From a candidate division Hyd24-12 bacterium UBA6080 (GTDB lineage Bacteria > Fermentibacterota > Fermentibacteria > Fermentibacterales > JCC-6), in contig DIXM01000002.1 in the NCBI GenBank assembly GCA_002436025.1, forward strand, positions 727,164 to 791,163: a stretch of 64,000 nt of DNA. The letters are read 5' to 3'. The number at the start of each line of letters is the position of its first letter. Positions within the stretch are counted from its first letter, which is position 1. A program made the translations under genes and the position numbers. The notes under the pieces are model-generated. The model was given only the letters and a program-made list of their open reading frames with translations, had not been told where the DNA came from and made no database searches. This document shows positions 1 through 64,000 of this stretch, one piece after another.

Positions 1-1
1 C

Positions 2-865
2 GAAGACATGCTCAAGGGTTGCGACATGGTCTTCATCGCCGCAGGCATGGGCGGGGGAACGGGAACCGGAGCCGCACCTGTGATCGCCCAGGTGGCAAGG
101 GAGCAGGGCGCGATCACCGTCGGAGTGGTATCAAGACCGTTCGAGCACGAGGGCGTTCTCAAGCAGCAGAGGGCCGAAGAGGGCATACAGAGCCTTCGCA
201 AGGTTCTGGACAGCCTCATCATAATCCCCAACGACCGCCTTCTCACAGTCGTTGACGAGGACGCAACTCTCGAGGACGCCCTGGCGATGGCCAATGATGT
301 CCTTGCCAATGCGGTGGAGGGGATCAACCGCATCATCTCCGTGCCGGGCACGATCAACCTCGATTTCGAGGATGTCCGAAGGGTCATCACGAGCGGAGGG
401 GGAGCCATGATGGGCACCGGCGTGGCCACGGGACCCAACAGGGCCGAGGAAGCCGCCCGTCAGGCAATCTCGAACCCGCTTCTCGACAGCATCTCGATTG
501 AAGGCGCCAGGGCGGTCCTGGTGAACGTCCATTCCTCACGGGATGTGAAGTTCCGTGAGGCCATGATTGCCCAGAAAACCATCTCGGACGTCGTGGGACG
601 CACTGCCCAGGTCTTCATCGGCCACAGCTATGGCGACGATGTTGATGCCGAGATCAAGGTCACGGTCATAGCCACCGGCTTCGGTGACCGGATCGAGAAC
701 GATCCCATTGAGATGGACCTTCCGGCCAGGGTCGCAAGGGGACCCTTCGAGGGCGGAAGAAGGGGCACCGAGCACATTCCCTTCCCTGTCGTTGCCCACG
801 GTTCCGGGAACGTGAACACGAGGGACGCGAACCTGCCCTGCTTTCTGCAGAGAGACTTTGATTAG
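2..865 (+). CDS. ftsZ: Cell division protein FtsZ, C-terminal ~287 aa (5' end outside window)
   Basis: Tubulin/FtsZ signature GGGTGTG ([24 protein letters not shown]), T7 loop region, acidic/variable C-terminal tail; TAG stop at 863-865. Confidence 0.95.
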
Positions 866-954
866 GGGTAATAAAAAGGCAGTATTTTGAACAACACCTT
901 GTCGTATATATATTCCTCTTCCCAATTGTTTTCCTGAGAAGAGGAAGCCACAGG

Positions 955-2580
955 ATGAGCAGAAAATCCGCAGGTGACCGGTACGAAGAGCGGAGGAAAG
1001 CCCTCCTTTCCACCGAGAAAAGCCTTGCCCTTGGTAACTCCAGGGGTATGTTCGAAGCTGTGTTCGCTTTTCCGAGGCCGTACCACCAGGCAATGGCACA
1101 CCTCGCGTTCCACAGGATCCACAATCAGCTCTCCACATGGTCCGACACGGTATGCTCCCGCGCCTTCCTTCCCGAGCGCGACGAGTACAACTGGCGCAAG
1201 CGGGCATCCGCCCCGGCGGTAACGGTAGACTCGGGCAAACCAATATCGGATTGTGACCTTCTTCTATTCATCATCCCCGGTGAAACCGACTACCTGCCCG
1301 CCCTCGAGATGATGGAGATGTCGGGAGTGACCCTCAGGGCCTCCCAGCGCCGGGAGAAGTGGCCCCTGATTTTTGCGACCGGCCTTGGTGTGACGGCCAA
1401 CCCAATGCCCCTGATGCCCTTTTTCGACGCCTTCATGATCGGTGAAAGCGAGCCCATTCTGGGCCCGGTTCTCGACACGATAAAAAGCATGGGAAGGAAC
1501 GCCGCCTCGAAAGACGCCATTCTCCAGCAGGTGGCCGATCTTCCGGGGATGCTGGTTCCCAGGATCCACGGCGTATCACCCAGGTTCGGCATAATGCGCC
1601 AGTGGGCCAGCACGGAGAGCGTCGGCGCGCTCACCGGAACCATATCCGCCAAGTCTGTCATCCCCGACACATGGATAGTGGAGATCGCCAGGGGCTGCCC
1701 CTTCAACTGCAGGTTCTGCATGCCCGGGTACCTTTACCTTCCTTACCGCGAGCAGCACCTCGAAGAGCTCGAAGAGACCATTCGGAGCATCCCCAAGGGG
1801 GAACAGGTAGTATTCACTGCCTGCACGCCATCGGGGCATTATCAGATCGACGAGATAACGGCCTTTGCCCAGGGGTGCGGTCTTGTGGCCCATGCCAGTT
1901 CCCATCGCCGCGATACCCCCGAGATGGTGGAGGAGATCCCCTCGACCTACGACGTCGAAACCCTGCTCATGGCCCCCGAAACCGGTTCGGACAGCCTTCG
2001 CAAGGTGCTTGGCAAGGGCCGCACGAACAGCGATTACCTGCTCATTCTAAAAAACATGGACCCAAGGGTCAAAAGGATAAGGATAAACTTCCAGATCGGT
2101 CTGCCCTTCGAGACCGACGCAGACCGGGAAGAGAACATCAGGTTCGTTGAAATGGTACAGGGGCATACCAGCCTTCCAATAACCGTTCGAATGGACCCGT
2201 TCATACCCCGCCCCTGGACGGCTTTCCAGTGGTCACCCATGCAGAACCCCGCCCGCCTCCGTTTGCTTATCGACAATTTCCAGCGAAGTGTCTCAAAACT
2301 CGGTATCAGTGAGATCAAGGGCATTTCTCCGCGGGACGCGCACATTTATGCGCTCCTCTCCCGGGGGGACAGAAAAGTTGCCGCCGCCCTCGAGACCAAA
2401 CTCACGGATGTCGGCTGGAACACGGCCTTTGAAAAGGCCGGGATCGACATGAACTGGGTCTTCGAACCCATCGAGGTGGGGAGCCAGTTCGGCTGGGATT
2501 TCCTGAACATGGGGTTCGGCTACACAAGACTTGCACGCGAGTTCCAGGCCGCCGCCGTCCTCGACGCGGAAAGACAGTAA
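955..2580 (+). CDS. Radical SAM domain protein (CxxxCxxC: CPFNCRFC) with B12-binding-like N-terminal region; function unknown
   Basis: 541-aa ORF with IARGCPFNCRFCMPGY radical-SAM cysteine triad; immediately downstream of ftsZ, same strand; TAA stop. Confidence 0.7.
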   Translation: MSRKSAGDRYEERRKALLSTEKSLALGNSRGMFEAVFAFPRPYHQAMAHLAFHRIHNQLSTWSDTVCSRAFLPERDEYNWRKRASAPAVTVDSGKPISDCDLLLFIIPGETDYLPALEMMEMSGVTLRASQRREKWPLIFATGLGVTANPMPLMPFFDAFMIGESEPILGPVLDTIKSMGRNAASKDAILQQVADLPGMLVPRIHGVSPRFGIMRQWASTESVGALTGTISAKSVIPDTWIVEIARGCPFNCRFCMPGYLYLPYREQHLEELEETIRSIPKGEQVVFTACTPSGHYQIDEITAFAQGCGLVAHASSHRRDTPEMVEEIPSTYDVETLLMAPETGSDSLRKVLGKGRTNSDYLLILKNMDPRVKRIRINFQIGLPFETDADREENIRFVEMVQGHTSLPITVRMDPFIPRPWTAFQWSPMQNPARLRLLIDNFQRSVSKLGISEIKGISPRDAHIYALLSRGDRKVAAALETKLTDVGWNTAFEKAGIDMNWVFEPIEVGSQFGWDFLNMGFGYTRLAREFQAAAVLDAERQ

Positions 2581-2643
2581 TCCAAAGCCCATATAAGCAA
2601 GCGCGCCCCGACCGGTAAAAACCGTACGGGAACGCGCTATGCA

Positions 2644-2676
2644 GCAAAAAGGCAAAGGCGGCGCCTTTCGGCGCCC
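2644..2676 (-). terminator. Rho-independent terminator of rpmB (GGCGCC stem, TTTC loop, U-run on minus strand)
   Basis: ggcggcgcctttcggcgcc hairpin; A-run on plus strand = T-run on minus, right after the rpmB stop. Confidence 0.6.
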
Positions 2677-2683
2677 CCGAGCC

Positions 2684-2872
2684 CTAAGCCCTCTTGACCC
2701 GTCCGCTCTTGATGCAGGTCGTGCAGGCCTTGATCCGCGTCGCGACGCCGTTGATCAGGATCCTGGCGGACTGAAGGTTGGGCTTCCAGATGTGTTTGGT
2801 GTGTCTGGTGGAATGGCTTACCCTGTATCCCACCGAGGGCTTCTTTCCGCATATATCACATTTCCAGGACAT
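2684..2872 (-). CDS. rpmB: 50S ribosomal protein L28
   Basis: 62-aa protein MSWKCDICGKKPSVGYRVSHSTRHTKHIWKPNLQ..., classic L28 N-terminus and size. Confidence 0.9.
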   Translation of the reverse strand: MSWKCDICGKKPSVGYRVSHSTRHTKHIWKPNLQSARILINGVATRIKACTTCIKSGRVKRA

Positions 2873-3074
2873 TGCAGTCTCCTTGTTGGTCTACGCAAAC
2901 GAAGGCAACATATACCGGAAACGACAGGAGAAATCAAGCCCTGACAGTCTTCGCGGAATCCCGTGACCGAGACACCGTGGTTTTGACATGCAAAGCCTCA
3001 GTGCGTATTACTCTGCCCTTGTTAGACACTGAAGGCTGCGTTGCCAATGCAGTGAAACCTCAGGAGGGCAGAAG

Positions 3075-3542
3075 ATGATCGAAGGGCTGTTGTCCAACCG
3101 GCCTCTGGTTATTGCTGTAAGTATTTCTGTGATAGTGGTCTACATGTTCCTGAAATGGAGAAGGGCCAGCAGATACGTCGACGAGAGGAACAAGGTCTAC
3201 TCCGAGCACTACAAAAAGGTCTTCGAGTACTCAGACAGGGTCAGAAGCGACGAGCGCTGGCCCGGTTTTATGGCCATGATCCAGGAAAGACACCCTGTCG
3301 TGGACACCGGCGAACCGCCAGATGAAGAGACCTATCAGGTTTACTACAGGTCCATATGGGATGCATACGGAACCCAGTACGAACCCAATCAGGCCCAACC
3401 GGGAATCGCTGGAATCTCAGCATTTCTGAAGCGCAAGGCAAAGCCCCGGTACATCATGGTACAGGTCAGCGCCACAGGTGAGTTCACCGAAGAAAAGGTA
3501 AGCCGAACCAGCTGGTACGACATGTTCGAGAAGTCGGTTTAG
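3075..3542 (+). CDS. Hypothetical membrane-anchored protein
   Basis: 155-aa ORF, N-terminal TM helix (LVIAVSISVIVVYMFL), no recognisable domain. Confidence 0.4.
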   Translation: MIEGLLSNRPLVIAVSISVIVVYMFLKWRRASRYVDERNKVYSEHYKKVFEYSDRVRSDERWPGFMAMIQERHPVVDTGEPPDEETYQVYYRSIWDAYGTQYEPNQAQPGIAGISAFLKRKAKPRYIMVQVSATGEFTEEKVSRTSWYDMFEKSV

Positions 3543-3625
3543 CACAGCACTGGGATCAAGAGTGAACCGCTTGAGCACGGTTTGAACGATTCGGCAAGAA
3601 AAGTGTATATTCAAGTGTATTCGTT

Positions 3626-3979
3626 GGGGGCGACAGGTCTCGACGGGTACGGATGCGGTTTTGCGGGAGCATGCCGAGGTTCCGCCGGCCTCGTTAAAAA
3701 GGCGGGAACAAACAACTGCCGCGTAAGCGACAACCCGTCACCCTCCAGTTAGGGTGGCCGTCCTCTCAACCTTCGCCTTCGAGGTTGTACAGGGCGACGC
3801 AATGAAGGCTGGCCTCCATCCCCCCACCTTCCGGGGTGAAGAGGCGAGAACAATGGAGGGCATGTCCGGAGAGCGCCGTCCGTTGCCCACCTCCGGCCAA
3901 GAATGAGTACGGACTAAGCATGTAGCGCCTTCTCAGCCCCCGTGCGCGGACGCGGGTTCGAATCCCGCCGCCTCCACCA
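3626..3979 (+). ncRNA. ssrA: tmRNA (SsrA), ~354 nt
   Basis: 5' GGGGGCGACAGGTCTCGACGGG (tmRNA 5' consensus GGGGnnGAnnnnnTCGACGGG). 3' tRNA-like end GGACGCGGGTTCGAATCCCGCCGCCTCCACCA with T-arm and CCA. Acceptor stem 5' GGGGGCG pairs with 3' CGCCUCC including a G3:U wobble (alanine identity). The tag ORF is probably the frame ending ...ACAACUGCCGCGUAA (..TTAA*), uncertain. Confidence 0.9.
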
Positions 3980-4247
3980 GTCCTCAAGAGGTCTTTCCAG
4001 ACTCCGTAGCCGCGTGTGGTACGAACAACAGCGGATTGTCCGGAACACAGCTCATTCCGGAGTCAGACCGCATGCGACAAGCGGACCACTGAAGCAGATC
4101 TCCTTCGGTTTGCCGGACGTGTTTGCATGAATTGACAAACAGCCATATACTAATGCGCTGTTCCGTGCACGATCGATGATCTTTGCCTTTTCACAAACGT
4201 TTTCGGTTCAAGTGAAATGCACGGGCTAACACTTGGGAGGGATCAGC

Positions 4248-4874
4248 ATGAGGTCGTTGCTTTTTCTGTTTGCTTCGGTGATTACCGTTTCAGCCGCAGA
4301 CATAGTCATCGGCAGCCAGGGCTCGCAGTCAAGCGATCCCTGGTGTGGTTCCTGAAGCTCTCAGATGCACTACCAGGTGGTGGTGCTCGACAGCGAGATG
4401 GGAAATGCCATGGACATTCTGTCCATTGCCTGGCAGAGGGCTGCCAGCGGCAGCAGTGAGGGTCATTATTATGGTGTTGAGATCCACATGGGGCTCTGCG
4501 CCGATGACGAGCTCGGTGCGACATTCGACGACAACTGGATTCCGGGCACCCGCACCCTTGTTTTCGCGGCGGACACACTTGACCTCAGCGGGAACGCCAA
4601 CGATTGGTCAGCTGTCACACTTGACAACCCCTTCTGGTACGGTGGTGAACAAAACCTTCTCATCGACCTTCAGTGGACCTCCGCCAATACGGCGTACAGC
4701 TTCTACACCTGGAGATGGGATACAGGTGCCGTCCGCTGCGTGAAGGCTATCAGCCTCGCCGCCCCTACTGGCGTGCTCTCTACACAGATCTCGGAATTGA
4801 TGTTCTCGGGCGATTTTTCGCTGTCCCAGAGCACATTCGGCGAGATCAAGACCGTTTTCGCCTGTGAAGATTGA
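4248..4874 (+). CDS. Secreted small protein, paralog 1, with in-frame TGA at 4353-4355 in a CGS-TGA (CxxU-like) motif: candidate selenoprotein of an uncharacterised family
   Basis: ATG 4248 with GGGAGG RBS. Signal peptide MRSLLFLFASVITVSAADIV. Same frame continues through TGA into ORF 4365-4874 (MHYQVVVLDSEMG...). The TGA position and context are conserved in two paralogs. A stem-loop lies 12 nt downstream of the TGA. Confidence 0.6.
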
Positions 4875-4884
4875 GGAACCATAC

Positions 4885-5517
4885 ATGAAAACACTTTCCA
4901 CTCTGTTGCTTCTTCTTGCAGCTGTTCCTGCAAGCGCCGCGACGGTTACCGTTGGCAGCGAGGAGCTGTCCTCCGGCGAACCACTTTGCGTATCTTGAAT
5001 CGAGTCGCTGCGCTACCAGGTGGTAGTGCTCGACTCTGAGATGGGCGGCGCGTTTGAATTCGACACCATCAGTCTCAAGAGGCACAGCTCGGGATCGACA
5101 TCCGGTCAGACCACTTTTGCCGACTTCGAGATCTGGGCGGGACTGGCTGAGTCCGATGTTCTCGGTGACAACTTCGAAGACAATTTCATCCCCGGCACCC
5201 GGACACTTCTATTCAGCCGCGAAAGCCTTCTGATTGAGGCCGAACCGAATGCCTGGATACCATTCGTACTCGATTCCCCCTTCTGGTACGGGGGAACAAA
5301 GAACCTCATCATCGAGATCCTCTGGTCCGAAGGTGAGGAACTGGGTACGGAGTGCGTCTACACATGGCAATGGAACACCGGAACCATGCGATGCGCATCC
5401 GGGCCGTACGATTCGGAAACAGGAAGCCGGACCAGCGTGATACCCCTCATTCAGTTCTCAGGGGACATGACCCTTTTGAACACCACTTTCGCCGGAGTCA
5501 AGACTTCCTTCCAGTAG
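4885..5517 (+). CDS. Secreted small protein, paralog 2, with in-frame TGA at 4996-4998 in a CVS-TGA motif: candidate selenoprotein
   Basis: ATG 4885. Signal peptide MKTLSTLLLLLAAVPASA. In-frame TGA, then IESLRYQVVVLDSEMGG... (ORF 5020-5517 in the same frame). Tandem with paralog 1. Equivalent hairpin after the TGA. Confidence 0.6.
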
Positions 5518-6035
5518 CGCTGACACACGGGTGACGTTGAGGCGTTTCGCTTGGGTCGGATCGGAATGGAATGCTCCATTGCTGCGTTTGAATACGGATA
5601 CTACTCTGTGACATGGAGTTAAGCGTTTAGCCTGCTTTTCGATCTGACTTTGCATACCGGGGAAGTTGTTTTGGTTTCTCCTGGCCAGGAAGCTGACATT
5701 CCTTCTGAAACAAGGGTACATTTGATTTGGGGTCCTCCTCGCTGGAGGCGGAGATGAGCAGCAAGTGCTTAAGCCAGGAAGCGAAAACAATGTGAGTGCT
5801 TGGGTTTTACCTTTTATCAATTCTGTCAGAGGCTTTACCAATGCTTGCCTTTCTCTCAAGCAACCAGCTCCCAGGGTAGTCCCGCGCCTGTACTCAGAAA
5901 GTTCACCCCATGAGTTCACCACCACCAGCTCCTTTCAACGCCGGTTTCGATGCGACAGCAGGATGGGGGAAGGAAGCAGACGGTGCCAGTTGGTTTGCCA
6001 ACTGTTTTCCTGCGAATGGATGGAGAGGAAAACCC

Positions 6036-7055
6036 ATGCCAAAAGGTAATGCTTTTCTGAGCAGAACAACTGTTTCAGCAGTGTTGCTGCTTCTGGCAGC
6101 AGGGTGCGGCTCAGACGACGCCACAGGTCCCTCCGGTGAAAACAGTTTCTATCGGCAGGAAATGCGAAGCTTCGTCATGGAGCTATCCTCATGGGCAAAG
6201 GGACAGCATCCCGGGTTCATCGTAATACCCCAGAACGGCCAGGAACTGGTAACCGACAACGGAGACCCCGGGGGCACGCTGCAGATCGCCTATCTGGCTT
6301 CAATGGACGCAACCGGCAGGGAGGACATGTTCTATGGTTACACTTCTGACAATGTCCCCACACCAGCGTCCGAGGCGGAATACCTGCGGGACCTCTGCCT
6401 TGTCTGCGAAGAAAACGGCGTTCAGGTGCTGGCTACCGATTACTGCTGGACTCGGGAGTACGTTGATGACTCCTATCAGACGAATGAACTGTACGGTTTC
6501 ATATCGTTCGCAGCCGATCAGCGGGAGCTCTACACCATTCCCGGTTATCCTGCGGATCCATGGAATGTGAATTCAAATGCAGTTACGAACATTGACCAGG
6601 CGGCCAACTTCCTGTATCTGATAAACGGCGACAATTACGGAACGAAGCAGCAATTCATCGACGCTGTTTCCCAGACATCCTATGACGTTGTCATAATGGA
6701 CCTCTTTCATAACGATGAGCAGTTCACTCCCTCTGACCTTTACCAGATCCGTGTGAAGAGCGACGGCGGTGAAAGGCTTCTGATCTGCTACATGAGCATC
6801 GGTGAAGCCGAGGATTACAGGTATTACTGGGACCCTGCGTGGAATACACAAAAGCCGTCCTGGCTGGGAAATGAAAACCCGGACTGGCCGGGTAACTACA
6901 AGGTTGAATACTGGGACCCTGCGTGGGAGGCAATCATCTTCGGCAACGACGAATCCTATCTGCAGAGGATCATCGACACGGGATTTGACGGAGCCTATCT
7001 CGACGTCATTGACGCATTCGAGTATTTCGAGAACCTTTCTGTCCGGAGAAATTGA
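6036..7055 (+). CDS. Lipoprotein, putative GH114/TM1410-like glycoside hydrolase (TIM-barrel)
   Basis: Lipobox LLLAAGC after M at 6036. LICYMSIGEAEDYRYYWDPAW motif typical of the GH114 / endo-alpha-1,4-polygalactosaminidase-like family. TGA stop. Confidence 0.5.
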   Translation: MPKGNAFLSRTTVSAVLLLLAAGCGSDDATGPSGENSFYRQEMRSFVMELSSWAKGQHPGFIVIPQNGQELVTDNGDPGGTLQIAYLASMDATGREDMFYGYTSDNVPTPASEAEYLRDLCLVCEENGVQVLATDYCWTREYVDDSYQTNELYGFISFAADQRELYTIPGYPADPWNVNSNAVTNIDQAANFLYLINGDNYGTKQQFIDAVSQTSYDVVIMDLFHNDEQFTPSDLYQIRVKSDGGERLLICYMSIGEAEDYRYYWDPAWNTQKPSWLGNENPDWPGNYKVEYWDPAWEAIIFGNDESYLQRIIDTGFDGAYLDVIDAFEYFENLSVRRN

Positions 7056-7304
7056 TCTATCTCACCAGAATGACCTTTTCCGACGCGGTTAGACCACCGC
7101 CCGATATCCTCAGGATGTAAACCCCCGGAGGAAGTGGCCCTCCCATGTAATCACGATCGTTCCAGTTCAGATCGTGCTGGCCAGTATCCACAGGCAGGGA
7201 AAAGGTCTTGAATTCTGGATCGCAGTATCGAGCGCGCCAGCGTCTTGACCTTTCGGGAAAGTGGAATCATTGTATTAATTGTCGTGCCGGAAGGGAAGCG
7301 AACC

Positions 7305-7805
7305 ATGAAAAGGCTGGCTGTGGCTATGGCGGTACTTGCCGCGGGGTGCGGTAGCACTACCGGTCCGGAAGGGCTGGGAACCCCTCTCGATGTGCTGACC
7401 TTGCTCGAAGATGCGTACAGCTACCGGGACCCCGGACTGTTCACGTGGGTGCTTCAGGATGGCTATTTTCACAGCATTCCCGAATGCGACTGGGAAGATT
7501 ACGACGGCGACGGGGTCGTGGATACGGGCTGGAACGCCGAACTCCAGACAGAGAGGATCCTGTTCTTCTTCATGGGGTGTTCCGAGATAACCCTTTCAAT
7601 CGATGAGGAAAACGCTTCGGTCGAGTACCTTTCCGCCGACGAGGCTGTTCTTTCGTTCGACTTCCAGCTCGACTTCACCGGGACCGGCCCCGATTACATC
7701 AGCAGCGGGGGAAGCTGGACCCTGCTTGTTTCGTGTGCGCCGGGTGAGCGCTGGAAACTCCTCGAAGCTTCCGATGCGGACGGTTGGGTGGGCTTCCTGC
7801 CCTGA
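7305..7805 (+). CDS. Hypothetical lipoprotein
   Basis: MKRLAVAMAVLAAGC lipobox; no recognisable domain; TGA stop. Confidence 0.45.
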   Translation: MKRLAVAMAVLAAGCGSTTGPEGLGTPLDVLTLLEDAYSYRDPGLFTWVLQDGYFHSIPECDWEDYDGDGVVDTGWNAELQTERILFFFMGCSEITLSIDEENASVEYLSADEAVLSFDFQLDFTGTGPDYISSGGSWTLLVSCAPGERWKLLEASDADGWVGFLP

Positions 7806-7814
7806 AGCGAAGTG

Positions 7815-9266
7815 TCAGCGGACCAGAACGACTCCGCGCTGAAGAAGAACACCGGTTGAGGAATCCACAAGAAGGTACACACCGGGAGGAAGATGAAATG
7901 CCTCCCTTTCGCCGGGCCTCAGCATGACCTTCCCGACAACCCTTCCCGCCGAATCGAGTATCACGGCCTCTCCGCCGGCTATTCCCTGAGCCGTCAAGAA
8001 ACCTCTCCCCGGACATTCCACGAGGCTGACAGGAACCTGCGCGGGCACGGGTTCGCTGTACGTTCCGCCGTTCGCCACGGGCCATGAGGTGTGTATGACA
8101 CAGATCCCCGGACCGGTTGTTCCGGCCATGGCCACGGCGACAAGGGGAGTGGGGTACTGGTCCGACTCGAAAAGGCACATGGACGAGCCGGGGGAGTTGG
8201 GCAACTGGGTCTGGGGGGTCGTTGCCGGTGAGGAGAAAACGAGGGGAGGGGCGTTGAACGTGCCCGCCGTCAGGGCGGCAAGACGCCACTGGCTGCCGTC
8301 GTGGAAGCAGTCCGTCGCAACCGCTGATAGCGGGTAGCCGTCGTCGTGATAGCCGTTGTCACCACTTATCAGATAGATATGTAAGCTGCCGTAGCACAGC
8401 AGGTCCGCCCGGGGCGAATATGATCCTGTGACGTTCCCGATGAAATTCAGGTTCGGGAAACAGAATTCTTCCTCGCCGGTATCCCAGACAGGCTCCTCGC
8501 CGGGAATGTCAACCATCCATGTGCCGGGCAGATACCCGAAGTGGGAGACGGCAAGACTCGGGACCGGGGAGTCGCAGATATCCATGGTTCCGAAGTAGCA
8601 GGTGCTCTGGCCGCATAGCAGTTCACCCGTATAGCCGTCCATGACCATGACCGACCCGTTCCAGACACTGCCGCGGTCGATGGAATAGCCCATCTCCGAC
8701 CAGCCGTTGCCGCTTATGTCCGTTTCTGTCACCTTGATCCAGGCATCCTGGGTGGAACCGGCCCACTGAAACCACAATTCCTGGCCTGACTGGCCGTCAA
8801 GGGCAAAGATCCCGCCCGAGCTCGAGACGGCGTCTTTCATGGCGAGAACAACAACGTCTCCGGGTTCAGGGCCCACTATACCCTCAACGTACTGCACGAC
8901 CTTATCCTGCGGAGAGCTCCATATCTGCGCGCCTGTTGCCCCGCACAGGAGGAATACCCTGGGAGAGCCCGCCTGACCGGCGGCCACCTCGGGCACTCCG
9001 TCGAGGTTGACGTCGCCCACGGTTCGCAGACAACCGGGTCCGGCAACTCCCAGGGCCGATTGATTGCTCCAGATCACCGCTCCTGTGAGGCCGTCGAGAC
9101 AGTGTATCCCAACCCCCATGCTCTCGAGGGATGCTGTGAAGATGTCCCCTGTGCCGTCTCCGTTCACGTCTCCCGCACATTGGACGGCGGTGAAGCAACC
9201 TTCAGGAAACGCGGTCCAGAGGATTCCCTGGGGGCCGGATATGATTGCCAGAAGCAGAGCGATCAT
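7815..9266 (-). CDS. Secreted beta-propeller (FG-GAP/PQQ-like repeats) protein with C-terminal T9SS-type sorting domain
   Basis: Signal peptide MIALLLAIISG. Repeated DVNGDG/ISGNG motifs. C-terminus ...FHLPPGVYLLVDSSTGVLLQRGVVLVR resembles a T9SS/FlgD-Ig-like CTD. Confidence 0.55.
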   Translation of the reverse strand: MIALLLAIISGPQGILWTAFPEGCFTAVQCAGDVNGDGTGDIFTASLESMGVGIHCLDGLTGAVIWSNQSALGVAGPGCLRTVGDVNLDGVPEVAAGQAGSPRVFLLCGATGAQIWSSPQDKVVQYVEGIVGPEPGDVVVLAMKDAVSSSGGIFALDGQSGQELWFQWAGSTQDAWIKVTETDISGNGWSEMGYSIDRGSVWNGSVMVMDGYTGELLCGQSTCYFGTMDICDSPVPSLAVSHFGYLPGTWMVDIPGEEPVWDTGEEEFCFPNLNFIGNVTGSYSPRADLLCYGSLHIYLISGDNGYHDDGYPLSAVATDCFHDGSQWRLAALTAGTFNAPPLVFSSPATTPQTQLPNSPGSSMCLFESDQYPTPLVAVAMAGTTGPGICVIHTSWPVANGGTYSEPVPAQVPVSLVECPGRGFLTAQGIAGGEAVILDSAGRVVGKVMLRPGEREAFHLPPGVYLLVDSSTGVLLQRGVVLVR

Positions 9267-9544
9267 TTCATTCCCCTTTCGGCCCGAGGATCGATTCCAA
9301 CCAGAAGTATAACATGGCGTGTACAATAATCCAGATCGTCAGCATTCTCTGCCCTTGATGGCTGGAGCTGGAGGGCTGATGCTTGCTTTTCATTGGCCCG
9401 TTTCTATGATATGGCAGTAATGTAATTGAATGGAAACGAGTTAGCCTGTTGTCCATTCTGCCAGTCCATCTTTTGGTATCTTCAGGGAATCGCCCGAAGG
9501 ATCGGAAGCGGTCTCCCTGTGAAAAGACTGAGTGCTGGAGATAA

Positions 9545-10360
9545 ATGATCGATTTCTTCCTGCAGAGCGGGCCTGTCGTTCAGGCACTTGTGGCCACCCT
9601 GTTCACCTGGGGAGTTACGGCCCTGGGCGCCGGGCTTGTTTTCTTCACCCGAACGGTCAGGGCAAGGGTCCTTGATTCGATGCTGGGGTTTGCCGCAGGC
9701 GTAATGATAGCCGCCAGTTTCTGGTCATTGCTGGCGCCCGGCATTGAAATGGCCGAACAGATGGGGCAAACGGCCTGGCTCACGGCCGTGATCGGATTCA
9801 TGGCGGGCGGGCTTTTCATGAGGCTCAGCGACCGTATCCTTCCGCACCTTCACCCGGGTATGGGAATGGAGAGCAGCGAGGGCATAAAGACGTCATGGCG
9901 GAGAAGCACGCTGCTGGTGCTGGCGATAACGCTGCACAACATCCCCGAGGGGCTTGCCGTGGGCGTTGCCTTTGGCGCGGTTTCGGCCGGTCTTCCATCA
10001 GCCACGCTGGGTGGGGCGATTGCGCTGGCCATCGGAATAGGCCTTCAGAACTTTCCCGAGGGGGCTGCCGTGTCACTGCCGCTACGGCGGGATGGGATGG
10101 GAAGGGGCAAAAGCTTCCTGGCGGGGCAGGCATCCGGTATCGTGGAACCGGTGGCGGGCGTTTGCGGCGCCGCATTCGTCCTTCACATGCAGGAGATACT
10201 GCCCTACGCACTGTGCTTTGCCGCGGGAGCAATGATCTTCGTTGTCGTGGAGGAACTCATCCCTGAATCCCAGCGTACACCGGCGAACATTGACATGGTT
10301 ACGATTACCACACTGGCCGGTTTTGCCGTGATGATGATGCTGGATGTGGCGCTGGGATGA
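9545..10360 (+). CDS. zupT: ZIP family metal (zinc) transporter
   Basis: [13 protein letters not shown] and QNFPEGAAV motifs, 8 TM helices, ~270 aa. Confidence 0.8.
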
Positions 10361-10585
10361 TGGCGGTGCTGTCGATTCGAAGTGACGCCCGGTAAGCCTC
10401 TCTAACCCGAGTAAGACGGTTTTTCGCGCATTGCCCCTGGTTGTCCGGGAAGAATGCATGCCTGGCGTTATGAAATTCCTAACAATCAAGTCATTCAAGC
10501 GCCTCTGTTTTTTCAGGAGTTGACTAAGAGCTTACAATTGTTTATCATTGTTTCTATAGTAAATATAAAATGAAGGAATGACAAA

Positions 10586-12058
10586 CTGAATATTCTACTC
10601 ATTTATCCTGTGTTTGCAGACACATTCTGGGGCCTTAAGCACGCGCTCAAGTTCGTTCACAAGAAGACCGGAACGCCCCCGCTGGGGCTGATAACCGTTG
10701 CCGCCATGCTTCCTGCGGACTGGAATCTCAGGCTTCTTGACCTGAACGTAACCGTTCTTTCCGATGATGACATCGTCTGGGCCGATTTCGCCTTCGTGAG
10801 CGCAATGGTCATCCAGCGGGACGACACCCACCGCGTGATCGACCGGTGCAAGGCTGCCGGGCTTACCGTGGTGGCCGGAGGCCCCCTTTTCACCGGAGAG
10901 CACCCGACATTTCCCGGAGTGGACCACTTCGTGCTGAACGAGGCGGAGATAACACTGCCCCTGTTCCTCGAAGACCTGGCGCGCGGGAACCCCCAACCAA
11001 TCTATACCACAACGCAGTTCCCCGACATTCAGAAAACCCCTGCGCCCCGATGGGATCTGGTGGACATGAAGCACTACGCGACCATGAACATCCAGTTTTC
11101 CAGGGGGTGCCCGTTCAACTGCGAATTCTGCAGCATTACCTCAATGTTCGGGAGGGTTCCCAGAACAAAGACATCGGACCAGCTCATTACCGAGCTTGAC
11201 ATCCTGTACGGCCTTGGATGGCGGGGGGCGGTTTTCGTGGTGGATGACAATTTCATAGGCAACGCCCGAGAGCTGAAGGAAGATGTTCTGCCCGCGTTGA
11301 TCCGCTGGCGTCGTGATAAAAGGGGAATACCCTTCAACACCGAAGTCTCCATCAACCTCTCCGATGATGACCTGCTTATGGGGCTCATGGTCGAAGCCGG
11401 CTTCAACACCGTGTTCGTGGGGATCGAAACCCCCAGTGAGGATGGTCTCGCCGAGTGCAGCAAGAACCAGAACCGTGGACGCGACCTTCTTGCGAGCGTG
11501 AAACGGCTGCAGAGGGCGGGGTTGGAAGTACAGGGTGGTTTCATCCTGGGATTTGACACCGACACGCCGAGCATCTTTCAGCAGCAGATAGACTTCATCG
11601 CCCACAGCGGTGTTGTCACCGCCATGGTCGGCCTGCTCCAGGCACCCTACGGGACCAAGCTTTATCGAAGGATGGAGAAGGAGGGAAGGCTCAACACCGA
11701 GATGTCGGGAGACAACTCCGACGGCTCGACGAACATCGTCACTCTGATGGATCCCGGCGTTCTTCACGAGGGCTACAGGCATGTGCTGACGCATATCTAC
11801 TCGCCCAGGGTCTATTACGACAGGGTGATAAGCTTTCTTCGGGAATTGCAGCCACCAAAAGTCGGGGTTCGAAGGGACCGTTCCAACATGATGGCGTTCT
11901 TCAGGTCAATTCTCAGGCTGGGCATCATCGGACCCGAGAGGTTTCAGTACTGGCGGCTCTGGTTCTGGACCCTCACCCACAAGCCCAGGCTCTTTCCCCA
12001 GGCAATCTCACTGGCTATCTACGGCCATCACTTCCGGATCGTGAGCGAGTCTTCGTAA
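10586..12058 (+). CDS. B12-binding domain radical SAM protein with DUF4070-like C-terminus
   Basis: FSRGCPFNCEFCS radical-SAM motif; N-terminal B12-binding-like region. The ORF track starts at GTG 10610, but the conserved family N-terminus (NILLIYPVF) lies upstream in frame after TGA 10571; a probable non-ATG (CTG 10586) start. Confidence 0.7.
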   Translation: MNILLIYPVFADTFWGLKHALKFVHKKTGTPPLGLITVAAMLPADWNLRLLDLNVTVLSDDDIVWADFAFVSAMVIQRDDTHRVIDRCKAAGLTVVAGGPLFTGEHPTFPGVDHFVLNEAEITLPLFLEDLARGNPQPIYTTTQFPDIQKTPAPRWDLVDMKHYATMNIQFSRGCPFNCEFCSITSMFGRVPRTKTSDQLITELDILYGLGWRGAVFVVDDNFIGNARELKEDVLPALIRWRRDKRGIPFNTEVSINLSDDDLLMGLMVEAGFNTVFVGIETPSEDGLAECSKNQNRGRDLLASVKRLQRAGLEVQGGFILGFDTDTPSIFQQQIDFIAHSGVVTAMVGLLQAPYGTKLYRRMEKEGRLNTEMSGDNSDGSTNIVTLMDPGVLHEGYRHVLTHIYSPRVYYDRVISFLRELQPPKVGVRRDRSNMMAFFRSILRLGIIGPERFQYWRLWFWTLTHKPRLFPQAISLAIYGHHFRIVSESS

Positions 12059-12249
12059 GACGCCTTCGCCAAAAAACACTGAGATGGTCATGCCCGGGTC
12101 TTACGCAAAGGCCTCGTGGCTGGATCGGTCAGGATTTCCACGGTCACAATGAGTCTGACAGTCCTTGATACCACTTACATGCCCGGGATGACACCTGACT
12201 GGAAACCCCTCATCGACCGTGATTACATAAACGTTATCTGACGTTCACA

Positions 12250-15200
12250 TCATTCATCGCCGGAGTGCTCTAGCGGGGGATCTGAAAGGGCTGCCCTTAC
12301 CGCCCTGGCAAGAACATCGATGGGAAAGGGCTTCTGAAGGAAGTGGATGCCGGGGTCAATTATGCCCCGGTGAAGAATGGCGTCGGCGGTGTATCCTGAC
12401 ATGTAAAGCAACCTCAGACCGGGTCTGATGGCTTCGAGTGCGCTGCAAAGCTCACTGCCGTTCATGCCCGGCATCACGACATCGGTCATGACCAGGTGTA
12501 TCTCACCCTCATGGTCCCGGAACAGACCGATGGCTTCCTCAGGTGCTCCGGCTGAGATCACGGAATAACCAAGGCTTTCCAGCATTGAGGCGCCCAGAGA
12601 CAGAAGCGAAGGCTCGTCCTCAACAAGGAGGATGGTCTCGGTTCCGGTGAGGTTTTCGGGTGCTCGCACGGTTGGAGGCTCAGTGATCCTTTCTCCGAAA
12701 AAACCGGGCAGGAAGATGCTGATGGTGGTTCCGTGTCCCGGTTCGGTGTACAACTGGATGAAACCGTTGTTCTGTTTGACGATCCCGTACACGGTGGACA
12801 ACCCCAGACCGGTGCCCTTGCCGAGTTCCTTCGTGGTGAAGAAGGGTTCGAAGACCTGGCTCGCCGTTTCGGCATTCATGCCATGGCCGTCGTCGGTCAC
12901 CGTCAGCACCGTGAACTTTCCGGGCACGAAACCCCTGTGGGTCAAACAGTAGTTCTCGTCGACCTCCTGACGGGTGGTTTCCACAGTAACCTTTCCCTTC
13001 TCCCTTATGGCGTCACGGGAGTTTATCAGCAGGTTGATAAGGATCTGGCTGAGCTGGGTGGGGTCGAGGTTAACCGGCCATGGATCTGCACACGGCAGCC
13101 AGAGCAGGTCGATGTCTTCCCCCAGAAGCCGCTGGAGCATTCTCATCATGTCGACCACCGCTGCGTTCAAGTCCAGTACCCGTGGGCTTATGCTTTGCTT
13201 TCTGGCGAATGCCAACAGCTGAGAGACAAGCTCAACCGAGCGCCCTCCAGCCCTTCTGATCTCCTCAAGGTGGTGTTGCAGCGCTTCGGTAACAGAGGGC
13301 TCGGCCATTGCCATTTCAATGTTCCCCATGATTATGCTGAGCATGTTGTTGAAGTCGTGAGCTATGCCTCCCGCAAGCCGACCCACCGCCTCAAGCTTCT
13401 GTATCTGGTTGATCTGGGTCTCCATCTCGAGCCGCTTGGTTTCGGCCTTTGCCTGTTCGGTGATGTCGACCGCCATCTCGAAGCGGACCTGCCTTCCGTC
13501 GGGCCATTGGATCAGCCTGTCCACGATGTGGAAGGTCCTCCCGATACTGGGGTTCTCAAAATCCCACCCGTACGGCTGGCCGGCCAGGGTCCTCAGGATG
13601 CTGTTGGTGCAGAAGGGGCACGGCTCTTCCCTGTCCTGAAGCACCCTGTAGCAGGTCTTGCCGGTAAGGGTGGTTCTGAACAGGTCCTGTATCGCCCTGT
13701 TCGCGAAGAGGATCTCGTACGTGTCCATGTCCGCGATATAGATGGCCTGGTCGATGCTGTCGAAGATCGACATGAGCTGGGCATGTTCGCGGTGCACGGC
13801 TTCCGCCGCCCTCCTGCGCTCGGAGATGTCGCGGGTGGTTGCGAGGATGCCGTTCGGTTTTCCGTTCCCATCCCGCATGAATGAAAGCCCTGATTCAACC
13901 CATCTGATCTCCCCGGACTTTGTGACCAGCTTAAGCTCCAGATTTCTCGCCCTGTCGGATCTGGCCGTGCCGGCCTTTTCAAATTCAAGTTCTTCGGCCA
14001 CTGCTTGTCGCATGTATCTGAAGGATTCAGGGTCAAGAAGCTTCTGCATGGGTGTTTCGTAGGCTTCGTGCAGCGAGTATCCGGTGAGGTTTGTGACGGA
14101 AGGGCTCACGTATGATGCCACCAGGTCAAGGTCCATCAGTGAGATAACATCGGCCATGTTCTCCGCTATCAGCCTGTATCGGGTTTCGCTGTTGGCGAGT
14201 TCGGCGGTGCGTGCTCTCACCTCCTGTTCAAGCGTGGTTTCCCTTCGGATCCGGGAGATAACAAGGGCACAGAGCAGGGCTGTTATCGCTGAACCGACCC
14301 CAAGGGTAAGAAGGAAGACCCCTCCCGCCGTTCCCGCAGCGAAGTCGGGGCCGGGGCGAAGAACCAGCGCAAAAGTCTCTCCAAAGGCAAAGACAGGGTG
14401 GACTGAAAAGATTTCCGACTGGATCTCGGAGGTGAAGCTGGCATCGGAATGTTCAATGTGTGCATCGGAACTGGAGAATGCCAGCAACTCGGGTGGACTG
14501 CTGACCGAAAGCCTGTACAGGTGCACCGTGCATAAAAATGCTCCAAGTGTTCCGTAGGTTTCGGGTGGTGAGAGAAGCCTGTCGAGGTCAAGGATCATCG
14601 CGGCGAAGCCCCGGCTGTCCGCACTGTTCCGGGTGTGCTGGAAGACAACCGCCCCCGTCCCACCGCCCTCCAGCGTGAACGGCTCGGTCATTGTCGTGAG
14701 CCCGGTGCTCATTGCTCTGTTCATGGCCTCGTGCATCGCTGGGTTCAGTCCCAGGTTCTCGCCTTCGGAGAAACAGCGCGGTACGTTTACGGTCTGCCTT
14801 TCCACGATGAACATGGTGTCGGTCGAAGCTGAATGTGATGAGACCGCATCGGATCCGGAGGTAACCATGGAGACCCAGGCCAGAGCGATCACTCCCGGTC
14901 TGTCCGTGAGGGATTCGGTGAAATGCTGGAACTCCTGATCCAAAACCTGTTCAGAATTCTGGTATAGCCCTGCCAGCGAACCAAGGACCGAGTTTTTCAG
15001 GTGAGTGAGATTGTTCCTCGTCCAATCCGCGTGGGACCGCGCTATTCGATTGAACTCGAGCCTTTCACCGGTTCTGGTTTCACTCTCAAGGGTGAAGCCG
15101 ACGAGAAGGGTGAGGGTTACCCCCAGTAATCCCACGAGGATCACTTCCGTGTGGCGCAGCAGACCCCAGCGGGCTTCAGGAAGGCTTTTCCTGCGATTCA

Positions 15201-15840
15201 TGGCAACCCGCCCCAGAACGATGAGGAGCGCCGGGATGAGCGAAAGGAGCAGGGCTTCCAGCCTGGCACGGGACGTCGCCTTGAGCCAGAGAACGGCTTC
15301 CTCATCGAGCCCCACTACCATCAGCACACTCCCCGTAGCCGGGTCGAAGACAGGGGCGGAGGCCGAAACGAAGGTTCCGAATTCGTCGGTGTAGGGACCC
15401 AGGGTGAATGCCTCGCCCGTGCTGAAGATCTCGAAATCCCTCTCGGGGGGGTTCTCGTAGACCTGGCCAGGCAATCCCTCGCCCAGGGGTTCATCCGATT
15501 CATAGGATTCAGGACCGAACAGCAGCGAACCGTCCCGCAGGGCCATGGTCCATATGCCCCTGAAGTCGGAAACGCTCTGGTAGGCCTTTATCTGGGAATC
15601 GAGCCTCTTGAACTGCGCAAGACCCGTATCTGAAGGCGCAAAGGCAAGGGAAGAGACCAGGTGGGGATTGATGCTTCGGGAGAGGGAAAGGGCTTCATCG
15701 AGCATCTCGGATCGCATGGCACTGTCTGTGCTGTGTCCCCGCCAGCTGACGGCAAGGAACACTGCTGCGATGTAGAGCAGCAGAAGCAGAAGGTTGCCCG
15801 CAATCCCGATCCCAGGGAAACGCCCGAGCCAGTTCTTCAT
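12250..15840 (-). CDS. Hybrid sensor histidine kinase/response regulator (periplasmic sensor, PAS domains, HisKA, HATPase_c, C-terminal REC)
   Basis: H-box GIAHDFNNMLSIIMGN, G-box TGLGLS, receiver ILLVEDEPSLL...VMTDVVMPGMNG. Start chosen at MKNWLG (GGGGGAT RBS); the ORF could extend to 15909. Confidence 0.85.
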   Translation of the reverse strand: MKNWLGRFPGIGIAGNLLLLLLYIAAVFLAVSWRGHSTDSAMRSEMLDEALSLSRSINPHLVSSLAFAPSDTGLAQFKRLDSQIKAYQSVSDFRGIWTMALRDGSLLFGPESYESDEPLGEGLPGQVYENPPERDFEIFSTGEAFTLGPYTDEFGTFVSASAPVFDPATGSVLMVVGLDEEAVLWLKATSRARLEALLLSLIPALLIVLGRVAMNRRKSLPEARWGLLRHTEVILVGLLGVTLTLLVGFTLESETRTGERLEFNRIARSHADWTRNNLTHLKNSVLGSLAGLYQNSEQVLDQEFQHFTESLTDRPGVIALAWVSMVTSGSDAVSSHSASTDTMFIVERQTVNVPRCFSEGENLGLNPAMHEAMNRAMSTGLTTMTEPFTLEGGGTGAVVFQHTRNSADSRGFAAMILDLDRLLSPPETYGTLGAFLCTVHLYRLSVSSPPELLAFSSSDAHIEHSDASFTSEIQSEIFSVHPVFAFGETFALVLRPGPDFAAGTAGGVFLLTLGVGSAITALLCALVISRIRRETTLEQEVRARTAELANSETRYRLIAENMADVISLMDLDLVASYVSPSVTNLTGYSLHEAYETPMQKLLDPESFRYMRQAVAEELEFEKAGTARSDRARNLELKLVTKSGEIRWVESGLSFMRDGNGKPNGILATTRDISERRRAAEAVHREHAQLMSIFDSIDQAIYIADMDTYEILFANRAIQDLFRTTLTGKTCYRVLQDREEPCPFCTNSILRTLAGQPYGWDFENPSIGRTFHIVDRLIQWPDGRQVRFEMAVDITEQAKAETKRLEMETQINQIQKLEAVGRLAGGIAHDFNNMLSIIMGNIEMAMAEPSVTEALQHHLEEIRRAGGRSVELVSQLLAFARKQSISPRVLDLNAAVVDMMRMLQRLLGEDIDLLWLPCADPWPVNLDPTQLSQILINLLINSRDAIREKGKVTVETTRQEVDENYCLTHRGFVPGKFTVLTVTDDGHGMNAETASQVFEPFFTTKELGKGTGLGLSTVYGIVKQNNGFIQLYTEPGHGTTISIFLPGFFGERITEPPTVRAPENLTGTETILLVEDEPSLLSLGASMLESLGYSVISAGAPEEAIGLFRDHEGEIHLVMTDVVMPGMNGSELCSALEAIRPGLRLLYMSGYTADAILHRGIIDPGIHFLQKPFPIDVLARAVRAALSDPPLEHSGDE

Positions 15841-15925
15841 ATCCCCCTGCCCCGATGTGAAGGCTTTGTGATGCGTCACATTCATAAAGCTTCGCGGAGG
15901 GGGATGCAAGAAGACCCTTTTAGGA

Positions 15926-17089
15926 TCAGTTCTCCAGTCTCAGTTCCACCCTGTTGCCAGTTGCTCCTGTGATCGTGAACCCGCCGATCCCCGAAAGGCT
16001 TTCGATGACCTCGGTCGAAGTTGTTTCGGAAACAACCTCGAGCGTGGCCCTTGATCCTGTGAAGTCCCTGACGAGAACATCGGAAACGCCCCTGATCCCG
16101 GACCTGATGCGCGCCTTGAGGTCTTCGATTGCCTGGAAGTCCGCGTTGGTCACATTCAGCATCGTGGAGTTGACGTTCACGGTCCATCCTTCAAGAATGG
16201 CCGTGATGAGCTGGTCGGCTGTATTCCCGGATGCCTGTGAACGTGCCTGGCTCTCACTGAAAGGCAATTCGGTCGTTGAGGCCGAAGCGGCCAGGATGGC
16301 GGCCGTACGGGTGTCGACCGCCCTGCAGTCCACATCGAATACATGAACATCACGCGGGGCACCTGCGATGACTCGGCTCTCTCGGCTTCTTGCAACCGTT
16401 CCCGAGACTATTATCTCAGCACCCGCTTCCAGCCCCACCAGGGCCGCGGTGCGGTCATCACCCTCGAGGATCAGCAACAGCTGGTCCCGCCGGATGATGT
16501 TCGCGGTTGTCGAGGCATCCACAACCGGAAAACCCTTCCTTCTGAAACCCTCGAGCAGCTGTGTTTCGAACATGGAACCCATGTCGTCGGGAGCGTCCAG
16601 GCTTACGGCGGAGTGGTTCGCAATCTCCCTCACAAGGACCATGACCCGGGGCCTGCCCTGCTCGGTCATCAGTATCCCTGTGGCCGCCAGGTCGTCCTCG
16701 ATCCCGTCGGTGTTCACCACTGCCCGAACGACCACACGGTAGAGGCCTGCCGACTGCTCCTCGTGTATCACCCGGTAACTTGAGACGAAACCACTGGCCC
16801 GGCTGTATATCCTGTCCGATATCAGCTGGAAGTTCTCGACCTGGGTCTCTCCATCGATGTATGCACCCACGCCCTGTTCAACAGCCTTCCTCAGTGCGTC
16901 GGAAATTGCCTGATCACGGGCTGAGTCAACCCTGCCCGTAACGACGGAGACGCCTTCGCAGAGCACCTCGGTTTCACCCTGTCCGGGCGGCGTTCCGGGA
17001 TCGGGCAGGGGAGTTCCGAATGTGGCAGACCGTGTTCCACAACCCGTTCCCATGACGAGCAGGAGAAAGATCAGGCTGAGCCGCTTCAC
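15926..17089 (-). CDS. Lipoprotein with LPP20/FlgP-like N-terminal domain (third gene of lipoprotein operon)
   Basis: MKRLSLIFLLLVMGTGC lipobox. Segment ISDALRKAVEQGVGAYIDGETQVENF... resembles the LPP20 family. Start overlaps upstream gene stop by 4 nt. Confidence 0.5.
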   Translation of the reverse strand: MKRLSLIFLLLVMGTGCGTRSATFGTPLPDPGTPPGQGETEVLCEGVSVVTGRVDSARDQAISDALRKAVEQGVGAYIDGETQVENFQLISDRIYSRASGFVSSYRVIHEEQSAGLYRVVVRAVVNTDGIEDDLAATGILMTEQGRPRVMVLVREIANHSAVSLDAPDDMGSMFETQLLEGFRRKGFPVVDASTTANIIRRDQLLLILEGDDRTAALVGLEAGAEIIVSGTVARSRESRVIAGAPRDVHVFDVDCRAVDTRTAAILAASASTTELPFSESQARSQASGNTADQLITAILEGWTVNVNSTMLNVTNADFQAIEDLKARIRSGIRGVSDVLVRDFTGSRATLEVVSETTSTEVIESLSGIGGFTITGATGNRVELRLEN

Positions 17090-18045
17090 AGGATCACCCT
17101 CATGAGGAACCGTCCCGCTCTCAGAAGGTAGGGCAGGGCCTGCTTAAGGATGTTCCCTCCGCCGGCATCGGCAACGGAGATGACTATATCGCTTCCGTAC
17201 TCACCGAGCGCATCGATCGCGCTCAGTACAAGTGGTGAGCCGGACAGACCGCTCTGGTCGAGAATGCCCTGAAGGTCGGAGATGAACCGCAGCCCGGCGT
17301 CTGCGCCGGAACCGAGGTATGACGCGTACAGGCTGGTGTCCAGCAGAAGGTTGCCGTGCTCATCGAAGATACGGGGGAACATCGAGGGTGTAAGCCCTGT
17401 CGCTCCGCCGTCGATCACGAGACCGGAGTACTGGGAGAGGAAATCCCTCACCTGGGGGGAAAGGGGCTCCTGCGAAGCGCGTGAGTCGGCAAGAGCTGCG
17501 CCAAGAGCGCCGGAGAGTCCCGTCGGGCTGTAGATGTCCATCTCGAGCTCGACCTCGACTGTTCCGGCCTCGGCGTCGTACCTGGCCTGCCCCACCTGAC
17601 GGGCATTCCGCACAACACCTTGAACCCGTGTGTGGATAACGTCGTAGTCGGTCATGAAGTTCTCGACCCTGGTTTCCGAATCCACCCTGACACCTTCCAC
17701 TGTTTCCAGCAGATTGCGCTGGGCAACCACCACGGCGGCCCTTTCCGCCATCAGTCTCGCCTGGGCGGTATTGGGGTTCCCGGGATCAAGAACCCCTGTG
17801 CCGGTTGCTCTTACAGAGTTTCCCGACCAGTCCACCTCTCCCACGGGGAAGGCCTCGACCACTTCACGGGGCGCAACCGCCGCCGGCGGGGGGCCGGAAA
17901 AAAGGACCTCCTCGATGAGCGCGGCCGCCGATTCAGATGAACCGGGAGAGACGGCTGCGGTTCCACTCGCCCCTGACAGGGATGTTGAAGTTCCGCAGGC
18001 GGATGCAAGAATGGCTGCAAAAACCGCGATGGCGCGTGTCCTCAT
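17086..18045 (-). CDS. LPP20/FlgP-family lipoprotein
   Basis: AILASAC lipobox; MAERAAVVVAQRNLLETVEGVRVDSETRVENF matches the LPP20 lipoprotein pattern; 4-nt overlaps with both neighbours. Confidence 0.5.
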   Translation of the reverse strand: MRTRAIAVFAAILASACGTSTSLSGASGTAAVSPGSSESAAALIEEVLFSGPPPAAVAPREVVEAFPVGEVDWSGNSVRATGTGVLDPGNPNTAQARLMAERAAVVVAQRNLLETVEGVRVDSETRVENFMTDYDVIHTRVQGVVRNARQVGQARYDAEAGTVEVELEMDIYSPTGLSGALGAALADSRASQEPLSPQVRDFLSQYSGLVIDGGATGLTPSMFPRIFDEHGNLLLDTSLYASYLGSGADAGLRFISDLQGILDQSGLSGSPLVLSAIDALGEYGSDIVISVADAGGGNILKQALPYLLRAGRFLMRVIL

Positions 18046-18614
18046 TGAATTCTCCCCTGGTTGCCGATACCCGTAAGAGCCATTTCAAGGGCGGATCTGA
18101 GGGCGCCTTCGGCGCCGTCGAAGTCTGAACCCTGCCCCACTGCTGTGTAGAGGATCTCAGATGTTTCAACTGAAATGATCTTGAGATGCAGTTCCGCGTC
18201 CCGCTGTTCCGGTGTGTCCGACCAGAACTCGTCGTGGGATACTGAGGTTATGCTGACCATCATCACGGCCTCGGCGCCGAGGAGGCGACCCAGTTGAACT
18301 GCGGTTGCCTGATCAACAACCCCGGAGTAGGAGAACTCCTGCTCCCGGAGTATCTGGTCAACAGCTGACCGGTCCACAACCGTAAAGCGCCCCGTTCTCA
18401 GCAGAGCCATCCCGGCGTAGTCCTGGATACTCTGGCCCTGACTGAGGCCTGGAACTGATCCCGTCGGAGGGAGGACCGCGGTGCGCCAGACCGGTTTTGT
18501 TTCGAACAGGGGGCTTTTTGCGTAGTTGGATGGCATCCCGAGCTGGGAGGAACTGATGCATCCGGCAGTTAACAGCGCGACTATCGTCATCGCTGCAGGC
18601 AGGTACCTTTTCAA
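18042..18614 (-). CDS. CsgG/TolB-N-like small lipoprotein (first gene of operon)
   Basis: LLTAGC lipobox; GRFTVVDRSAVDQILREQEFSYSGVVDQATAVQLGRLLGAEAVMMVSI is typical of the CsgG / LpoB / FlgO-like fold. Confidence 0.5.
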   Translation of the reverse strand: MKRYLPAAMTIVALLTAGCISSSQLGMPSNYAKSPLFETKPVWRTAVLPPTGSVPGLSQGQSIQDYAGMALLRTGRFTVVDRSAVDQILREQEFSYSGVVDQATAVQLGRLLGAEAVMMVSITSVSHDEFWSDTPEQRDAELHLKIISVETSEILYTAVGQGSDFDGAEGALRSALEMALTGIGNQGRIQ

Positions 18615-18767
18615 GAAAACTCCCTTCTGAAAGTGCTGTACCGACAGATCAGATGAAGATATACAAGCAGAAGCCGCTTTTGTTCCTTGCCTTCTGCTTC
18701 GGGTATTGCGGTGACCGTGGATCCTTCGGTATTCTTGCTAGTCGCGCCAATGGAAAGGGATCATCGA

Positions 18768-19529
18768 ATGCTTAAAGTGGTTTTCATAACCCAGGAGGAT
18801 CCGATCTACATCTCCGTGTTCTGGGAGGAATTCACGAAACACATGGACGAACTCAGGCACAACGGTGTATCAGTGAACGCCCTTGTTTCCCTTGTGCCCC
18901 TGGGCAGGGATTCAACGTTCGCCCTTCTTAAACGGATCTTCGGTTTCTACGGACCCGGAGGGACGGTGAGGGTTTTCTGGAAGTACGTCAGATCCATACT
19001 CAGCAGACGGACCACCAGAAGGTTTGCCGACAGGATCGGCGCCCGGTTCCTTTACGTCGAGAACATCCATTCGAAGGAGTTCCTGAAGTTCGCTGGTGAA
19101 CAGGATGTGGTGATCTCGGTCGCGGCTTCCCGGATCTTCCGGGAGAAGCTGCTGTCGGCCCCGGCGTACGGCTGCATAAACATCCACAGCAGCCTCTTGC
19201 CCAAGTATCAGGGCATGATGCCGGTGTACTGGCAGATGAGGGACGGATGCGAGAACATCGGGATAACTATTCACAAGATGATAGAGAAACTCGATTCGGG
19301 AGACATTCTGCTGCAGCGTTCGGTTTCGATAAAAGACTGTAAAAGCCTGGACAGGGCCATCTCCAAGACCAAGCGCGAAGGCGCGAAGATGATGGTCGAT
19401 TTCCTTCTCGATTTCGAGCGCCACTTCAGAAACCCCGTGGAATGTGACGTCAGTGAGGCTACCTACTTCTCCTTTCCGGACAGGGCATCAACCGGGCAGT
19501 TCCTCGCGACGGGAAAGAAGCTCTTCTGA
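18768..19529 (+). CDS. Formyl transferase family protein (Fmt/PurN/ArnA-FT-like)
   Basis: INIHSSLLPKYQGMMPVYWQMRDGCENIGITIHKMIEKLDSGDILLQ formyltransferase catalytic motif; start at MLKVVFITQEDP. Confidence 0.7.
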   Translation: MLKVVFITQEDPIYISVFWEEFTKHMDELRHNGVSVNALVSLVPLGRDSTFALLKRIFGFYGPGGTVRVFWKYVRSILSRRTTRRFADRIGARFLYVENIHSKEFLKFAGEQDVVISVAASRIFREKLLSAPAYGCINIHSSLLPKYQGMMPVYWQMRDGCENIGITIHKMIEKLDSGDILLQRSVSIKDCKSLDRAISKTKREGAKMMVDFLLDFERHFRNPVECDVSEATYFSFPDRASTGQFLATGKKLF

Positions 19530-20374
19530 TGCCGGGCACTGTATGCATAACCGTTGATGTGGAGGACTGGTTCCAGGCCGAAAACCTCAGGGCCGCCCAT
19601 CCTCCCCGCCTGTGGGACAGCCGGGAATCAAGGGTCGAAGCAAGCACGGGGCGCATACTGGATCTCCTCTCGGAAAGAATGGTTCCCGCGACTTTCTTTG
19701 TACTGGGCTGGATCGCCGAAAGAAAACCCGCACTGGTTCGGGCCATTGCCGACGCAGGTCACGAGGTTGCCTCTCACGGGTACGGGCACATCATGAACAA
19801 CCTCCTTTCCGAAGCGGAGTTGAAAAAGGACCTGTCGGAATCAAAGAAGATACTCGAGGATCTGACCGGGATGGAAGTAAAGGGTTACAGGGCACCCTGT
19901 TTCTCGGTATCAGACAGGCTTCTCGATTTTCTTTTCGAAGCTGGCTACCGTTACGACTCAAGCCTGAATCCCTTTTCGATTCACGACAGGTACGGTAAGC
20001 TCACATCGGCTAAAGCACCATCCGGTGCGTTCACCCACCATTCCGGGATGACCGAGTTCCCAATGCCCATGGAAAACTATATGGGTTTCGGGGTGCCGGT
20101 TTCAGGCGGAGGGTACTTCAGGTTCTTTTCGTACAGGTTTTTCAGAAGGATGGTGATCAGGCATCTTGAAAGAACCGGGCTGTACATTTTCTACATGCAC
20201 CCCTGGGAGGTGGACCCCGACCAGCCCCGCACCCGGCTCCGCAACCCGGGGCACCGGTTCAGGCATTACTATGGCTTATCGAAAACCCTGGGAAAGCTCG
20301 GAAAGCTCATTGACCTGCCCGGGGAGAAGAAGAGGCTCGGGCAGCTGCTTCCCCCCTCACCTGTCCTTTCCTGA
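19529..20374 (+). CDS. Polysaccharide deacetylase family protein (DUF3473 / PEP-CTERM-locus-type)
   Basis: N-terminal ITVDVEDWFQ motif and NodB-like fold features; start overlaps the formyltransferase stop. Confidence 0.65.
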   Translation: MPGTVCITVDVEDWFQAENLRAAHPPRLWDSRESRVEASTGRILDLLSERMVPATFFVLGWIAERKPALVRAIADAGHEVASHGYGHIMNNLLSEAELKKDLSESKKILEDLTGMEVKGYRAPCFSVSDRLLDFLFEAGYRYDSSLNPFSIHDRYGKLTSAKAPSGAFTHHSGMTEFPMPMENYMGFGVPVSGGGYFRFFSYRFFRRMVIRHLERTGLYIFYMHPWEVDPDQPRTRLRNPGHRFRHYYGLSKTLGKLGKLIDLPGEKKRLGQLLPPSPVLS

Positions 20375-21748
20375 CCGGAAGAACACCCTGGGCATCGGGA
20401 ATCGGACCTTGTTCCAGAACAGAAGCCTTCTCAGAACCACTGAAACCTCAACCGAATCAGGTTCTTCCACGAACTTGAGGGGGATCTCGGCTGAAAGCCT
20501 GGCAACCGACGAAGCCAGGAAAAGGACCTGCATCGGGTGGAGCGAGAGCCCCAGTATCCGCAGCGGTTCAGGCATGAACACCCCCGAAGCAAGCATCGTA
20601 AAGATCATCGCAAGACCGCAGACCGCACTGTAAAGACCGCTGTAGGCCTGCTCCCTGCCTTTGGGCGCGACGGCCAGGACCAGGTTCGCGGTGACGACTC
20701 CCACACAGCCCCACATGCTGCCCGATGCTGCAGCTTCAAAAACAAGCAGCCACCTGGTTTCCCTGGTGACGAACAGCCAGACCAGAGGGATGAAAGTTCC
20801 GGCGATGATGGCCAGTTTCATCGCGGACTTGTTGCCGTAACGGTCGATAAGCCTGCCCCAGTACTTCAGGGTCAGGACTGCCCCGGCAGTGCTCACCGCC
20901 CCGTAGAGAAGCATCTCAACGAGGCCCATGCCAAGGATCTGTATCATGAAGGGCTGCCAGAAGGGCGCACCCACCCCGACCGCCATCATCCACCACGCCC
21001 CGAAGAAACAGAGCTTTCTGAAGTTGCGGTCTTTCAGGGGTTCAAGTACGGTGCTTTTCAGGGTATCGGAGTTTTCCGGCTCCATGCGTTCGGGCTGTCG
21101 GCGCAGTATGACGAGTCCCGCGATACCGAGGATCCCGGCCGTGACAAAGGTAGCCAGAAGGGCGTTGGGCAGCCCGTCCGGGGAAAGGCCGAACAAGCCG
21201 GCGACAACCGCTCCGGCTCCGGTGGGCGGAGTTGCGTAGGCATCGAGCCACATTCCGAAGGCGAAGCTGACGATGAGCCCGAAGGTCATGAGCACGGCAT
21301 TCCTCTTCGCGAAGAACCGGCCTCTGATCTTTCTGGGCACCATGTGCGCGATCCATCCCATCCACATGTTGGTCGAGACGGCGAGAATCGACGTTATCAG
21401 GAAAAAAACGATGAGAACCCCCGGCAGAGCCAGGGATCGGGGAAGAAGAAGGGGTGCAAGCCCGAGCAGGGGTGTGAGTGACCTTCCCGCAGCCGCCCAG
21501 CCGATGACCCTCTGTTTTTTGAGGGTACTGCCGCGTCCGGCAATGATTCCAAGGGGCTGAAAGAGCATGGAGACCTGGCCAATGGCGGAAAGAAGGCTGA
21601 AGTGCAGCGGACCAGCCCCGAGGAATACCAGCAGCCTGGTGAGGAAGGCCGACCCGGGTCCGGCCAGACTGCCGTAGACCTGTGAGAAGACACCCTCGGT
21701 GATGGAGATGCGGAATGTCCGGCGGAGTTCACTCTGTTTTGCCTGCAT
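20357..21748 (-). CDS. MFS transporter
   Basis: 12-TM profile with GxLaDRxGxR-like loop (LIDRYGNK). Start taken at MQAKQ; the longer ORF to 22033 is probably an artefact. Confidence 0.65.
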   Translation of the reverse strand: MQAKQSELRRTFRISITEGVFSQVYGSLAGPGSAFLTRLLVFLGAGPLHFSLLSAIGQVSMLFQPLGIIAGRGSTLKKQRVIGWAAAGRSLTPLLGLAPLLLPRSLALPGVLIVFFLITSILAVSTNMWMGWIAHMVPRKIRGRFFAKRNAVLMTFGLIVSFAFGMWLDAYATPPTGAGAVVAGLFGLSPDGLPNALLATFVTAGILGIAGLVILRRQPERMEPENSDTLKSTVLEPLKDRNFRKLCFFGAWWMMAVGVGAPFWQPFMIQILGMGLVEMLLYGAVSTAGAVLTLKYWGRLIDRYGNKSAMKLAIIAGTFIPLVWLFVTRETRWLLVFEAAASGSMWGCVGVVTANLVLAVAPKGREQAYSGLYSAVCGLAMIFTMLASGVFMPEPLRILGLSLHPMQVLFLASSVARLSAEIPLKFVEEPDSVEVSVVLRRLLFWNKVRFPMPRVFFRSGKDR

Positions 21749-21860
21749 GAACCAAACATACGCTTTGCCCGGATGACCGTGTTGATCCCGTATATTCCAG
21801 GCATCGGTCTTCCCACTGGCACTGCCGGCCTTCAAACGGATGGAAAAAGAGGAACCACAC

Positions 21861-22664
21861 ATGAGCCCCGACACTGCAGATACAAAGGCCATTGGCCTTG
21901 GAACCGACTCAGTCGCCCACAGGATACTTGTTCTTTCAGGCAAGGGCGGTGTGGGAAAAAGCACCGTAGCGGTCAACCTGGCGGTTTCCCTCTCGATGCA
22001 GGGCAAAAGCGTTGGCCTTCTTGATGTGGACATTCACGGACCCAGTGTTCCCATGATGCTCGGACTTGGGCTCGAGGGTGTCGAGACGAGGGATGAGGTC
22101 CTCATTCCAGTTGAGTGCGCGGGGCTGAAGGTCATGAGCGTCGGTTTCCTTTTGAGGAACACCGACGACGCCCTCATATGGCGGGGCCCCATGAAGATGA
22201 ACCTCATAAACCAGTTCGTGAAGCAGGTCGAATGGGGGAATCTCGACTACCTTGTCGTTGACTGCCCTCCCGGAACCGGCGACGAGCCGCTGTCCGTCGT
22301 TCAGCTCCTTGAAAGGGTCGACGGAGCCATTATCGTCACCACTCCCCAGAAGGTTGCAGCGGCGGACGTGAGGAAATCGGTCGACTTCTGTCTGAAACTT
22401 GGTGTGCCTGTCTTGGGAGTTGTGGAGAACATGAGCGGTTTCGCCTGCCCCAGGTGCGGCGAGGTCACCCAGATCTTCCGGGGCACGGGTGGCGAGGACA
22501 CGGCCAGGGCATACTCCGTTCCCTTCCTGGGCAGGATTCCCATCGATCCGGCCATAGTGGAATCGGGCGACGACGGCAGACCCTTCGTTTACCATTACGG
22601 CAAATCCGCCACGGCGAAGGCCATGGAAGCAGTGGCCGAGCCGGTCCTTGCCCTGTCGGACTGA
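21861..22664 (+). CDS. apbC: Fe-S cluster carrier ATPase Mrp/ApbC/NBP35
   Basis: ILVLSGKGGVGKSTVAVNLA P-loop and CPRCGEVTQIF cysteine motif. Confidence 0.9.
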   Translation: MSPDTADTKAIGLGTDSVAHRILVLSGKGGVGKSTVAVNLAVSLSMQGKSVGLLDVDIHGPSVPMMLGLGLEGVETRDEVLIPVECAGLKVMSVGFLLRNTDDALIWRGPMKMNLINQFVKQVEWGNLDYLVVDCPPGTGDEPLSVVQLLERVDGAIIVTTPQKVAAADVRKSVDFCLKLGVPVLGVVENMSGFACPRCGEVTQIFRGTGGEDTARAYSVPFLGRIPIDPAIVESGDDGRPFVYHYGKSATAKAMEAVAEPVLALSD

Positions 22665-22675
22665 TTCCAGTCCTG

Positions 22676-23434
22676 ATGGAGTTCGTTCTGGCGTTCGAGC
22701 TTTTTCTGGGCGGGCTGTCAAGCCCGGACGGCCTCGCTCTGGCATCCGACGGCACAGTATTCGTATCCGAGGAGGCTTCAGGCAGTGTCAGGGGGATAAC
22801 GCCCGACGGCACGGTCTTCACGGCCATGATGGATCTCGACAGCCCCGAAGGCATCGCATGGCACCCCGATCTGGGCATCCTGGCTGTCGAGGACGTTCCA
22901 CGGGGCAGGCTCGTGTCCTCCGTCGAAGGTGTGCTTTCGAGGAGGATCCCGAACCCCGAGGGGGTCGCGGTAAGCGTTCAGGGTGATGTGTTCTACACAT
23001 GGGCCAGGATGGGAGGGCCGACGGGCATATGCAGGTGGACCCCCCAGGGTCCCGATTCCGTCGTGACGCTGCCCCGCGGCTTCATGCTCTCCGGGCTCAC
23101 GGTTGGCCCCGACGGCAACCTTTACGCATGCAACGAGACTCCCATCTCCGGGCTTCTTGTGAGCGTGATCGCGGTCTGTCCCCGAACCGGTGTCTGGCTG
23201 CCTTTCGCTGGCGGTATTCCGTCGGCTGAGGGGCTTCGTTTCTCCCTTGAGGACAGAACGCTGATCGTCGTCAGCGAGGAACTCGGATCCCTTTTCGCCA
23301 TATCGCCCGAAGGGGCGACATCGGAGGCGGCCTCCGGTTTCGGTTCGATCGAAGACGTCATCTTCCTGCCCTGCGGTGACATGCTGGTGACGGACGACAG
23401 CGCGGGAAGCATTTTCAGGGTTCCGGCGCCATGA
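22676..23434 (+). CDS. SMP-30/gluconolactonase/NHL-repeat-like beta-propeller protein
   Basis: Repeated motifs (SPDGLALASDGTVFVSE, SPEGIAWHPD, GPDGNLYAC, SAEGLRF) typical of SGL/NHL propellers. Confidence 0.5.
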   Translation: MEFVLAFELFLGGLSSPDGLALASDGTVFVSEEASGSVRGITPDGTVFTAMMDLDSPEGIAWHPDLGILAVEDVPRGRLVSSVEGVLSRRIPNPEGVAVSVQGDVFYTWARMGGPTGICRWTPQGPDSVVTLPRGFMLSGLTVGPDGNLYACNETPISGLLVSVIAVCPRTGVWLPFAGGIPSAEGLRFSLEDRTLIVVSEELGSLFAISPEGATSEAASGFGSIEDVIFLPCGDMLVTDDSAGSIFRVPAP

Positions 23435-24846
23435 CCCATCATTACAAGCCCGGGAGTTACAGGGAGATCCTCGGCGTAGCTTTCCCGGTCATTGCCGGGA
23501 TGGCTGCCCAGACCGTGATGATGTTCTGCGACAGGATGTTCCTGGCCAGACACAGCGTATGGGAGCTTCAGGCCGCCCTTCCCGCGGGGATTCTCGCTTT
23601 CACGCTGATCTGTCTTTTTCAGGGCGCGGCGGGTTACGCCTCAACCTTCGTGAGTCAAAATCACGGGGCGGGCAACTCAAGGGGGGTGGCCGTGTCCTAC
23701 GCCCAGGGGGTGTTCATCGCCCTGTTCTCGGCTCCCCTGCTTCTGGCCCTCTCAATTCCCGGCCGGTTGATCCTCGATCTTGGCGGTCATGATCCCCATG
23801 TACTCGACCTCGAGGTCACATACTTCCGCTGGATGATGGCGGCGGGAGTGGGCGCCACGCTCAACGCCGGGGCGGCTTCCCTCTGGAGCGGCCTTGGAAG
23901 GACCACCTTCACGATGGTAGCGGGAATGGCCGGCGCTGCACTCAACATCCTTCTGGACTGGATCCTCATCTTCGGCAATCTCGGGTTCCCCGAGATGGGA
24001 ATCGAAGGGGCCGGGCTTGCCACTGCGATAAGCTCCTTCGTCCCCGGGATCATCCTCATAACACTATCTTTGAGAGGAAGGGTCTCCCGTGAGTTCCCGA
24101 TACGGGAGAACTTACGACCCAACGGTGCCCAGGTCCGGAAGACCCTGAGGTACGGGCTTCCCGCAGCTGCCAGTGTCTTCATGGATGTGGCAAGTTTCTC
24201 CGTGTTCGTCTTCCTTACCGGAAGGCTTACCCCGGTGGAGTTCACGGCAAGCAACATAGCCTTCGGCGTCAACAACCTGGCCTTTCACCCCCTGCTCGGG
24301 TTCGGCATAACCACCACTATCCTCGTGGGCCGCTACCAGGGAGGAAGGAACCCGGCAATGGCAGGAAGGGTCACGAGACGCACGCTGCTGGTGGCACTGC
24401 TGTACTTCTCTCTCATCGCAGCTACATTCCTCATCCTGCCCGGCATGTACATGACCCTTTTCCGGAGCCCCGAGACGGAAGTGCCCTTCGACCAGCTTTT
24501 GGCAACCGGAACGACTCTTTTGGCCATCCTTTGCCTGTGGGGAGGCTTCGACGCGGTGAGCCTGATGCTCGGGGGGGCGCTGAGGGGGGCGGGCGACACC
24601 AAGTTCGTGATGATCCTCTCATCGTGTCTTGGGTGGCTGTTCTGGATACCGGGCATCTTCCTCCTTTACCAGAGCCCCGGGATGAGTGTTGTCACTCTGT
24701 GGCTTTTCACGACACTTTATGTGGCCCTGCTGGCCCTCGGTTACTTTCTCCGTTACAGGAAGGGCCCCTGGAGGACGATGGTCATGGTGGAACAGGAGCC
24801 CCCGTGTCTCTCCGTACCAGTAACCGAGCCTGCAGGCAGAGGGTGA
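23431..24846 (+). CDS. MATE family efflux transporter
   Basis: 12-TM, 471 aa, typical MATE N-terminus (ILGVAFPVIAGMAAQTVMMFCDRMFLARHS). Confidence 0.75.
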   Translation: MTHHYKPGSYREILGVAFPVIAGMAAQTVMMFCDRMFLARHSVWELQAALPAGILAFTLICLFQGAAGYASTFVSQNHGAGNSRGVAVSYAQGVFIALFSAPLLLALSIPGRLILDLGGHDPHVLDLEVTYFRWMMAAGVGATLNAGAASLWSGLGRTTFTMVAGMAGAALNILLDWILIFGNLGFPEMGIEGAGLATAISSFVPGIILITLSLRGRVSREFPIRENLRPNGAQVRKTLRYGLPAAASVFMDVASFSVFVFLTGRLTPVEFTASNIAFGVNNLAFHPLLGFGITTTILVGRYQGGRNPAMAGRVTRRTLLVALLYFSLIAATFLILPGMYMTLFRSPETEVPFDQLLATGTTLLAILCLWGGFDAVSLMLGGALRGAGDTKFVMILSSCLGWLFWIPGIFLLYQSPGMSVVTLWLFTTLYVALLALGYFLRYRKGPWRTMVMVEQEPPCLSVPVTEPAGRG

Positions 24847-24903
24847 TGGAACGAAGCCGGGCTTTCCGGTGTATCTGATTCAAACCACCCTTCAGGAGGA
24901 GTT

Positions 24904-25446
24904 ATGCACCAGCTTCTATTCATGGCCATGATCGCGGGAACCGTTACAGTAGGGGAGAACGAGTATCCCCTTTCCGAGCCCCTCTGCGGGGGTTGAGGCT
25001 CGTCAACGATACACTGCCAGTTGGTGGTGCCGTCTGAAGAGCTTCCGGGTCCCTTGACCATCACGGGGTTTGCATTCCACAAAGGCCCCACGGGCGCCCG
25101 GAGCGCCACAGTATCGGAAGCGGCAGTGTTCATAGGCATCGCGGGAGGTGATGAACTGGGTCCTGAATTTCAGGCAAACAGGGTATCCCCGACCAGGGTC
25201 ATCAGCAGCGAAAGACTGACTGTCACCGCTGACGAGGACGGAATGGTGACCTTCACCTTCGATACGCCCTGGGAGTATGAGGATGGTGATATCCTCCTTG
25301 AGCTCAGGTTTGAAGGGGTATCAGGCTATCTTTACGTGTTCGGATGGACAGCGCCGGGCCGAAGGTACCTTTCAAGCGGGGATCTCACGGCTGAACGGGG
25401 TACGGTCTCGGAGAACCTGCCGGTCGTGACTCTGATAACGGAGTGA
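24904..25446 (+). CDS. Small protein, paralog 3 of the 4248/4885 family, with in-frame TGA at 24994-24996 in a CGG-TGA motif: candidate selenoprotein
   Basis: AGGAGG RBS then ATG 24904. MHQLLFMAMIAGTVTVGENEYPLSEPLCGG-TGA-GSSTIHCQLVVPSEE..., continuing in frame as ORF 25021-25446. N-terminal TVTVG..EPLC..TGA aligns with paralog 2. Hairpin after the TGA. Confidence 0.55.
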
Positions 25447-25485
25447 ACCTTCCCCGAAGGTTGCGTCCAGGATTGAAGGGGTGCC

Positions 25486-26244
25486 GTGAAGGAGTGTATC
25501 AAGAGCTCTTTAAGGAGCGCAGGGGCCTTTGACGTCGGCATCGCATCGCCCCTGGCCGGTTACGACAGGGCCGTTGCCGGTTACAGCCCCCGGGAGATAT
25601 GGCCCCCCTGCAGGTCCATAGTTGTTTTTGCGGTGGCCATGACACCCTGGTCGAACAATACGTTCGTCGGACCCCTGGCGCCCGGTGAGGGTCCGCGCCC
25701 GCTGGGTCCTGTTCCCTCCACTGTCTGTTCCGACCGCTATGCAATGAACAGGCTTGCGCGTCAGATAGCTGCTCCGGTGACTCTGGCCGCCCTTGCCTTC
25801 CTGGAACAGAGCGGTCACGCATCAAGCCTCAGGACCGTTCAGTGCAAACTGAACGGGTACCTTGCCGGACTTGGTGTTTACGGGAAGTCGGGCCTCCTGA
25901 TCCATCCGGTTCTTGGTAACAGGATGTGCCTTGGCGCTGTGATGACCGATGCGGAAATGGAGCCGGACAGCCCCCTTGTGGGCTTTGATCCATGCCGGGA
26001 TTGTTCCCTGTGCATCGATGCCTGCCCGGCGAAGGCCTTCAGCCCCGGGAAGGATTACCCCGGATCATGGTCCCGCGAAGCCTGCACGAAGAAAAGGGCC
26101 AAAATGGAGGCCAGGGGTTTCTACTGCCACACCTGTTACGCAGTTTGCCCCGCGGGAACGATCCCCGACGATGATCTTCTGAGCATCACCGAGATAAGGT
26201 CGCTTTCCCCGAAGACCACCGGGCGTCACTCCCTCCAGCGGTAA
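25486..26244 (+). CDS. 4Fe-4S dicluster domain protein (QueG/RdhA-like ferredoxin domain)
   Basis: CRDCSLCIDACP and CHTCYAVCP cluster-binding motifs. Confidence 0.5.
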   Translation: MKECIKSSLRSAGAFDVGIASPLAGYDRAVAGYSPREIWPPCRSIVVFAVAMTPWSNNTFVGPLAPGEGPRPLGPVPSTVCSDRYAMNRLARQIAAPVTLAALAFLEQSGHASSLRTVQCKLNGYLAGLGVYGKSGLLIHPVLGNRMCLGAVMTDAEMEPDSPLVGFDPCRDCSLCIDACPAKAFSPGKDYPGSWSREACTKKRAKMEARGFYCHTCYAVCPAGTIPDDDLLSITEIRSLSPKTTGRHSLQR

Positions 26245-27083
26245 ACCCTCAGGGGACGGGGAAAGAAGCCGTTTTCCCGAAGCACGCAGATGTGGGGACC
26301 GTCGAACCACGACTGGATGACAAGGTCATCCGCATCGAGAAGGCCCGATACGCCGCAATCCCGATAAAACACCGATACCTGTGACCCGAAGTGCAGGATG
26401 TCGCCGGGGGAAAGCCCTCCGGCTCCCACTGGCATGGCCTTTCCATCACCGTTCATGTACAGCTCGATCCCTGACGGGCTTCCGGGGCTGAACTGCCCGC
26501 TCTCCAGGCTGTCAAGATATCTCAGGATGCCTGAAGGTCCAAGATACTCCACCCGGTATCCCATCCGTCTGCGACCGTACACGGCCAATGCAGCGCAGTC
26601 GGTTCCCAGCCGGGAATCGGCCTGGTGGCTGCCCCCCGGGGTAAGCCTGGGGGCCATTATGAATGGCGTGTTGATGAGCTCCATGAGGAATCCGATGTAA
26701 GAGTCGTCAGTTCGCACAGCGATCTGGACCATGCGGCCCGAGAACTCCAGATTTGGGGGTTCCACGAACCATGCCGTGTCCCGGGGAAGGCTGTCGGGAA
26801 GGCTGGTGCCAAGGTAGAAGACGCCTTCGTCAGGGACAATGAGATGCTCGTCCGTCCCGAGAGTCCGCGAAACGTATCCCAGGGGGTCAACCCCCAGACC
26901 CGCCGGCGCCCCTCCCGGTATCATGTTGCCGTAGGAGTGTCTCACGGGCTCGATAAGTATCCAGACGCAGTCTTTTGCCAGTGAAAGCGTGTCACCGCGG
27001 CGGATCAGAAGTTCCGACGGTAACTCTGCCGGACCTATGGGATGGAGCGCCGCGAGTAAAACCGCAAGTGCGAAGCCTACCAC
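26226..27083 (-). CDS. Hypothetical secreted protein
   Basis: Signal-like N-terminus MVGFALAVLLAAL; no confident domain. Confidence 0.35.
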   Translation of the reverse strand: MVGFALAVLLAALHPIGPAELPSELLIRRGDTLSLAKDCVWILIEPVRHSYGNMIPGGAPAGLGVDPLGYVSRTLGTDEHLIVPDEGVFYLGTSLPDSLPRDTAWFVEPPNLEFSGRMVQIAVRTDDSYIGFLMELINTPFIMAPRLTPGGSHQADSRLGTDCAALAVYGRRRMGYRVEYLGPSGILRYLDSLESGQFSPGSPSGIELYMNGDGKAMPVGAGGLSPGDILHFGSQVSVFYRDCGVSGLLDADDLVIQSWFDGPHICVLRENGFFPRPLRVYRWRE

Positions 27084-28345
27084 TCCGAGAGCACCATCTC
27101 AGAGATGCACAGGTCGCCGTATAGCCGGCCCGGGTGGACGCTTGTGATCTCGACGCTCAGGGAATCGACAGGGCCGGGCATTCCGGTTTGGTAGATCACC
27201 TGAGCCGCCTCGGCAAGGGGGGCGTTGCCCGGATACTCCTGATCGGGCAGTTCGCACTCCCACTGGTCAACGCACGTGCCCCGAAGGAAAAGCTTTACGC
27301 GGACCCCCCTCACCCTCGCGTTGTCATTCCAGGCTTCCTCGCTTTTGGCGTAGCCTCCGATGATGGCCACACAACCCAGGTCAGTTTCGGCGAGTTCAAC
27401 GCCCATCCACGGGACCGGGCCGGCCTCGTGCAGCGGGACCGCCCATGCGGTGTTTCGGTTTGAATCGAACATGTTTCCGGCCTCGTAGGTGTTCCCGCCC
27501 ACGGGAGCCAGGATTTCGCACGATGACAGCCCCCGAATGCTCTCCCGGGGAACCGCGAGTCTCCTCATGTCGTCCGAACGCTTCCATGTCCCGGGATCGT
27601 AGACGACCTCCAGAGGCTTGGCGGAGGCAAGGTCGAAGCCTGCCGCGGTGATCCTGTAGATCCCGGGTTCGCCCCATTCACCGGTTTCCGGGAGCGATAC
27701 CACCTCGCCGCCGTTCTCCAACAGCTGCCGGAAGTCCATTACGCAGGAGAACTCATCGGCCCTCCCGTCTCCCCATCTGCCCGACGGGTCGAGAAGGTAC
27801 CGGAAGTACCTGTATGAGTAGTCGAAGAAGAATCCCTTGGAGGTTTCCCAGTCCATGAAACAGGGGCGAACACTGTAACTCACCTCAAGGGTGGTCTCCG
27901 AGCCGGCTTCAAGGCAGAGTTCAGCTGGAAGCCATGTCCTGAGAGCTGTTCCGCTGTGCATCATTCCCTCGATCTCGAGGAGAAGGGTGTCCTCCGCGAG
28001 CGGGGAGCCCGGTGAGAGCTCCACGCCGTTCGCCGTGATCCGAAACCCGACGATGTCATCCTCCTCCGACTCGAACTCGCCCGAGATGAAACGGTCCACA
28101 GGAAAGCAGTAAATGAGTTCCACCGCGTCACCGTCGTTTCGAAGGAGGTAGACCGCTTTGACCGCAACATGGTCAAGCTCCACGGCAATAAGAAGTTCCT
28201 CCGACAGCAGCCTCACATCGGGGTGGTTCTGAAGCCTCAGGTTTCCGGTTGCTGCGATATGGGACATGTCCACCGGCCCGCCGTTGCCCCATGTGGCGGA
28301 GGAGAGGAACATCAGTGCGGCAAGCGTCATGTTTCGTGCGATCAT
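27077..28345 (-). CDS. Hypothetical secreted protein (DUF4424-like N-terminal region)
   Basis: Signal peptide MTLAALMFLSSATWG; 422 aa, no confident family. Confidence 0.35.
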   Translation of the reverse strand: MIARNMTLAALMFLSSATWGNGGPVDMSHIAATGNLRLQNHPDVRLLSEELLIAVELDHVAVKAVYLLRNDGDAVELIYCFPVDRFISGEFESEEDDIVGFRITANGVELSPGSPLAEDTLLLEIEGMMHSGTALRTWLPAELCLEAGSETTLEVSYSVRPCFMDWETSKGFFFDYSYRYFRYLLDPSGRWGDGRADEFSCVMDFRQLLENGGEVVSLPETGEWGEPGIYRITAAGFDLASAKPLEVVYDPGTWKRSDDMRRLAVPRESIRGLSSCEILAPVGGNTYEAGNMFDSNRNTAWAVPLHEAGPVPWMGVELAETDLGCVAIIGGYAKSEEAWNDNARVRGVRVKLFLRGTCVDQWECELPDQEYPGNAPLAEAAQVIYQTGMPGPVDSLSVEITSVHPGRLYGDLCISEMVLSEW

Positions 28346-28375
28346 CTCTCACAAGCCCCTTTGCGCGACGGTTTG

Positions 28376-29467
28376 TCAGTTTTGAAGCAGTTCCGCGGCG
28401 GTCCGTGTGGCCGGAAGGAACCACAGGTTGCCGCTGCCCCATCTGTCATGGAAAAGGATGCCCGTGCACGGTTCGGACGGCATGGGTCTTGCGGTCAGGT
28501 GCCTGATCTCTTCAGGCATGTGCACCGGTATACCGCCGGGTACGGCGCTGAATGTCTCCCAGTCCACATCCCCAAGCACCAGGTTTCCGCTTCCGTTGCT
28601 TTCATAAAGGAACCTTCCGTCCGGCAGCCATGACACCACATCCCAGGTTCCGGACGGGCAGGGCACGAACGAACCATCCACCCGGAGAAGCCCCTGCCTT
28701 TCCCCAATGGTTATCAGGAACGCATCCTCGGTTACCCAGCCATGAACCCTGCACTCGCCACCCGGAACACGGAAAAAACCCGCCACCCCCCCTGTAACGA
28801 GGTTGCTGAACGTGTGTTCTGCGTACCAGTTGTTCTCAAGCCTCACCCAGTCACTGTACGGGCACTTCCAGAAGCCGTCGGAGATGTCCAGATCAGGGGT
28901 GAGGCTCCTGTTTCCAGTTGAAAGCGAAATCGTGTTCACCGGCTCCATTGCGAATCTTCCCGAATCGCTCCGAATGAGTGCCGAGTAAGCCCCGGGAGTC
29001 GGTTCGCAGTCGAACATCGGCCCGCCCACGATGAACCGTGAGTCTGTGGTGAACGCGTAATCGGGTCCGCCCCCTGCCGCCACGCTCACCGCCACCGGTG
29101 TTGCTCCCGAACCGTCGGGCCGGCTCAGTATCACCAGGATGACGCTTCTCATTCCGTCGTAACCTTCGGGAAACCCGAAACGATCGGGAGCGTAGACCCC
29201 CTTCAGGATCAGCAGGTGGTTGCCGTCAGGACTAAGTTCAGTGGCGAAGATGTATCCGTCATCCTCCCAGCCGTCCTCCCCGGGTGACCATGAAGGTGCC
29301 CATGGGCGTGTGAAGCCAGTGTTCAGGTTCAGCGTGTATCCGGCGCCTTCTCCGTCGATGAGAAGCACTGTAGCTCTGTCGAGGGGAACGACAGAAACAA
29401 CATCCTCCGCCACCAGGACCGGTTCGAGGTAGACTCCCAGCACAAGAAGCATCAGCACCATGAGCAT
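28376..29467 (-). CDS. Hypothetical secreted beta-propeller-like protein
   Basis: Signal peptide MLMVLMLLVLGVYL; repeats with SPDG motifs. Confidence 0.35.
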   Translation of the reverse strand: MLMVLMLLVLGVYLEPVLVAEDVVSVVPLDRATVLLIDGEGAGYTLNLNTGFTRPWAPSWSPGEDGWEDDGYIFATELSPDGNHLLILKGVYAPDRFGFPEGYDGMRSVILVILSRPDGSGATPVAVSVAAGGGPDYAFTTDSRFIVGGPMFDCEPTPGAYSALIRSDSGRFAMEPVNTISLSTGNRSLTPDLDISDGFWKCPYSDWVRLENNWYAEHTFSNLVTGGVAGFFRVPGGECRVHGWVTEDAFLITIGERQGLLRVDGSFVPCPSGTWDVVSWLPDGRFLYESNGSGNLVLGDVDWETFSAVPGGIPVHMPEEIRHLTARPMPSEPCTGILFHDRWGSGNLWFLPATRTAAELLQN

Positions 29468-29479
29468 CCCCCCTGTCTC

Positions 29480-30034
29480 CTAGTATTCGATACCCTTTCG
29501 GGCCTTCAGCTTTTCGGTGGTGTAGTAGTGCCTGACCTCGGTCATTTCCGTGACAAGGTCCGCTGCATCGATGATCTCCTTCGGGGCGTACCTGCCTGTG
29601 AGGACCAGTTCCACACCACTTGCCCTCTTCTTGATCACATCAAGGGCTTCCTGTACCGAAAGCAGTCCCAGGTGAACCGTCACGTTCAGTTCGTCGGCTA
29701 TCACCAACCCGTACGACCCGCTTGAAACGGCCTCTTTCAAAAGGCGCAGACCGTTCTTCGCGCCAGCCAGATCATCTTTGGAAGGCGCCTGCCCCTGGCA
29801 GAGCAGGCGGGGGGTACCGTACTGCTCCATTGTGATAAGCCCGGGGAAATGATTCGGAAGACACAGCTCGGAGTAGTCGCTTCCCTTCATGAACTGGCCG
29901 ATGTAGACCTTGCGGCCCGAGCAGGCGAAGCGCAACGCGAGCCCCAGCGCGGCGGTCGTCTTGCCCTTTCCGTTCCCGGTGTAAACATGCACCCTGCCCC
30001 CAAGGAGGGGATCGGTCAGATCCTGATCATTCAT
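29480..30034 (-). CDS. cobO: Cob(I)yrinic acid a,c-diamide adenosyltransferase (BtuR/CobO)
   Basis: GRVHVYTGNGKGKTTAALGLALRFACSGRKVYIGQFMKG P-loop and family pattern; start at MNDQD. Confidence 0.85.
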   Translation of the reverse strand: MNDQDLTDPLLGGRVHVYTGNGKGKTTAALGLALRFACSGRKVYIGQFMKGSDYSELCLPNHFPGLITMEQYGTPRLLCQGQAPSKDDLAGAKNGLRLLKEAVSSGSYGLVIADELNVTVHLGLLSVQEALDVIKKRASGVELVLTGRYAPKEIIDAADLVTEMTEVRHYYTTEKLKARKGIEY

Positions 30035-30114
30035 GCGTTCTCCCTTCAACCGGGTGAACATAATCTTCAGGTGGAGTTCAGGCGAAGGAACGGGTGCATT
30101 GACCTGTTCCGGCA

Positions 30115-33100
30115 TTGGCGGGTATTGTCGCCGGAGACCCGCAAACGTTTGGGGGACAAATGCGGCAATCGCTGCTGGACAATCTCGCGGATGACATGGG
30201 CAGGATAGCAGGGAATTCGCGGGGCAGTACGACCCGGGGACCAGGACTTCATCCCGGTGAAAGACGGGATGTCGCCGTCCTGTTCCTTGACATCAGCGGT
30301 TTCACAGCCCTCGCGGAGAGAATGGACTTCGAGCTGGTCCATCATCTCGTGAACGGGATCATGCAGGTCTTCTCGGGGATCGTGTCGGACGGAGGCGGCT
30401 ATGTTGACAAACTGGAGGGGGATCGCATCATGGCCCTCTTCGGTGCTGAACAGGCCGGTGACAACGATTCGGTGAGGGCCGTGGAAAGCGCGCTCCGAAT
30501 GCTTCGCGCCCTTGACCAGGTCAACGGGATGCTTTCGGGGGAAGGCATCGAGATCGAGGCCAGGGCTGGAGTCAGTTACGGACAGGTCATCGTGGCGCCG
30601 GATGCCTGTGGTCACCTTACGGCAACCGGAGATGTCGTGAACGTTGCCTCCCGTCTTGCTGACGTTGCTCCCCTTGGCGGTCTGGCCGTTTCCGAAGGTG
30701 CAAGGAACATGTGCGGCAGCTTCCACACGTGGTCGGACCTTGGCGAGATCGTGATAAGGGGGCGATCGACACCTGTTCACGCCTTTCAGCCAACCGGACC
30801 CGGAGAGGTTCTCGTTCAGAGGTGGGAAAGGGCCGCGAGGATATCCGGCACTCCCCATCTTGGACGGGAAAGGGAGATGTCTCTGCTTCGCTCCACCTGG
30901 CAGGCCATGGAACCCGGCTCGTTCGCTGTCGTTTCCATAATGGGAGAGGCCGGCATCGGGAAGTCCAGGCTGCTTTTCGAGTTTGCCGCTGAGCTGGCGC
31001 GTTCGTCTGATGCACCGGTGGTCCTGTCCGGCAGGAACCTGTCCGTCTCGCAGCCACCACTCGGGCTCTGGTCGACGTTGCTCGCCGATGCCATTGCTGG
31101 CGAACTGCTTAGGGGGTCGCAGGTCAGGTCTCCCGAGGCCCTGCTTGAACGGCTTCTGTCCAGTTCCGGCACTGGCAGTGGCGATGATCTTCTGGGAACG
31201 CTTCCCTTCCTTCGAAGCCTTCTTTCCCTTGACCCCGGGAGGGACTCGCTTTCCGGCATCAGCCAGGACTCACGTCGCAAGGAAATGATGATCTCCCTGA
31301 GGAAGACCATCGAGGCGGTATCGGCTTCAAGGGATCTGCTTCTTGTACTGGAGGACATCCAATGGGCCGATGCAGCTTCAAGGGAAGTGCTTGACTTCGT
31401 ACTGGCAGGGCTCCGTCCAGCGCGCAGGGTGCTGATCCTTCTGTCGTACAGGACCGACGGAAGCAGGGAAACTCCCCTGCCCCCCTTGCATCAGGTAATC
31501 AGCCTTTTCGAGCTGGAGAAGTCCCATGGGAAGCTTATCATCGGGCACATGCTCGGGGAGGAGGTTGGCCACGGATTTGAGGATGCAGTTCTGGAAAGGT
31601 CCGGGGGCAACCCTTTCTTCATCGAAGAGATGGTGCTTGACCTGATAGAATCGGGACGTCTTGTGGAAACCGGGTACGGCTGGGAACACCACCCGGAACC
31701 CTCCGCGCCCTCTGCTCCCGCTTCCATAGGCGGGATCATCAGATCGAGGGTGGACAGGCTTCCCGCCGCGCAGAAATCAGGTCTTCTTCTCGCTTCCGTT
31801 CTGGGGTCCGAGTTCAGTGACGGGCTTTTCACAAGGGTATGCGGGCTGGCCGGGAACGGGTTTTCTCCTGTGGAATGTCTGGGACAACTCTTCGGAAGGG
31901 GATTCCTGAAACCCATTGATTGCTGCGGCGAGCCCGGCAGGCGTTTCACCCATCTTCTCATCCGTGATGCGGCATACGACATGCTGCTTTACAGGAACAG
32001 GACGATCCTGCACAGGTTCGCCGCCCAGGCCCTGGAGCAGGACTGCGCCGGCGGCAGGAGCGACATGGCCGTTGTGATAGCCGACCACTGGGACCTTGCG
32101 GGCAACCTTGGCAAGGCGATCGAATGGGGGTTGCGCGCACTGGCACACTGTGAGCTCTATTTCCTCAACGAGGAGGGGCTCGCGGTGACGGATCGGCTCC
32201 TTCGATGGATCGAAGGCCAGCCCGGAAGCAGTTACCGTGATAACTCGCTTTTCGAGGTGATGATGGCCCGCGAGAAATTCCTTGGTCTTCTGGGCCGCAG
32301 GGACGAACAGGCGCTATTGCTTCGTGAGCTGGGAAACTCTGCGGAGAAAGCCGAAAGGCGCGACTGGACGGTTATGGTGAAGGGGCGTCTGGGTAGGATG
32401 CAGATCCATACCGGGATGCTCGAGCAGGCCAGGGAAACCCTTGCCCCGGCTATCGTTGAATCGGCTGCGCTCTGCAGCAGAGATGTTCACGGTGGGATGC
32501 TCGCTGATATGGCCGCCCTTTGCATCAAGCAGGGCAGAGCACTCGAAAGCATCGAGCTGGCAGGGGAGGCACTCAGGCTTTTCAGGGAGTGTGGGGACAG
32601 GAACGCAGAATGCATGGCCATAAACTCGCTGGGCATAGCGAACTGGAACATGGAGAGGCTGCCCGAAGCCCTTGGGTTCTTCCAGACCGCCAACGAATTG
32701 AGCAAGGACACCCGGAACAGGTGGTACGAGGGGAACACGCTGCTGAACATCGGCGTGATCCATCGATGCCTGGGGGACATGGACAAGGCGAGGGAGTATT
32801 ACCAGAAAGCACTGGAACTCACCCGGGAAACCGGAAACCTTCAGAGCGAGGCCAACGCCCATGCAAACCTGGGTATCCTTGCCTTGCTCGAGGGCAGGCT
32901 GGAGGATGCCGGAAAGCATTACAACTCGGCCCTCGTCATTTACAGGAAAACGGGGAACAAACTGCTGGAACTCCAGACACTGGCCAAACTCGGCAGGCTT
33001 GCCGCGAGGCATGAAAGGTATCGTGAGGCTGAAGCTCTTTTCAGGCAATCCCTTGCCATTCAGGAGGAGACGGGGCAGACCCTTGATGAGTGTGAGACCC

Positions 33101-33423
33101 TCAACAGCCTCGCTGAGCTTCTGCTCAAGACCGGAAGGACAGACCAGGCTGAGCAGTTGCTCAAGAGGGCTCTGGAAGTCAGCATGGCCACGGAAGACGG
33201 TGTCGGGGAAGCCGGAGCCCTCTGCATGCTCGCCGGGATCGAACTCGAAAGGGGGGATCTGAAAAGGGCCGTTGAGTTTCATTCCCGGGCGATGTCAGCC
33301 TGCGAAGGCAACGGTATCGAGGACGAACTTGACCTGAAGCTCAATGAACTGGCCGAAAAACTGAGGCTGCCCGGTCCTTCCGGCAATGAACAGTGTCAAA
33401 CCCCATTCAATCCCTTATGTTAA
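30115..33423 (+). CDS. Class III adenylate/guanylate cyclase domain - AAA ATPase - TPR repeat regulatory protein
   Basis: Cyclase core VAVLFLDISGFTALAERMD...VDKLEGDRIMALFG; Walker A GEAGIGKSRLL; C-terminal TPR repeats (NSLGIANW, YEGNTLLNIGVIH, etc.); no HTH. Confidence 0.75.
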   Translation: MAGIVAGDPQTFGGQMRQSLLDNLADDMGRIAGNSRGSTTRGPGLHPGERRDVAVLFLDISGFTALAERMDFELVHHLVNGIMQVFSGIVSDGGGYVDKLEGDRIMALFGAEQAGDNDSVRAVESALRMLRALDQVNGMLSGEGIEIEARAGVSYGQVIVAPDACGHLTATGDVVNVASRLADVAPLGGLAVSEGARNMCGSFHTWSDLGEIVIRGRSTPVHAFQPTGPGEVLVQRWERAARISGTPHLGREREMSLLRSTWQAMEPGSFAVVSIMGEAGIGKSRLLFEFAAELARSSDAPVVLSGRNLSVSQPPLGLWSTLLADAIAGELLRGSQVRSPEALLERLLSSSGTGSGDDLLGTLPFLRSLLSLDPGRDSLSGISQDSRRKEMMISLRKTIEAVSASRDLLLVLEDIQWADAASREVLDFVLAGLRPARRVLILLSYRTDGSRETPLPPLHQVISLFELEKSHGKLIIGHMLGEEVGHGFEDAVLERSGGNPFFIEEMVLDLIESGRLVETGYGWEHHPEPSAPSAPASIGGIIRSRVDRLPAAQKSGLLLASVLGSEFSDGLFTRVCGLAGNGFSPVECLGQLFGRGFLKPIDCCGEPGRRFTHLLIRDAAYDMLLYRNRTILHRFAAQALEQDCAGGRSDMAVVIADHWDLAGNLGKAIEWGLRALAHCELYFLNEEGLAVTDRLLRWIEGQPGSSYRDNSLFEVMMAREKFLGLLGRRDEQALLLRELGNSAEKAERRDWTVMVKGRLGRMQIHTGMLEQARETLAPAIVESAALCSRDVHGGMLADMAALCIKQGRALESIELAGEALRLFRECGDRNAECMAINSLGIANWNMERLPEALGFFQTANELSKDTRNRWYEGNTLLNIGVIHRCLGDMDKAREYYQKALELTRETGNLQSEANAHANLGILALLEGRLEDAGKHYNSALVIYRKTGNKLLELQTLAKLGRLAARHERYREAEALFRQSLAIQEETGQTLDECETLNSLAELLLKTGRTDQAEQLLKRALEVSMATEDGVGEAGALCMLAGIELERGDLKRAVEFHSRAMSACEGNGIEDELDLKLNELAEKLRLPGPSGNEQCQTPFNPLC

Positions 33424-33496
33424 CATTTGCCGGAGGAAAGACTGACCCAGCCTTCCCTTATTCAAACCATTGAAAAAAAACAGGAAAGGAAAGCCA

Positions 33497-34096
33497 ATGA
33501 AAGAAATGATCCTTCTTTTCGCAGTAATGATGCTTTTCGCTCTCTCCGGTTGCGGTGAACAGCCCGCTCCTGAGGGTACCACCGTGACCACGACCACAGA
33601 GACCACTACCACAGAGACCACTACCGAAACGATGAATGGTCAGCTTGGTGACGCCATTGTTCTCCCCGATGGGTGGGCAATGAACGACGCCATAACTCCC
33701 GCCGAGGTCGAGGCCATAATGGGCACTGCAGGTTTCGGCTCATTCCCCGAAGCCGCAAGCAACGCCGCATCAGGCAAACCGATTGGCAGTTACAACATCG
33801 GCAGTGTACCATACAGCAAGGTTCGTTTCGAGGTTGACGTGGCTGGCGGCCGCAGCGGTTACGACACCGCCGTCAGCTTCCTCACCAGCCCCGTTGATGT
33901 TCCCGGTGACCTCTGGGATGCCGCTTCCATCGGCGATGTTCCCGCAGCCGACCGTATGCAGGTGAGGTTTGTCGGCCTTCGCGGCAACGTCAGCTTCCAT
34001 ATCAGCTGGGAACCCGCGGTTTTCCCGGGTCTGGACAAGACTGAAACCAGCGTCAGGCTCGCCGAACTTCTCATAACGAATCTTTACAGCCAGTAA
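33497..34096 (+). CDS. Lipoprotein with Thr/Glu-rich linker
   Basis: MKEMILLFAVMMLFALSGC lipobox; TVTTTTETTTTETTTET repeat linker encoded by an ACCACnGAGACCACTACC direct repeat. Confidence 0.5.
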   Translation: MKEMILLFAVMMLFALSGCGEQPAPEGTTVTTTTETTTTETTTETMNGQLGDAIVLPDGWAMNDAITPAEVEAIMGTAGFGSFPEAASNAASGKPIGSYNIGSVPYSKVRFEVDVAGGRSGYDTAVSFLTSPVDVPGDLWDAASIGDVPAADRMQVRFVGLRGNVSFHISWEPAVFPGLDKTETSVRLAELLITNLYSQ

Positions 34097-34114
34097 CCAG
34101 AAGCGAATACCGAT

Positions 34115-34148
34115 GCGGCCCCGGGAACATTCGGGGCCGCTTGCTTTT
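34115..34148 (+). terminator. Rho-independent terminator (GCGGCCCCG / CGGGGCCGC stem + TTGCTTTT)
   Basis: Perfect 9-bp GC stem with 8-nt loop followed by a T-rich tract directly after the 33497-34096 gene. Confidence 0.6.
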
Positions 34149-34150
34149 AA

Positions 34151-35275
34151 TCATCCCAGAGTGGAATGGACCTTTTCGAGAAGGTCGGGGATCGAAAGAC
34201 CCCTCGGGCACCTTTCGAGGCATGCGCCGCACCTGTTGCACCTATGGGCGCCGTACCTCTCTCCTATGAAACCGTACAGGGTTTTCGCCTGCTCGAGGTC
34301 CGCATGCATGGTGAAGTAATTGTAGTAGTTGAAGCACCAGGGAATGGCGACTCCCTGGGGACAGGGCATGCAGTATTCACATTGGGTGCACGGGATCTCG
34401 GCCCTTGCCAGAAAGGCTTCCCGGGCCATCTTGTAGGCTTCGAGTTCACCGGGGCTCAGGCAGCCCGCCGGCGAAGAGTCAGCAAGCGCGGCGTTCTCTT
34501 CCAACTGGGCCATCGTTGTCATGCCGCTGAGAACCGTTGACACTCCGGCAATGTTCCAGACCCAGCGAAGCCCCAGTGCCGCAGGTGAATGCCGTGTAAC
34601 CCGGAAACACTCCGAAACCTTTTTCGGAAGGTTGCCAGCCAGAAATCCGCCCCGAAGGGGCTCCATTATCATCACACCCATCCCTTTTGCCGCGGCATCA
34701 AGAACGCCCCTCAGACCGGCCTGGTACTCTGTATCGACATAGTTAAGCATCAGAAGGCAGAGGTCCCAGTTCATGTGTGAGAGAACATCGGTGTATGTCT
34801 CGTAGCTGTCATGAAAACTGAAACCGAATAAGCGGATCCGGCCCTCCTCCTTCATCCGGGCGCCCCACTCGGGTATCCCCGCAGCCCTCATCTTCATCCA
34901 GGTTCTCCGGTTGAGACCATGCAGGAGGTAGATGTCAAGCCAGTCAGTTCTCAGCCTCTTCAGCTGTTTGTCAAGGAACCCACTGGCGTCGTCGGGGGTT
35001 TCCACCATCCAGCAGGGCAGTTTGGTCGAAAGGAGTATCCTCTTCCTCTCACCGGGAGACAGGATGTCGCCCAGGAAACCCTCACTCTTCTCTCTGTGGT
35101 AGTTCCATGCGGTGTCCAACAGGTTCACACCCAGTGCCAGAGCCCGGTACACAAGATCCTGGGCTTCCTCGTGGATTATGCTCTCAGGGTCTCCCGGTTC
35201 ATGGGGCAGCCGCATGGCCCCGAAGGCAAGGGTCGAAACGCTTTCGCCCGTTACGCCAAGTTTTCTGTACCTCAT
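34151..35275 (-). CDS. Aldo/keto reductase fused to C-terminal 4Fe-4S ferredoxin domain
   Basis: AKR core (MRYRKLGVTGESVSTLAFGAMRL... IYLLHGLN) plus CTQCEYCMPCPQG and CNRCGACLERCP motifs. Confidence 0.75.
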   Translation of the reverse strand: MRYRKLGVTGESVSTLAFGAMRLPHEPGDPESIIHEEAQDLVYRALALGVNLLDTAWNYHREKSEGFLGDILSPGERKRILLSTKLPCWMVETPDDASGFLDKQLKRLRTDWLDIYLLHGLNRRTWMKMRAAGIPEWGARMKEEGRIRLFGFSFHDSYETYTDVLSHMNWDLCLLMLNYVDTEYQAGLRGVLDAAAKGMGVMIMEPLRGGFLAGNLPKKVSECFRVTRHSPAALGLRWVWNIAGVSTVLSGMTTMAQLEENAALADSSPAGCLSPGELEAYKMAREAFLARAEIPCTQCEYCMPCPQGVAIPWCFNYYNYFTMHADLEQAKTLYGFIGERYGAHRCNRCGACLERCPRGLSIPDLLEKVHSTLG

Positions 35276-35411
35276 GCCGGGGCTCCCTTCGAAAGACACA
35301 AGCGCAAGACGTTGGAACTGCGCAATTCCAACAAAGTGTCGCCTTTTGAAGGCAACACTAATCCGCTTGAGCAGGGTCGGTCAATGAGAGCTGCTGGAAT
35401 GCATCCGGCCC

Positions 35412-36017
35412 CTATCGGTACAATGCCTTTATGGCTCCGAACGTGCTTTGCCCGAAAGAACCCGGGATATCGTAATCCACGACCAAGTTAGGGTGTTCTG
35501 AGGCCGCTTCCCGCGAGAAGAAATTCTGGTACAATCCTGAGCCGCCGGTTCCGAAGAAAACAATTCCGTAGTTGGGATAGGTCCCCTGAACCCATTCCTG
35601 AACGAGGCCCTTCACATCGAATTCGTACCATCCGTTTTCAGTAACGACGATCTGGTCGTATGAGCCCGCATCGTCGTAGGCGATGCTGTTCACCAGGACG
35701 CTCTCGCTCCATGGTTCCGTCACGCGGAAGATCTCGCACTCCAATGCGCTCCCGGGGTTGCCGTCGTATCTGAAGATGTTCAGGTATGCGGTGTTGACAA
35801 TGGCTTCCTGGGGTAGTGAAGACAGGTCGAAGCTGATAACGATCCGCTGGTCGAAGGAACTGATGTTGTTGGTCCTGAGCTGCTGACTTGACCCGAACGG
35901 CCCCTGGCCGGGCCAGATCCAGGTGTCTGCGTCGGGAAGCTGGACAATGGTCTCGGCGGAGGCCACAGCAGCGATCAGAACCGTCAACATCAAAGCCAAA
36001 GTGACGCTTCTCATCAT
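35412..36017 (-). CDS. Secreted DNRLRE-domain protein ending in the shared C-terminal motif STFGAIKALYR
   Basis: Signal peptide MMRSVTLALMLTVLIAAVASA. TIVQLPDADTWIW...GWYEFDV...SREAASEHPNLVVDY pattern consistent with the DNRLRE domain. Confidence 0.5.
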   Translation of the reverse strand: MMRSVTLALMLTVLIAAVASAETIVQLPDADTWIWPGQGPFGSSQQLRTNNISSFDQRIVISFDLSSLPQEAIVNTAYLNIFRYDGNPGSALECEIFRVTEPWSESVLVNSIAYDDAGSYDQIVVTENGWYEFDVKGLVQEWVQGTYPNYGIVFFGTGGSGLYQNFFSREAASEHPNLVVDYDIPGSFGQSTFGAIKALYR

Positions 36018-36268
36018 CCCCTCCTAGGTTCTTTTTCCGCAAACCATGCATCAGACAATGGTTTCCGGGCATTTGCCGGAGCGTCGGCGCAGCATTCCGC
36101 TCCCGAGCAGTTATCTGATTTTACATGCAGGATGTCCAGATTGTTCCCGGTCCAGCATCTTAAGCGAAACCAATCCTTGTTCCAAAACGACTCATTCCGT
36201 AAACACATGCGTACGACTTCATTCTATATTACGATGGACATGGGCTGTATCGGGAGAAACGGGGGGGT

Positions 36269-36961
36269 ATGAAAAACACAGTTCTGCTGCTTATCGCTCT
36301 TTCAGGGCCTGTTTGGGCGGACTTTGTCGATGACTTCCAGTCTTACCAGCCGGGACAGGGCCCTGAGTCATCCGGCAACTGGATCAGGGAGGAGAGCGGA
36401 GGCTACGCCCTGGTGACATCCCAGGGTGAGAACCAGGTGATCGAGGCTTTCTTCCCGGATTCTACCTATCTGGGATACCTTTGCTCTGCGGCGGGTTTCT
36501 GGACGGACGGGTCGGTTTCGATGGGCTTCAGCCCCGATGGCACCGGAAGCCTCGTGAATGTGCTGGCCAGGATGCAGATCACCACGGGCGAAGCCTACGT
36601 GGGAGGCGTGATCGTCTTCCTCCAGCCCTTCACCTATGCCTACATCGGCTATGTGAACACGACGGGAGACTACGAGCTTCTTTACAGCAATTTCGGTCCC
36701 ACGCTGACACCCGGGACCTGGGTCAACGTGGGTCTCACTGTAGAAAACATTGACCCGGTCGTGCTCACCCTTCACATAAACGGCCAGCAGGCCGCCCAGG
36801 TGCTTGACCCTGTGTACCGGCTGGGTTCGGGTCTCTCCGGCTTCGCGATGATCTACGAGGGCGATGTTCCCTCCATCCTCGCCGACGACTTTCAGGTCGT
36901 CCTGAGCGCACAGGCGCTTGAAACGACAACCTTTGGAGCGATCAAGGCGGTGTTCAGATGA
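36269..36961 (+). CDS. Secreted hypothetical protein ending in the shared C-terminal motif TTFGAIKAVFR
   Basis: Signal peptide MKNTVLLLIALSGPVWA. No recognised domain. C-terminal 11 aa nearly identical to the divergently transcribed DNRLRE protein. Confidence 0.45.
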   Translation: MKNTVLLLIALSGPVWADFVDDFQSYQPGQGPESSGNWIREESGGYALVTSQGENQVIEAFFPDSTYLGYLCSAAGFWTDGSVSMGFSPDGTGSLVNVLARMQITTGEAYVGGVIVFLQPFTYAYIGYVNTTGDYELLYSNFGPTLTPGTWVNVGLTVENIDPVVLTLHINGQQAAQVLDPVYRLGSGLSGFAMIYEGDVPSILADDFQVVLSAQALETTTFGAIKAVFR

Positions 36962-37209
36962 AGGGGACGATCCCGGGAAAACTCCTTACCGCTTTGCTTG
37001 CCTTGCTTCTGCAGGCTTCTTGCGGCGGGAACGACAGTGCGAACGGGCAGAACGCAGATCAGGGATCCGGAATGATCGAGGCCGTGGAAGCCATAAACGA
37101 CATTGCCACACCTCCCGTGCCCACGGGTGTGATAAACGATGCCCGGGATGCTGCTGCTGCAGCCAACGCCCACGTTGAGACCGTAGACTCCATACTGGGA
37201 TCCCAATGA
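36958..37209 (+). CDS. Small lipoprotein
   Basis: LLALLLQASC lipobox, 83 aa, start overlaps upstream stop. Confidence 0.35.
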   Translation: MKGTIPGKLLTALLALLLQASCGGNDSANGQNADQGSGMIEAVEAINDIATPPVPTGVINDARDAAAAANAHVETVDSILGSQ

Positions 37210-37219
37210 AGCGGGGGCT

Positions 37220-37519
37220 GTGAAACGGGAACGTACACTTCTCGCAGTCTCCGGACTCTCGTTCTTCGCCGTTCTTCTTTCGGTGAGCGCGTACCTTCTG
37301 CACTGGAGGGTGGCGAACGAACCGGGTGCACGGCCGGTTCCCGAGCTTCTCACCATTTCCGCTGTACTTCTTTCTGCCGGATCGTTCGGAGCCCTTCTGT
37401 CAAACGGAATGCTCCTTCTCCGCCGGACTCGCAAGTGGCGCATCCTTCTGATCCCGCCTGGCGCCGCCCTTATACTGTACCTGCCGGTACTTGCGCTTAC
37501 GCTCATCATGCTGGTATAG
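37220..37519 (+). CDS. Small membrane protein
   Basis: 99 aa, three predicted TM helices. Confidence 0.3.
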   Translation: MKRERTLLAVSGLSFFAVLLSVSAYLLHWRVANEPGARPVPELLTISAVLLSAGSFGALLSNGMLLLRRTRKWRILLIPPGAALILYLPVLALTLIMLV

Positions 37520-37561
37520 GGGGCTGTCGGGCGTTACTGGATTTTCCGGCCAATATTTCCC

Positions 37562-38011
37562 ATGTTTCAGATACAAACAGGAGGAAGCATGGGTTCTGAA
37601 CGGATAATCACCTTTGAGACCGCAGTCTGCGGCAAGCCCGTTCTGGAGAAACAGAGCCGTTTCCTGGCGTGCGGTGTCCCCCTGTCAGGGAAGGATGCAA
37701 TTAACGCAACGGTTCAGGCTGCGACAAAACGGTTCCGCATGGATAAGGCAGGCCAGCTTAGCTGGGCATGCCGTCTGGCGGACGGTACCGAGTTGAAGAG
37801 CGACGGTGGCGAGCCGGGTGCGGGGAAGTGCATCCTTGAAGTGATGAACGGCATGAACGCTGTGGACTGCATTGTGATAGTCGCCAGGTGGTACGGCGGC
37901 AAGCATCTGGGTGGCATGCGTTTCAGGATTTACCGTGAATCCGCCCGTGAGCTTCTTGCCGAACAGGGAACGGGGAATGGGGGACAGGATGCTTCTGTGC
38001 ACCGATCCTGA
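37562..38011 (+). CDS. YigZ/IMPACT family protein (N-terminal domain)
   Basis: GKCILEVMNGMNAVDCIVIVARWYGGKHLGGMRFRIY matches the UPF0029/IMPACT core. Confidence 0.55.
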   Translation: MFQIQTGGSMGSERIITFETAVCGKPVLEKQSRFLACGVPLSGKDAINATVQAATKRFRMDKAGQLSWACRLADGTELKSDGGEPGAGKCILEVMNGMNAVDCIVIVARWYGGKHLGGMRFRIYRESARELLAEQGTGNGGQDASVHRS

Positions 38012-38489
38012 ATTGATGGTCCTTCTCAGTGTTGCAGTGATGCTTCTGCTTTCGTATCTGTTTGCCGTCAGACGATCTCCGGGAAAACCTGCCGCTTCAG
38101 TCGAGGTGAAACCTGATTCGGAGTGGCGGCTTGGGTTTCTGGCCGTGCCGCGAAAGAAGTACAGGCTGTTCGTGCGGTTCGATGTGTCTTTTCAGGGGGG
38201 AGAGGACGAGTACGGGCTGGTGGTTGACTACTCGTGTATCGCTGGCGGATCGATGGTCTTTCGGGAGCGGGCCGGCACGGGCAACATCGTTCCACCGGAG
38301 AGGGACAGGTTCATCGGAAGCCAGCAGATGAGCAGTTTTACCTCAACACCGGGCAGTTGCCGTCACAGGGCAACCATCACACTGACCAGGGTCGGACCAT
38401 TCGAAGAGAACACTGAGGTGACGGCGGGGGGAACCGTTGTCATATCCACGGGAGCGGTTCTCTCCAACTGCCAGGTTTTCTTCGCCTGA
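37977..38489 (+). CDS. Hypothetical membrane-anchored protein
   Basis: TM segment LMVLLSVAVMLLLSYLFAV; no domain. Confidence 0.3.
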   Translation: MGDRMLLCTDPELMVLLSVAVMLLLSYLFAVRRSPGKPAASVEVKPDSEWRLGFLAVPRKKYRLFVRFDVSFQGGEDEYGLVVDYSCIAGGSMVFRERAGTGNIVPPERDRFIGSQQMSSFTSTPGSCRHRATITLTRVGPFEENTEVTAGGTVVISTGAVLSNCQVFFA

Positions 38490-38498
38490 CCCGAAAGA

Positions 38499-39374
38499 TC
38501 AGTGAATGGCCATCATTCCCAGAAAGAATCTGTGAACGTCCACGGGGTACCCCTGGTCGCTCTTCACGTTCACGGTACTTACGAGTTCAACGGCAAGTTC
38601 AGGCAGTGGGAAAACGGCAAGGCTCGTTCCTTCCCAGTCGCCGGACAGAACGTAGGGTTCCCATGTAGCCCATAGTTCATCCAGTTCGCTTTCCGAAAGG
38701 GCGTTTCCGGCCCATCTTTCCAGAACGGCCCTCACCTCGCTGCACGAGTAGATGAAGGGCGCCGTGCCACCAGCCATGGAAAGGTCACCCTGCGGCAGAA
38801 GTTCGTAACCGGCAATGCCGACCACGCTCCGGTGAAACAGAAGGACCTCGGAGGCAAGGGGTTCGCCCACGGAGGCGTAACCTGCAAGGGGAAGGGGGAA
38901 TTCCGTTCCGGCAAGGTCAACTTCGTAGTACAGAAACTTGTCGTAAAAACCGTCAGCGCGGGTCAGGGTCAAAGCTTCCCGTGGTCTCCACAGGGGGGCA
39001 AAATCCAGTCCCTGAACCGGCATGAACTGAAGGCTTTCCTCTGTTTCAGCCGGCAGGGCTCCGATCCCCTCCCAGCGGATGAACGAACCAAGCCCACCCA
39101 GCATCATTCCGGGGCCGCCCAACACATCCGGCTCGGGGTACATGTCGAAGATCCCGCCCAGAGCCGCCACCGAAACCTCCCCGGTGAACGCGGGGCCGTA
39201 AAGGTGTATCACCGGTGCCCTGGCAACAGCTTCCTCAACCTGGAACAGGTCGCCCGGATCACCGAGGGCCTGAACCGACTCGCTGTCGTAAAAGACCACT
39301 CCCCATTCATGAAGGTGGATAACAGGATCGCCTGAAGCGGGAAGAACTCCGAGCATGGCGATCAACGCAAGCAT
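38499..39374 (-). CDS. Hypothetical secreted protein
   Basis: Signal peptide MLALIAMLGVLPASG. Confidence 0.35.
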   Translation of the reverse strand: MLALIAMLGVLPASGDPVIHLHEWGVVFYDSESVQALGDPGDLFQVEEAVARAPVIHLYGPAFTGEVSVAALGGIFDMYPEPDVLGGPGMMLGGLGSFIRWEGIGALPAETEESLQFMPVQGLDFAPLWRPREALTLTRADGFYDKFLYYEVDLAGTEFPLPLAGYASVGEPLASEVLLFHRSVVGIAGYELLPQGDLSMAGGTAPFIYSCSEVRAVLERWAGNALSESELDELWATWEPYVLSGDWEGTSLAVFPLPELAVELVSTVNVKSDQGYPVDVHRFFLGMMAIH

Positions 39375-39413
39375 TTTTTACCTCCGCGTAGAAGGACACC
39401 TGTAAAGAACCCT

Positions 39414-39836
39414 TCAGAACTCAACGCCTTCCGACCATTTCACAGACTCCAGAACTATCCACACCCCGTCGGGGGAGGGCTGGTGCATGAATACGGCTTC
39501 ACTGTAACCGTCCCGTTCCCATTGAAGGTGTCTTATCACCCGGCCCTCTGTTGATGGATCATCGGGCGGGTAGGTGTTGTGAACCTCGATGAAGAACTCG
39601 GAAAGGGTTTCACCGGCGTGGAGAGTGATGTCCTGGCTGAAATCCGGCTCGCCCAGAACTCCAACAACCTCTGCCTCAGTCATCCCGTGCAGTCCGGTCA
39701 TCTCGGCCACACCGACGAAGGCGCTGTCGGATTTGCTGCCCCATGTTGCCGCAGTCGCGGCATCGGAACCGTTCCCGCCGCTGACTCCGCAACCCGCCAG
39801 AACGAGGGGAAGTATGATCACTGAAGACCTGCGCAT
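39414..39836 (-). CDS. Hypothetical lipoprotein
   Basis: MRRSSVIILPLVLAGC lipobox. Confidence 0.4.
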   Translation of the reverse strand: MRRSSVIILPLVLAGCGVSGGNGSDAATAATWGSKSDSAFVGVAEMTGLHGMTEAEVVGVLGEPDFSQDITLHAGETLSEFFIEVHNTYPPDDPSTEGRVIRHLQWERDGYSEAVFMHQPSPDGVWIVLESVKWSEGVEF

Positions 39837-39958
39837 GAAATGCTTCCTTTCTCCCGTTGAAAAACTGATGATAGGGGGGTTCCTTCCTTCAGTCAACATG
39901 CCGGGAAATGGTACCGTTCACGCTGGATCAAACAACGGAGGCTGCTCTTTTGAAAAGT

Positions 39959-41011
39959 ATGCAAATCATTGTAATACATGCTATTACTGCAGGAGCGTGT
40001 TTCGGGCAGGTCCTCGACATCTGCGAGGCCCAGGGCAATGGAGCCTGGCTTGCGGTGCAGAGCGTTACCGACCTTGAGGAAATCTCAACAGCGTGTCTTT
40101 ACCTGGTGGAAGACGGGGAAGCCATTCTGGTGGACTCTCTGGGAACCGTAAGGTCCGATGCCGCTCATTGCCGCCTCATCCCTCGCGCGGAAGGCGGGTG
40201 CTTCTCGGCCACATCCACTGGAACCGGCTACACAGCCATCTCACTGAGGGCGTACTCACCCGAAGGCACTGTGGAATGGGAGCTGGTTGAGGACGGTGAT
40301 TGCTACGACGCCCCCTGCGGGCTGCTTGAAACGGTTGACGGGGGAGTGCTTATGCTCTGGGATTCCTGGTCAACCAGCCGTGGACTCTGGGTGATGAAAG
40401 TGTCGAGTGCGGGCGAGCCGGTCTGGAAAACATTCGCCATTCCAACCCTGCACCCTTTCTACACGGCTTTCTGCGCCCACGGGGATGACGGGTGCCTTGT
40501 TGCGGCGGCTGTCGTAGCTGTCGGGGGTGATTTCGCGATGACAGCCCTTGATCCCACGGGCGACGAAACCGAAATGTGGAGCGTCGGCGTTCTGGAAAAC
40601 CTGGGCGCGTCAACACCGATGGGTGTCCGGAGCTCCGATGAGGGAGTGATCTCCGTCTGGGCCGACACCCCAGTTCCTGAAAACCTCGACGACCTCATCG
40701 TCATTCGTGACCATTCCGACTCCCTGGATTCGTGGAGTTACTCGCTTGACTCGCTCTCTGGCGCCGAACTCCTGGAGGCTGTGGACGGGGGATTCATCGC
40801 TGCAGGAGGAGAGGACACCCCGTGGGTCTGCGCCACCGACATGACTGGAACGGTTATCTGGCATCACATGTTCGAAACGGAATTCGTTCCCGTGGCCATG
40901 GATTCAGGGAACGGCTTCATCTTCGTGGCAGGTGAATGTGAAAATGGCTTTTTCGCCGCTTGCGTGGAACCGGCGGGCGGTGAGGTCTGGTCAGTGCTCC
41001 AGAACCGGTGA
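39959..41011 (+). CDS. Hypothetical secreted protein (repeat/propeller-like)
   Basis: Signal peptide MQIIVIHAITAGACFGQ. Confidence 0.35.
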   Translation: MQIIVIHAITAGACFGQVLDICEAQGNGAWLAVQSVTDLEEISTACLYLVEDGEAILVDSLGTVRSDAAHCRLIPRAEGGCFSATSTGTGYTAISLRAYSPEGTVEWELVEDGDCYDAPCGLLETVDGGVLMLWDSWSTSRGLWVMKVSSAGEPVWKTFAIPTLHPFYTAFCAHGDDGCLVAAAVVAVGGDFAMTALDPTGDETEMWSVGVLENLGASTPMGVRSSDEGVISVWADTPVPENLDDLIVIRDHSDSLDSWSYSLDSLSGAELLEAVDGGFIAAGGEDTPWVCATDMTGTVIWHHMFETEFVPVAMDSGNGFIFVAGECENGFFAACVEPAGGEVWSVLQNR

Positions 41012-42436
41012 TCAGGGCATGTCACCCGATCCGTAAAGCTCTTTAAGGCACTCGGGACAGATGCTGTGGGAGAACTCGGTCTCCGAGTGCTTCGAGATGT
41101 ACGACTCGATCTGCTCCCAGTAACCGCTGTCATCCCTGATCTTCTTGCAGTGAGAGCAGATGGGGAGCATTCCCTGCAACCTGCGGACATGCTCAAGGGC
41201 CTGTGACAGCTCTTCGTTCTTCTTTTCCAGTTCAACATTCTTGAGCCGGTATATCTCCGACTCCTGCTCTTTCCGCTCTGTTTCGTACTGCACCTGAAGC
41301 TCCGCGATCCTCTGAAGGTTTTCCCGGTTCAGGTGTTCTTCCTGTTTCGCCTTCAGCTCCCTGGCAACTGCCAGGGCTTTTCCGAGTTCACCCCTTGCCT
41401 CGTGAAGGTTCATCATCTCCTCGAGGCAGTCGATCGTCATCTTGGAAAGGCCTATGGATTCGCATATCTCCATTGACCTCAGGATCGATTCCTCAGCCTC
41501 GGAGTGCTTTCCAAGAAGAACAAGAACACCGCCCCTTCGGCACAAAGCATACGCTGAACCTCGTTTGTAGTCAGTGTCGTCACTGAGCGCGATGCTTTTC
41601 GAATAGAAGTCAAGCGCCGATTCGAGATTGCCGGCCTGTTTCTGAAGGTCGCCGATAAGGCCAAGCGTTCCTGCAGCATTCTTCTTCTGACCTGTCTCAA
41701 GCCGTATCTCAAGGGCTCTCCCAAGGCAGTCCATGGCCTTTACGAGTTCGTTCCTCTCCTTGTGGACCGCACCAATGTTGTTGTAAATGAACGCTATCTT
41801 GGCGCGGTCGCCGGACGCTTCCCAGACTCCACGGACGAACTCGAAAGCCGACTCAGCCCTGTCCAGTTCCTTCTGGCTCAGGTAGCACGAACCTATGTTG
41901 TAGTAGGAATGTGCAAGGACATCGGGGCTGGCGCCGTACCCCTGTTTTGTGTGAAGCGAGGCAATGTACTGCTCCAGGGCTTTCTCCACCGATCCCATGT
42001 TCCAGAAGATGTTCCCTATTGTTCCCTGGGCCGAGGCAATGCCCTTCGGATTACCTATCCTTTCGGAAAGCTTCAGTGAGCTTCGACAGAATGCCATGGC
42101 GTCGGGGTAGTTCCCGGTATCAAGCTTGATGACGCCCAGTGTCAGAAGGCTTTGGGCAAGAGCCTCGTCAAGACCGAGCCTTTCCGCAAGGTTCCTGGCC
42201 TCGGAGGCGTAAGCTTCAGCCTTTTCCGAGGGCAGGTAGTAAAGACCGTTGTAGGCAAGGTCGTTCAGAACCCTTACGAGCTCATCACCCGCAGGCTCTG
42301 CCCGCAGTGACTCAAGCTTTGCCTCAAGCTCAGAAAGCTCTTCCCGGTTCACAAGACCTCCCAGTGGTGAGAACGATCCCTGATGATACCGGAGAGTTTT
42401 CCTCAGGGGCAACAGGGAAAGAGAACTGATCATCAA
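41012..42436 (-). CDS. TPR-repeat protein with coiled-coil and C-terminal Cys4 zinc-ribbon-like module
   Basis: Multiple TPR units (YYNIGSCY, AFIYNNIGAV, etc.). C-terminal LPICSHCKKIRDDSGYWEQIESYISKHSETEFSHSICPECLKELYG (CxxC...CxxC). Confidence 0.5.
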   Translation of the reverse strand: MMISSLSLLPLRKTLRYHQGSFSPLGGLVNREELSELEAKLESLRAEPAGDELVRVLNDLAYNGLYYLPSEKAEAYASEARNLAERLGLDEALAQSLLTLGVIKLDTGNYPDAMAFCRSSLKLSERIGNPKGIASAQGTIGNIFWNMGSVEKALEQYIASLHTKQGYGASPDVLAHSYYNIGSCYLSQKELDRAESAFEFVRGVWEASGDRAKIAFIYNNIGAVHKERNELVKAMDCLGRALEIRLETGQKKNAAGTLGLIGDLQKQAGNLESALDFYSKSIALSDDTDYKRGSAYALCRRGGVLVLLGKHSEAEESILRSMEICESIGLSKMTIDCLEEMMNLHEARGELGKALAVARELKAKQEEHLNRENLQRIAELQVQYETERKEQESEIYRLKNVELEKKNEELSQALEHVRRLQGMLPICSHCKKIRDDSGYWEQIESYISKHSETEFSHSICPECLKELYGSGDMP

Positions 42437-42635
42437 ACCAAAAATGCATTCAATAAAGAAGTATACATAATTATATCAAAGTATTGTAACTATTAATTGA
42501 AAATAATACCTACACCCTCACACAGATCCAAGCTGCATCCAGTTTGTAACCCTGTCTGATGAGAAGAAGATGGAAGTGGTGAAATGGAGACCAGAAATCG
42601 ACATATCAAATAGATGTGTCGCGTGCATCGACAGG

Positions 42636-43088
42636 TTATACGTTGCCTCTCTTGAGCAGTTCAAGCAGTGACAGATTAAGAAAAATGCGCTCACGGCCGA
42701 TGATTTCACTGGTGAGTATGCCGGCATCCTCAAGGGATCTGAGGTAAAAAGCTGCGGTTTGGCGTTTGGCTATCCCCGCCTGGACCAAGAAAGCGATCTT
42801 GCAGTATGGCTGGTAGAAGAGCAGTTCTACAAGCTCTTTGGAGTAGACCTTTGGAACCTCACTGCGCACTCGGGCAATGGTTGCATCCAGAAGATCGCGA
42901 ATGTCGAGAATCATCATTCTTGTCCATATGGCAGTTTCTTCAACACCACGAAGTATAAATGTAACCCATGCTTCCCGGGATTGCTGGAAGGTGACCTCTC
43001 TAACCCCATATCTTGATTTCACAGAAAGAATACGGGCACAGCCCTGAAGTAGGTGATTGAAACCTGAACATGATGTGAAGCATAGCAT
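42636..43088 (-). pseudogene. Truncated Fic/DOC family protein remnant (C-terminal half only; Fic motif missing)
   Basis: EAWVTFILRGVEETA and C-terminal winged-helix-like ELVELLFYQPYCKIAFLVQAGIAKRQTAAFYL resemble the region after HPFx[DE]GNGR in Fic proteins. No upstream coding capacity (neighbour gene starts at 43118). Embedded in an AT-rich patch. Confidence 0.4.
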
Positions 43089-43117
43089 TGTTTTCCTGAA
43101 ACTCCCTTGCCATAATC

Positions 43118-44275
43118 ATGCGGTTTGGCGCCGAAGAAACCCGGGACGGAGGCATGATGAACACTTCGCATCTTTATCAGGAACCGATTGCGGGTCTGGT
43201 CGGGTTGACGGATTTCACGAACAGGTGGCAGGCTGTTCTGGATTCCTACAGGGACAAAAAATACAGGGACACCATCATCAACTTCCTTCACTACCTTGAT
43301 CCCGGGGTGGTGGACAAGTACGGTGGCGCTGACAAGAGCGAGTTTGCCATTCCCCATGGCTCGACGATCATCAACATCTCGATAACGGATTCCAGAGTAA
43401 GGATCAGCGCGCCCTTTCTCCGCGTACCCGAGAAAAGGGTCAACGCCCTGCTCAGGCAGCTCACCGAGATCAACTTCTCCGTTCTGTTCCTCAGCCAGAT
43501 CGTGCTGGAAGACGGAAATCTCCACTTCAGGGTCGAGTTTCCCCTCGAGCTCTGCGAACCGTACAAGCTCTACGACATCTTCTGGGAGATCTGCGTGAAC
43601 GCCGATCACTACGACGATCTGTTCATTGAAAAGTTCCAGGCCGAAAGGATCTACACACCGAAGATCACAAGGTACTCCACCAAGGAGCTTGAAGGGTTCC
43701 ATGAGGGGTTTCTCAGTCATGTGAATGAAGGTCTCGAATACCTTCACTACTTCAGGGACAACCGCTGGTACGACATGGGCGTTGAATCAGGGCTCATTTC
43801 ACTGATGAAGATCAACTGCATCTTCTCCCCGAAGGGTTTCCTGAGCAATGAGATCGGGAACGCGATAGGCGCCTCCTACGGAAAAACCCCTCCCGCCGAG
43901 AGGCTCGACAATCAGTGCGCCTTCTTCGAGAAGCTGAAAGCGCTCCCCCTAGAGAAGTTCGCGGACTCGATCTACAGGACCGAAAGCCTCATCTCGGTCA
44001 GGAAACACGCCTTCCTCCCGGGCATAAAGACTGAGCTCGAGAACTATTTCACAAACGCCGAGAAGGACATATCCTCCTCCGCCTTCATGAGCGCGGTGAT
44101 CTTCCTTCTTTACGACATCTACAGCCTTTACAACAGGTTTCTCATTCCCAGGACCCTGGAGGAGATCCTAAGCGGCGGTCTGCGCGCGGCCTCGGGAAAG
44201 GACTGGCAGACAGCGGCTCAGGAGCTATTCAAGGCAGTGTCGACCGTTATGCAACTCCAACCCTCATCGGAGTAA
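43118..44275 (+). CDS. Hypothetical protein, possible YbjN-like N-terminal domain
   Basis: 385 aa, no confident family; immediately upstream of the protease gene (4-nt gap). Confidence 0.3.
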   Translation: MRFGAEETRDGGMMNTSHLYQEPIAGLVGLTDFTNRWQAVLDSYRDKKYRDTIINFLHYLDPGVVDKYGGADKSEFAIPHGSTIINISITDSRVRISAPFLRVPEKRVNALLRQLTEINFSVLFLSQIVLEDGNLHFRVEFPLELCEPYKLYDIFWEICVNADHYDDLFIEKFQAERIYTPKITRYSTKELEGFHEGFLSHVNEGLEYLHYFRDNRWYDMGVESGLISLMKINCIFSPKGFLSNEIGNAIGASYGKTPPAERLDNQCAFFEKLKALPLEKFADSIYRTESLISVRKHAFLPGIKTELENYFTNAEKDISSSAFMSAVIFLLYDIYSLYNRFLIPRTLEEILSGGLRAASGKDWQTAAQELFKAVSTVMQLQPSSE

Positions 44276-44278
44276 GCC

Positions 44279-45367
44279 ATGGCAGACCTCGATCATGTTT
44301 TTCAGCTAGTATTCAAGATCAAGACATCCAGGGGCAGCGGATCGGGATTCTTCTCGAAAAAACACGGCGTGATAATCACGAATCACCATGTGATTGACGG
44401 CGAGCGTGAGGTGGCCGTCGAGAACGCATGCAACAGCGCCATGAAAGCCGAAGTCATCCTGGTCTCCCCAAAGTACGACCTCGCCTTCCTCAGACCCTCA
44501 CGGAGCATCGAAGCTCCCGAGATAAGCTTCTCCAATGTTGAAGACCTGAAGGTGATGGACAAGGTTCTCGTTCTGGGCTACCCCTTCGGATACCCGTTCA
44601 ACGTGACCGAGGGAATAGTCTCGAGCGTGAGGCAGCTGGTGAACGGGCAGTACTACATCCAGACCGATGCCGCTATCAACCCCGGCAACAGCGGCGGCCC
44701 TATGATCCTTCCCGATGGCAGTGTCATCGGGATCACCACGTGCAAGCTCAACGAGGCCGAGAACATGGGTTTCTCGCTGCCGGCCGACATGATCGGCCGC
44801 GAACTTGGTCTTCTGGAGCGCAGGCAGCCCACCGCCTACTCCGTAAGATGCCCTTCATGCAGCGCCCTGCTCGAGCAGGAGGACGAGTACTGCGAGAACT
44901 GCGGCGTAAGCCTTGACTTGAAAAAGCTTTTCGGAAAGACCCCGATGACGGGATTTTCGGTCTTTGCCGAAGAGGCCATCGAAAAGATGGGGATCGACCC
45001 CGTGCTGACAAGGAACGGTTACGAGTTCTGGGAGTTTCACAAGGGCAGCGCTCTCATAAGGATCTTCGTTTACAGGTCGAGTTACCTTACGGTTACATGC
45101 CCCCTGGTCAAGCTTCCCACCGAGAACCTCACCGAGCTTTACAGATACCTTCTGAGCGATCCCATTAAGCCCTACGTGCTTGGAGTGCACGACGGCATCG
45201 TGTACATCTCGTACCGGGCGCACCTTTCGGACATCGGTTCAAGCCATGCCGGGAGCATAAGGGATTGCATCGTGAACATGACGGCAGCCGCCGACGAACT
45301 GGACAAACTCCTTGTGGAGAGGTTCGGATGCGAGCTCTCCGACGAGGCCGATAAGAGGGCGGTCTGA
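44279..45367 (+). CDS. Trypsin-like serine protease (S1 family) with zinc-ribbon and C-terminal YbjN-like region
   Basis: ITNHHVI (His), D, and GNSGGPM (Ser) catalytic triad context; RCPSCSALLEQEDEYCENCG zinc ribbon. Confidence 0.65.
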   Translation: MADLDHVFQLVFKIKTSRGSGSGFFSKKHGVIITNHHVIDGEREVAVENACNSAMKAEVILVSPKYDLAFLRPSRSIEAPEISFSNVEDLKVMDKVLVLGYPFGYPFNVTEGIVSSVRQLVNGQYYIQTDAAINPGNSGGPMILPDGSVIGITTCKLNEAENMGFSLPADMIGRELGLLERRQPTAYSVRCPSCSALLEQEDEYCENCGVSLDLKKLFGKTPMTGFSVFAEEAIEKMGIDPVLTRNGYEFWEFHKGSALIRIFVYRSSYLTVTCPLVKLPTENLTELYRYLLSDPIKPYVLGVHDGIVYISYRAHLSDIGSSHAGSIRDCIVNMTAAADELDKLLVERFGCELSDEADKRAV

Positions 45368-45654
45368 CCGGGCACCAGGGGAGAGCGCATTCGTCGGGCC
45401 AGTTCGTATGGTATTGGTTACCAAAGTATTGTTTTGTTCAGTCCCTGCATTGTTCACAATGTGCATTCGAAATGCAATATTGCATGCAAGGTTCCTGATC
45501 CCGGGCTGCACATTCTTTCCCCGCAGCCGTAGTGATCACGCTGGTTGTATGGGAGGACTGGAGGACAATTGAAGGCTGGTCAGTTCCCGAACGCATCTGC
45601 GTACATGGCCAGGCGGCTCCCGGCAGTAAACGACAGCCCTGAAGGGATGATGCA

Positions 45655-47910
45655 ATGAGAAGCATGCTTTTTGCTTTGATATGCACTTTGCCCTGCGTTG
45701 CGGGAGAGGTTCTCTACCGCAATGCGGATGCGCTTCCCGAAGCCTGCATACTGGATTCCGACGGGGGCTCCATGACGATCAGGTTTGACCTGCCTGCAAT
45801 CATCGGGTCAACCGGGGATGTTGGCGTTTTCGGTTCTGGAACGACCCTTCGTGTTCCGGGATGGGGAATTCTCGCGGAGGCTGGCTGCCCCGATCTGCCG
45901 GTGCTCAGGAAGCTGGTCATGGTCCCTAACACATGCGGGGTGAGCCTTCAGGTGATCGAGGAGACCACGACCAGCCTCGGAGTCTTCAGAATTCCCCCTT
46001 TCCAGAAGCCCGGACTGAGATCCGGCGGGACCGTTCCCTACGAACAGGACCTGGCAGTCTACGGATCGGTTGGTCCTTTCCCTTCGGGATGCGCGTTCCT
46101 TGAGGGCGTGCATGTGCTGCGGGACATAAGGGTCGCGACAGTCAGGTTCCAGCCCGTCAGGTACGATCCCCTGTCAGGCGAGGCGACGATAGTGACATCG
46201 GCCACCGTCAGGCTGACATTCGGAGGATCAGGCCAGAACGAGCTGAACCGGTCGTTCCAGGGCACGACCCCGGGTTTCATGCCTTTGTACGGCGGAGTTC
46301 TCGGGTATGAGCCCACCGGTCCGTTCCTCGCCGGCTCCTATCTGTTCATCGGAACCGATGAAAGCCTTGATGCGATCGAGCCGCTGGTCAATTGGAAAAG
46401 ACAGAGGGGCTACCGGGTGTTCCTTGGGACGGTGCCAGAGATCGGGTCAAACGCTGAGATGGTAGATAACTGGATCGAAATGGCCTTCATGAACTGGGAG
46501 TACCCGCCGGAATGGATCCTCATCGCAGGAGGAGAGGACCTGGTGCCCGTACCGCTTCACGATGGGTTCGCATCCGACAACATCTACGGAGTCATTGGAA
46601 CGGAGACAAGCGTGCCCTCCATTCACGTCGGCAGGATTACCGGATCCCTTTTGGACCTCCAGTACCAGGCATGGAAGATCCTGCAGCATGAAGCCGATCC
46701 CTTCGAGCCAGGCGAAGTGAGCTGGTTCCAGAAGGCTGTCACCATCGGGTCAAGTGATGCTCTTGATCCGCTGCACTCCTGGGAGCACACGCAGATGTTC
46801 ATGGAACACGGCATCGCCGTTGACTACTACTGCGATGATCCGATGTACGGCGGAACACCTCCATCAATCGAGGCCATTTCAGCGAACATCAATGAGGGAA
46901 GGACCATAGTCGACTACATCGGGCATGGTTGGGAGCAGGGATGGGGTACATCCGGTTTTTCGATCACTGATGTCGCCGCCCTGTCCAATGGCCGAATGCT
47001 TCCGTGGGTGTTCTCGATAGCCTGCAGCAACGCAACCTTCATGAATGGTTACTGTTTCGGCGAGGCCTGGATGACCGAGGGTGAGATGACCGAACCGCAG
47101 GGCGGCCTTGGCTTCATGGGTGCCACCACCGGGAGCCCTTTCGGCCCCACGGATTCTCTTGCAGAATACACCTGGCGCGGCTACTTCGAACTCGAAATCC
47201 ACCACATGGGCGCGGCGGTCGACTACGGCAAGCTGAAGGTCGAGGAGTTCTACGGAGTCGAGAACTATGGCAACAACTGGATGCACATGGTGTTCGGATG
47301 TCCCGAGGTCGACATATACTCCGATACTTCCCCGATCGCACTGCTGGATGCGAGCCACAGCCCCAATATCTGGAGCGGTTCCTGGCCGGTGAACGTCAGC
47401 ACGGTTGGCGGGGACCCGGTTGAGGCCGCTCTGGTCGGGGTGGTCCAGGGCGATGAGCTGCTCGGAGCAGGATACTCTGACAGCAACGGCTTCCTGCAAC
47501 TCGACATCCCCGAGCTGCCATACGGCGGCTCCATGGAGGCGATCCTCACGGTTACGGCTCACAACCTCAGGCCTTACACGGCAAACCTCGACCCCGCACC
47601 CGAGGGGTTTGAAGAGGGGGAGGGAACGGCACTCTTCCTCGCCCCGGTGCTTCCCAACCCGTTTTCGGCCATAACGTCCATCTCCTTCGGTCTGCCCGGG
47701 GCCTCTCAGTGCAACCTTTCCATCTTCGACATCTCCGGGAGACTGGTGCGTACGCTGTTCGAGGGGAGCCTCCCGGGAGGAAGTCAAAGCATTGTCTGGG
47801 ATGGACGTACCGGATCGGGAAGTTCCTGCCCGGACGGCATCTACTTCATCCGGCTGCATACTCCGAACGCGACTCTTGTGGAGAGGGCTGTGCGGCTGGG
47901 CTCAAACTAG
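45655..47910 (+). CDS. Gingipain-like cysteine peptidase (C25 family) with C-terminal T9SS/FlgD-Ig-like sorting domain
   Basis: Signal peptide MRSMLFALICTLPCVAG. YIGHGWEQGW and FSIACSNATF catalytic His/Cys context. C-terminus NPFSAITSISFGLPGASQCNLSIFDISGRLVRTLFEG...GIYFIRL matches the T9SS CTD pattern. Confidence 0.7.
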   Translation: MRSMLFALICTLPCVAGEVLYRNADALPEACILDSDGGSMTIRFDLPAIIGSTGDVGVFGSGTTLRVPGWGILAEAGCPDLPVLRKLVMVPNTCGVSLQVIEETTTSLGVFRIPPFQKPGLRSGGTVPYEQDLAVYGSVGPFPSGCAFLEGVHVLRDIRVATVRFQPVRYDPLSGEATIVTSATVRLTFGGSGQNELNRSFQGTTPGFMPLYGGVLGYEPTGPFLAGSYLFIGTDESLDAIEPLVNWKRQRGYRVFLGTVPEIGSNAEMVDNWIEMAFMNWEYPPEWILIAGGEDLVPVPLHDGFASDNIYGVIGTETSVPSIHVGRITGSLLDLQYQAWKILQHEADPFEPGEVSWFQKAVTIGSSDALDPLHSWEHTQMFMEHGIAVDYYCDDPMYGGTPPSIEAISANINEGRTIVDYIGHGWEQGWGTSGFSITDVAALSNGRMLPWVFSIACSNATFMNGYCFGEAWMTEGEMTEPQGGLGFMGATTGSPFGPTDSLAEYTWRGYFELEIHHMGAAVDYGKLKVEEFYGVENYGNNWMHMVFGCPEVDIYSDTSPIALLDASHSPNIWSGSWPVNVSTVGGDPVEAALVGVVQGDELLGAGYSDSNGFLQLDIPELPYGGSMEAILTVTAHNLRPYTANLDPAPEGFEEGEGTALFLAPVLPNPFSAITSISFGLPGASQCNLSIFDISGRLVRTLFEGSLPGGSQSIVWDGRTGSGSSCPDGIYFIRLHTPNATLVERAVRLGSN

Positions 47911-47960
47911 TTGCCGAATCAACGGGGCTGGGTATTTGCACGTTCATCCCCGAGAGAACA

Positions 47961-47991
47961 CAGAAGGGGGGGCCGACCTCCCCCCTTTTTC
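47961..47991 (+). terminator. Rho-independent terminator (G7/C6 stem + TTTTT) after the C25 peptidase gene
   Basis: aaGGGGGGGccgacctCCCCCCttttt. Confidence 0.7.
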
Positions 47992-48218
47992 AAACACTCC
48001 GCGCTTGTTCCCCGGCATTCCTGTTCGAGAGCCATTGACAAGCCTCTGTTTCCTGAAAAGAATCCGACCATTCCGCTAAGGAAAGGACGATATGCTGACA
48101 GCCTTTCGAAGATGAGTTGACGGTGCGCTGTTCTGGTGGAACAGCATGTACGCAACAAGGGTTTCGGGGGCTTTCGTGAGATAGGTATCCCCCGGAGCTC
48201 AAACCGGGGGAGGGTTTT

Positions 48219-48953
48219 GTGAAAACTGCCTTTGTTCTTTGCCTGCTGCTCATGTCTGCAGCGGTTGCCGGTGATCTCTGGGGTTCAGCCGACCTGACGG
48301 CTAGAAGCAGCTACATTTTCCGGGGCGTGGTGTATGTTGACGCGCCTGTTCTTGAGCCTTCGGCTTCCCTTGGCATTTCCGGTTTCAGTACGACCCTGTG
48401 GGGGAGCATGGAGATCACGGATGAAAACGACTACGGGGACGAATACGGGACTGCCCAGGGGGAGTTCACCGAGGTCGACCTGATCCTTGACTACACCCGT
48501 GACTTCGGTCCGTTCTGGGCGTATACAGGCATCGGCAAGTACTGGTACCCGAACACGGGTTATGAGAGTTCCTCCGAGTTCTACCTTTCGGTTGGACCCA
48601 ATACGATCCTGTCGCCCGCACTGAACCTGTATCGGGACCTGGAGCAGTCCGAGGGGATGTACGGCTCCATCTCTCTGTCACAGGCAATACCTGTCGGCTG
48701 CCTTGAGCCCTCTTTGGGTTTGAAGCTCGGATATGGCAACCGCAGGCACAACATGGCCATGTACGGTGTGGACAAGGGTTCCATTGCGGACCTCACGGTA
48801 GACCTGGCGGTTCCCTTCAGCGTATCCGGTTCGGTCACCGTTACACCATCAGTGGAATTCACGACCCTGCCCGACGGAGAGATCAGTGACACCTTTGAGG
48901 AATCAACCCACTTCCGGGGCGGGCTTTCCGTCACATGGGGGTTCCTTCCATGA
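48219..48953 (+). CDS. TorF/Gcw_chp-like putative outer-membrane beta-barrel protein
   Basis: Signal peptide, YIFRGVVY...LEPSASLGISGFSTTLWGSM pattern of the TorF family, ends ...VTWGFLP. Confidence 0.5.
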   Translation: MKTAFVLCLLLMSAAVAGDLWGSADLTARSSYIFRGVVYVDAPVLEPSASLGISGFSTTLWGSMEITDENDYGDEYGTAQGEFTEVDLILDYTRDFGPFWAYTGIGKYWYPNTGYESSSEFYLSVGPNTILSPALNLYRDLEQSEGMYGSISLSQAIPVGCLEPSLGLKLGYGNRRHNMAMYGVDKGSIADLTVDLAVPFSVSGSVTVTPSVEFTTLPDGEISDTFEESTHFRGGLSVTWGFLP

Positions 48954-50512
48954 CCGTGGCGTACTGGGCAGCAGTTATCCTTTACAGCATTGCTGTAATG
49001 GGGCTGGGGTGGAAGCTTCGTAAAAGGTCATCCGAAAAGAGCCAGCTTGAGTTCTGGCTCGCAAGCCGCGAGCTGCCGGGATGGAGGCTGGGGGTAAGTC
49101 TTACCGCGGGCTGGCTGATGCTGGGCTGGATCGGGTTCGGCATGTCGCAGGTGTACATGTATGGCGCTTCAGGCCTGTGGATACTTCCCATCCCCTGGAT
49201 CCTTCTCACCTTCATCATCGTCGCGGCTGTGCCGATGATCAGGCGCATTCCCACCATCAGCATACCACAGGCCCTGCAGCGCCGCTTCGGTACCGGAGCC
49301 AGGGTGCTTACGGCCGTGATGTCCTTCGGGGTCTTTCTTTCATGGACACAGGCAGAACTCTTCATGGCTGGAAGCCTGGCCTCACCGTTTCTTGGTGTGC
49401 CGGCATGGATCGCCATGCTTGTGATCGTTGTGCCCGTTCTGTTCTATACATGGTTTGGCGGTTTCCGCGCCATCGTTACAACCGACATCCTGCAGTTCGC
49501 CATCATGGCGCTGTTCATGGTCGTGCTGGCCGTTGCGGCCCTTGATCTTGCCAGAATTGCATCGAATGGTGACATACTCGGCGCACTGCAGGCAGTCACC
49601 CCTCCCTGGGCAGAAGCCGGCGCGGCGGGGAATCTCTGGCTACTCGGCGCATTGTTCCCGATCGTTCTGCTTCTGGGATACCTCCCGGGATGGCTGCTCG
49701 AGCAGGACCTCGTTATCCGCATTCAGGCCGCGCCCTCTGTCAGAGAGGCTCGGAAGGGCGCCTGGCTGGGAGTGTTTCTGATCGGCTTCTTCATCTGCGT
49801 ACTGCCTTCGATAGCAGCCTTCAGCTCGCTGGTGGCCTTTCCACCCGTTGATGGCGCACCGGCAGCGGAAGTGGGTGCCGATGCCCTCGGAATGATCAGC
49901 GCCATTATTGCAGGGCTCCCCGGCTGGCTTTCAATACTGATGGTCCTTGGGCTTGTGGCGTGCCAGATGTCCACAATCGACACATTCAGCAATGTGACCG
50001 CCATGGCCATCGCCCACGACATCGTTGAACCGGCCCTCGTAAAGAGGAAGGCCAGCGCGGCATCAAGGCACACCTGGTCCAAGGTGGTATCAATGATCGC
50101 GATTCTGCTGGCGCTCGTGGCCGCGCTGATCAGCGAGAGACTCGGTGATGTTTACTACATCTCAAGCGGCGTTCTCTCGGCCTGCATCGCGGTTCCTTTC
50201 CTGGCTGCATTCTGGAAGCGCGCGACTTCCGCCGGTATCATTGCCGGGATCCTTCTTGGTCTGGCAGGGTCGATCGGCGGTTACTTCTGGGAGTACTACA
50301 CAATAGCGGAAACATGGGCTGAAGTGCTTCCCGCATGGCTTCAGAACAGCTACGGCTATAACTACCTGGCTCTGGGAGTGATCCTTGCCGCTGCTGGCAC
50401 CGTGCTGGTCAGCCTTCTGACAAGGCATTCCGGCCAGGAACGGCCCGAAGCCGTGCACCCGGCACCTGTTGAATGCAGGAAGGAATTCGCCGACAAGGCG
50501 GAAACCTGGTAG
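48950..50512 (+). CDS. Sodium:solute symporter (SSS) family transporter
   Basis: 13-TM topology with typical SSS N-terminal segment (EFWLASRELPGWRLGVSLTAGWL). Confidence 0.75.
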   Translation: MTVAYWAAVILYSIAVMGLGWKLRKRSSEKSQLEFWLASRELPGWRLGVSLTAGWLMLGWIGFGMSQVYMYGASGLWILPIPWILLTFIIVAAVPMIRRIPTISIPQALQRRFGTGARVLTAVMSFGVFLSWTQAELFMAGSLASPFLGVPAWIAMLVIVVPVLFYTWFGGFRAIVTTDILQFAIMALFMVVLAVAALDLARIASNGDILGALQAVTPPWAEAGAAGNLWLLGALFPIVLLLGYLPGWLLEQDLVIRIQAAPSVREARKGAWLGVFLIGFFICVLPSIAAFSSLVAFPPVDGAPAAEVGADALGMISAIIAGLPGWLSILMVLGLVACQMSTIDTFSNVTAMAIAHDIVEPALVKRKASAASRHTWSKVVSMIAILLALVAALISERLGDVYYISSGVLSACIAVPFLAAFWKRATSAGIIAGILLGLAGSIGGYFWEYYTIAETWAEVLPAWLQNSYGYNYLALGVILAAAGTVLVSLLTRHSGQERPEAVHPAPVECRKEFADKAETW

Positions 50513-50525
50513 AACCTGGTGCGCT

Positions 50526-50568
50526 GACAGGGGGGACTGAACTCTGGTCCCCCCTGTCTCTTTGAAAG
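50526..50568 (+). terminator. Rho-independent terminator after the SSS transporter gene
   Basis: gacaggggggac ... gtcccccctgtc stem followed by tctttgaaagttt. Confidence 0.6.
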
Positions 50569-50596
50569 TTTGGGATTCCCGCAGCTGTGCAAATGA

Positions 50597-51289
50597 TCAG
50601 ATCAACTTCATCAAGATGGCTGATGTAGCAAGCGCGCCGATCACGGATAGAAGGGTACCGACCAGGAAGTACTCGGCAAACTCCCTGCTTTTGTTTATCT
50701 CCGGGAACCGAATCAGCCCTTTTGCGGTAATCACCAGCCCCACAGCGCCAGTGTTTCCGCCCATGAAGAGGATAAGGATGAGCAGGCGCTCGAGTGCTCC
50801 GATTATTCTTCCGGCCTTCAGCTCTTTCTGATCCGGGGTTTCAAGCTCTGACGCAGTACCCAGCTTGGATAGTACAAGTCTGATGATAAGATTGTACTCG
50901 CTCACACTCAGGATACCTGCATTCATTACAAGCCAGAGCTTTTTCCATGGAAAGCCACAGAGGCTGCCGGGAAGCCCCGAGGCAAGCACGAGTGCATCAC
51001 CGGTGGTTCCCCGGAGCAGAAGAACGCTCCCGAAGAGAAGAAGCAGAAGCCTTCTCATGTTTGGACCGTTCTTTGCTTTCCTTCTGTTCAGAAGAGCATC
51101 AATAAGCGGAGGAGATACAAAAGCAAACACAATGAACAGTAACTCCGATTTGAATGAAAATGCAAAAAGTGTCAATAATGGAACAGAAGCAATGAGGATG
51201 AGCCGTTTCGGCTTCAATGGCTGCTCCGAGTGAATCCAGAACACTCTGCTGGAGAGTAGAACGAACATAAGGAAAAGCCCTGTTGTCAC
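50597..51289 (-). CDS. DUF3307-like integral membrane protein (SatC-like partner of SatD)
   Basis: 230 aa, 6-7 TM helices, lower-GC codon usage; start overlaps SatD-like stop by 4 nt. Confidence 0.4.
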   Translation of the reverse strand: MTTGLFLMFVLLSSRVFWIHSEQPLKPKRLILIASVPLLTLFAFSFKSELLFIVFAFVSPPLIDALLNRRKAKNGPNMRRLLLLLFGSVLLLRGTTGDALVLASGLPGSLCGFPWKKLWLVMNAGILSVSEYNLIIRLVLSKLGTASELETPDQKELKAGRIIGALERLLILILFMGGNTGAVGLVITAKGLIRFPEINKSREFAEYFLVGTLLSVIGALATSAILMKLI

Positions 51290-51927
51290 TTCTGCAGTTC
51301 CTCATTCATCAAAACGGTGATCGTGCCCTGCATCCTTGTTGTCAGGTTCAAGTTGCCGTTTCTGATGTTCTGGTAAACTGCTGACTTGGAGATACCCATC
51401 TCACGGTGGATCGAACTTGCATTTTCTCCCCCAAGCAACCTTGCCTGCAGGTCGAGCCTGTTGCGTGACCAGTGTCGGGAGCATTGCATGACAAGGTTCA
51501 AGCTGTCATTTGCCAAGGCAGAGCTTTTGCTTTGCATTCCAGAGATGCAGACAGGAAGCTTGCTCTTCTTCATGAGAACAATGGCATCTCTGGCAAGGTA
51601 GAAGGCCTCTCCATCCATGCCGATAGATGAGCTTGTGTTGATTTCGGTTGAGATTGACCCTATGGCAATGGAGAACCTTAGTTTGTGCGGATGTATGCGA
51701 GCTAGTATTGACCAGAGATCGGAAAACATTCCATCAGCGTTTTTCAGAACAGCCTGGAACTCGTCGCCAAGGGTTATCGTATAGGGTGATACAACACTTT
51801 CCGATCTGGCGTTGACATCACCAAGAGCATGTTTCAACGCGTTTTGCAGTTCCTGCCTGTTTGCTGCTCTGCGTGAATCGACCATGTCGGCGATAACAAC
51901 AAGCCACTTCTTCATGCTTCTGAACAT
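51286..51927 (-). CDS. SatD-like protein with C-terminal sigma-70 region-4-type HTH
   Basis: N-terminal VVIADMVDSRR...SPYTITLGDEFQAVL and C-terminal HREMGISKSAVYQNIRNGNL HTH; in AT-rich islet. Confidence 0.4.
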   Translation of the reverse strand: MFRSMKKWLVVIADMVDSRRAANRQELQNALKHALGDVNARSESVVSPYTITLGDEFQAVLKNADGMFSDLWSILARIHPHKLRFSIAIGSISTEINTSSSIGMDGEAFYLARDAIVLMKKSKLPVCISGMQSKSSALANDSLNLVMQCSRHWSRNRLDLQARLLGGENASSIHREMGISKSAVYQNIRNGNLNLTTRMQGTITVLMNEELQK

Positions 51928-52040
51928 AGCAATTGTTCAAAGATTGTCAACCGATATGCTTCACTTTATGTATAGTGAATCTAAATGCTTCACTATGCAT
52001 GTCGTGAATCAAAGTGCTTCAAAGATGAGTTCTGAATCTG
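51928..52040 (+). promoter_or_regulatory. Three tandem operator-like repeats (TGCTTCA-N10-12-TGAATC, ~27-28-nt period) upstream of the SatD-like gene
   Basis: atgcttcactttatgtatagtgaatc / aaatgcttcactatgcatgtcgtgaatc / aaagtgcttcaaagatgagttctgaatc. Each unit is an imperfect inverted repeat. A partial copy overlaps the start codon. Confidence 0.5.
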
Positions 52041-52077
52041 CCCTGCACCGGAACATCAACCCATTCCAATAGGACAC

Positions 52078-52108
52078 ATGAAAAGGGGGGGCCGAAACCC
52101 CCCCTTCT
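52078..52108 (-). terminator. Rho-independent terminator of the PFOR gene (G7/C7 stem, T-run on minus strand)
   Basis: aaaaGGGGGGGccgaaaCCCCCCC; the minus strand reads CCCCCCCTTTT after the stem. Confidence 0.7.
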
Positions 52109-52122
52109 CAAACACTCCGGGC

Positions 52123-55100
52123 TTACTCCCCGGCGTTCCAGTTCATCTGGGCCATCTGCTCATAGAGATGGAACCGGCGGTTGATCTCGGTCTGGGCCTG
52201 CTTTACAAGCATCTCTCCCCGCTGTGGGTCCTTGTCGAGAAGGACCTTCCAGCGGACTTCTGCCTTTGCAAGCTCGGCGAAGGGTGTGTCGGGCTTCTTG
52301 GAGTCGAGCTGGAGCGGTGACTGACCCTTCTCGATAAGCCTGGGGTCGAAGCGGAAGAGGGGCCAGAGGCCGGTCTTGACCGCGAGCTTCTGCTCGTCCA
52401 TGCCCTTCGTCATGTTGATGCCGTGGGCTATGCAGTGGCTGTAGGCGATGATTATGGAGGGGCCGTCGTAGCTTTCGGCCTCGACGAACGCCTTCACTGC
52501 CTGACCGTAGTTGGCACCCATGGCTATCTGGGCCACGTAGATGTTGCCGTAGGTCATGCTTATCATGGCAAGGTCCTTGCGGGGCATGGGTTTCCCGCTG
52601 GCGGCGAACTTCGCCACGGCGCCCATGGGCGTGGCCTTGGAGCACTGGCCGCCTGTGTTGGAGTAGACACCGGTGTCCAGCACCAGGGCGTTCACGTCCT
52701 TGCCCTGGGCAAGCACATGGTCGAGGCCTCCGTAGCCGATGTCGTACGCCCAGCCGTCGCCGCCCAGGATCCAGACACTGCGCTTCACGAAGTAGTCCGA
52801 AAGGCTCTCGAGCTGACGGGCTTCGGGCGTGTCGATCCCGCCCAGCGCCTTTCTGAGGGCATCAACCCTTTTTCTCTGAGCTTCGATCTCCTCTTCGGAG
52901 ACCTGTGCGCAGTCAAGAAGCCCGGCAACCAGGGCGGAGTCGAGCTGCCCCTTGAACCCCTGAAGAAGCTCGATGGCGAAAGCCGTGAACTTGTCGGCGG
53001 TGAGCCTGAACCCGAAGCCGAACTCGGCTGCGTCCTCGAAGAGGCTGTTGTTCCATGCCGGGCCACGGCCGTCGGCGTTCTTGCAGTACGGGGTGGTGGG
53101 AAGGTTGCCGCCGTAGATGCTGCTGCACCCCGTGGCGTTGGCAATCACGGCCCTGTCGCCGAAGAGCTGGGTGAGGAGCTTCACATAGGGGGTCTCTCCG
53201 CAGCCTGCGCACGCGCCGGAGTACTCGAACAGCGGGCGGAGCAGCTGGCTTCCTTTCACCGAGGCGACATCGACCTTCGAGCGGTCGTAGTCGGGGATGT
53301 CGAGGAAGAACGAGTAGTTTGCGGCCTCGGGTACCCGAAGGGGTATCTGGGGCTCCATGTTGATCGCTTTTCTGCCCTCGACGGCCTTGTTGCGGCCCGG
53401 GCACGCCTCGACGCAGGCGCCGCAGCCCGTGCAGTCTTCAGGGGCGACCTGAACGGTGTAGGAAGAACCCAGGAACTTGCCCTTGCCGTCAATGCTCTTG
53501 AAGGTTGCCGGGGCGCCCTTGAGGCAAGAGGCGTCGTAATGCTTGATGCGTATCGCGGCGTGGGGGCAGACAAGGCTGCAAACACCGCACTGCAGGCAAA
53601 CTGCGGGATCCCACACGGGGATGGAAAGCGCGATGTTCCTCTTCTCGTACTGGGTGGTTCCCGTGGGCCAGGTGCCGTCGGCGGGGATCGAGCTGACGGG
53701 AAGGTTGTCGCCGCGCTGGGCGATGATCTCGGCTGTCACCCGCTGTACGAAGTCGGGGGCGTGGGCGGGAACCGACGGGGGGCGGTTGAAGGTGCTGGTG
53801 ACCTCGCCGGGGTACTTCACCTCGAAGAGGTTGGCAAGGCTGTGATCAACTGCGGCGTAGTTCTTGGCAACGATCTTCTCGCCCTTGCGGCCGTAGGTCT
53901 TCTTGATGGCGCCCTTGATCTTCTCGATGGCCTCGTCCCTCGGGATGACGCCGCTTATGGCGAAGAAGCAGGTCTGCATGATGGTGTTTATCATCACGCC
54001 CATGCCTGTTTCCTGCGCAACCTTGTACCCGTCGATGACGTAGAACTTCAGGCCCTTTTCGATGATGTCCTTCTGAGCCTCGCGGGGAAGGCTGTTCCAG
54101 ACCTCTTCCTTGCCGTAGGGAGTGTTCAGCAGGAAAGTGGCACCCTTGGCCGCGTAACGGAGTATGTCATACTTCTCCATGAACACGGTCTGGTGGCATG
54201 CCACGAAGTCAGCCCTGCCGATGAGGCAGGTCTGACGGATCGGCCTGGGGCCGAACCTGAGGTGGCTCACCGTTATGGCGCCGGCCTTCTTGGAGTCGTA
54301 CACGAAGTAGCCCTGGGCATAGAAGTCGGTGGTCTCGCCGATGATCTTGATGCTGTTCTTGTTCGCGCCCACGGTTCCGTCTGCGCCAAGGCCGAAGAAG
54401 ACGGCCTGATGCATGCCCTGCGATGGTATGCAGAACTCGGGGACGGGAATGCTCGTGTCGGTGAGGTCATCGGTGATGCCCACCGTGAAACCGTGTTTTT
54501 TCGGACCGGCGGCATTGTCGAACACCGCCTTCACCATGGCGGGTGTGAACTCCTTGCTGGAAAGACCGTAACGCCCTCCCAGAACCTTCACGCCGCAGCG
54601 GCCCGATTCCTTGAGGGCGGTGGCGACATCTTTGTAAAGAGGCTCACCTTCGCTGCCGGGTTCCTTGGTGCGGTCGAGCACCGTGACGATCTTGGCGCTT
54701 GCGGGAATTGCGGCGAGAAGGGCGCGGGCGTCGAAGGGACGGTAAAGGCGGACCTTCAGGACTCCGACCTTCGAACCTTCGGCAAGCATGCATTCAACTG
54801 TCTCGTGGGCCGTCTCGCAGCCGGAGCCCATGAGGATGATGATGCTTTCAGCGTCGGGGGCTCCAACGTAATCGAACAGGTGGTACTGGCGGCCGGTGAG
54901 GCCGGCGTAGATGTCCATGTATTCCTGTACGATGCCGGGGGTTGCCGCGTGATACGAGTTCACCGTTTCGCGGCCCTGGAAGTACACATCGGGGTTCTGG
55001 CTGGTGCCGCGGAGAACGGGGCTGTTCGGGTTCATCCCGCGGTGGCGGTGCGCCAGTACCAGCTCGTCGTCGATCATGGCGCGCAGAACGTCGTCGCCGG

Positions 55101-55656
55101 GCATGCTTATCTTCTGAACCTCATGGCTGGTCCTGAAACCGTCGAAGAAGTGGATGAACGGGATCCTGCTGCTGAGCGATGCAGCATGGGCGATTGCGGC
55201 CATGTCGGGCACTTCCTGCACGCTGGCGCTGGAAAGAAGTGCGAACCCGGTGTTGCGCACCGACATCACATCGCTGTGGTCGCCGAAGATGGAGAGGGCC
55301 TGGCAGGCCAGGCTTCTCGCGGAAACGTGGAAGACCGTGGAAGTCAGTTCACCCGCGAGCTTGTGCATCGTGGGGATCATCAGAAGAAGCCCCTGGCTTG
55401 CGGTGAAGGTGGTCGTCAGGGCGCCGGTCTGAAGGGCGCCGTGAACCGAAGCGGCAGCGCCGCCCTCGCTCTGCATCTCCTGCACCAGGGGAACCGTTCC
55501 CCAAATGTTCTTCTTGCCCGCCGCTGACCACTCGTCGGCGTGTTCCCCCATGTTCGAGGAGGGGGTGATGGGATATATGGCAATGACTTCGCTCAGTTTA
55601 TGGGCCACATGGGCAGCAGCTTCATTGCCGTCAATCGTAGTAATGCTATCACTCAC
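52123..55656 (-). CDS. nifJ: Pyruvate:ferredoxin (flavodoxin) oxidoreductase, monomeric NifJ-type
   Basis: 1177 aa. N-terminus MSDSITTIDGNEAAAHVAHKLSEVIAIYPITPSS. Two 4Fe-4S motifs (CLQCGVCSLVCPHAAI, CTGCGACVEACP). TPP-binding GDGW region. Confidence 0.92.
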   Translation of the reverse strand: MSDSITTIDGNEAAAHVAHKLSEVIAIYPITPSSNMGEHADEWSAAGKKNIWGTVPLVQEMQSEGGAAASVHGALQTGALTTTFTASQGLLLMIPTMHKLAGELTSTVFHVSARSLACQALSIFGDHSDVMSVRNTGFALLSSASVQEVPDMAAIAHAASLSSRIPFIHFFDGFRTSHEVQKISMPGDDVLRAMIDDELVLAHRHRGMNPNSPVLRGTSQNPDVYFQGRETVNSYHAATPGIVQEYMDIYAGLTGRQYHLFDYVGAPDAESIIILMGSGCETAHETVECMLAEGSKVGVLKVRLYRPFDARALLAAIPASAKIVTVLDRTKEPGSEGEPLYKDVATALKESGRCGVKVLGGRYGLSSKEFTPAMVKAVFDNAAGPKKHGFTVGITDDLTDTSIPVPEFCIPSQGMHQAVFFGLGADGTVGANKNSIKIIGETTDFYAQGYFVYDSKKAGAITVSHLRFGPRPIRQTCLIGRADFVACHQTVFMEKYDILRYAAKGATFLLNTPYGKEEVWNSLPREAQKDIIEKGLKFYVIDGYKVAQETGMGVMINTIMQTCFFAISGVIPRDEAIEKIKGAIKKTYGRKGEKIVAKNYAAVDHSLANLFEVKYPGEVTSTFNRPPSVPAHAPDFVQRVTAEIIAQRGDNLPVSSIPADGTWPTGTTQYEKRNIALSIPVWDPAVCLQCGVCSLVCPHAAIRIKHYDASCLKGAPATFKSIDGKGKFLGSSYTVQVAPEDCTGCGACVEACPGRNKAVEGRKAINMEPQIPLRVPEAANYSFFLDIPDYDRSKVDVASVKGSQLLRPLFEYSGACAGCGETPYVKLLTQLFGDRAVIANATGCSSIYGGNLPTTPYCKNADGRGPAWNNSLFEDAAEFGFGFRLTADKFTAFAIELLQGFKGQLDSALVAGLLDCAQVSEEEIEAQRKRVDALRKALGGIDTPEARQLESLSDYFVKRSVWILGGDGWAYDIGYGGLDHVLAQGKDVNALVLDTGVYSNTGGQCSKATPMGAVAKFAASGKPMPRKDLAMISMTYGNIYVAQIAMGANYGQAVKAFVEAESYDGPSIIIAYSHCIAHGINMTKGMDEQKLAVKTGLWPLFRFDPRLIEKGQSPLQLDSKKPDTPFAELAKAEVRWKVLLDKDPQRGEMLVKQAQTEINRRFHLYEQMAQMNWNAGE

Positions 55657-55671
55657 TGAAACACCAGCCTT

Positions 55672-57027
55672 CTAGTACATTTTTCCAAAGGTGCGCGGGA
55701 AGGGGATGACGTCGCGTATGTTCTCCATTCCCGAGAGATACATGAGAAGCCTTTCAAATCCCAGTCCAAAGCCGGCATGGGGGGCGGTACCCCACCTGCG
55801 AAGCTCGAGATACCACGAGTAAACCGAGAGATCGAGCCCCTGGGCCACTGCCCTGTCCGTGAGGACGGGAAGCCGGTGTTCCCTCTGGCTTCCCCCGACT
55901 ATCTCCCCCACCCCGGGAACCAGGAGGTCACAGGCGGCCACGGTCTTTCCGTCAGGGTTCATGAACATGTAGAAGGGCTTCATGGAAGCGGGGTAATCCG
56001 TAACGAACACGGGACGGCCGAAGTGCTTTTCCGCAAGATACCGTTCATGCTCGGTTGCCAGATCGTCCCCCCAGGATGGAACCGAGGAGAAAACACCGGA
56101 GGTCGAGCCCAGAATACTGATGGCCTCGGTGTAGCTCACCCTCGCGAAACCCTCCTCAAGCGTCCTGTATCGATCCCCAAGCCCCTTCTCGTAGTGTTCC
56201 GAGAAGAAGGCGATGTCCGCTGCGCACTTCTCGCTCAGGTAAGAGGCGCAGAACTTCACGAACCTCTCGATAAGGGCGATGTTGTCATCGAGGTCGTAGA
56301 ACGCCATCTCGGGTTCGATCATCCAGAACTCGGCCGCGTGGGTTCTTGTGTCTGACGGGTCGGCCCTGAACGTGGGACCGAACGTGTAGACCTTCCCCAG
56401 TGACAGGGCGAACGGTTCGGCTTCGAGCTGGCCGCTGACGGAGAGGAATGATTTGCGCCGGAAGTAGTCTTGGTCGAAATCGGCGCAACCCGCGGGAAGC
56501 GTGGTGACCCGGAAGGTCTCTCCCGCGCCCTCGCAGTCGCTCTCGGTGATGATCGGGGTGTGGATGTGGTAGAAGCCCTCGGTGTCGAAGAACCTGTGGA
56601 TGGCGAGGGACAGGTGATGGCTCATCCTGAAGACTGCCCCGAAGGTGTTCGTCCGGGAGCGGAGGTGGGGCATGGTGCGAAGGAAGTCGAGTCCATGCCT
56701 TTTCTTCTGAAGCGGGAAATCGGTGTCGACAGGCCCGACCACCTGAAGCGACCGGGCAGCAAGCTCAACGGCCTGTTCGCCCGAGCTTTCAACGACCGTT
56801 CCAGTGACGCACACGCAGGCCCCCGCCTGAAGCCCGGCAAGTGATTCGTCACCGAATGCTTCACGGTCGAACACGACCTGGAGGTTCTGAACCGAGGAAC
56901 CGTCATTCAGCGCGGCGAAGGCCACGTTCTTCCCGGAGCGGGAAGTCCTGACCCATCCGTAAATTGTGACAGTCGTTCCGGTGGACCCACCGGAGAGAAC
57001 CTTGTCTATACCAGTGCGCTGAATCAT
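55672..57027 (-). CDS. asnS: Asparagine--tRNA ligase
   Basis: Class II aaRS motifs; GEIVGGSQREHR and GFGLGFERLLMY...VIPFPRT match AsnRS rather than AspRS. Confidence 0.88.
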   Translation of the reverse strand: MIQRTGIDKVLSGGSTGTTVTIYGWVRTSRSGKNVAFAALNDGSSVQNLQVVFDREAFGDESLAGLQAGACVCVTGTVVESSGEQAVELAARSLQVVGPVDTDFPLQKKRHGLDFLRTMPHLRSRTNTFGAVFRMSHHLSLAIHRFFDTEGFYHIHTPIITESDCEGAGETFRVTTLPAGCADFDQDYFRRKSFLSVSGQLEAEPFALSLGKVYTFGPTFRADPSDTRTHAAEFWMIEPEMAFYDLDDNIALIERFVKFCASYLSEKCAADIAFFSEHYEKGLGDRYRTLEEGFARVSYTEAISILGSTSGVFSSVPSWGDDLATEHERYLAEKHFGRPVFVTDYPASMKPFYMFMNPDGKTVAACDLLVPGVGEIVGGSQREHRLPVLTDRAVAQGLDLSVYSWYLELRRWGTAPHAGFGLGFERLLMYLSGMENIRDVIPFPRTFGKMY

Positions 57028-57202
57028 TGCAGGACCCTCCATGGAAAAGGAAAGAGATTCAATATCCTGAATCTACCACTTCGGGGCAACGGATGGGGAG
57101 GGCGGAGCCGGGAATGCAGGGTTACGTCAAACGGGGTTCTTTTTTAGAATAGGAGCCTGTGAAACGGGGTCAACCCATTGATTTGCAGGGGGACGGCCTG
57201 AG

Positions 57203-57895
57203 ATGAGCTACTTGCAGTACACATGCGGAAACTGCGGAAAACCCACCAGCCGTTCCGATTCCCGGTGCCCGCACTGCGGCGTTGCCTTCGGTGGTGTTCA
57301 CTGCAAGAACTGCGGATACAACGGGGCAGCATCGGAGTTCAGGAACGACATCTGCCCGAAGTGCGGCAGGAACGCATACACGGGCCGGAAAGCCCCGCAG
57401 GTTCACAAGGAACTCACTCCGCAGGACAATGCCCGGAATGCCGGCTGCATGGTGGTTCTGGCCGTTGTGCTTATTGCTTCGGGTCTGCTCTTTGGACTGG
57501 GCTCGGGATGCAGGGGCGTTCTTGTCGTCATGGGGGCGATTTGCCTCGTTGCAGTTATCCCGTTCGCCCTTGGCGCAATGGACAGGAAGCCCTCTCAGCC
57601 CGAAAAACCCGGGAGCAGGCCGGAACCGCCCAAAAGACCCGCTCCCATCCAGCCAACTATCACAAGCTTTGCCCCCTGCCCCTTCCCCCAGTTCCCTTCA
57701 ACCGGCTGGAAAGACCCCATATCGGGCGGATTCTTCGTGCCGCACCCAATGAGCTGGAACTCGGGCGTCAGAAGCGCCAATGATGGTATGACCAAGTTCA
57801 TCATGTCTGGTGAGATGAACGGACGCTTCTTCTACGCCCATTTCAGCAGGGAAGGGACGATCTGGAAGGCGATGATAGACGATTACCTGCCGTGA
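57203..57895 (+). CDS. Zinc-ribbon-containing membrane protein, hypothetical
   Basis: CGNCGK...CPHCG, CKNCGY...CPKCG double zinc ribbons, one TM helix, Pro-rich linker. Confidence 0.4.
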   Translation: MSYLQYTCGNCGKPTSRSDSRCPHCGVAFGGVHCKNCGYNGAASEFRNDICPKCGRNAYTGRKAPQVHKELTPQDNARNAGCMVVLAVVLIASGLLFGLGSGCRGVLVVMGAICLVAVIPFALGAMDRKPSQPEKPGSRPEPPKRPAPIQPTITSFAPCPFPQFPSTGWKDPISGGFFVPHPMSWNSGVRSANDGMTKFIMSGEMNGRFFYAHFSREGTIWKAMIDDYLP

Positions 57896-57907
57896 GAGGG
57901 GAATCCG

Positions 57908-59239
57908 TCAGTTTTCCTTGATGTTCCAGTTCCGAGCAATCACACTTGCGATTTCGTGCACAGCATACAGGGGAACATTTATGAGCCGTTCCTGCACACG
58001 GAAGGGTGACAGCGAAGTGCGGAACGATGTTCCGGGGTTGTACCTGGTCTGGAAGGTTTTCAGGCTCTTTGCCTGAAGGTTCTCGGAGGCCTTTACCTCG
58101 AGCGGGAATACCTTCCGGTCTGTTTCCATGATAAAATCAACCTCGGCGGAGCCTTTGTCCGAACTCCAGTAGTACGGTTTCAGCCCGGCATGGGAAATGA
58201 GTTGCTGGAGGACGAACTGCTCGGTGACTGCGCCCTTGAACTCAGTGAAGAGGTCGTTCCCCAGAAGGAGGGTTTCAGGGTCGAGAGCGCCCGATGCACA
58301 AAGCAGCCCGACATCGTTCGCATACAGCTTGAAGGCTGCTGAATCGCGATATGCCGAAAGTGGAATTCCGGGTTTTGATACTCTGTGTACCTTGTGTATC
58401 AGGCCGCAGTCCAGAAGCCACTGGATGGCGAGTTCGTACTCCCTGGCTCTTGCTCCGGTGCGGACAAGTCCGTAGATGAATTTCCTGTTCTCACGGGCAA
58501 GCTGAGCGGGCAGGCTGTTCCACACCGCCCTGATCCTGGGCACATCGCTTGTGGGTGCGTGTTTGGAAAAGTCCTGCTCGTAGGCCGAAAGCAGATCAAG
58601 TTGGATTTTCCTTACACGCGAAAGGTCTTTACTGCGAACAAAGGAGTTCACCGCTTCGGGCATTCCGCCGACGAAGAGGTACTGCTTCAGCAGATCCTTC
58701 AGAGTTGAGGCAAAGGCATTTGTCAAGTCGAAATCAAGGTTTTCGATGGCGTCGTGAAGCGGCGCCTGCCCCGATGCAAGAAGGAACTCCGGGAATGACA
58801 GGGGGAACAGGTCAAGGAACTCAACCTTGCCAACAGGAAATGATGTTCCCGAGTGCATGGCCACTCCGAGAAGTGAACCGGCGGCGATTATCGGTATGCC
58901 TGGCTCCCCCTCCTGGAAGTACTTCAGGGAAGTCAGGGCTGATGGGACTTCCTGAATTTCGTCAAAGACGAGGAGTGTCCTGCCCGGGATGATCTCCGTG
59001 CCTGTTTCAATCTGTAAACCGAGAAGCAGGGAATTCAAGTCGAAGGTACCCGAAAAGAGGGCTGCCATTCTTGGATTGTTCTCGAAATTGATGTACGCGG
59101 TGCGTTCAAAGGAGTTCTTGCCAAACTCCCTCATCAGCCAGGTTTTGCCAACCTGACGCGCACCCCTTATCAGAAGGGGTTTTCTGTCCTCCCTCAACTT
59201 CCAGTTCTGAAGGAACTCAGTGGCTTTCCTATGCACCAT
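57908..59239 (-). CDS. AAA+ ATPase (AAA_14) with DUF4143 C-terminal domain
   Basis: Walker A GARQVGKTWL; architecture typical of ATPase-DUF4143 proteins. Confidence 0.6.
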   Translation of the reverse strand: MVHRKATEFLQNWKLREDRKPLLIRGARQVGKTWLMREFGKNSFERTAYINFENNPRMAALFSGTFDLNSLLLGLQIETGTEIIPGRTLLVFDEIQEVPSALTSLKYFQEGEPGIPIIAAGSLLGVAMHSGTSFPVGKVEFLDLFPLSFPEFLLASGQAPLHDAIENLDFDLTNAFASTLKDLLKQYLFVGGMPEAVNSFVRSKDLSRVRKIQLDLLSAYEQDFSKHAPTSDVPRIRAVWNSLPAQLARENRKFIYGLVRTGARAREYELAIQWLLDCGLIHKVHRVSKPGIPLSAYRDSAAFKLYANDVGLLCASGALDPETLLLGNDLFTEFKGAVTEQFVLQQLISHAGLKPYYWSSDKGSAEVDFIMETDRKVFPLEVKASENLQAKSLKTFQTRYNPGTSFRTSLSPFRVQERLINVPLYAVHEIASVIARNWNIKEN

Positions 59240-59387
59240 TGCCTCCCTGATGCATTGAACATAGCGGAACTCAATCACAAAAGTCAAACGACTTATGTGG
59301 GAATTGCCACAAAACTCCCACGACTTTTGTGTTGCCCCCTTTATTGACCGTGTGCCTGCGGAACGCTATTCTCGTCGTTAAGAACAA

Positions 59388-60359
59388 TTGAGCGTCGGGG
59401 GTTCCATGCCTTCAGGGTACATCGCTCTCACCGATCCGGAGTGGTTCTCGTTCCTTGCGGGCAAGCCACGGGTCGACGAGGTCAACTTCTGGCAGCCCCA
59501 CGGCGGAAGGGCATTCCGTGCCCTTCAGAAGGGCGATCCCTTTATCTTCAAGCTTCGAGCACCCGAGAAAGCCATTGTCGGTTTCGGGTTCTTCGAACGG
59601 TTCGAGGTGCTTCCGGCCTGGCTCGCATGGGACTGCTTCGGTGAGATGAACGGGGCATCCGATTTTCAGGGGATGCTTGACCGAATCCTTCGACTGCGGG
59701 GGGGCGGGAGCCGTCTTGAGCGCTCAGGTGATTTCCTGATAGGTTGCATCATGATAGCGGCGCCGGTGTTCTTCCCGCGGGAGCAGTGGATAACGCCCCC
59801 CGCGGATTGGGCCCGCACCGGGATCCAGCAGGGGAAGACATACCCCACCCACTCCGGCGAGGGCCTTCGTGTCCTCACCCAGTGTCTTGACAGGGCAAGC
59901 TCGGGTTCAGTGTACTGGAACGTCGAAAGGTCGCCATTGCTCGTTGCCGAGGGTTCGGAAAGGTACGGCGCCGGGATAACAGTGCGGCCCCGCCTCGGTC
60001 AGGGGCTTTTCAGCCTCGCTGTCCGGGAGGCCTATGGAGGGTCGTGCGCAGTAACACGGGAGCACTCCATGCCCGTGCTCGAGGCCGCGCACATAAAGCC
60101 GTACGGACAGGGTGGCGAACACCGGATTGACAACGGGATACTCCTGCGCCGTGACCTTCACAGCCTTTACGACCTCGGTTATGTGACCGTCACGCCCGAT
60201 CACGTTTTCAGGGTGGGGGGCAGGCTGAGGGAGGAGTTCAGCAACGGCCGCAGCTACTACGACATGGACAGAACTGTCATCCAACTGCCCGCCAATGCAC
60301 GCTGGCGGCCCGACCGCGACAAGCTGGCCTGGCATGCAGAAGAGGTTTTCAAGGGCTGA
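59388..60359 (+). CDS. PUA-like (EVE/YTH-like) domain fused to HNH endonuclease: candidate modification-dependent (Type IV-like) restriction endonuclease
   Basis: C-terminal HNH core CAVTREHSMPVLEAAHIKPYGQGGEHRIDNGILLRRDLHSLYD. N-terminal ~150 aa beta-rich domain; PUA-like assignment from architecture (inference). Confidence 0.5.
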   Translation: MSVGGSMPSGYIALTDPEWFSFLAGKPRVDEVNFWQPHGGRAFRALQKGDPFIFKLRAPEKAIVGFGFFERFEVLPAWLAWDCFGEMNGASDFQGMLDRILRLRGGGSRLERSGDFLIGCIMIAAPVFFPREQWITPPADWARTGIQQGKTYPTHSGEGLRVLTQCLDRASSGSVYWNVERSPLLVAEGSERYGAGITVRPRLGQGLFSLAVREAYGGSCAVTREHSMPVLEAAHIKPYGQGGEHRIDNGILLRRDLHSLYDLGYVTVTPDHVFRVGGRLREEFSNGRSYYDMDRTVIQLPANARWRPDRDKLAWHAEEVFKG

Positions 60360-60395
60360 CCATTCGTATTGCACTGTTCTGAAGGAGCGAGTTTC

Positions 60396-61163
60396 ATGAA
60401 CACCCCTGAGCAGATAACCTGTGAACTGAAGAGCTTCCTCGCAGCGCGCGACGAGGTGATCGCGGCCTGGGAGGGAGGCTCCGCCGCCACCGGGTACATG
60501 GATCCGTACTCGGACCTGGATCTGGCGATCGTGTGCAGTGATGATTCCGTTGAAGCAGTCATCTCACAGTTGGATGGGTTTCTTGCTGCACGGTACGGCA
60601 TACTCAAGAGGCTCAGGATGCCCGAACCCGCGTGGCACGGGTTCTCCCAGGTCTTTTACCTTCTGTCGGAAACCCCTTTGTTCTACTACCTTGACGTGGC
60701 CTTCATCAGGAGATCCGTCCCCGACAAGTTCACCGCCTGCGACCGCCATGGTCACGCTGTTGTCTGGTTCGAGAAGGAACACATGGTCGATCCTTCTCCA
60801 ACGCCTCCGGACATGGTTCTTGCCAGGGCCCGGAAGTTTTACGCAATGGCACTTGAACAGGATTTCCTGCTTGAGATCGAGGTCGGGAAGGCTCTTGCCA
60901 GGGATAGGCTTTCTGAAGCCTTTTCGTTCTACTACCAATTCCTTGTCAGGAACCTTGGGGTGATGCTGAATCTCAAGTACCGGCCGCAAAGGGTGGATTT
61001 CGGGCTTCGATACGCTTACCGGGACTATTCACCGGAAGACGTGGCGCTGCTTGACGAACTGCTTCTGGTCAAGTCGTGCGATGACATCCGTGTGAAGTTC
61101 CGGAAAGCCAGGGACAGGTATTCCCAACTCGCTGACGAGATGAGTTGTTTTGGTGAAGGATGA
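60396..61163 (+). CDS. Nucleotidyltransferase, ANT(6)/AadK-like (streptomycin adenylyltransferase fold)
   Basis: Pol-beta NTase motif WEGGSAATGYMDPYSDLDLAIV; GKALARDRLSEAFSFYYQFLVRNLGVML resembles the AadK KGLARNEILFAIDHLNEIVRPNLLRMM region. Confidence 0.5.
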   Translation: MNTPEQITCELKSFLAARDEVIAAWEGGSAATGYMDPYSDLDLAIVCSDDSVEAVISQLDGFLAARYGILKRLRMPEPAWHGFSQVFYLLSETPLFYYLDVAFIRRSVPDKFTACDRHGHAVVWFEKEHMVDPSPTPPDMVLARARKFYAMALEQDFLLEIEVGKALARDRLSEAFSFYYQFLVRNLGVMLNLKYRPQRVDFGLRYAYRDYSPEDVALLDELLLVKSCDDIRVKFRKARDRYSQLADEMSCFGEG

Positions 61164-61267
61164 ACCGCAACCCTGTCTCCGTTGTCCGATTCACCTTTTT
61201 TTGTTATCTCATGGGGGTTTTCCCTGCAAATTGCTGCGGGGTATGAAGAACATGATCGGGGGTCGCC

Positions 61268-62947
61268 ATGAGAGCGTTGCCGTGGTTGTTCCTTCTTCCA
61301 TCACTTCTGCTCGGTCAGTGGAGCCCTGATTCCACCCAGAATCTCACGATCTGTGACCTTTCGGGTGAGCAGGTCCTTCCCAAGATAGTTCCCACTTCCG
61401 ACGGCGGGTGCTTCATCTCCTGGTTCGATACCAGGTCGGGGAGCTACTGCGTCTACCTTCAGCGGTTGGATTACCAGGGCGTTCCCCAGTTGGGGGATGA
61501 CGGTATCCTGGTGAGCGACCAGCCCCAGATGAGCTGGATCGTTGACTACTCGATGGCGGTCGACGGGTCGGACAACGCGGTTCTCGCCTTTTCGGACGAG
61601 AGGAACGGCTCGGATGAGCTGGACGTTTCGGTCTACAAGGTCAGCAGTACGGGTGAGTTCCTGTGGGGGGAGGACGGGATCTGCCTTTCGAATCCTTCCG
61701 TACCGGGGTTTGAGCCTAACCCGGTCGTCGCCGTGACGGATCAGGGCAACTGCGTGTTTGCCTGGGGAAAGTCCGAAGACACCGACTACCTGGTTTTTCA
61801 GAAGCTCTCACCCTCGGGTGAAAAGCTGTGGGGGGACTACGGTCTTGTTTTGTCGAGCGCTTCGGCAGACCTGTCCTCGCCTGCCATTGTCCCTTCGGGC
61901 CAGGACAGCGTTATCGTGCTGTGGAAAAGCTCGACCGGTTCTTACCCCATGACAGTGACCCACCTCTACGCGGACATGCTGGATGTGAACGGTGAGGGCA
62001 CATGGAGCGACTCGCCGGTTCTGGTCTACAACACCGGCACGATCACTCCGTGGACATTCCCCGGGATCATCGGGGACGGTTCCGACGGGGCCGTGTGCTT
62101 CTGGTACGATTCCCCCACCATGAATTCCTTCGACGTGTGGGTGCAGCACCTCGACAGCCAGGGCATCAACCTGTTCCCCTTCAACGGCGCCCAGGCCTCG
62201 ACTTTCTCTGCGGACAGGCTTCACATGAGCCCTTCGGCCGTCATCAACTCCGCAGGCGTGTGCTTTGCCTTCTGGGTGGAGAGCAACGCCAACCAGAACA
62301 TGTACGGTGTCTACGGCCAGAAGTTTTCTTCAACAGGGGACCGTCTGTGGACGGACAGCGGCCTTGATCTCCTCCCGCTTGGGTCCGAGCAGACGGCATT
62401 CGTGGATGCCCTGGCTGCGGGCGACGGCATCTTCGTATCCTACTTCATCAACGCGTCGAACACATCGTTCAAGGTCCTGAAGCTTGACTTCGACGGGACC
62501 GTCCTCTGGGGGCCCGTCTCCCTGTCCGCAGGAAGCCTTGGTGGCAAGGACGACCCCGTGGTCTGCCCGGGATACGATGACGGCGCGTACTACACCTGGA
62601 CCGACAACAGGGGTGACGGCGGCGTGTACGCCCAGAACATCCAGTCCGACGGAACAATGGGGCAGTACCTGGGCGTTGAGCCAGGTTCGGTCGCGGAGTA
62701 CCTGCGTGTAACCCCGAACCCCTCCCGGGGAGCGGTGAGCTTCGTACTTGGCGGATCTGCGGGAGAGACGGCCATCGTGCGGATCTACGACCTGTCCGGG
62801 CGGCTCGTAGACAGCCTTGGTACGGTCCTGGGGGCTGAGGGCGCCTCACTCTCGTGGAACAGGGCCGGTTCGGTCCCCCCCGGCGTTTACCTCGTGAGGA
62901 TGGAGAACGGTTCCAGGGTTCTTCTGTCACGGATGATCCTGCTCTAG
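61268..62947 (+). CDS. Secreted repeat protein with C-terminal T9SS/FlgD-Ig-like sorting domain
   Basis: Signal peptide MRALPWLFLLPSLLLG. CTD ...VTPNPSRGAVSFVLGGSAGETAIVRIYDLSGRLVDSL...GVYLVRMENGSRVLLSRMILL. Confidence 0.6.
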   Translation: MRALPWLFLLPSLLLGQWSPDSTQNLTICDLSGEQVLPKIVPTSDGGCFISWFDTRSGSYCVYLQRLDYQGVPQLGDDGILVSDQPQMSWIVDYSMAVDGSDNAVLAFSDERNGSDELDVSVYKVSSTGEFLWGEDGICLSNPSVPGFEPNPVVAVTDQGNCVFAWGKSEDTDYLVFQKLSPSGEKLWGDYGLVLSSASADLSSPAIVPSGQDSVIVLWKSSTGSYPMTVTHLYADMLDVNGEGTWSDSPVLVYNTGTITPWTFPGIIGDGSDGAVCFWYDSPTMNSFDVWVQHLDSQGINLFPFNGAQASTFSADRLHMSPSAVINSAGVCFAFWVESNANQNMYGVYGQKFSSTGDRLWTDSGLDLLPLGSEQTAFVDALAAGDGIFVSYFINASNTSFKVLKLDFDGTVLWGPVSLSAGSLGGKDDPVVCPGYDDGAYYTWTDNRGDGGVYAQNIQSDGTMGQYLGVEPGSVAEYLRVTPNPSRGAVSFVLGGSAGETAIVRIYDLSGRLVDSLGTVLGAEGASLSWNRAGSVPPGVYLVRMENGSRVLLSRMILL

Positions 62948-62964
62948 GTTCGGTTTTTGGACGT

Positions 62965-62999
62965 GAGGGTCGGATGCCGGGTTTCGGCACCCGACCCTC
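62965..62999 (+). terminator. Strong hairpin (15-bp stem), probable terminator
   Basis: gagggtcggatgccg-ggttt-cggcacccgaccctc; weak U-tract. Confidence 0.45.
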
Positions 63000-63210
63000 T
63001 TGACCAACCACCGCCCTTTCCGTAGTTTTCGGAAAACTTACCAGCACGGGAGGGAATTGATGCACCTGCACACCATCGTATCGCGGACCTGAGGAACCTT
63101 AAACGGGTTCCGTGGGAACCCGGACACAGGTGGAGTGCAGGGAAGCGTTTTGTAACCTCTCCGCTCTCCGCCGCATAGCCGGAATCCCGGCAAAAAGAAG
63201 GAGAGCAAAA

Positions 63211-64000
63211 ATGCAAAAATCCGGTATGACCATTGAGAACGTGAAAGAGGTTTACAGCGGCTTTGAGGGCAGGCTGTGGGAACTCATCATGGGCGAGCAG
63301 ATCCATATCGGAGGGTACGCAAGCTCGAAAGCACTCGGTGACATCGCGGGATGGAAGGCGGGGGACGAGGTCGTTGACCTCTGCTCGGCCCTGGGCGCCG
63401 GCATGCACTTCCTGGCCCGAACCTACGGTGTGAAGGCTTACGGTGTTGATGCCACCCCCCACATGGTTGACGAATCCAAAAAAAGGCTTTCAGAGGCAGG
63501 CTTCGGCAACTGCGAGGCCAAACTGGGCGACGTGACCGCTATCCCGTACCCCGACGGGCGCTTCGACGGCGTGTGGGGCGAGGACGCCTGGTGTTATGTG
63601 GAAGACAAGGCAAAGCTCATCTCCGAGGCGGCCCGGGTACTGCGTCCCGGCGGGAAGATCGCCTTCACGGACTGGCTCGTGGGTCCCGAGGGGATGGATG
63701 AGGCATCGGCCCAGCGCATCTGTTCAGTAATGAAGTTCCCCGACATGCTCTGCCTGAAAGGGTACACATCGCTTCTTGAGAAGAACGGGTTCAGGGTTCT
63801 TGAGGCGTCCGACCACACGCCTGATTTTGCCGACCACATTCAGAACTACCTTGGCCAGCTGGCGGGACAGAGGCATTTCGACGCCATGCAGATCCTGGGC
63901 TGGAACTATGATGTTTTCTCCTTCCTGGGCGCCGAATTCGGTTTCATGCTTTCGAAGGCGCGGGCCGGGAACTTCGGCAGGGGACGGTTCGTTGCGGTGA
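63211..64000 (+). CDS. Class I SAM-dependent methyltransferase (sarcosine/dimethylglycine N-methyltransferase-like), 3' end beyond window
   Basis: Open frame from ATG 63211 to the window end with no stop. GEQIHIGGY motif, SAM-binding VVDLCSALGAGMHFLARTYG...GVD, acidic loop, VLRPGGKIAFTDW. Confidence 0.6.
   Translation, partial: MQKSGMTIENVKEVYSGFEGRLWELIMGEQIHIGGYASSKALGDIAGWKAGDEVVDLCSALGAGMHFLARTYGVKAYGVDATPHMVDESKKRLSEAGFGNCEAKLGDVTAIPYPDGRFDGVWGEDAWCYVEDKAKLISEAARVLRPGGKIAFTDWLVGPEGMDEASAQRICSVMKFPDMLCLKGYTSLLEKNGFRVLEASDHTPDFADHIQNYLGQLAGQRHFDAMQILGWNYDVFSFLGAEFGFMLSKARAGNFGRGRFVAV

Follow-up and report, generated by a model that had tools for sequence, protein, structure and literature searches.

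Predicted exported, all-beta selenoproteins with an in-frame UGA and a SECIS-like hairpin in Fermentibacteria

In a candidate division Hyd24-12 bacterium (UBA6080), a pair of neighbouring genes, A and B, and their distant paralogue C are probably selenoprotein genes, and this is the best explanation of the data as a whole. They lie in a 64,000-nucleotide stretch of contig DIXM01000002.1, which is analysed here at full length and is called the window. Comparison of related sequences indicates that the three genes most likely form part of a family of exported, all-beta selenoproteins that had not been described before and is so far known from Fermentibacteria and metagenome contigs. The family is real and probably new, with a recoding mechanism that is already known. 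Gene-specific recoding of UGA to selenocysteine (Sec) in an exported pair of paralogues, as put forward in an earlier sequence-only reading of this DNA, is supported and holds on every comparative test that was run: the TGA is kept in all orthologues and paralogues read, homologues with Cys align with it, and the hairpin that follows fits a bacterial SECIS.

All features given below are on the forward strand. Gene A (4248–4874, 208 codons) starts with the ATG at 4248, behind the ribosome-binding site GGGAGGG (4235–4241) at a distance of 6–7 nt, and ends with the TGA at 4872–4874; its predicted Sec36 is the TGA at 4353–4355. Gene B (4885–5517, 210 codons) starts with the ATG at 4885 and ends with the TAG at 5515–5517, with a predicted Sec38 at the TGA of 4996–4998, and its ribosome-binding site GAGGA (4873–4877) lies 7 nt upstream of the ATG and overlaps the stop codon of A. 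Both ribosome-binding sites and both signal peptides were read directly from the DNA. The product of A opens with the signal peptide MRSLLFLFASVITVSA (4248–4295), which by eye has a basic residue at the N-terminus, a hydrophobic core and an AxA-like site for cleavage, predicted after VSA; ADIVIGSQGSQSSDPWCGS follows, then the TGA, and the same frame continues with SSQMHYQVVVLDSEMG. Likewise, B opens with the signal peptide MKTLSTLLLLLAAVPASA (4885–4938; cleavage predicted after ASA) and proceeds through ATVTVGSEELSSGEPLCVS and the TGA into IESLRYQVVVLDSEMGG in one frame. The TGA completes the motif Cys33-Gly-Ser-Sec36 in A (TGT GGT TCC TGA, 4344–4355) and Cys35-Val-Ser-Sec38 in B (TGC GTA TCT TGA, 4987–4998), and past this Cys-x-x-TGA about 172 further codons are in frame in each gene, ending in the C-terminal tags TFGEIKTVF (A, 4833–4859) and TFAGVKTSF (B, 5485–5511). 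The paired layout of ribosome-binding site, ATG, signal peptide, Cys-x-x-TGA and open frame is therefore as first described from the sequence, and an alignment of A with B places both TGAs in the same column, as had also been stated. The N-terminal strand segments had been swapped in that description: DIVIGS belongs to A, the gene with DPWCGS, and TVTVGS to B, the gene with EPLCVS. A promoter-like site, TTTGCA-18-TATACT (4122–4151), about 97 nt upstream of gene A, is a match to the consensus and no proof of a functional promoter.

The genetic code around these genes is the usual one. Among the 47 stretches of the window that stay open for 250 codons or more, TGA is the stop of 33, and TAG or TAA of about 30%; genes that stop with TGA include the neighbours at 5910–7055, 7245–7805, 7815–9326, 9545–10360 and 23431–24846. 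The earlier claim that nearby genes use TGA as a genuine stop is thereby borne out, and since TGA is the usual stop nearby, the code is not reassigned. A reassigned code with TGA as Trp or Gly was rejected on the same grounds: most of the window's long ORFs and Pfam-complete genes stop with TGA.

The in-frame TGA recurs throughout the family. Of the gene copies read, 33 are without Cys at the site; they come from 11 Fermentibacteria/Hyd24-12/Aegiribacteria MAGs and five metagenome contigs, with protein identity down to about 30%, and every one of them has TGA (33/33), never TAA or TAG. The orthologues of A in 11 MAGs retain it, and the A/B tandem pair is kept in all 11 of 11 MAGs, so that A and B probably cooperate. 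At every related locus examined, the TGA was found again with the coding segment ahead of it and the hairpin behind it, a recurrence far beyond chance. The source is a metagenome assembly, which is all that could be said for the TGAs being sequencing or assembly errors; the same TGA is present in independent JGI, ENA, NCBI and Logan assemblies of many samples and species, and the probability of this explanation is negligible.

The TGAs could instead be true stops, in which case each gene would yield an exported peptide of 35–37 residues and a cytoplasmic protein of about 165 aa with a start of its own, or they could mark decaying pseudogenes. We regard this as very improbable. TGA is the main stop codon of the genome, ATG or GTG codons occur 4–8 codons past the TGA, and gene callers annotate only the downstream ORFs (for gene A, only a 169-aa ORF starting past the TGA), all of which would suit true stops. 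Against them, the codon is TGA in all 33 copies although nearly a third of long ORFs in the window end otherwise, and the Cys homologues are single uninterrupted ORFs. Over the 20 codons 5' of the TGA, compared among eight species, third positions vary at 18–19 of 20 and first and second positions at 7–10 of 20, a third-position bias which indicates that this segment evolves as coding sequence; 3' of the TGA, conserved protein sequence continues. Purifying selection thus acts on both halves, among species that share only 40–60% identity, and this rules out pseudogenes. Moreover, the upstream segment makes strands of the same domain in a structural model, and a downstream-only product would be without the signal peptide and without these first strands.

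Homologues with Cys at the TGA position were searched for, and nine were found. Four are full-length homologues with CGDC or CGFC and Cys at the Sec position (P0036, P0062, P0064 and P0077; P0062 is a Cys form named Candidatus Fermentibacteraceae), four have a single Cys at the TGA position (P0056, P0065, P0066 and P0097), and the paralogue L005c has CGAC there. A BLASTP alignment of gene B with P0062 sets CVS-U against CGDC. Another full-length homologue, P0112, has Trp at this position. The residue in place of UGA is therefore Cys in 9 of 10 homologue cases, the signature of Sec/Cys exchange. The spacing of the partner Cys varies within the family (CU, CxU, CxxU, Cx5U and Cx6U); the partner is shifted or absent in some members and usually lies 1–6 residues from the UGA site. 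Sec forms appear to account for about 50 of the 65 single-domain cluster representatives.

These replacements also bear on the possibility that UGA is read through as an amino acid other than Sec, by a near-cognate tRNA (Trp or Cys) stimulated by the hairpin or by a dedicated suppressor tRNA. Downstream hairpins can promote read-through in general, the Trp codon of P0112 (TGG) is one mutation from TGA, and the Sec machinery was not seen in the window, its flanks or the fetched loci. We nevertheless judge such read-through unlikely, in view of the nine Cys among ten replacements, the Cys that usually accompanies the UGA site within a few residues, a hairpin whose spacing and G-containing loop fit the SelB-type SECIS consensus, and an hdrA gene with an in-frame TGA on the same contig (L019) as two members of the family.

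Recoding to Sec is further supported by the hairpin itself. In gene A the SECIS-like hairpin spans 4357–4394; its upper stem-loop, GCACUACC-AGGU-GGUGGUGC (4367–4386), begins 11 nt past the UGA and has an 8-bp stem (−18.9 kcal/mol over 48 nt). The hairpin of B spans 5002–5036, where a 6-bp lower stem extends the upper stem-loop GCGCUACC-AGGU-GGUAGUGC (5010–5029; −23.5 kcal/mol over 48 nt), and that of C, CACUGCC-AGUU-GGUGGUG (25012–25029), has a UGA-to-loop distance of 22 nt. Zhang and Gladyshev's consensus model of the bacterial SECIS, in the summary given by PMC13188914 (Fig. 2A), has a loop of 3–9 nt with a G among its two leading nucleotides, a stem of 4–16 bp, a UGA-to-loop distance of 16–37 nt and a minimum free energy (MFE) of at most −7.5 kcal/mol. 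The family hairpins agree with it on all four points (4/4): the 4-nt loop reads AGGU or AGUU, G coming second and then G/U, the stem is 6–8 bp, the UGA-to-loop distance is 19 or 22 nt, and the MFE lies between −7.9 and −24.3 kcal/mol over 48 nt. An Rfam search returned no family for the hairpin, its sole match being tmRNA.

Among 22 sequences, six of the seven third-codon positions in the stem-loop are invariant and the seventh is only A or G, opposite a U, whereas the five third positions just past the stem-loop are all variable; this points to a constraint at the RNA level in addition to the coding constraint. Of the hairpin pair cells, 96% are paired, and the six loop-proximal pairs are never broken (0 in 31 distinct sequences). 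Compensatory double changes are few, five cells in two of these six pairs. The hairpin overlaps the codons of the conserved peptide (H/R)YQVVV, so part of its conservation is at the protein level. The Cys forms L005c and P0062 have the same residues, LRYQ and MRYQ, in other codons and without the hairpin, and the Cys form P0036 has an unrelated hairpin at the same region; of the three Cys forms checked, two are thus without a hairpin there. E. coli fdhF likewise has an 11-nt spacer and an apical loop beginning AGGU, as in the hairpins of A and B. The family is like such canonical SelB-type SECIS genes in that a stem-loop follows the in-frame UGA at once, in its 4-nt loop with G then G/U, 6–8 bp upper stem and UGA-to-loop distance of 19–22 nt, and in the existence of Cys homologues. 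It is unlike them in the protein family of A and B and in a stem made of codons for the family-specific (H/R)-Y-Q-V-V-V.

Gene C (24904–25446, ribosome-binding site AGGAGG) is a third, divergent member about 20 kb from the A/B pair. Its product reads MHQLLFMAMIAGTVTVGENEYPLSEPLCGG-U-GSSTIHCQLVVP, with the TGA at 24994–24996, and is without the C-terminal tag; aligned through the TGA position, it is 32% identical to P0036, a Cys form (E = 3e-23). On contig L019, the two family members are accompanied by an hdrA with a classic in-frame TGA (TMDCSI-U-ILGPK), so at least the L019 organism encodes an established selenoprotein, and a search with this HdrA showed its nearest relatives to be likewise truncated at the TGA. 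In the window and the loci, a simple codon-model scan and an unfiltered scan gave no convincing in-frame-TGA gene beyond gene C and the hdrA of L019. No selA, selB, selD or tRNA-Sec gene was found in the 64-kb window, about 20 kb beyond its ends or the fetched loci, which make up a small part of the genome (the contig alone is 799 kb). Within this range, ARAGORN detected no tRNA in the window and, in 20 loci, no tRNA-Sec, Pfam found no SelA, SelB or SelD among 30 window ORFs, and the flanks past the window ends hold a dcw cluster, PFOR and HGD-D genes. A search for literature on Sec use in Fermentibacteria or Hyd24-12 found nothing relevant.

AlphaFold models were made of one whole Cys homologue and of the part of gene B past the TGA. 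The Cys homologue is predicted as an all-beta jelly roll (pLDDT 91) in which residues 14–18 and 23–25 are strands of the sandwich, which suggests that the segment upstream of the UGA belongs to the protein; the part of B past the TGA is predicted with the same all-beta fold (pLDDT 90.9). Residues equivalent to the signal peptide of A have low confidence in the Cys homologue model, and the C-terminal tag region is a low-confidence tail in the models. The Cys/Sec motif is followed by a strand, with no helix after it. Structural neighbours of the models are CBM-like domains, and the modelled family shows the beta-sandwich jelly roll of CBM and galactose-binding-like domains. These neighbours comprise the N-terminal domain of the acetylxylan esterase PbeAcXE (7tog/7toh), a polyvinyl-alcohol esterase (9kqz), the mycobacteriophage Bxb1 tail-spike gp29 (9d93), PHR domains (3gbw) and the lectin-like domain of Cwp84 (4ci7); they have 8–11% sequence identity to the family, and none has a Cys/Sec site. 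The tag, as the ending [ST][FW]GxIKxx[FY], also occurs on unrelated ORFs in these genomes, and its TFGxIKxxF form probably works as a lineage-specific signal for sorting or anchoring.

At the sequence level, the family stands apart from known ones. With U written as C, the A and B proteins had no relevant match at E ≤ 1 in Pfam-A or NCBIfam release 20.0, in line with the initial impression that the protein after the motif belongs to no recognised family. No sequence-level match to a CBM family was found, a PDB sequence search gave no sequence-level relative among solved structures, and no model matched among the selenoprotein families in Table 1 of a 2026 review (PMC13188914) that have Pfam, NCBIfam or TIGRFAM models. 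The likeness to SelW/Rdx that the sequence-only reading had drawn stands for the CxxU motif: as in SelW/Rdx and the thioredoxin-fold selenoproteins with CxxU or UxxC, Cys-x-x-Sec comes after a short N-terminal beta strand. It does not extend to the protein, which has no sequence match to SelW/Rdx (PF10262) or thioredoxin-family models, a predicted all-beta jelly roll rather than a thioredoxin-like fold, and a partner Cys that is not fixed; membership in either group was accordingly rejected.

A secreted selenoprotein had been thought unusual for bacteria, but the review lists extracytoplasmic or metal(loid)-associated precedents: DsbA/DsbG-like proteins, SaoB/SaoX, an FCYXU-type TonB-dependent receptor, DUF1573 (UGC), MerT-like proteins and the SO_0444 efflux transporter (PMC13188914, Table 1). 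The A/B family would resemble SaoB/SaoX, the TonB-dependent receptor, DUF1573, MerT-like and SO_0444 as a group in its predicted exported or envelope location, in a Sec beside Cys on a non-thioredoxin scaffold and in a genomic tie to metalloid resistance (ArsM, ArsC, ACR3), here in 5 of 11 species. It differs from them in having no NCBIfam or Pfam match to their families, another fold and another taxon.

This tie consists of an ars operon that directly adjoins the A/B pair in 5 of 11 Fermentibacteria species, in the order arsR, ArsP_1-type permease, ArsE-type thioredoxin, anchored thioredoxin, DsbD-like, DGC, ACR3, ArsC-rhodanese and ArsM. It lies tail-to-tail with the pair in L002, L010 and L012 and head-to-head in L008 and L009. 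In the latter two, a divergent region of roughly 190 nt separates arsR from gene A; tblastn recovered ACR3 and the DsbD-like gene there along with arsR, the permease and the two thioredoxins, and did not find DGC or ArsM. L008 has a rhodanese fragment on the opposite side of the pair. The member in L017 sits after a CusCBA-like efflux operon. The window itself lacks the ars adjacency, as do 6 of 11 species, and no conserved neighbour besides the ars operon is common across the loci. Only L007 is syntenic with the window. The ars operon of L002 has no in-frame TGA, all its genes being Cys forms, and the ars-operon permease gave weak scores against the SaoE and SO_0444 models. PMC13188914 notes a link to Hg/As resistance for several selenoproteins of transport or binding, in which Sec may be a metal ligand. 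With its DsbD-like protein and membrane-anchored thioredoxin, the ars operon is a hint of an extracytoplasmic role in metalloid binding or redox.

From sequence and comparison, we infer the following course. During translation, the hairpin 11 nt past the in-frame UGA would act as a bacterial SECIS: SelB with Sec-tRNA(Sec) would bind the AGGU apical loop, and selenocysteine would be inserted with no termination. The full-length products would then be exported by the Sec pathway and cleaved after VSA or ASA. The mature proteins are predicted to be all-beta, CBM-like jelly rolls of about 19 kDa, with first beta strands supplied by the segment 5' of the UGA and the Cys-x-x-Sec pair in a loop ahead of the strand (H/R)YQVVVL. 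With lower confidence, this pair may form an extracytoplasmic selenol/thiol centre that undergoes selenenylsulfide cycling or acts as a chelator of As(III) or another soft metalloid, and the DsbD-like membrane protein and anchored thioredoxin of the ars operon may hold it reduced. A bolder and rather doubtful version is that this is the first CBM-like jelly-roll selenoprotein, with Sec as the default and an exported Cys/Sec centre for the capture or conversion of a soft metalloid, be it arsenic or another, or of sulfur or selenium species; a DsbD-like/thioredoxin relay from the adjoining ars operon would recharge it, and A and B would form a heterodimer sorted to the surface by the Fermentibacteria-specific TFGxIKxxF tag.

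At present, A and B are annotated merely as N-terminally truncated hypothetical proteins, and standard gene callers drop the 5' third of each gene. The highly regular hairpin may serve as a search model for more members. If confirmed, the family would add to the known selenoproteins one with an unusual scaffold, the all-beta CBM-like jelly roll, and an unusual, exported location. The recurrent adjacency of an ars operon with DsbD-like and anchored thioredoxin genes gives a concrete hypothesis, extracytoplasmic metalloid handling, and Sec forms that appear commoner than Cys forms offer a handle on the preference for Sec outside the cytoplasm. Fermentibacteria are common in anaerobic digesters and sulfidic sediments, and confirmation would show that this uncultured phylum uses selenocysteine.

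Re-reading of the sequence at 4248-5517 agreed with the sequence-only reading in ribosome-binding sites, start codons, signal peptides, aligned TGAs and open downstream frames; its sole slip was to swap the N-terminal strand sequences of genes A and B. Gene A (forward strand) starts at ATG 4248, seven bases downstream of GGGAGG, and encodes a typical signal peptide, MRSLLFLFASVITVSA, followed by ADIVIGSQGSQSSDPWCGS and an in-frame TGA (4353-4355), after which the same frame continues for 172 codons to a TGA stop at 4872-4874. Ten bases past gene A, gene B (ATG 4885, same strand), whose GAGGA overlaps the stop codon of A, encodes MKTLSTLLLLLAAVPASA, then ATVTVGSEELSSGEPLCVS and an in-frame TGA (4996-4998), and likewise runs on in frame for 172 codons to a TAG at 5515-5517. 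The two TGAs fall in the same column when A and B are aligned. TGA is also, as had been claimed, a genuine stop nearby: it terminates the GH114, ZIP, MatE and other neighbouring genes, as well as 33 of the 47 long open stretches in the window, so the genetic code is standard.

Conservation of the TGA was assessed across relatives. A search of 5.8 billion proteins returned only 18 clusters, all of 159-170 aa and all restricted to the post-TGA part. The family is present in 11 MAGs (scan with one genome per species), seven of them under the labels Candidatus Fermentibacteria/Fermentibacteraceae or Hyd24-12, two under Aegiribacteria and three just as "uncultured bacterium". The DNA 5' of each called ORF in these MAGs was read; every locus contains the tandem A+B pair, and no copy lacks a start codon, a signal peptide, a conserved mature N-terminus or the in-frame TGA. 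In most copies the TGA is preceded by CGS, CVS, CCS or CCG, and in Aegiribacteria B copies by C-x6. Over the 20 codons 5' of the TGA, third positions are variable at 18-19 of 20 and first and second positions at 7-10 of 20; this stretch evolves as coding sequence.

Profile searching among 1.84 billion cluster representatives enlarged the family to 1278 matches of two kinds, namely single-domain proteins of about 155-210 aa and large surface proteins that have 2-8 domain copies and lack a Cys at the Sec position. Among the best 150 of the 1278 matches, about 50 of 65 short representatives start just past an xRYQ motif, as though cut at the TGA, and about 10 are full-length, with CGDC/CGFC (four), a single Cys (four) or Trp (one) at the Sec position. 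A TGA was found in all five post-TGA-only representatives whose DNA was read (26-41% protein identity to gene B), in the contexts PFCAT-U; PFCAS-U and PLCAN-U; PFGC-U; CFPFGS-U; and PFCH-U. Cys homologues at the TGA position, which the earlier reading had proposed as a check, were found: pairwise BLASTP aligns the TGA of gene B with the second CGDC cysteine of a Fermentibacteraceae protein, and L005c, a paralogue in a three-gene array, has TGT at this position.

The RNA following each UGA provides a second line of evidence. Starting eleven bases past the UGA, genes A and B have an 8-bp stem with an AGGU loop (GCACUACC-AGGU-GGUGGUGC in A, GCGCUACC-AGGU-GGUAGUGC in B), extended by a lower stem. 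The bacterial SECIS consensus has four requirements, including a stem of 4-16 bp, a UGA-to-loop distance of 16-37 nt and an MFE <= -7.5 kcal/mol (2026 review PMC13188914); the hairpins of all 33 copies fit all four, with a spacing of 19 or 22 nt and a loop of AGGU or AGUU, which answers the suggestion that the loci be checked for SECIS elements. Because the stem consists of codons for (H/R)-Y-Q-x-V-V, synonymous sites offer a fair test. The stem-loop spans seven third positions, six of which never vary in 22 sequences, and the seventh is only A or G, facing a U; the five third positions 3' of the stem-loop are all variable. Pairing holds in 96% of pair cells over 31 distinct sequences, compared with 18-75% in slid-register controls, and the six loop-proximal pairs show zero breaks, two of them with compensatory double changes (U-A to C-G and C-G to U-A). 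The Cys forms L005c and P0062 encode identical LRYQ / MRYQ residues by other codons and lack this hairpin, while a third, P0036, has an unrelated hairpin in the region. An Rfam search found no family for the hairpin. In alignment A4, columns 17 and 30 of the hairpin (window 4369/4382 and 5012/5025) co-vary without pairing with each other, as A17+G30 or G17+A30 with one G/G exception, so that the stem nearly always contains a single G-U wobble; either selection to keep stem stability constant or common descent could account for it.

Gene C, a divergent third member (24904-25446, forward strand), reads PLCGG-TGA(24994)-GSSTIHCQLVVP and has a hairpin of its own 14 nt 3' of the UGA. Its alignment with a Cys form (32% identity) crosses the TGA. 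Its signal peptide is short and weak, the C-terminal tag of A and B is absent, and its neighbours are a MatE efflux gene (23431-24846) and a gene for a QueG/reductive-dehalogenase-like 4Fe-4S protein (25486-26244). Searches of the window, of 20 kb of flanks and of every locus read turned up no selA, selB, selD or tRNA-Sec. Indirect support comes only from contig L019, which carries two family members together with an hdrA containing a classic in-frame TGA, TMDCSI-U-ILGPK (7705-10155, reverse strand), split by gene callers into 202- and 607-aa fragments; the closest database relatives of this HdrA are 607-608-aa fragments, also cut off at the TGA. Genes A, B and C are most likely selenoprotein genes of a previously undescribed family using the ordinary bacterial recoding mechanism, the residual doubt stemming from the unseen Sec machinery and the overlap of protein and RNA constraints in the hairpin. 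The proposal of a novel selenoprotein pair is supported by a TGA kept in all orthologous A+B loci, Cys homologues, a SECIS-fitting hairpin and the lack of a Pfam or NCBIfam model.

Neither the window proteins nor the Cys homologues match Pfam or NCBIfam, in line with the remark that the post-motif protein belongs to no recognised family; the multi-domain relatives have no Pfam model for the domain, and no solved structure is related to the family by sequence. AlphaFold, given a 26-sequence alignment, modelled a Cys homologue as an all-beta sandwich (pLDDT 91), in which the segment before the Cys pair forms the first strands, CxxC lies in a confident loop and the TFGxIKxxF tail is modelled, at low confidence, as a helix. 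The same architecture was predicted for gene B past its TGA (pLDDT 90.9). This fold resembles polymer-binding domains of carbohydrate and PVA esterases, phage tail-spike domains, PHR domains and the lectin-like domain of Cwp84. The suggested likeness to SelW/Rdx does not extend to the fold, which in SelW/Rdx is thioredoxin-like, and membership was rejected. The known prokaryotic selenoprotein families and model identifiers compiled in Table 1 of PMC13188914 include no counterpart of the A/B/C family. They do include envelope or exported selenoproteins, so export, described earlier as unusual in bacteria, is notable but not unprecedented.

The C-terminal motif, [ST][FW]GxIKxx[FY] plus 0-8 residues, also ends unrelated ORFs without a Pfam or NCBIfam match (for example, TTTFGAIKAVFR or STFGAIKALYR before the stop). 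These lie in the window (36269-36961, forward; 35412-36017, reverse), L001 (19286-19981), L010 (17969-18838), L013 (7921-8559) and L008 (8641-9267, 1910-2767 and 1076-1909). The motif, of which we know no description, looks like a lineage-specific sorting or anchoring tag. The window further encodes a gingipain-like C25 peptidase with a FlgD_ig tail (45655-47910, forward), a 559-aa protein matching the Por_Secre_tail sorting-domain model (61268-62947, forward) and a protein with Pfam FG-GAP and PQQ_2 whose type IX sorting-like C-terminus was recognised by eye only (7815-9326, reverse). Such sequence features suggest that UBA6080 is a diderm equipped with a type IX secretion system. In L025, from a Fermentibacteraceae MAG, an Omp28-like T9SS protein (6688-7695, forward) adjoins a Cys-form member; its score against NF045500, the "Omp28-related selenoprotein" model, is low (41.7 bits, cut-off 200).

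Gene A lies 270 nt downstream of a tmRNA gene (3626-3979, forward; Rfam RF00023, 147.7 bits) that ARAGORN did not report. Mobile elements often integrate at tmRNA genes, but nothing at this one pointed to such an element. On the 3' side, the pair is followed by genes for a GH114 protein, a small lipoprotein-like ORF, a beta-propeller protein and a ZIP transporter, an order common only to the close relative L007. In five other species an ars operon directly adjoins the pair (L002 10576-17006; L010 10580-17009; L012 10561-16987; L008 2836-7096; L009 4793-9008). It encodes ArsR, an ArsP_1-type permease, DGC, ACR3, ArsC-rhodanese and ArsM, with ACR3 and ArsM exceeding NCBIfam cut-offs, and an unusual envelope-redox module of an ArsE-type thioredoxin, a membrane-anchored thioredoxin and a DsbD-like membrane protein, the last with a weak match to the DsbD portion of TsoB, a selenoprotein. 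The operon is tail-to-tail with the pair, about 80 nt apart, in L002, L010 and L012; in L008 and L009 the pair is head-to-head with arsR at about 190 nt. By tblastn, the latter two have arsR, the permease, both thioredoxins, the DsbD-like gene and ACR3, DGC and ArsM were not found, and L008 has a rhodanese fragment on the opposite side of the pair. One member on a metagenome contig comes after a CusCBA-like efflux operon. Tentatively, the family may place a Cys/Sec centre outside the cytoplasm on a binding-type scaffold, with possible ties to arsenic or other soft metalloids and to a DsbD/thioredoxin relay.

Follow-up and report, generated by a model that had tools for sequence, protein, structure and literature searches.

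Probable bacterial SECIS hairpins behind in-frame UGA codons in genes for small exported proteins of Fermentibacterota

The window analysed here, the whole 64,000-nucleotide stretch taken from contig DIXM01000002.1 of the Hyd24-12 bacterium UBA6080 (Fermentibacterota), carries three related genes whose reading frames each pass through a TGA codon (Table 1). All three share one layout: a Shine-Dalgarno sequence and an ATG, a hydrophobic, signal-peptide-like start, a short x-I-x-I-G segment and the motif P-x-C-x-x-[TGA], after which come five or six codons, the sequence [HR]-Y-Q-V-V-V (H-C-Q-L-V-V in gene 3) and about 165 further residues. Past the TGA the frames stay open for another 149–172 codons. 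In gene 1, GGGAGG lies 7 nt 5′ of the ATG, and the product would run from the signal-peptide-like N-terminus through DPWCGS-U-SSQMHYQVVV into a beta-sandwich domain. The corresponding stretches are EPLCVS-U-IESLRYQVVV in gene 2, which has GAGGAA 5′ of its ATG, and EPLCGG-U-GSSTIHCQLVV in gene 3, which has AGGAGG. Gene 3 closes a neighbourhood that is conserved across loci (ParA/Mrp-like, NHL, MatE, gene 3). Gene-caller annotation recognises gene 1 at 4365-4874 only (P0001, 169 aa), and the database entry for gene 2 (P0003) has VLDSEM, encoded downstream of the UGA, as its first residues.

Table 1 Genes, in-frame UGA codons and candidate SECIS hairpins in the window.
Feature	Position	Strand	Description
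Gene 1	4248..4874	+	208-aa read-through ORF (from translation); TGA stop at 4872-4874
Gene 1 in-frame UGA	4353..4355	+	Proposed Sec codon; in the frame of ATG 4248; motif C-G-S-U
Gene 1 candidate SECIS core	4367..4386	+	GCACUACC-AGGU-GGUGGUGC; 8-bp stem 4367-4374/4379-4386 with one G-U; loop AGGU 4375-4378
Gene 2	4885..5517	+	Tandem paralogue, 42% identity to gene 1; 210-aa read-through ORF (from translation and alignment)
Gene 2 in-frame UGA	4996..4998	+	Proposed Sec codon; in the frame of ATG 4885; motif C-V-S-U
Gene 2 candidate SECIS	5002..5036	+	GCGCUACC-AGGU-GGUAGUGC at 5010-5029; upper stem 5010-5017/5022-5029; loop AGGU 5018-5021; 6-bp lower stem 5002-5007/5031-5036
Gene 3	24904..25446	+	Distant paralogue, 26% identity to gene 1; 180-aa read-through ORF; TGA stop
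Gene 3 in-frame UGA	24994..24996	+	Proposed Sec codon; in the frame of ATG 24904; motif C-G-G-U
Gene 3 candidate SECIS core	25012..25029	+	CACUGCC-AGUU-GGUGGUG; 7-bp stem 25012-25018/25023-25029; loop AGUU 25019-25022

An earlier note on this DNA had reported a stem-loop behind each of the TGAs at 4353, 4996 and 24994, and all three hairpins are present as described, with stems of 7–8 bp. Counted from the UGA, the stem begins after 11 nt in genes 1 and 2 and after 15 nt in gene 3, rather than at the uniform offset of 12 nt reported earlier. From the UGA to the loop there are 19 nt in genes 1 and 2 (a 5-codon spacer) and 22 nt in gene 3 (a 6-codon spacer). Gene 3, said to have the same geometry, is similar to the others, with one codon more in the spacer and one base pair fewer in the stem. 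Between genes 1 and 2 the stems differ at two places, A-U to G-U at pair 3:6′ and U-G to U-A at pair 5:4′. Both differences keep the pairing; they had been read as compensatory (A>G with G>A), but they fall in separate pairs and each is one-sided.

The bare hairpins of genes 1, 2 and 3 have predicted free energies of −12.2, −12.1 and −7.8 kcal/mol. Folding of 50-nt stretches beginning with the UGA, a check that had been proposed earlier, placed the hairpin in the minimum-energy structure at 3/3 sites, with energies from −18.9 to −23.5 kcal/mol (gene 2, −23.5) and z-scores of −1.9, −4.0 and −2.3 for genes 1 to 3. Additional pairs surround each core: weaker ones extend the gene 1 hairpin to 4357-4394, and in gene 3 an extended, interrupted helix spans 24997-25043. 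The lower stem of gene 2 adds stability relative to shuffled flanks (gain z = −2.4). A lower stem common to the whole family was considered and rejected, the mean z over 44 aligned sites being −0.97, with values below −1.64 in 13/44; it is clear in gene 2, its orthologues and some other members. The conserved element is the 7–8 bp stem with its A-G-G/U-N loop. Identity of the hairpins as intrinsic terminators was likewise rejected, as a search of 3900-6000 gave no terminator and the hairpins lack a T-run on their 3′ side.

Homologue searches recovered about 50 genes with a TGA at this alignment column, all of them from Fermentibacterota, nearly always as C-x-x-U and mostly as P-[WFL]-C-x-x-U. 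A scan of a genome collection with one genome per species yielded 34 loci, 34/34 from this phylum (Ca. Fermentibacteria, Fermentibacter daniensis, Aegiribacteria and Hyd24-12). Loci of the gene 3 type were added through exact-protein look-ups, and a metagenome scan for this type gave 2 loci; the gene 3 TGA recurs in the gene-3-type loci L035 and L037-L044 and in a more distant homologue, L036. The motifs found in the family are CGSU, CVSU, CCSU, CASU, CGGU, CGDU, CADU, CSTU, CGNU, CGIU and CATU, with FGC-U, CG-U and GIG-U as rare variants. Within the 20 codons 5′ of the TGA, orthologues differ mainly at third positions and largely synonymously (9 synonymous and 0 non-synonymous changes between gene 2 and its counterpart at locus L002), a sign of purifying selection 5′ of the UGA. 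This stretch is therefore translated in the reading frame that leads into the TGA.

Cysteine replaces the UGA-encoded residue in two loci (L030 and L031) and in a sister clade of 27 database clusters (P0065-P0091) with the motif P-F-C-x-x-C, in which CxxC is invariant in 19/19 aligned members; one further entry, P0140, has S-N-G-C at the corresponding position. As their ORF has no interruption, these Cys forms are annotated as complete proteins of about 206 aa. The family thus includes the pairing of Sec and Cys forms expected of selenoproteins, CxxU against CxxC with the flanks conserved on both sides. A profile of the three proteins found 64 database homologues of the Sec forms, and 64/64 begin past the TGA position, for example with M[HR]YQVVV, VLDSE or LVVPSE. 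If the UGA is decoded, this is a systematic annotation error: every one of these 64/64 entries would be N-terminally truncated and would lack the signal peptide and the likely active-site motif, which the present reading would restore.

For the RNA-level comparison we used a gap-free alignment of 44 sites anchored on the Y-Q codons (A4). RNAalifold, run on A4, found this hairpin unaided as the sole consensus structure, and nearly every TGA form has it as its minimum-energy fold. Each of the seven inner pairs is intact in 42–44 of the 44 sequences, counts in which many sequences are related and so do not represent independent events. Covariation over homologues had been put forward as a check, and true compensatory changes are present at two pairs. 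In 7 sequences pair 21:28 changes from C-G to U-A, with Tyr encoded by TAT together with ATR (Val to Ile/Met), and in L018 only, pair 16:33 changes from C-G to G-C, with Asp GAC together with Val GTC. Gene 3 orthologues show GUG to GCG (G-U to G-C) and further changes that keep pairs. The earlier note held that homologues retaining the TGA while lacking any structure would speak against its proposal; the hairpin is retained by the homologues that have the TGA, namely the 44 of A4 and the loci of the gene 3 type. A covariance model built from the 44 A4 sites gave exactly three matches in the 64-kb window, at gene 1 (67 bits), gene 2 (69.9 bits) and gene 3 (31.4 bits, E = 7e-5). It also detects gene-3-type loci on which it was not trained (E 5e-6 to 0.02) and yields no match at the Cys forms.

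These features were compared with the consensus bacterial SECIS (bSECIS) model of Zhang and Gladyshev, as summarised in Fig. 2 of a 2026 review of the prokaryotic selenoproteome (PMC13188914). As given there, the model specifies an apical loop of 3–9 nt on an upper stem of 4–16 bp, a G at loop position 1 or 2, in most cases with G or U as the next base, a distance of 16–37 nt from UGA to loop, and a free energy of at most −7.5 kcal/mol (PMC13188914). The stem-loop lies inside the ORF, just 3′ of an in-frame UGA, in 3/3 genes; the loop is 4 nt and the stems are 8, 8 and 7 bp; the 19 or 22 nt to the loop fall within the range; and the energies of all three lie below the threshold, that of gene 3 narrowly. 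The loop reads A-G-G-N in 42/44 A4 sequences; the two exceptions and the gene 3 types have A-G-U-U, and the G at alignment column 24 is invariant. The structure is conserved with covariation where the UGA is kept and is gone in the five Cys-form genes whose DNA was read. The fit to the bSECIS model claimed earlier is therefore borne out for all three hairpins with respect to the constraints listed in that summary.

Hairpins of this kind also arise by chance. An uninterrupted bSECIS-compliant hairpin follows 5.6% of the 2249 TGA trinucleotides in this 58%-GC window, and for 0.9% of window TGAs the hairpin reaches the stability found in genes 1 and 2. A single site is therefore weak evidence, and the case rests on the comparison of homologues. 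A near-identical hairpin at 3/3 paralogous sites and in about 50 homologues is not chance. We also scanned for further bSECIS-like sites that have a Cys close to the TGA, which returned family members together with spurious off-frame or terminator matches; for the one remaining candidate (L007:11184), a protein search gave no homologue. Rfam, run on the window at gathering and at permissive thresholds, returned tmRNA and noise (E > 5) only and no family that matches the hairpins.

Taken together, the fold, the homologues, the Cys forms, the codon choice described below and the published model support the proposal of candidate SECIS elements made in the earlier note, and we consider it very probable that the three hairpins are bacterial SECIS elements, located inside the coding region after the in-frame UGA of genes for small exported proteins. 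The SelB/SECIS decoding scheme established in the E. coli and Moorella systems offers a mechanism. With the UGA at the ribosome, the hairpin would sit just outside the mRNA channel, where its AGG(U) loop and 7–8 bp stem could be bound by the C-terminal winged-helix domains of SelB. SelB would then deliver Sec-tRNA(Sec), and selenocysteine would be inserted in place of termination. The predicted product has a cleavable signal peptide, a short C-x-x-U arm and a beta-sandwich of about 165 aa, the first strand of which (YQVVV) is encoded by the hairpin itself. What we describe appears to be a SECIS of canonical bacterial type in apparently undescribed exported selenoproteins, and not a new mechanism.

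RNA structures 3′ of stop codons can promote read-through in other systems, and the hairpin could in principle stimulate decoding of the UGA as something other than Sec, by a standard tRNA (Trp, Cys or Arg) or with the help of another factor. The outcome of our search for Sec machinery is compatible with this. Searching 481 kb of Fermentibacterota DNA, about 84 kb of it from this genome, by tblastn with the E. coli proteins, we found no selA, selB or selD; neither ARAGORN nor Rfam detected a tRNA-Sec in the window, its flanks (10 kb per end, 20 kb in all) or 40 other loci; and Pfam scans of about 50 large window ORFs contained no Sec machinery, all of this in sequence amounting to less than about 4% of any one genome, so that absence proves little. 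Since the machinery was not found in the sequence searched, we infer SelB binding and actual Sec insertion from cis evidence only. That evidence speaks against a non-Sec decoding event: the position alternates with Cys in a C-x-x-C/U motif, a pattern typical of the selenoproteins in Table 1 of the 2026 review (PMC13188914), the loop sequence and spacing match the SelB-type model as summarised there (PMC13188914), and the loop Gs are conserved too strictly for a generic stimulator of read-through. We regard recoding to a residue other than Sec as quite unlikely.

Were the UGA instead a genuine stop, each gene would encode a peptide of about 35 aa, the hairpin would serve in regulation or coupling, and the domain would be made from a separate downstream start. 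This agrees exactly with the gene-caller predictions, and gene 1 does have an ATG four codons past the TGA. However, there is no conserved start codon 3′ of the TGA: gene 2 offers none before a GTG inside the strand, genes of the gene 3 type would start at various points, and the internal starts are not preceded by Shine-Dalgarno sequences. Termination would also part the signal peptide from the domain that it should export. The frame is unbroken in about 50 genes, and the Cys forms are single continuous ORFs with Cys at that very column, their arm being folded onto the domain in the predicted structure (pLDDT 93–96). Termination at these codons is thus very unlikely, and selenocysteine insertion remains the preferred reading.

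A further question is whether the hairpin is a by-product of encoding [HR]-Y-Q-V-V-V and has no role as RNA. Its stem overlaps the coding sequence of the domain's first beta-strand, R-Y-Q persists in the Cys forms and also in the distant multi-domain relatives, and the CAG used for Gln is the usual codon in the family genes anyway (93%). The synonymous sites tell against coding as the sole cause, since they are fixed to the pairing base against the codon bias of the same genes. The Arg codon in the stem is CGC in 29/29 cases, compared with a frequency of 0.157 in the rest of these genes. The background for Val in the rest of the same genes is GTC 0.42, GTG 0.28, GTT 0.18 and GTA 0.12. Val-2, which pairs with the U of the Tyr codon, is nevertheless GTA in 26 and GTG in 11 sequences and GTC or GTT in 0 (background of GTC plus GTT, 0.60), and Val-3 is GTG in 33/36 (background 0.28). 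At the Val-1 position the residue may be V, A, G, L or E, yet the third base is G in 43/44. Residues change in sets that keep pairs, TAT with ATR and GAC with GTC. The Cys forms retain RYQ without the hairpin or its codon choice: in 5/5 Cys-form DNAs M-R-Y-Q is kept and followed by T-L-Y, the hairpin is absent and the Arg codons are mixed (AGA, AGG, CGC and CGG).

Synonymous-site choice provides the strongest indication that the stem is selected as RNA. The caveat raised earlier, that part of the conservation reflects coding, holds for R-Y-Q, which is a constraint of the protein; the codon choice and the pair-keeping residue changes suggest that the stem is maintained beyond it, under RNA-level selection over and above the requirement to encode YQVVV. 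An explanation by coding constraint without any RNA function is, on these data, extremely unlikely. The hairpin offers a clean natural case of one sequence serving both as an RNA structure and as a beta-strand, and the matched Cys paralogues reveal how such a sequence behaves once the RNA constraint has been lifted.

Genome-wide reassignment of UGA, which occurs in some uncultured lineages, and TGAs that are assembly errors or pseudogene lesions have a negligible probability: TGA is the genuine terminator of 25/52 family genes, genes 1 and 3 among them, and is therefore not reassigned, the other large ORFs of the window, read with code 11, are uninterrupted and show clean Pfam domains, and the identical TGA is found in dozens of independent assemblies (NCBI, ENA, JGI, Logan).

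Among known elements, the canonical bacterial SECIS of E. coli fdhF and fdnG occupies the same position in the coding region, directly 3′ of the Sec-UGA. The Fermentibacterota hairpin differs in its loop, a strict tetraloop A-G-G/U-N closed by C-G, in having a lower stem towards the UGA in only about one-third of members, and in a sequence that is almost identical among paralogues of 26–42% protein identity. The fdhF element of E. coli has a bulged U, and no equivalent is evident here. Crystal structures of the Moorella thermoacetica fdhA SECIS with SelB winged-helix domains reportedly show a small GGU loop read via a flipped-out G and U. The Moorella element and ours are both short, perfect, GC-rich hairpins with a small loop containing GGU.

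The read-through proteins fall outside current family models: scans of all three against Pfam-A and NCBIfam 20.0 gave nothing but noise at E ≤ 1. The 2026 inventory lists, in its Table 1, C-x-x-U selenoproteins such as SelW-like proteins, GrdA, HdrA, the CC/Se-motif family, AhpD-related proteins and others (PMC13188914). The Fermentibacterota proteins are likewise small, with C-x-x-U and homologues that have C-x-x-C. They differ from the families shown there, which all carry a Pfam or NCBIfam identifier (PMC13188914), in having no such model. They are also beta-sandwiches, not thioredoxin-like, with a signal peptide and 3 or more paralogues per genome. As far as can be tested through the identifiers of the families shown in that inventory, and from Pfam and NCBIfam, the family is apparently undescribed. 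A literature search that linked Fermentibacter*, Hyd24-12 or Aegiribacteria with selenium use found no relevant paper, and the BSepDB paper does not mention the phylum Fermentibacterota.

On balance, and with some reserve, we lean towards regarding these genes as the first evidence for UGA as a Sec codon in Fermentibacterota (Hyd24-12 / Aegiribacteria). The evidence would come from a family of exported C-x-x-U proteins with a beta-sandwich fold, restricted to the phylum, expanded by paralogy (3 to 5 or more genes per genome) and absent from Pfam, NCBIfam and the families shown in the 2026 inventory, with Sec forms at least as numerous as Cys forms and a near-invariant SECIS in the first beta-strand. 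Such a finding would imply that a phylum which is common in anaerobic digesters and sulfidic sediments depends on selenium, and could bear on the dosing of trace elements in digesters.

Predicted structures place the family apart from the thioredoxin-fold C-x-x-U/U-x-x-C oxidoreductases. AlphaFold2 models of the post-TGA domain of gene 1 (pLDDT 92.4) and of a full-length Cys form (pLDDT 90.3) are all-beta sandwiches, in which the hairpin-coding segment YQVVV forms the first beta-strand of the domain. In the Cys form, the arm that precedes this strand is confidently folded onto the sandwich (pLDDT 93–96 for residues 21-40). The proteins would add to the known selenoproteins a family of uncommon architecture, an exported non-thioredoxin beta-sandwich with its motif on an N-terminal arm; from the motif one might guess at a redox role or at the binding of a metal or metalloid for C-x-x-U. 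The closest structural neighbours identified by Foldseek are CBM, PHR and phage-spike domains. Compared with CBM, PHR and galactose-binding-like sandwiches (the acetylxylan esterase CBM, 7tog/7tok; the MYCBP2 PHR domain, 3gbw), identity is 6–11% at Foldseek E > 0.005, there is no transferable ligand site, and the C-x-x-U/C arm occurs only in the single-domain Fermentibacterota proteins.

An exhaustive HMM search extended the domain to 3334 proteins at E ≤ 0.001. To judge from these sequences, the C-x-x-U/C arm is a speciality of the single-domain, signal-peptide-bearing proteins of Fermentibacterota. In many of the distant relatives the domain is repeated 3–14 times within large proteins that also contain CBM96, PKD and Ig-like domains, and the equivalent N-terminal segment of these repeat proteins reads P-F-x(5-7)-R-x-Q, with no cysteines.

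The beta-sandwich domain that makes up the family (signal-peptide-bearing, single-domain proteins in which U denotes an in-frame TGA read as candidate Sec) is a separate and so far unannotated domain family. No Pfam model was found for it. The domain is widespread, with 3334 proteins detected at E <= 0.001 (among them database protein clusters P0092–P0238), and it often occurs as 3–14 repeats in proteins of 550–6500 amino acids, some of them lipoprotein-like proteins of ~560 amino acids with three repeats.

Most family members carry C-x-x-U, and several Fermentibacterota loci depart from this motif. In two MAGs the second tandem copy (L012:6764 and L013:6758) reads ..SGCAPIGIG-U.., placing the Cys six residues ahead of Sec, while two further loci (L029 and L034) have no Cys at all before Sec (PFGS-U and PFSS-U-C). 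One member, at locus L026, has a second in-frame TGA, which falls exactly on the Cys that closes ..Y-M-G-L-C.., a conserved motif whose Cys is present in 21 of ~52 family members. Homology runs on past this codon (..GEDFLGTEFDQNYIPGTRTLVF..), no convincing SECIS hairpin follows it, and the 3′ end of the contig appears frameshifted. This protein may be a double-Sec variant, or the second TGA may be an assembly error.

Outside the family, another possible selenoprotein is encoded at locus L007, in a Fermentibacterales MAG; the predicted product has a signal peptide and is NHL/propeller-like. Its in-frame TGA lies directly after a Cys (..IDLC-U-GQG..), and a hairpin of 8 bp closed by a GGC loop follows 17 nt downstream. 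Neither the local loci nor the protein database yielded a homologue, which leaves an error or a pseudogene just as likely.

Features in the window and in Fermentibacterota loci (L-numbers; coordinates within each locus).
Feature	Location	Strand	Basis or remark
Second in-frame TGA of a family member	L026:394-396 (contig JAKLEF010000313.1)		
Candidate selenoprotein ORF	L007:10683-11612, TGA at 11184	+	in-frame TGA + hairpin
Gene 3 neighbourhood	window 21840-25446 and L037-L044		conserved gene order
tmRNA (ssrA)	window 3626-3979	+	Rfam RF00023, 147.7 bits
tRNA-Asp(GTC)	L014-L021, L024, L011; ~200-300 nt upstream of family gene	opposite	
Small CBM96/disaggregatase-repeat protein	window 35412-36017	-	
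Gingipain-like C25 peptidase with FlgD-Ig tail	window 45655-47910	+	
Protein with T9SS Por_Secre_tail	window 61268-62947	+	

The gene order ending in the family paralogue gene 3 runs from an Mrp/NUBPL-type ParA ATPase through an NHL-repeat protein and a MatE transporter; frequent further neighbours are a corrinoid adenosyltransferase (CobA/BtuR) and a 4Fe-4S protein. RNA genes lie beside other members. The tmRNA, detected by Rfam and missed by ARAGORN, is ~270 nt upstream of gene 1, and tRNA-Asp(GTC) directly precedes the family gene in many single-copy loci, a neighbourhood conserved in several MAGs. Elsewhere in the window, the CBM96/disaggregatase-repeat, C25 peptidase and Por_Secre_tail proteins together suggest that this organism makes many secreted and surface proteins.

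Follow-up and report, generated by a model that had tools for sequence, protein, structure and literature searches.

A probable selenoprotein family of Fermentibacterota: an in-frame UGA with a SECIS-like hairpin in a beta-sandwich protein

The open reading frame at positions 24904–25446 of the 64,000-nucleotide stretch of DNA analysed here (the window) very likely encodes a selenoprotein, in which the in-frame UGA is read as selenocysteine (Sec) by means of a bacterial SECIS element (bSECIS), and it belongs to a family that we found only in Fermentibacterota. According to the proposed mechanism, the frame would be translated as one polypeptide of 180 residues, and the UGA at 24994–24996 would be decoded co-translationally as Sec under the direction of a stem-loop starting just 3' of it. 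A conserved TGA, a hairpin of the SECIS type and homologues with cysteine (Cys) at the same position are the standard criteria for selenoprotein prediction, and it is from such sequence evidence that we infer Sec as the inserted residue. The gene, called copy 3 below, and its two paralogues in the window have the following features.

24904–25446, forward strand: frame of copy 3, consisting of 30 codons, the proposed Sec TGA, 149 codons and the terminal TGA
24894–24901, forward strand: Shine-Dalgarno sequence AGGAGGAG of the upstream ATG of copy 3
24985–24987, forward strand: Cys codon TGC of the CxxU motif of copy 3, three codons 5' of the TGA
24994–24996, forward strand: in-frame TGA of copy 3, the proposed Sec codon
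24995–25045, forward strand: SECIS-like hairpin of copy 3, with the upper stem 25012–25018 / 25023–25029 and the AGUU loop at 25019–25022
4248–4874, forward strand: copy 1, a paralogue with a signal peptide, DPWCGS-TGA (4353–4355), an AGGU loop at 4375–4378 and the C-terminal TFGEIKTVF
4885–5517, forward strand: copy 2, a paralogue with EPLCVS-TGA (4996–4998), an AGGU loop at 5018–5021 and the C-terminal TFAGVKTSF

Copy 3 begins with the ATG at 24904, followed by MHQLLFMAMIAGTVTVGENEYPLSEPLCGG, the TGA at 24994–24996 and 149 open codons up to the terminal stop, which is also a TGA (25444–25446). Its N-terminus is short and hydrophobic, the motif at the in-frame stop is EPLCGG-TGA, and a third Cys lies six residues past the Sec position (IHCQLVV). 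After the TGA, copy 1 continues with SSQMHYQVVV and copy 2 with IESLRYQVVV; these two genes stand in tandem 20 kb upstream of copy 3, directly after the tmRNA gene. A preliminary description of this DNA had taken copy 3 to be a third, unlinked member of the family with TGA at the aligned position, divergent from the other two and about 20 kb away, with the Cys at −3 retained. The alignment bore this out for the frame, the paralogy and the TGA column: the identity of copy 3 to copies 1 and 2 is 26–28%, and both the TGA and the Cys at −3 fall in shared alignment columns. The C-terminal TFGxIKxxF tail, said to be lacking from copy 3, is indeed absent from it and from its orthologues as well. Orthologues of copy 3 with the same layout were found at loci L002, L003, L009 and L010, and the order ParA-NHL-MatE-copy 3 is conserved; the tandem order of copies 1 and 2 recurs at loci L004, L011, L013, L014 and L015. 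When both strands were scanned mechanically for a start with a Shine-Dalgarno sequence, a TGA, at least 80 open codons and a SECIS-like hairpin, the whole window yielded four sites, three of which are copies 1, 2 and 3. The fourth, at 1127 on the reverse strand, is antisense to a radical-SAM gene and was dismissed. Searches of Pfam and NCBIfam with the three copies (U read as C) gave nothing significant, and the family matched no NCBIfam model, including NF045500, at E <= 1.

Conservation of the TGA reaches well beyond the window. A profile search of 5.8 billion proteins yielded 64 homologue clusters, and every one of them is 102–175 aa long, at most 82% of the full frame, with none full-length, so that gene callers have cut all of these proteins at the TGA. 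Genes were collected from the contigs of several of these matches and from 11 loci of one-genome-per-species GTDB representatives, and the named records of the family loci belong to Candidatus Fermentibacteraceae, Fermentibacteria, Hyd24-12 or Aegiribacteria and to no others. All 23 distinct genes, from 14 Fermentibacterota contigs (MAGs and metagenome contigs), keep the TGA and the frame, together with a start codon (preceded in most by a GGAG-type Shine-Dalgarno sequence), a hydrophobic leader, the Cys and an in-frame body. The order common to the family is a V-x-V-G strand, about ten residues, P-[FLW]-C-x-x-TGA and the body, with the motif variant P-F-S-C-TGA in two Aegiribacteria genes. 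JGI metagenomes were also scanned with the 20-nt hairpin core alone, which gave 118 stretches, and 83 matches were read. A TGA stands 5–6 codons upstream in 34 of the 83, all 34 of these carry the N-terminal signature of the family, and a Cys codon at the site was found in none of these 34 TGA-type matches; the remaining matches are unrelated genes that encode [HR]YQ[VA]VVL by chance. Members were recognised by the body alone in 21 cases, and all 20 with enough upstream sequence have the TGA. The TGA is thus conserved in every family member examined. The earlier conclusion that the TGA is functional can be kept on the strength of this conservation, purifying selection, the SECIS-type hairpin and the Cys homologues. 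The argument given for it, that three independent nonsense mutations at one codon would be very unlikely, is weak: the simplest view is that a single ancestral gene passed on all three TGAs, which need not be independent mutations, and what counts is that the TGA has been retained through divergence to about 25% identity.

The stretch 24904–25446 is one frame that is coding on both sides of the TGA. Nei-Gojobori counts within three orthologue groups gave pN/pS values of 0.20–0.29 for the 15 codons before the TGA, 0.11–0.22 for the 4 codons directly after it (5' of any possible internal start) and 0.27–0.32 for the body, so that selection around the TGA is purifying on both sides. The low value after the TGA is not a mere lack of change, because pS of these four codons is 0.44–0.58 in two of the three groups. 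The sole indel near the TGA is of 3 nt. When the Cys homologue P0100 served as a tblastn query, its alignment to each of the three window copies ran on across the TGA, which faces C37 of P0100. If the TGA were instead a true stop, the gene would consist of a 30-codon leader ORF and a separately initiated protein of 130–141 aa, or the copies would be decaying pseudogenes. Database annotation takes such a form, and TTG and GTG codons are present 9–11 codons past the TGA; however, no Shine-Dalgarno sequence precedes an internal TTG, GTG or ATG in the window copies, as read from the sequence, no internal start is conserved between the orthologue groups, and the four codons after the TGA evolve as coding sequence. 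In addition, residues 17–40 in the AF2 model of P0100, which correspond to the part before the TGA, lie inside the fold; a 30-residue peptide and a separate body could not together build such a domain, which argues against two ORFs. We therefore regard a true stop as highly improbable. The preliminary description had named as its possible refutation a downstream ORF with its own internal start and an upstream mini-ORF not translated in frame with it. This was not borne out: no ribosome-binding site was found before any internal start, and the peptide encoded 5' of the TGA is, to judge by the Cys homologue, an integral strand-loop of the fold.

Elsewhere in this DNA TGA is an ordinary stop, and the commonest one. 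It ends 21 of the 32 longest ORFs, and it also terminates the MatE gene directly upstream of copy 3 as well as copies 1 and 3 themselves. Public contigs spanning the window (the 799,009-bp ENA/NCBI contig, JGI TOLCLC_10000048 and Logan SRR943311_5231) carry ordinary genes with Pfam domains, and the called genes match standard-code ORFs. Thus any decoding of the TGAs of the family must be site-specific. A reassigned code in which TGA is sense everywhere (table 4 or 25) does occur in some uncultured lineages, but here it is already refuted by the stop-codon usage, and together with the called genes this leaves it practically no probability.

A stable stem-loop follows every TGA examined. In all 22 aligned genes it consists of a stem of 6–8 bp and an AG[G/U][U/C] loop (AGGU, AGUU or AGGC) beginning 19 or 22 nt past the UGA, with minimum free energies (MFE) of −10 to −26 kcal/mol, and six base pairs are intact in all 22 with no broken pair. 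In copy 3 the stem is of 7 bp and the AGUU loop lies at 22 nt, with −7.8 kcal/mol for the stem-loop alone and −23.5 kcal/mol for the whole element. The 14-nt core of the hairpin occurs three times where 0.04 occurrences are expected. The published constraints for bSECIS elements, after the consensus of Zhang and Gladyshev, are an apical loop of 3–9 nt, an upper stem of 4–16 bp, a distance of 16–37 nt from the UGA, G in the first two loop positions followed by G or U, and an MFE of −7.5 kcal/mol or lower (PMC13188914). All 22 aligned genes satisfy them. Synonymous change is halved in the hairpin, with pS of 0.24–0.30 inside and 0.58–0.65 outside. The predicted lower stems differ among the three paralogue groups: genes of the copy 1 type have a Ser codon, AGC, that is paired with GCU, and in those of the copy 2 type UCN pairs within GAGUCG/CGACUC. 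The SECIS of E. coli fdhF has a GGUC loop with G23/U24, and the GGU loop of the present family takes almost the same position. Covariation in the upper stem amounts to one compensatory pair, which 197 of 500 shuffles equal, and the stem barely varies; as it is so conserved, covariation statistics are uninformative, and the case for the hairpin rests on synonymous-site conservation, its absence from the Cys forms and the paralogue-specific lower stems. No Rfam SECIS model matches, either at the gathering cut-offs across the window and 17 loci or at E <= 10 in 24800–25500. Rfam matches in the window and the 17 loci are to tmRNA, tRNAs and the Moco riboswitch and nothing else. A reading of the hairpin as a terminator or attenuator was rejected, as there is no T-run and terminator scans are at chance level.

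The third line of evidence comes from homologues with Cys in place of the proposed Sec. An exhaustive HMM search of 1.84 billion representatives returned 3,304 proteins with the domain of the family, and among the homologues are full-length Cys forms of about 205 aa with the same leader, strand and C-terminal tail as the Sec forms. They read PFC-x-x-C or have a lone Cys, and in all 10 that were aligned a Cys stands in the Sec column. This alternation of TGA and Cys at one column is, judged by the sequences, a classical Cys/Sec pair. As some sulfur paralogues keep only the Cys equivalent to Sec, it seems that the residue at this position is the essential one and the other Cys auxiliary. In the DNA of the Cys forms the site is TGT or TGC, there is no hairpin at +19 to +22 (MFE of −7.4 to −8.7 kcal/mol per 52 nt), and the strand reads YQTLYL instead of YQVVV. 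Since Cys forms lacking the hairpin read YQTLYL, the SECIS seems to set YQVVV in the Sec forms by imposing the Val-Val-Val codons, in which GUG GUN GUG pairs with CUACC. A follow-up search gave 29 clusters of the Cys form, the named ones being from Fermentibacteraceae and Aegiribacteria, against 64 clusters of the Sec form. According to a 2026 review, Cys homologues are normally far more abundant than Sec forms, and the present family, in which Sec is the commoner, is thus unusual among selenoproteins, a point that counts against the Sec reading.

With bacterial selenoprotein genes that carry an intragenic SECIS, the family shares the in-frame UGA, a stem-loop with a small G-G/U loop at 19–22 nt, homologues in which the Sec column holds Cys, and a partner Cys that completes CxxU. 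It differs from known bacterial selenoproteins in that the host protein is no catalogued oxidoreductase and the SECIS overlaps the second beta-strand. As to the machinery, selA, selB, selD and tRNA-Sec were found neither in the window nor in the 17 kb beyond it nor in about 1 Mb of fetched loci; a tblastn search of this 1 Mb with E. coli SelA, SelB and SelD gave a single match, to a generic GTPase on an unrelated contig, and ARAGORN predicted no tRNA in the window and no tRNA-Sec beside family members. Machinery not being found in the sequence searched, one may consider that the lineage decodes these UGAs with no canonical SelA/SelB, which we hold to be distinctly improbable. The UGA might also be decoded as another residue. 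A tRNA-Cys resembling tRNA-Sec, together with a SelB-like factor, could insert Cys, or the hairpin could stimulate near-cognate read-through that inserts Trp, Cys or Arg. The same absence of the Sec machinery would agree with such decoding, and the single frame, the selection, the hairpin and the Cys homologues would look identical. Against it, the hairpin fits a SelB-type bSECIS in loop size, G[G/U] content and spacing, and if Cys were inserted, nothing would explain why at least three paralogues keep a costly TGA and a hairpin beside a TGY paralogue. Also against it, the phylum has a distant relative of the recognised selenoprotein family NF045500 (UxxC), in which TGA replaces the corresponding Cys and the hairpin geometry is the same. 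Decoding as a residue other than Sec is therefore unlikely in our judgement.

In a version with Cys, this relative is encoded directly upstream of the Cys form at all three Cys-form loci. It is a secreted protein of about 335 aa with an N-terminal thioredoxin-like FTNCG-CGPC-W motif and a C-terminal domain of the type IX secretion system (T9SS), and by sequence it is a distant relative of NF045500, the NCBIfam 'Omp28-related selenoprotein', against which it scores 32–42 bits, below the cut-off of 200. The NF045500 family is listed with a UxxC motif in the 2026 review ('hypothetical protein GOS_C'). At four loci (L018, L061, L145, L153), the T9SS homologue reads FT..-TGA-G[ST]/SY-C, with TGA in place of the first Cys of CxxC, and callers split the gene into a mini-ORF of 32–36 aa and an ORF of 289–290 aa; about 30 clusters of this family are split at the TGA and 38 are full-length, and the clusters looked up come from samples other than that of the window. 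Hairpin loops of CGGU, or of GGUC in two loci, start 19 nt after the UGA in three clear cases. In the remaining locus, L061, the MFE fold puts a GGAA loop nearer the UGA, and a hand-worked alternative hairpin of 5 bp gives a UGG loop at +19. Two unrelated families with TGA at a redox Cys and matching hairpin geometry, in these three clear cases, are as a shared SelB/SECIS system predicts. The TGA-type T9SS gene adjoins the Sec-form gene in L018 (an Aegiribacteria MAG) and lies 1.5 kb away from it in L061, so that the two neighbours show an apparent co-switching between Cys and Sec. The Omp28-related selenoprotein is, as the present family is predicted to be, a secreted or surface selenoprotein with a redox dipeptide motif, and the relative of the former adjoins the latter with the same Sec/Cys alternation; however, the Omp28-related one is thioredoxin-like, about 335 aa long and equipped with a T9SS domain, and the present family is a different protein.

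AF2 models were made for the body of copy 3 after the TGA and for the natural Cys homologue P0100. Both are all-beta sandwiches, with a pLDDT of 94 for the copy 3 body and of 90 for P0100. Residues 17–40 of P0100, the segment before the TGA in Sec forms, are modelled as a strand, a short strand and the CxxC loop at pLDDT 94–96, and are part of the domain in this prediction; the last ~18 residues, the TFGxIKxx tail, form a low-confidence helix, which fits a sorting or anchoring tag. The structural neighbours of the fold are jelly-rolls at 5–14% identity: the carbohydrate-binding module (CBM) of acetylxylan esterase (7tog, 7tok), receptor-binding domains of phage tail-spikes and baseplates, PHR domains and CBM32. 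Although the family shares the beta-sandwich jelly-roll fold with CBM and galactose-binding-like domains, it matches no Pfam or CAZy-type family at this low identity, its domain has no Pfam or NCBIfam match that would place it in a curated CBM family, and the CxxC/CxxU loop is absent from the neighbours as far as their descriptions tell. With the thioredoxin-fold selenoproteins (Trx, Grx, Prx, DsbA-like, AhpD-like), it has in common a CxxU that implies a selenylsulfide couple, but it does not belong to that fold, being all-beta with the motif in a strand-strand loop and not at the N-terminus of a helix. The same domain with no Cys/Sec loop is repeated 2–14 times in very large proteins; CBM96, disaggregatase, PKD and cadherin-like modules are present as well in those that were scanned. 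One large multi-domain relative is an archaeal 'DNRLRE domain' protein.

It is likely that copies 1 and 2 are exported and probably sorted or anchored, because they have typical signal peptides (...VSA|A, ...ASA|A) and their tail, [ST]TFGxIKxx[FY], also ends two unrelated secreted proteins of the window (35412–36017 on the reverse and 36269–36961 on the forward strand). Copy 3, in which no more than 12 hydrophobic residues precede the first strand and which has no such tail, is a less certain candidate for export. The product would be a CBM-type beta-sandwich of about 165 residues, in which the loop between strands 1 and 2 carries C-x-x-U (C-U in Aegiribacteria; C-x-x-C or a lone Cys in sulfur paralogues). 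The Sec, as an exposed nucleophile, may then join the Cys at −3 (or −1) in a selenylsulfide, and the protein may pass redox equivalents to and from the thioredoxin-like T9SS protein encoded next to it, or else bind a soft metal or a sulfur species. Judged by motif, fold and gene neighbourhood, the best candidate for its role is redox exchange between thiol and selenol, or the capture of metal or chalcogen ligands, at the cell surface. Its likely partner is the T9SS-secreted thioredoxin-like protein encoded beside family members, which appears to switch between Cys and Sec in step. As a tentative extension, the two could together make up an extracellular two-component selenoprotein system, with an exposed selenolate on a ligand-binding loop that is serviced by a surface thioredoxin-like selenoprotein, and they could account for much of the selenoproteome of the phylum.

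Our literature search found nothing that joins Fermentibacter*, Hyd24-12 or Aegiribacteria with selenium biology, and the domain of the family has no model in Pfam or in NCBIfam 20.0. In the 2026 review, NCBIfam models accompany many of the tabulated selenoprotein families. As the recoding mechanism is an ordinary bacterial one and the protein is in neither Pfam nor NCBIfam, this is very probably a new selenoprotein family with a known recoding mechanism. What is unusual about it is the putatively exported scaffold of lectin type, the excess of Sec over Cys forms and the apparent co-switching with a neighbouring gene.

Gene annotation routinely mistakes selenoproteins for truncated proteins. 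In the present case databases have cut an entire family at the proposed Sec codon, in at least 64 clusters and with three copies in one window. The prokaryotic selenoproteome would thereby gain a family that lies outside Pfam and NCBIfam, including the NCBIfam models cited by the 2026 review. Sec on a lectin-like beta-sandwich that is predicted to be exported, and not on an enzyme of the thioredoxin type, would widen the structural contexts in which Sec is used. The family also offers a natural experiment, in which Sec and Cys paralogues are found side by side and the SECIS appears to shape a beta-strand (YQVVV versus YQTLYL). Fermentibacterota (Hyd24-12) are common fermenters of anaerobic digesters and sulfidic sediments, and the results point to the use of selenium in this phylum. 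In case the two-component reading is true, these bacteria would have a class of selenoproteins beyond the catalogued oxidoreductases, which would capture a metal, a sulfur species or a glycan-linked substrate at the surface or act on it by redox chemistry.

The beta-sandwich family is not the only TGA-interrupted family of this phylum, as a second one is found that is thioredoxin-like, secreted and approximately 335 aa long with a T9SS tail, the 'Omp28-related selenoprotein' (NF045500) being a distant relative. It occurs in two versions, one with CGPC (the Cys form) versus one with U-x-x-C (the TGA form), and in the latter 19 nt separate the UGA from the start of the hairpin loop. These genes lie beside members of the beta-sandwich family, the Cys form adjoining a Cys form and the Sec form near a Sec form. 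The genes, in contig loci (L) from other Fermentibacterota or metagenomes with their own coordinates, are:

L018 3762-4727 (-), TGA form
L061, TGA at 9588, TGA form
L145 3854-4870, TGA at 3962, TGA form
L153 2866-3873, TGA form
L022 4912-5925, Cys form
L023 4974-5984, Cys form
L024 4944-5948, Cys form

Within the window, the mechanical scan for a TGA with a hairpin and an open frame gave a single match besides copies 1-3 (1127, minus strand), which was judged spurious and is antisense to a radical-SAM gene (955-2580).

The tandem of copy 1 and copy 2 (junction at window 4872-4887) is conserved and recurs in L004, L011, L013, L014 and L015. The two genes of L004 share bases where one stops and the next starts (ATGA, 3510-3513), suggesting an operon with translational coupling. 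No SECIS-like hairpin follows the terminal TGA of copy 1. Directly upstream of the tandem lies a tmRNA gene:

window 3626-3979 (+), tmRNA (Rfam RF00023, 147.7 bits)

In other genomes, family members have tRNA-Asp or tRNA clusters as neighbours (L001, L014, L016). A molybdenum/tungsten cofactor riboswitch was also observed immediately 3' of the tandem selenoprotein pair and 5' of an aldehyde dehydrogenase-family gene, in two loci:

L004 4221-4340 and L005 3145-3264, riboswitch (RF01055, 73 bits)

Copy 3 and its orthologues have a hydrophobic N-terminus of 12 residues only (window 24904-24942), are without the C-terminal tail and conserve an extra Cys six residues past Sec (IHCQLVV; window 25012-25014). 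This subfamily may not be exported in the manner of copies 1 and 2. Without the Cys/Sec loop, the beta-sandwich domain also occurs as a repeat that lacks annotation, with 2-14 copies per protein and protein lengths reaching 6,536 aa (database proteins P0065-P0212). Among these are 'DNRLRE domain' proteins of Thermoplasmatota, and Pfam gave no match over the repeats in the five large relatives scanned.

Four secreted proteins of the window, otherwise unrelated in sequence, end in a common short tail, [ST]TFGxIKxx[FY](R):

4833-4874, tail site
5485-5517, tail site
35412-36017 (-), tail-bearing secreted protein
36269-36961 (+), tail-bearing secreted protein

In the structure model of the Cys homologue the tail is a terminal helix of low confidence. 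It could serve as a C-terminal signal for sorting or anchoring that is specific to the lineage and distinct from the T9SS domain of approximately 70 aa also found in this genome, where the following proteins are encoded:

window 45655-47910 (+), gingipain-like C25 peptidase with a FlgD_ig C-terminal domain
window 61268-62947 (+), 559-aa protein with a faint Por_Secre_tail

Judging from these two domains, the organism seems to secrete proteins by a T9SS-type route.

Follow-up and report, generated by a model that had tools for sequence, protein, structure and literature searches.

Genes carrying the shared C-terminal tag

Four exported proteins encoded in the window (the whole 64-kb stretch of DNA analysed) share a common end of about 15 residues, …L-x-x-x-T-F-G-A-I-K-A-x-F/Y-R-stop (Table 1). 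The first-pass annotation had reported the same C-terminal motif on four signal-peptide proteins, and it was found as TF[GA]x[IV]Kxx[FY] followed by 1-4 residues in A, B, C, and D. The bodies had been described as unrelated. This holds for C, D, and A/B, which are mutually unrelated, but A is a paralog of B (42% identity, E 3e-44); the tagged proteins of the window therefore represent three body families, not four. N-terminal signal peptides were likewise recognized in all four proteins, but in A and B they depend on read-through of an in-frame TGA.

Table 1. Coordinates of the tagged genes, their tags and other window genes bearing on the tag
Feature	Positions	Strand	Description
Gene A	4248..4874	+	Signal peptide, C-G-S-U (TGA 4353-4355), body of no family, tag; C-terminus SLSQSTFGEIKTVFACED
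Tag of A	4821..4871	+	L-S-Q-S-T-F-G-E-I-K-T-V-F plus ACED
Gene B	4885..5517	+	Paralog of A, C-V-S-U (TGA 4996-4998), tag; C-terminus LLNTTFAGVKTSFQ
Tag of B	5473..5514	+	L-L-N-T-T-F-A-G-V-K-T-S-F-Q, diverged copy
Third A/B paralog, untagged	24904..25446	+	C-G-G-U (TGA 24994-24996); ends ...PVVTLITE-stop; read-through translation
Gene C	35412..36017	-	Signal-peptide DNRLRE/CBM96 protein, 201 aa, tagged; C-terminus GSFGQSTFGAIKALYR
Tag of C	35415..35456	-	F-G-Q-S-T-F-G-A-I-K-A-L-Y-R; outside DNRLRE domain
Gene D	36269..36961	+	Signal-peptide protein, 230 aa, tagged; C-terminus LETTTFGAIKAVFR
Tag of D	36917..36958	+	L-E-T-T-T-F-G-A-I-K-A-V-F-R
Lipoprotein-like gene	36958..37209	+	83 aa; ATG overlaps D stop (…AGATGA…)
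Large protein with T9SS type A C-terminal domain	45655..47910	+	TIGR04183, 27.1 bits (cut-off 23)
Second protein with T9SS type A C-terminal domain	61268..62947	+	TIGR04183, 36.5 bits (cut-off 23)

Genes C and D are divergently transcribed, as had been stated, with 251 bp between them. The earlier assignment of C to the DNRLRE-domain proteins was confirmed by matches to Pfam CBM96 (aa 28-181, E 4e-15) and NCBIfam DNRLRE_dom (aa 40-180, E 4e-26). The domain stops at about residue 181 of 201, and the tail past it is only 20 aa long. This tail was kept in all 12 close relatives returned by a homolog search and is conserved in C orthologs down to 53% identity. The body of D had no match in Pfam or NCBIfam. 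Twenty-seven homologs of D were identified, one of them named Candidatus Fermentibacteraceae; orthologs down to 54% identity keep L-x-x-x-T-F-G-A-[IVL]-K-A-x-F, followed by 1-6 variable residues. The lipoprotein-like gene that overlaps the end of D is a member of the D operon, and the same layout was observed in L001, L035, and L088. Its product had no family match, and no pilotin family was detected; it may be a D-specific partner.

Genes A and B encode putative selenoproteins; no family match was found for the body of A in Pfam or NCBIfam. The TGA lies in a conserved C-x-x-U motif that occurs in nine more genes at five loci in other assemblies; in one homolog the U is replaced by Cys. The tag flags an exported C-x-x-U selenoprotein family as cargo. 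With 22.7 bits, the copy in B had the lowest score of the set against the tag profile. A third A/B paralog in the window (BLASTP against A, E 9e-10) has no tag, indicating that the tag is optional within a family.

Recurrence and conservation of the terminal motif

The full motif can be written as [hydrophobic]-x-x-x-(S/T)-(F/W)-G-x-(I/V)-K-A-x-(F/Y)-(R)-stop, in which the hydrophobic residue five positions ahead of F/W forms a part. A six-frame search of the window with a loose regular expression gave six matches, four of them no more than 4 residues from a stop. When the last 18 residues of the 56 predicted proteins were searched for TF[GA]x[IV]Kxx[FY], four matches were observed against 6.7e-5 expected, and the same test gave zero matches in 5000 shuffles.

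The recurrence beyond the window for which the first-pass annotation had called was observed in both collections scanned. Among 185,579 species genomes the F form (TFGAIKAx[FY]) was matched 102 times, and in 29 cases the match lay in a long ORF, no more than 7 residues from its stop. The named MAGs with these C-terminal copies belong to Fermentibacterota, Eisenbacteria, and Coatesbacteria, and one is a Fibrobacteraceae MAG. In metagenomes the W form (TWGxIKAx[FY]) was matched at least 128 times; at least 116 of these matches were C-terminal, ending no more than 6 residues from the stop, typically as …TWGSIKAMFR-stop. Twelve of the matches listed were not C-terminal, and by eye seven of them represent an internal IF-2-like stretch. 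The W form, T-W-G-x-I-K-A-[LM]-[FY]-R-stop, is much commoner, and the F form is its rarer variant. Together they end dozens of unrelated exported families in Fermentibacteria, Ignavibacteria, Eisenbacteria, Latescibacteria, and relatives. The terminal position was also seen in 230 kb of DNA from tag-bearing lineages, where a loose motif had 36 copies within 12 residues of a stop and one internal copy; in a viral-contig control only 2 of 23 matches were C-terminal. An exhaustive HMM search of 1.84 billion representatives, which reports only E ≤0.001, a value out of reach of a 15-aa motif, returned two matches: a false repeat protein and P0030, a lipoprotein with four tandem copies of the tag. 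A search with a 40-aa alignment in a word index of 5.8 billion proteins produced seven candidates and one match. Multiple copies as a rule can be dismissed, as none of 130 tagged proteins had more than one.

Third codon positions within the tag vary freely. Based on this variation at synonymous positions, the tag is selected as a peptide, and a DNA-level repeat is ruled out. In an alignment of D orthologs in which the motif was not forced, T, F/W, G/A, I/V/L, K, and F were conserved and K was invariant, a pattern that points to specific recognition rather than to general physical chemistry. The Lys was invariant in every tag copy examined, including all four in P0030, and was a required residue in both collection scans. 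These scans demanded T, F/W, G, I, K, A, and F/Y; conservation at these positions in the scan sets is therefore partly built in. The Lys sits 4-5 residues from the end of the tag, and the final residue is usually Arg or aromatic. Exactly one residue follows the aromatic in 67 of the 93 W-tagged ORFs listed, and in 59 that residue is Arg. In the F-form copies of the genome scan the aromatic is followed by 0-7 residues, usually a single Arg; two W-form tails reach 10 and 14. TAG stops were enriched at tagged genes in both the F set (odds ratio 3.4, p 0.003) and the W set (odds ratio 2.3, p 0.0005).

Cargo proteins and possible roles of the tag

The F form was found on eight body families, for which pairwise hhalign probabilities without the tag were all below 15%, and the W form on at least 46 unrelated BLAST body clusters. 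Ordinary homology of the C-termini, which the first-pass annotation had set against a tag, was accordingly not found in these comparisons. Tagged bodies include CBM96/DNRLRE, beta-helix, and X25-like domains, and most have no Pfam family; DNRLRE relatives bear either the F or the W form. The beta-helix bodies of the W-tagged proteins L209 and L172 align with those of L110 and L103 (E 2e-14 to 3e-10), which run on into a C-terminal domain that is T9SS/FlgD-like by eye. Such homologous bodies, ending either in the tag or in a domain judged by eye to be of T9SS type, suggest that the tag may take the place of a sorting domain.

An N-terminal hydrophobic signal region was present in 75 of the 82 complete W-tagged ORFs listed, only three of which were lipoprotein-like, and complete F-form ORFs have signal-peptide-like starts. 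Judged from these N-termini, the tag appears restricted to signal-peptide proteins, in agreement with the link proposed earlier. One tagged protein is cupredoxin-like by eye, and periplasmic rather than extracellular work would be expected of it. Clustering of the genes neighboring tagged genes revealed no dedicated machinery and no recurring candidate except abundant cyclase-AAA-TPR regulators and T9SS-type-domain proteins. A tagged family in Ignavibacteriales adjoins a gene that is SpoIID-like by eye.

Both AF2 models obtained were mediocre (mean pLDDT 56 and 66). The tail of C (aa 188-201) was modeled as coil with a pLDDT of about 28, and a helix was placed at 219-228 in D with a pLDDT of about 30. 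These predictions are consistent with a tag that is not part of the body fold.

The tag is terminal, modular, and spread over several phyla. We consider the chances somewhat better than even that it is a modular C-terminal recognition (sorting or docking) peptide, acting at the protein level on Sec-exported envelope proteins of the FCB group and read by a putative partner. A novel recognition or sorting tag had already been suggested in the first-pass annotation; the recurrence and the unrelated bodies support a tag of this kind, with a putative role in sorting or recognition. We infer both the dedicated partner and the destination of the cargo. A flexible linker would hold the tag off the folded body, and it would be bound by an envelope protein conserved in diderm bacteria of the FCB group. 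Binding would direct or hold the cargo at a cell-surface or outer-membrane structure, or would direct it into an export route other than T9SS. A binding module fits the four tandem copies of P0030 better than a cleaved export signal does. We also put forward, more tentatively, that the tag could be the address label of a new envelope sorting, export, or attachment pathway parallel to T9SS, with its own receptor or enzyme. What is recognized would be a linear stretch of about 15 residues, its Lys invariant, and neither a folded domain nor a transmembrane signal; the pathway would be common to a large part of the FCB superphylum (Fermentibacterota, Ignavibacteriota, Eisenbacteria, Latescibacterota, and Coatesbacteria).

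Two other readings also place the tag in the envelope. The last ten or so residues could act as a short interfacial amphipathic element, a direct membrane or LPS anchor of the PBP5 type with no protein receptor. The tag combines W/F, I, L/M, and F/Y with K and R that could snorkel, and a helical wheel drawn by eye puts the former on a single arc with K and R at the border. The C-terminal amphipathic anchor tail of E. coli PBP5, …FFGKIIDYIKLMF…, is of similar flavor, a helix was modeled in the tail of D, four tandem copies in a lipoprotein would add avidity, and a periplasmic tether would suit the cupredoxin-like cargo. We nevertheless regard such an anchor as unlikely: the hydrophobic moment at 100° was 0.38 against 0.33 in shuffles, a difference that is not significant, and strand periodicity was, if anything, stronger than helical in an analysis that did not separate helix from strand. 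Ten residues are short for an in-plane anchor, and the tail of C was modeled as coil. Moreover, in lipid-binding helices it is usually the pattern that is conserved and not the sequence, whereas G, K, and A of the tag are near-invariant across phyla. Alternatively, by analogy with the C-terminal Lys of Braun's lipoprotein (Lpp), the invariant Lys might offer its amine for covalent attachment to peptidoglycan, LPS, or another polymer by an L,D-transpeptidase-like or sortase-like enzyme. The Lys is the sole residue invariant in every copy seen, P0030 with its tags at the opposite end from the lipid would have the layout of a membrane-to-wall tether, and the SpoIID-like neighbor (by eye) in Ignavibacteriales would be in keeping with attachment. 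Lpp ends …K-Y-R-K, which the tag end …K-x-x-[FY]-R resembles, a likeness based on few cases. Attachment of the Lpp type requires, strictly, that the Lys be last, which the tag Lys is not, and a candidate enzyme was not found among the neighboring genes. We therefore consider covalent attachment improbable.

To the remaining two readings we give very little credence. The tail might be the last element of one shared, fast-evolving C-terminal domain: small beta-rich domains make up many of the tagged bodies, the last strand ahead of the tag often has the form P-x-L-x-V-x-Y in the DNRLRE and A/B families, and BLAST merges these two families when the tags are included. Against such a domain stand the low profile-profile probabilities obtained without the tag, the many W-form clusters with beta-helix and CBM96 bodies among them, the untagged A/B paralog in the window, and the low pLDDT of the tail in both models. 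The strict spacing between tag and stop, the enrichment of TAG stops in the F and W sets, and the overlap of the D stop with the start of the next gene would instead suit a site in DNA or RNA, or a nascent-peptide signal for arrest or termination immediately ahead of the stop. Such an element is at odds with the selection on the peptide, and no shared downstream sequence was seen. No systematic in-frame extension past the stop was found either, which likewise disposes of read-through to a hidden domain. Arrest peptides are known from single dedicated monitor proteins, unlike the tag, which is carried by dozens of enzyme and CBM families.

Comparison with known C-terminal signals

Machines for secretion or anchoring have repeatedly come to light through C-terminal sorting signals: sortase through LPXTG, exosortase through PEP-CTERM, and PorU/PorV through the T9SS C-terminal domain. 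The tag is found on many envelope proteins of widespread phyla, mostly uncultured, whose members break down polymers in sediments, sludge, and soils, and none of the annotation resources searched (Pfam, NCBIfam) recognizes it. No curated family in Pfam or NCBIfam was found to hold it, and a search of PDB sequences with the tag profile returned only an antibody 'TFG'. Searches of full-text literature for tag strings gave nothing relevant, and the only FCB sorting signal found there was the Por/T9SS domain. Tagged proteins are labeled 'hypothetical protein' at NCBI; a defined tag would label hundreds of these as one cargo class and provide a handle for finding its partner by phylogenetic profiling. 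It may also serve as a very short portable display or targeting label in carrier organisms.

Several known signals share features with the tag. LPXTG/sortase, PEP-CTERM/exosortase, and GlyGly-CTERM/rhombosortase also rely on a short C-terminal motif on diverse signal-peptide proteins of certain lineages. In these tripartite signals, however, a transmembrane helix and a basic tail follow the motif, whereas tag tails hold no hydrophobic stretch, as the first-pass annotation had remarked for PEP-CTERM and LPXTG; NCBIfam CTERM models did not match the tag. PDZ-type recognition was considered and rejected. That annotation had further proposed a BAM-like C-terminal signature. The BAM beta-signal (polar-x-G-x-x-aromatic-x-aromatic, on a beta-barrel protein) shares with the tag an aromatic at the C-terminus and a Gly shortly before it, and possibly beta-strand periodicity. 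The tag does not match its register: the aromatic, terminal in the beta-signal, is usually penultimate in the tag and followed by Arg, and a Lys occupies a required hydrophobic position. The bodies tested were CBM96/DNRLRE or beta-helix domains or lacked a family, and none belonged to a barrel family.

The secretin S-domain is another short C-terminal peptide, unstructured alone and thought to fold on a small pilotin lipoprotein that brings its cargo to the outer membrane; D, too, is followed by an overlapping lipoprotein gene. The S-domain belongs to one protein family, however, and the tag to more than 50 at scattered loci. The encapsulin cargo-loading peptide, …L-x-I-G-S-L-K-G, serves for docking: it ends unrelated cargo proteins, is about 10 aa long, and has a similar core, hydrophobic-G-S/A-I/L-K. 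Its cargo stays in the cytoplasm and is encoded next to the shell; tagged ORFs have signal-peptide-like N-termini and no recurring shell-like neighbor, and encapsulin loading was rejected. The amphipathic anchor of PBP5/PBP6 and the Lys of Braun's lipoprotein are envelope tethers at the extreme C-terminus, the position that the tag takes; the PBP5 anchor, about 18 aa long and rich in F, G, I, and K, has no motif conserved across families.

The C-terminal domains of T9SS cargo (type A, TIGR04183; type B, TIGR04131) form, as is proposed for the tag, a C-terminal address on Sec-exported FCB-group proteins and, like the tag, occur on many unrelated cargo families. Neither model matched A, B, C, or D (E up to 1) or the W-tagged proteins tested (E up to 10), while the same NCBIfam library, as a control, detected TIGR04183 above its cut-off in two other proteins of the window (Table 1), where T9SS domains had been noted earlier. 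The distinction drawn in the first-pass annotation between these domains and the tag is thus upheld: the T9SS domains are folded, Ig-like, and 70-100 aa long, whereas the tag is a peptide of about 15 aa modeled with very low AF2 confidence.

Tagged proteins of the window

Near-identical C-terminal peptides of about 15 residues were found on four ORFs of the window (A-D in the table), among them C and D, which are adjacent and divergent. The motif TF[GA]x[IV]Kxx[FY] was observed four times in the last 18 residues of the 56 predicted proteins against 6.7e-5 expected, and 5000 shuffles gave zero matches; the common ending noticed in the first-pass annotation is confirmed. C, of 201 residues, is a DNRLRE/CBM96 protein; its domain stops near residue 181 (Pfam, NCBIfam), which places the tag outside the domain. 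No family match was found for A, B, or D in Pfam or NCBIfam. The protein bodies (tagged proteins minus tag) had been described as four unrelated ones; they are of three families, since A is a paralog of B (42% identity). N-terminal signal peptides had been assigned to all four, and those of A and B are present only with an in-frame TGA decoded.

This TGA lies within a P-x-C-x-x-U motif that directly follows the signal peptide. It is kept in other assemblies (nine further genes, five loci), and Cys replaces it in an Aegiribacteria homolog (C-A-D-C). The tag is optional within the family, as it is absent from the third paralog of the window. Comparison of these sequences strongly supports a putative secreted C-x-x-U selenoprotein family, with loci elsewhere in L070, L074, L059, L098, L076, and L046.

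Positions of tagged genes and of other genes discussed (L numbers are loci from other assemblies or metagenomes)
Feature	Source	Positions	Strand	C-terminus or remark
A	window	4248-4874	+	…SLSQSTFGEIKTVFACED
B	window	4885-5517	+	…LLNTTFAGVKTSFQ
Third A/B paralog	window	24904-25446	+	C-G-G-U present, tag absent
C	window	35412-36017	-	…GSFGQSTFGAIKALYR
D	window	36269-36961	+	…LETTTFGAIKAVFR
83-aa lipoprotein-like gene	window	36958-37209
Same layout as at D	L001	10696-11269
Cyclase-AAA-TPR regulators	window	30115-33423; 41012-42436
751-aa protein	window	45655-47910		T9SS type A domain
P0030	L101	10001-10819		four W-form copies
132-150 aa family	L201	7915-8313		…VSGVKRTWGSIKAMFR
132-150 aa family	L106	5230-5685		…VSGVKRTWGSIKAMFR
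Cupredoxin-like (by eye)	L147	1456-1869		W-tagged
CHRD-domain-like (by eye)	L159	5170-5664		W-tagged

Distribution and modularity of the tag

The tail L-x-x-x-T-F-G-A-[IVL]-K-A-x-F, with 1-6 variable residues after it, is kept in the 27 homologs of D (one named Candidatus Fermentibacteraceae) down to 54% identity, and the tail is also kept among homologs of C. The recurrence beyond the window anticipated by the first-pass annotation was found: a scan of 185,579 species genomes with back-translated TFGAIKAx[FY] (F form) gave 102 matches, 29 of them at most seven residues from the end of a long ORF. MAG names for these 29, where given, were Fermentibacteraceae, Fermentibacteria, Aegiribacteria, Eisenbacteria, Coatesbacteria, and one Fibrobacteraceae; the other 73 matches came from many phyla and were internal or within tiny ORFs. 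F-tagged genes frequently occur in tandem or divergent pairs. G-[KE]-TFGAIKA[IV]Y-stop was also seen in five Methylophilaceae/Nitrosomonadales genomes (L020, L022, L037, L038, and L073), with another stop codon only 3 residues upstream; these copies are probably a different reading frame of a conserved gene, unrelated to the tag.

The commoner form carries Trp. TWGxIKAx[FY] (W form) gave at least 128 matches at at least 120 loci in metagenomes. Among the matches listed, 116 of 128 lay within six residues of the stop, usually ending in TWGSIKAMFR, TWGAIKALYR, or TWGGIKALYR, and 7 of the other 12 were an internal stretch of IF-2, identified by eye; in a viral-contig control, just 2 of 23 matches were C-terminal. 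The 93 W-tagged ORFs among the matches listed fell into 46 body clusters; 67 stopped exactly one residue past the aromatic (Arg in 59), and where the scan imposed nothing, position -5 favored V, position -4 E, position +2 a small or polar residue, and position +6 L/M. Of 82 complete ORFs in the same set, 75 had a signal-peptide-like N-terminus and three were lipoprotein-like. Exact-sequence look-ups placed W-tagged proteins in Candidatus Fermentibacteria, Aegiribacteria, Ignavibacteriales, and Latescibacterota, all annotated as "hypothetical protein"; the range of the tag is far wider than was visible from the window. DNRLRE proteins bear either form (e.g., …YTTAGSLESTTFGAIKALF and …YTTAGSLDESTWGHIKAGF), indicating that both are one tag; the CBM96 ortholog of L001 ends in …GGSWAEIKAAQN.

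Beta-helix bodies of W-tagged proteins (L209, L172) align with those of L110 and L103 (E 2e-14 to 3e-10) up to a common …CG-x-[VI]GA-x-G-x-[GA]-C… end. Beyond it, 16 residues remain in L209, the tag among them, whereas L110 has about 95 more, forming a domain that by eye is T9SS/FlgD-like; the tag occupies what seems to be the place of a known sorting domain. T9SS type A domains (TIGR04183) also occur in the window itself, and T9SS-type domains were recognized by eye on neighbors at 15 of the 120 W loci listed. The 751-aa protein of the window shows a weak PorU sortase/C25 peptidase likeness (E 1e-12, far under cut-off).

An exhaustive profile search gave one useful match, the 272-aa lipoprotein P0030, which ends in four tandem W-form copies spaced by about 18 residues (TTWGRIKALYR…TWSTIKGVY…TWGRIKALI…TWGGIKAQVL); none of 130 other tagged proteins had more than one copy.

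Neighboring genes and stop codons

No partner for the tag emerged from the gene neighborhoods. The 83-aa lipoprotein-like gene has a start codon that overlaps the stop of D, and is followed by a protein of about 99 aa with apparently three membrane segments. This layout (36955-37519 in the window) is kept in three further Fermentibacteria loci (L001, L035, and L088), which suggests that translation is coupled and that D belongs to a small envelope module. Large adenylate/guanylate cyclase-AAA-TPR regulator genes adjoin tagged genes in six loci (the window, L001, L021, L040, L071, and L088), and may be merely abundant paralogs. The 132-150 aa signal-peptide family accounts for 26 of the 120 metagenome loci listed (L102-L220), with one member from Ignavibacteriales; its conserved synteny includes, by eye, Maf-, SpoIID-, and MATE transporter-like genes and a membrane protein.

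Across the tagged genes of L003-L221 and the window, TAG stops were found in 17 of 33 F-tagged genes versus 41 of 172 other ORFs (p 0.003), and in 41 of 83 W-tagged genes versus 144 of 490 (p 0.0005), the background being crude ORF calling. No in-frame extension past the tagged stops was detected.

Possible role and comparison with known signals

It is shown that the tag is a linear, strictly terminal, modular peptide of exported proteins, conserved across phyla. Common ancestry of a C-terminal domain, which would have undone the first-pass proposal, is highly improbable: the F-tagged bodies without the tag form eight families by BLAST, and every pairwise hhalign probability was below 15%. A translational or nucleic-acid element can be given equally little credence. 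Across 35 copies, codons of the tag for Thr, Gly, Ala, and Ile use every allowed base at the third position, so it is the amino acids that are conserved; selection, as read from the codons, is at the peptide level. In two AlphaFold2 models, whose mean pLDDT values are 56 and 66, the tail has a pLDDT of about 30 and is helix in D and coil in C; neither model places it in the fold with confidence. Hydrophobic-moment analysis did not separate helix from strand.

The likeliest reading, somewhat favored overall, is that a conserved envelope protein would bind the tag and sort or dock the cargo. Conservation of all motif positions but two, and the interchange with a T9SS-type domain, support specific recognition. 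Direct binding of the tag to lipid or LPS is unlikely, and covalent linkage through its invariant Lys rather less likely still. The four copies of P0030 and the cupredoxin-like cargo of L147 (…YFCIPHCGSGMTG…) lean toward retention or docking more than toward an export signal that is cleaved off. If the by-eye cupredoxin and CHRD readings are correct, a periplasmic function would be expected for some tagged cargo.

The tag matched nothing in Pfam, NCBIfam release 20, or PDB sequences, and full-text searches of the literature for tag strings or FCB sorting signals returned nothing relevant. As far as these resources show, the tag is undescribed; the finding is real and represents a new class among C-terminal sorting or anchoring signals. 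It lacks what defines T9SS C-terminal domains and tripartite transmembrane signals, from which it had rightly been set apart, and also what defines encapsulin loading peptides and Lpp-type attachment. The suggested BAM-like signature fails likewise, as the defining features of the beta-signal are missing. The closest working analogies are the T9SS C-terminal domain, alike in role but unlike in form, and pilotin-bound or cargo-loading peptides, alike in form but unlike in compartment.
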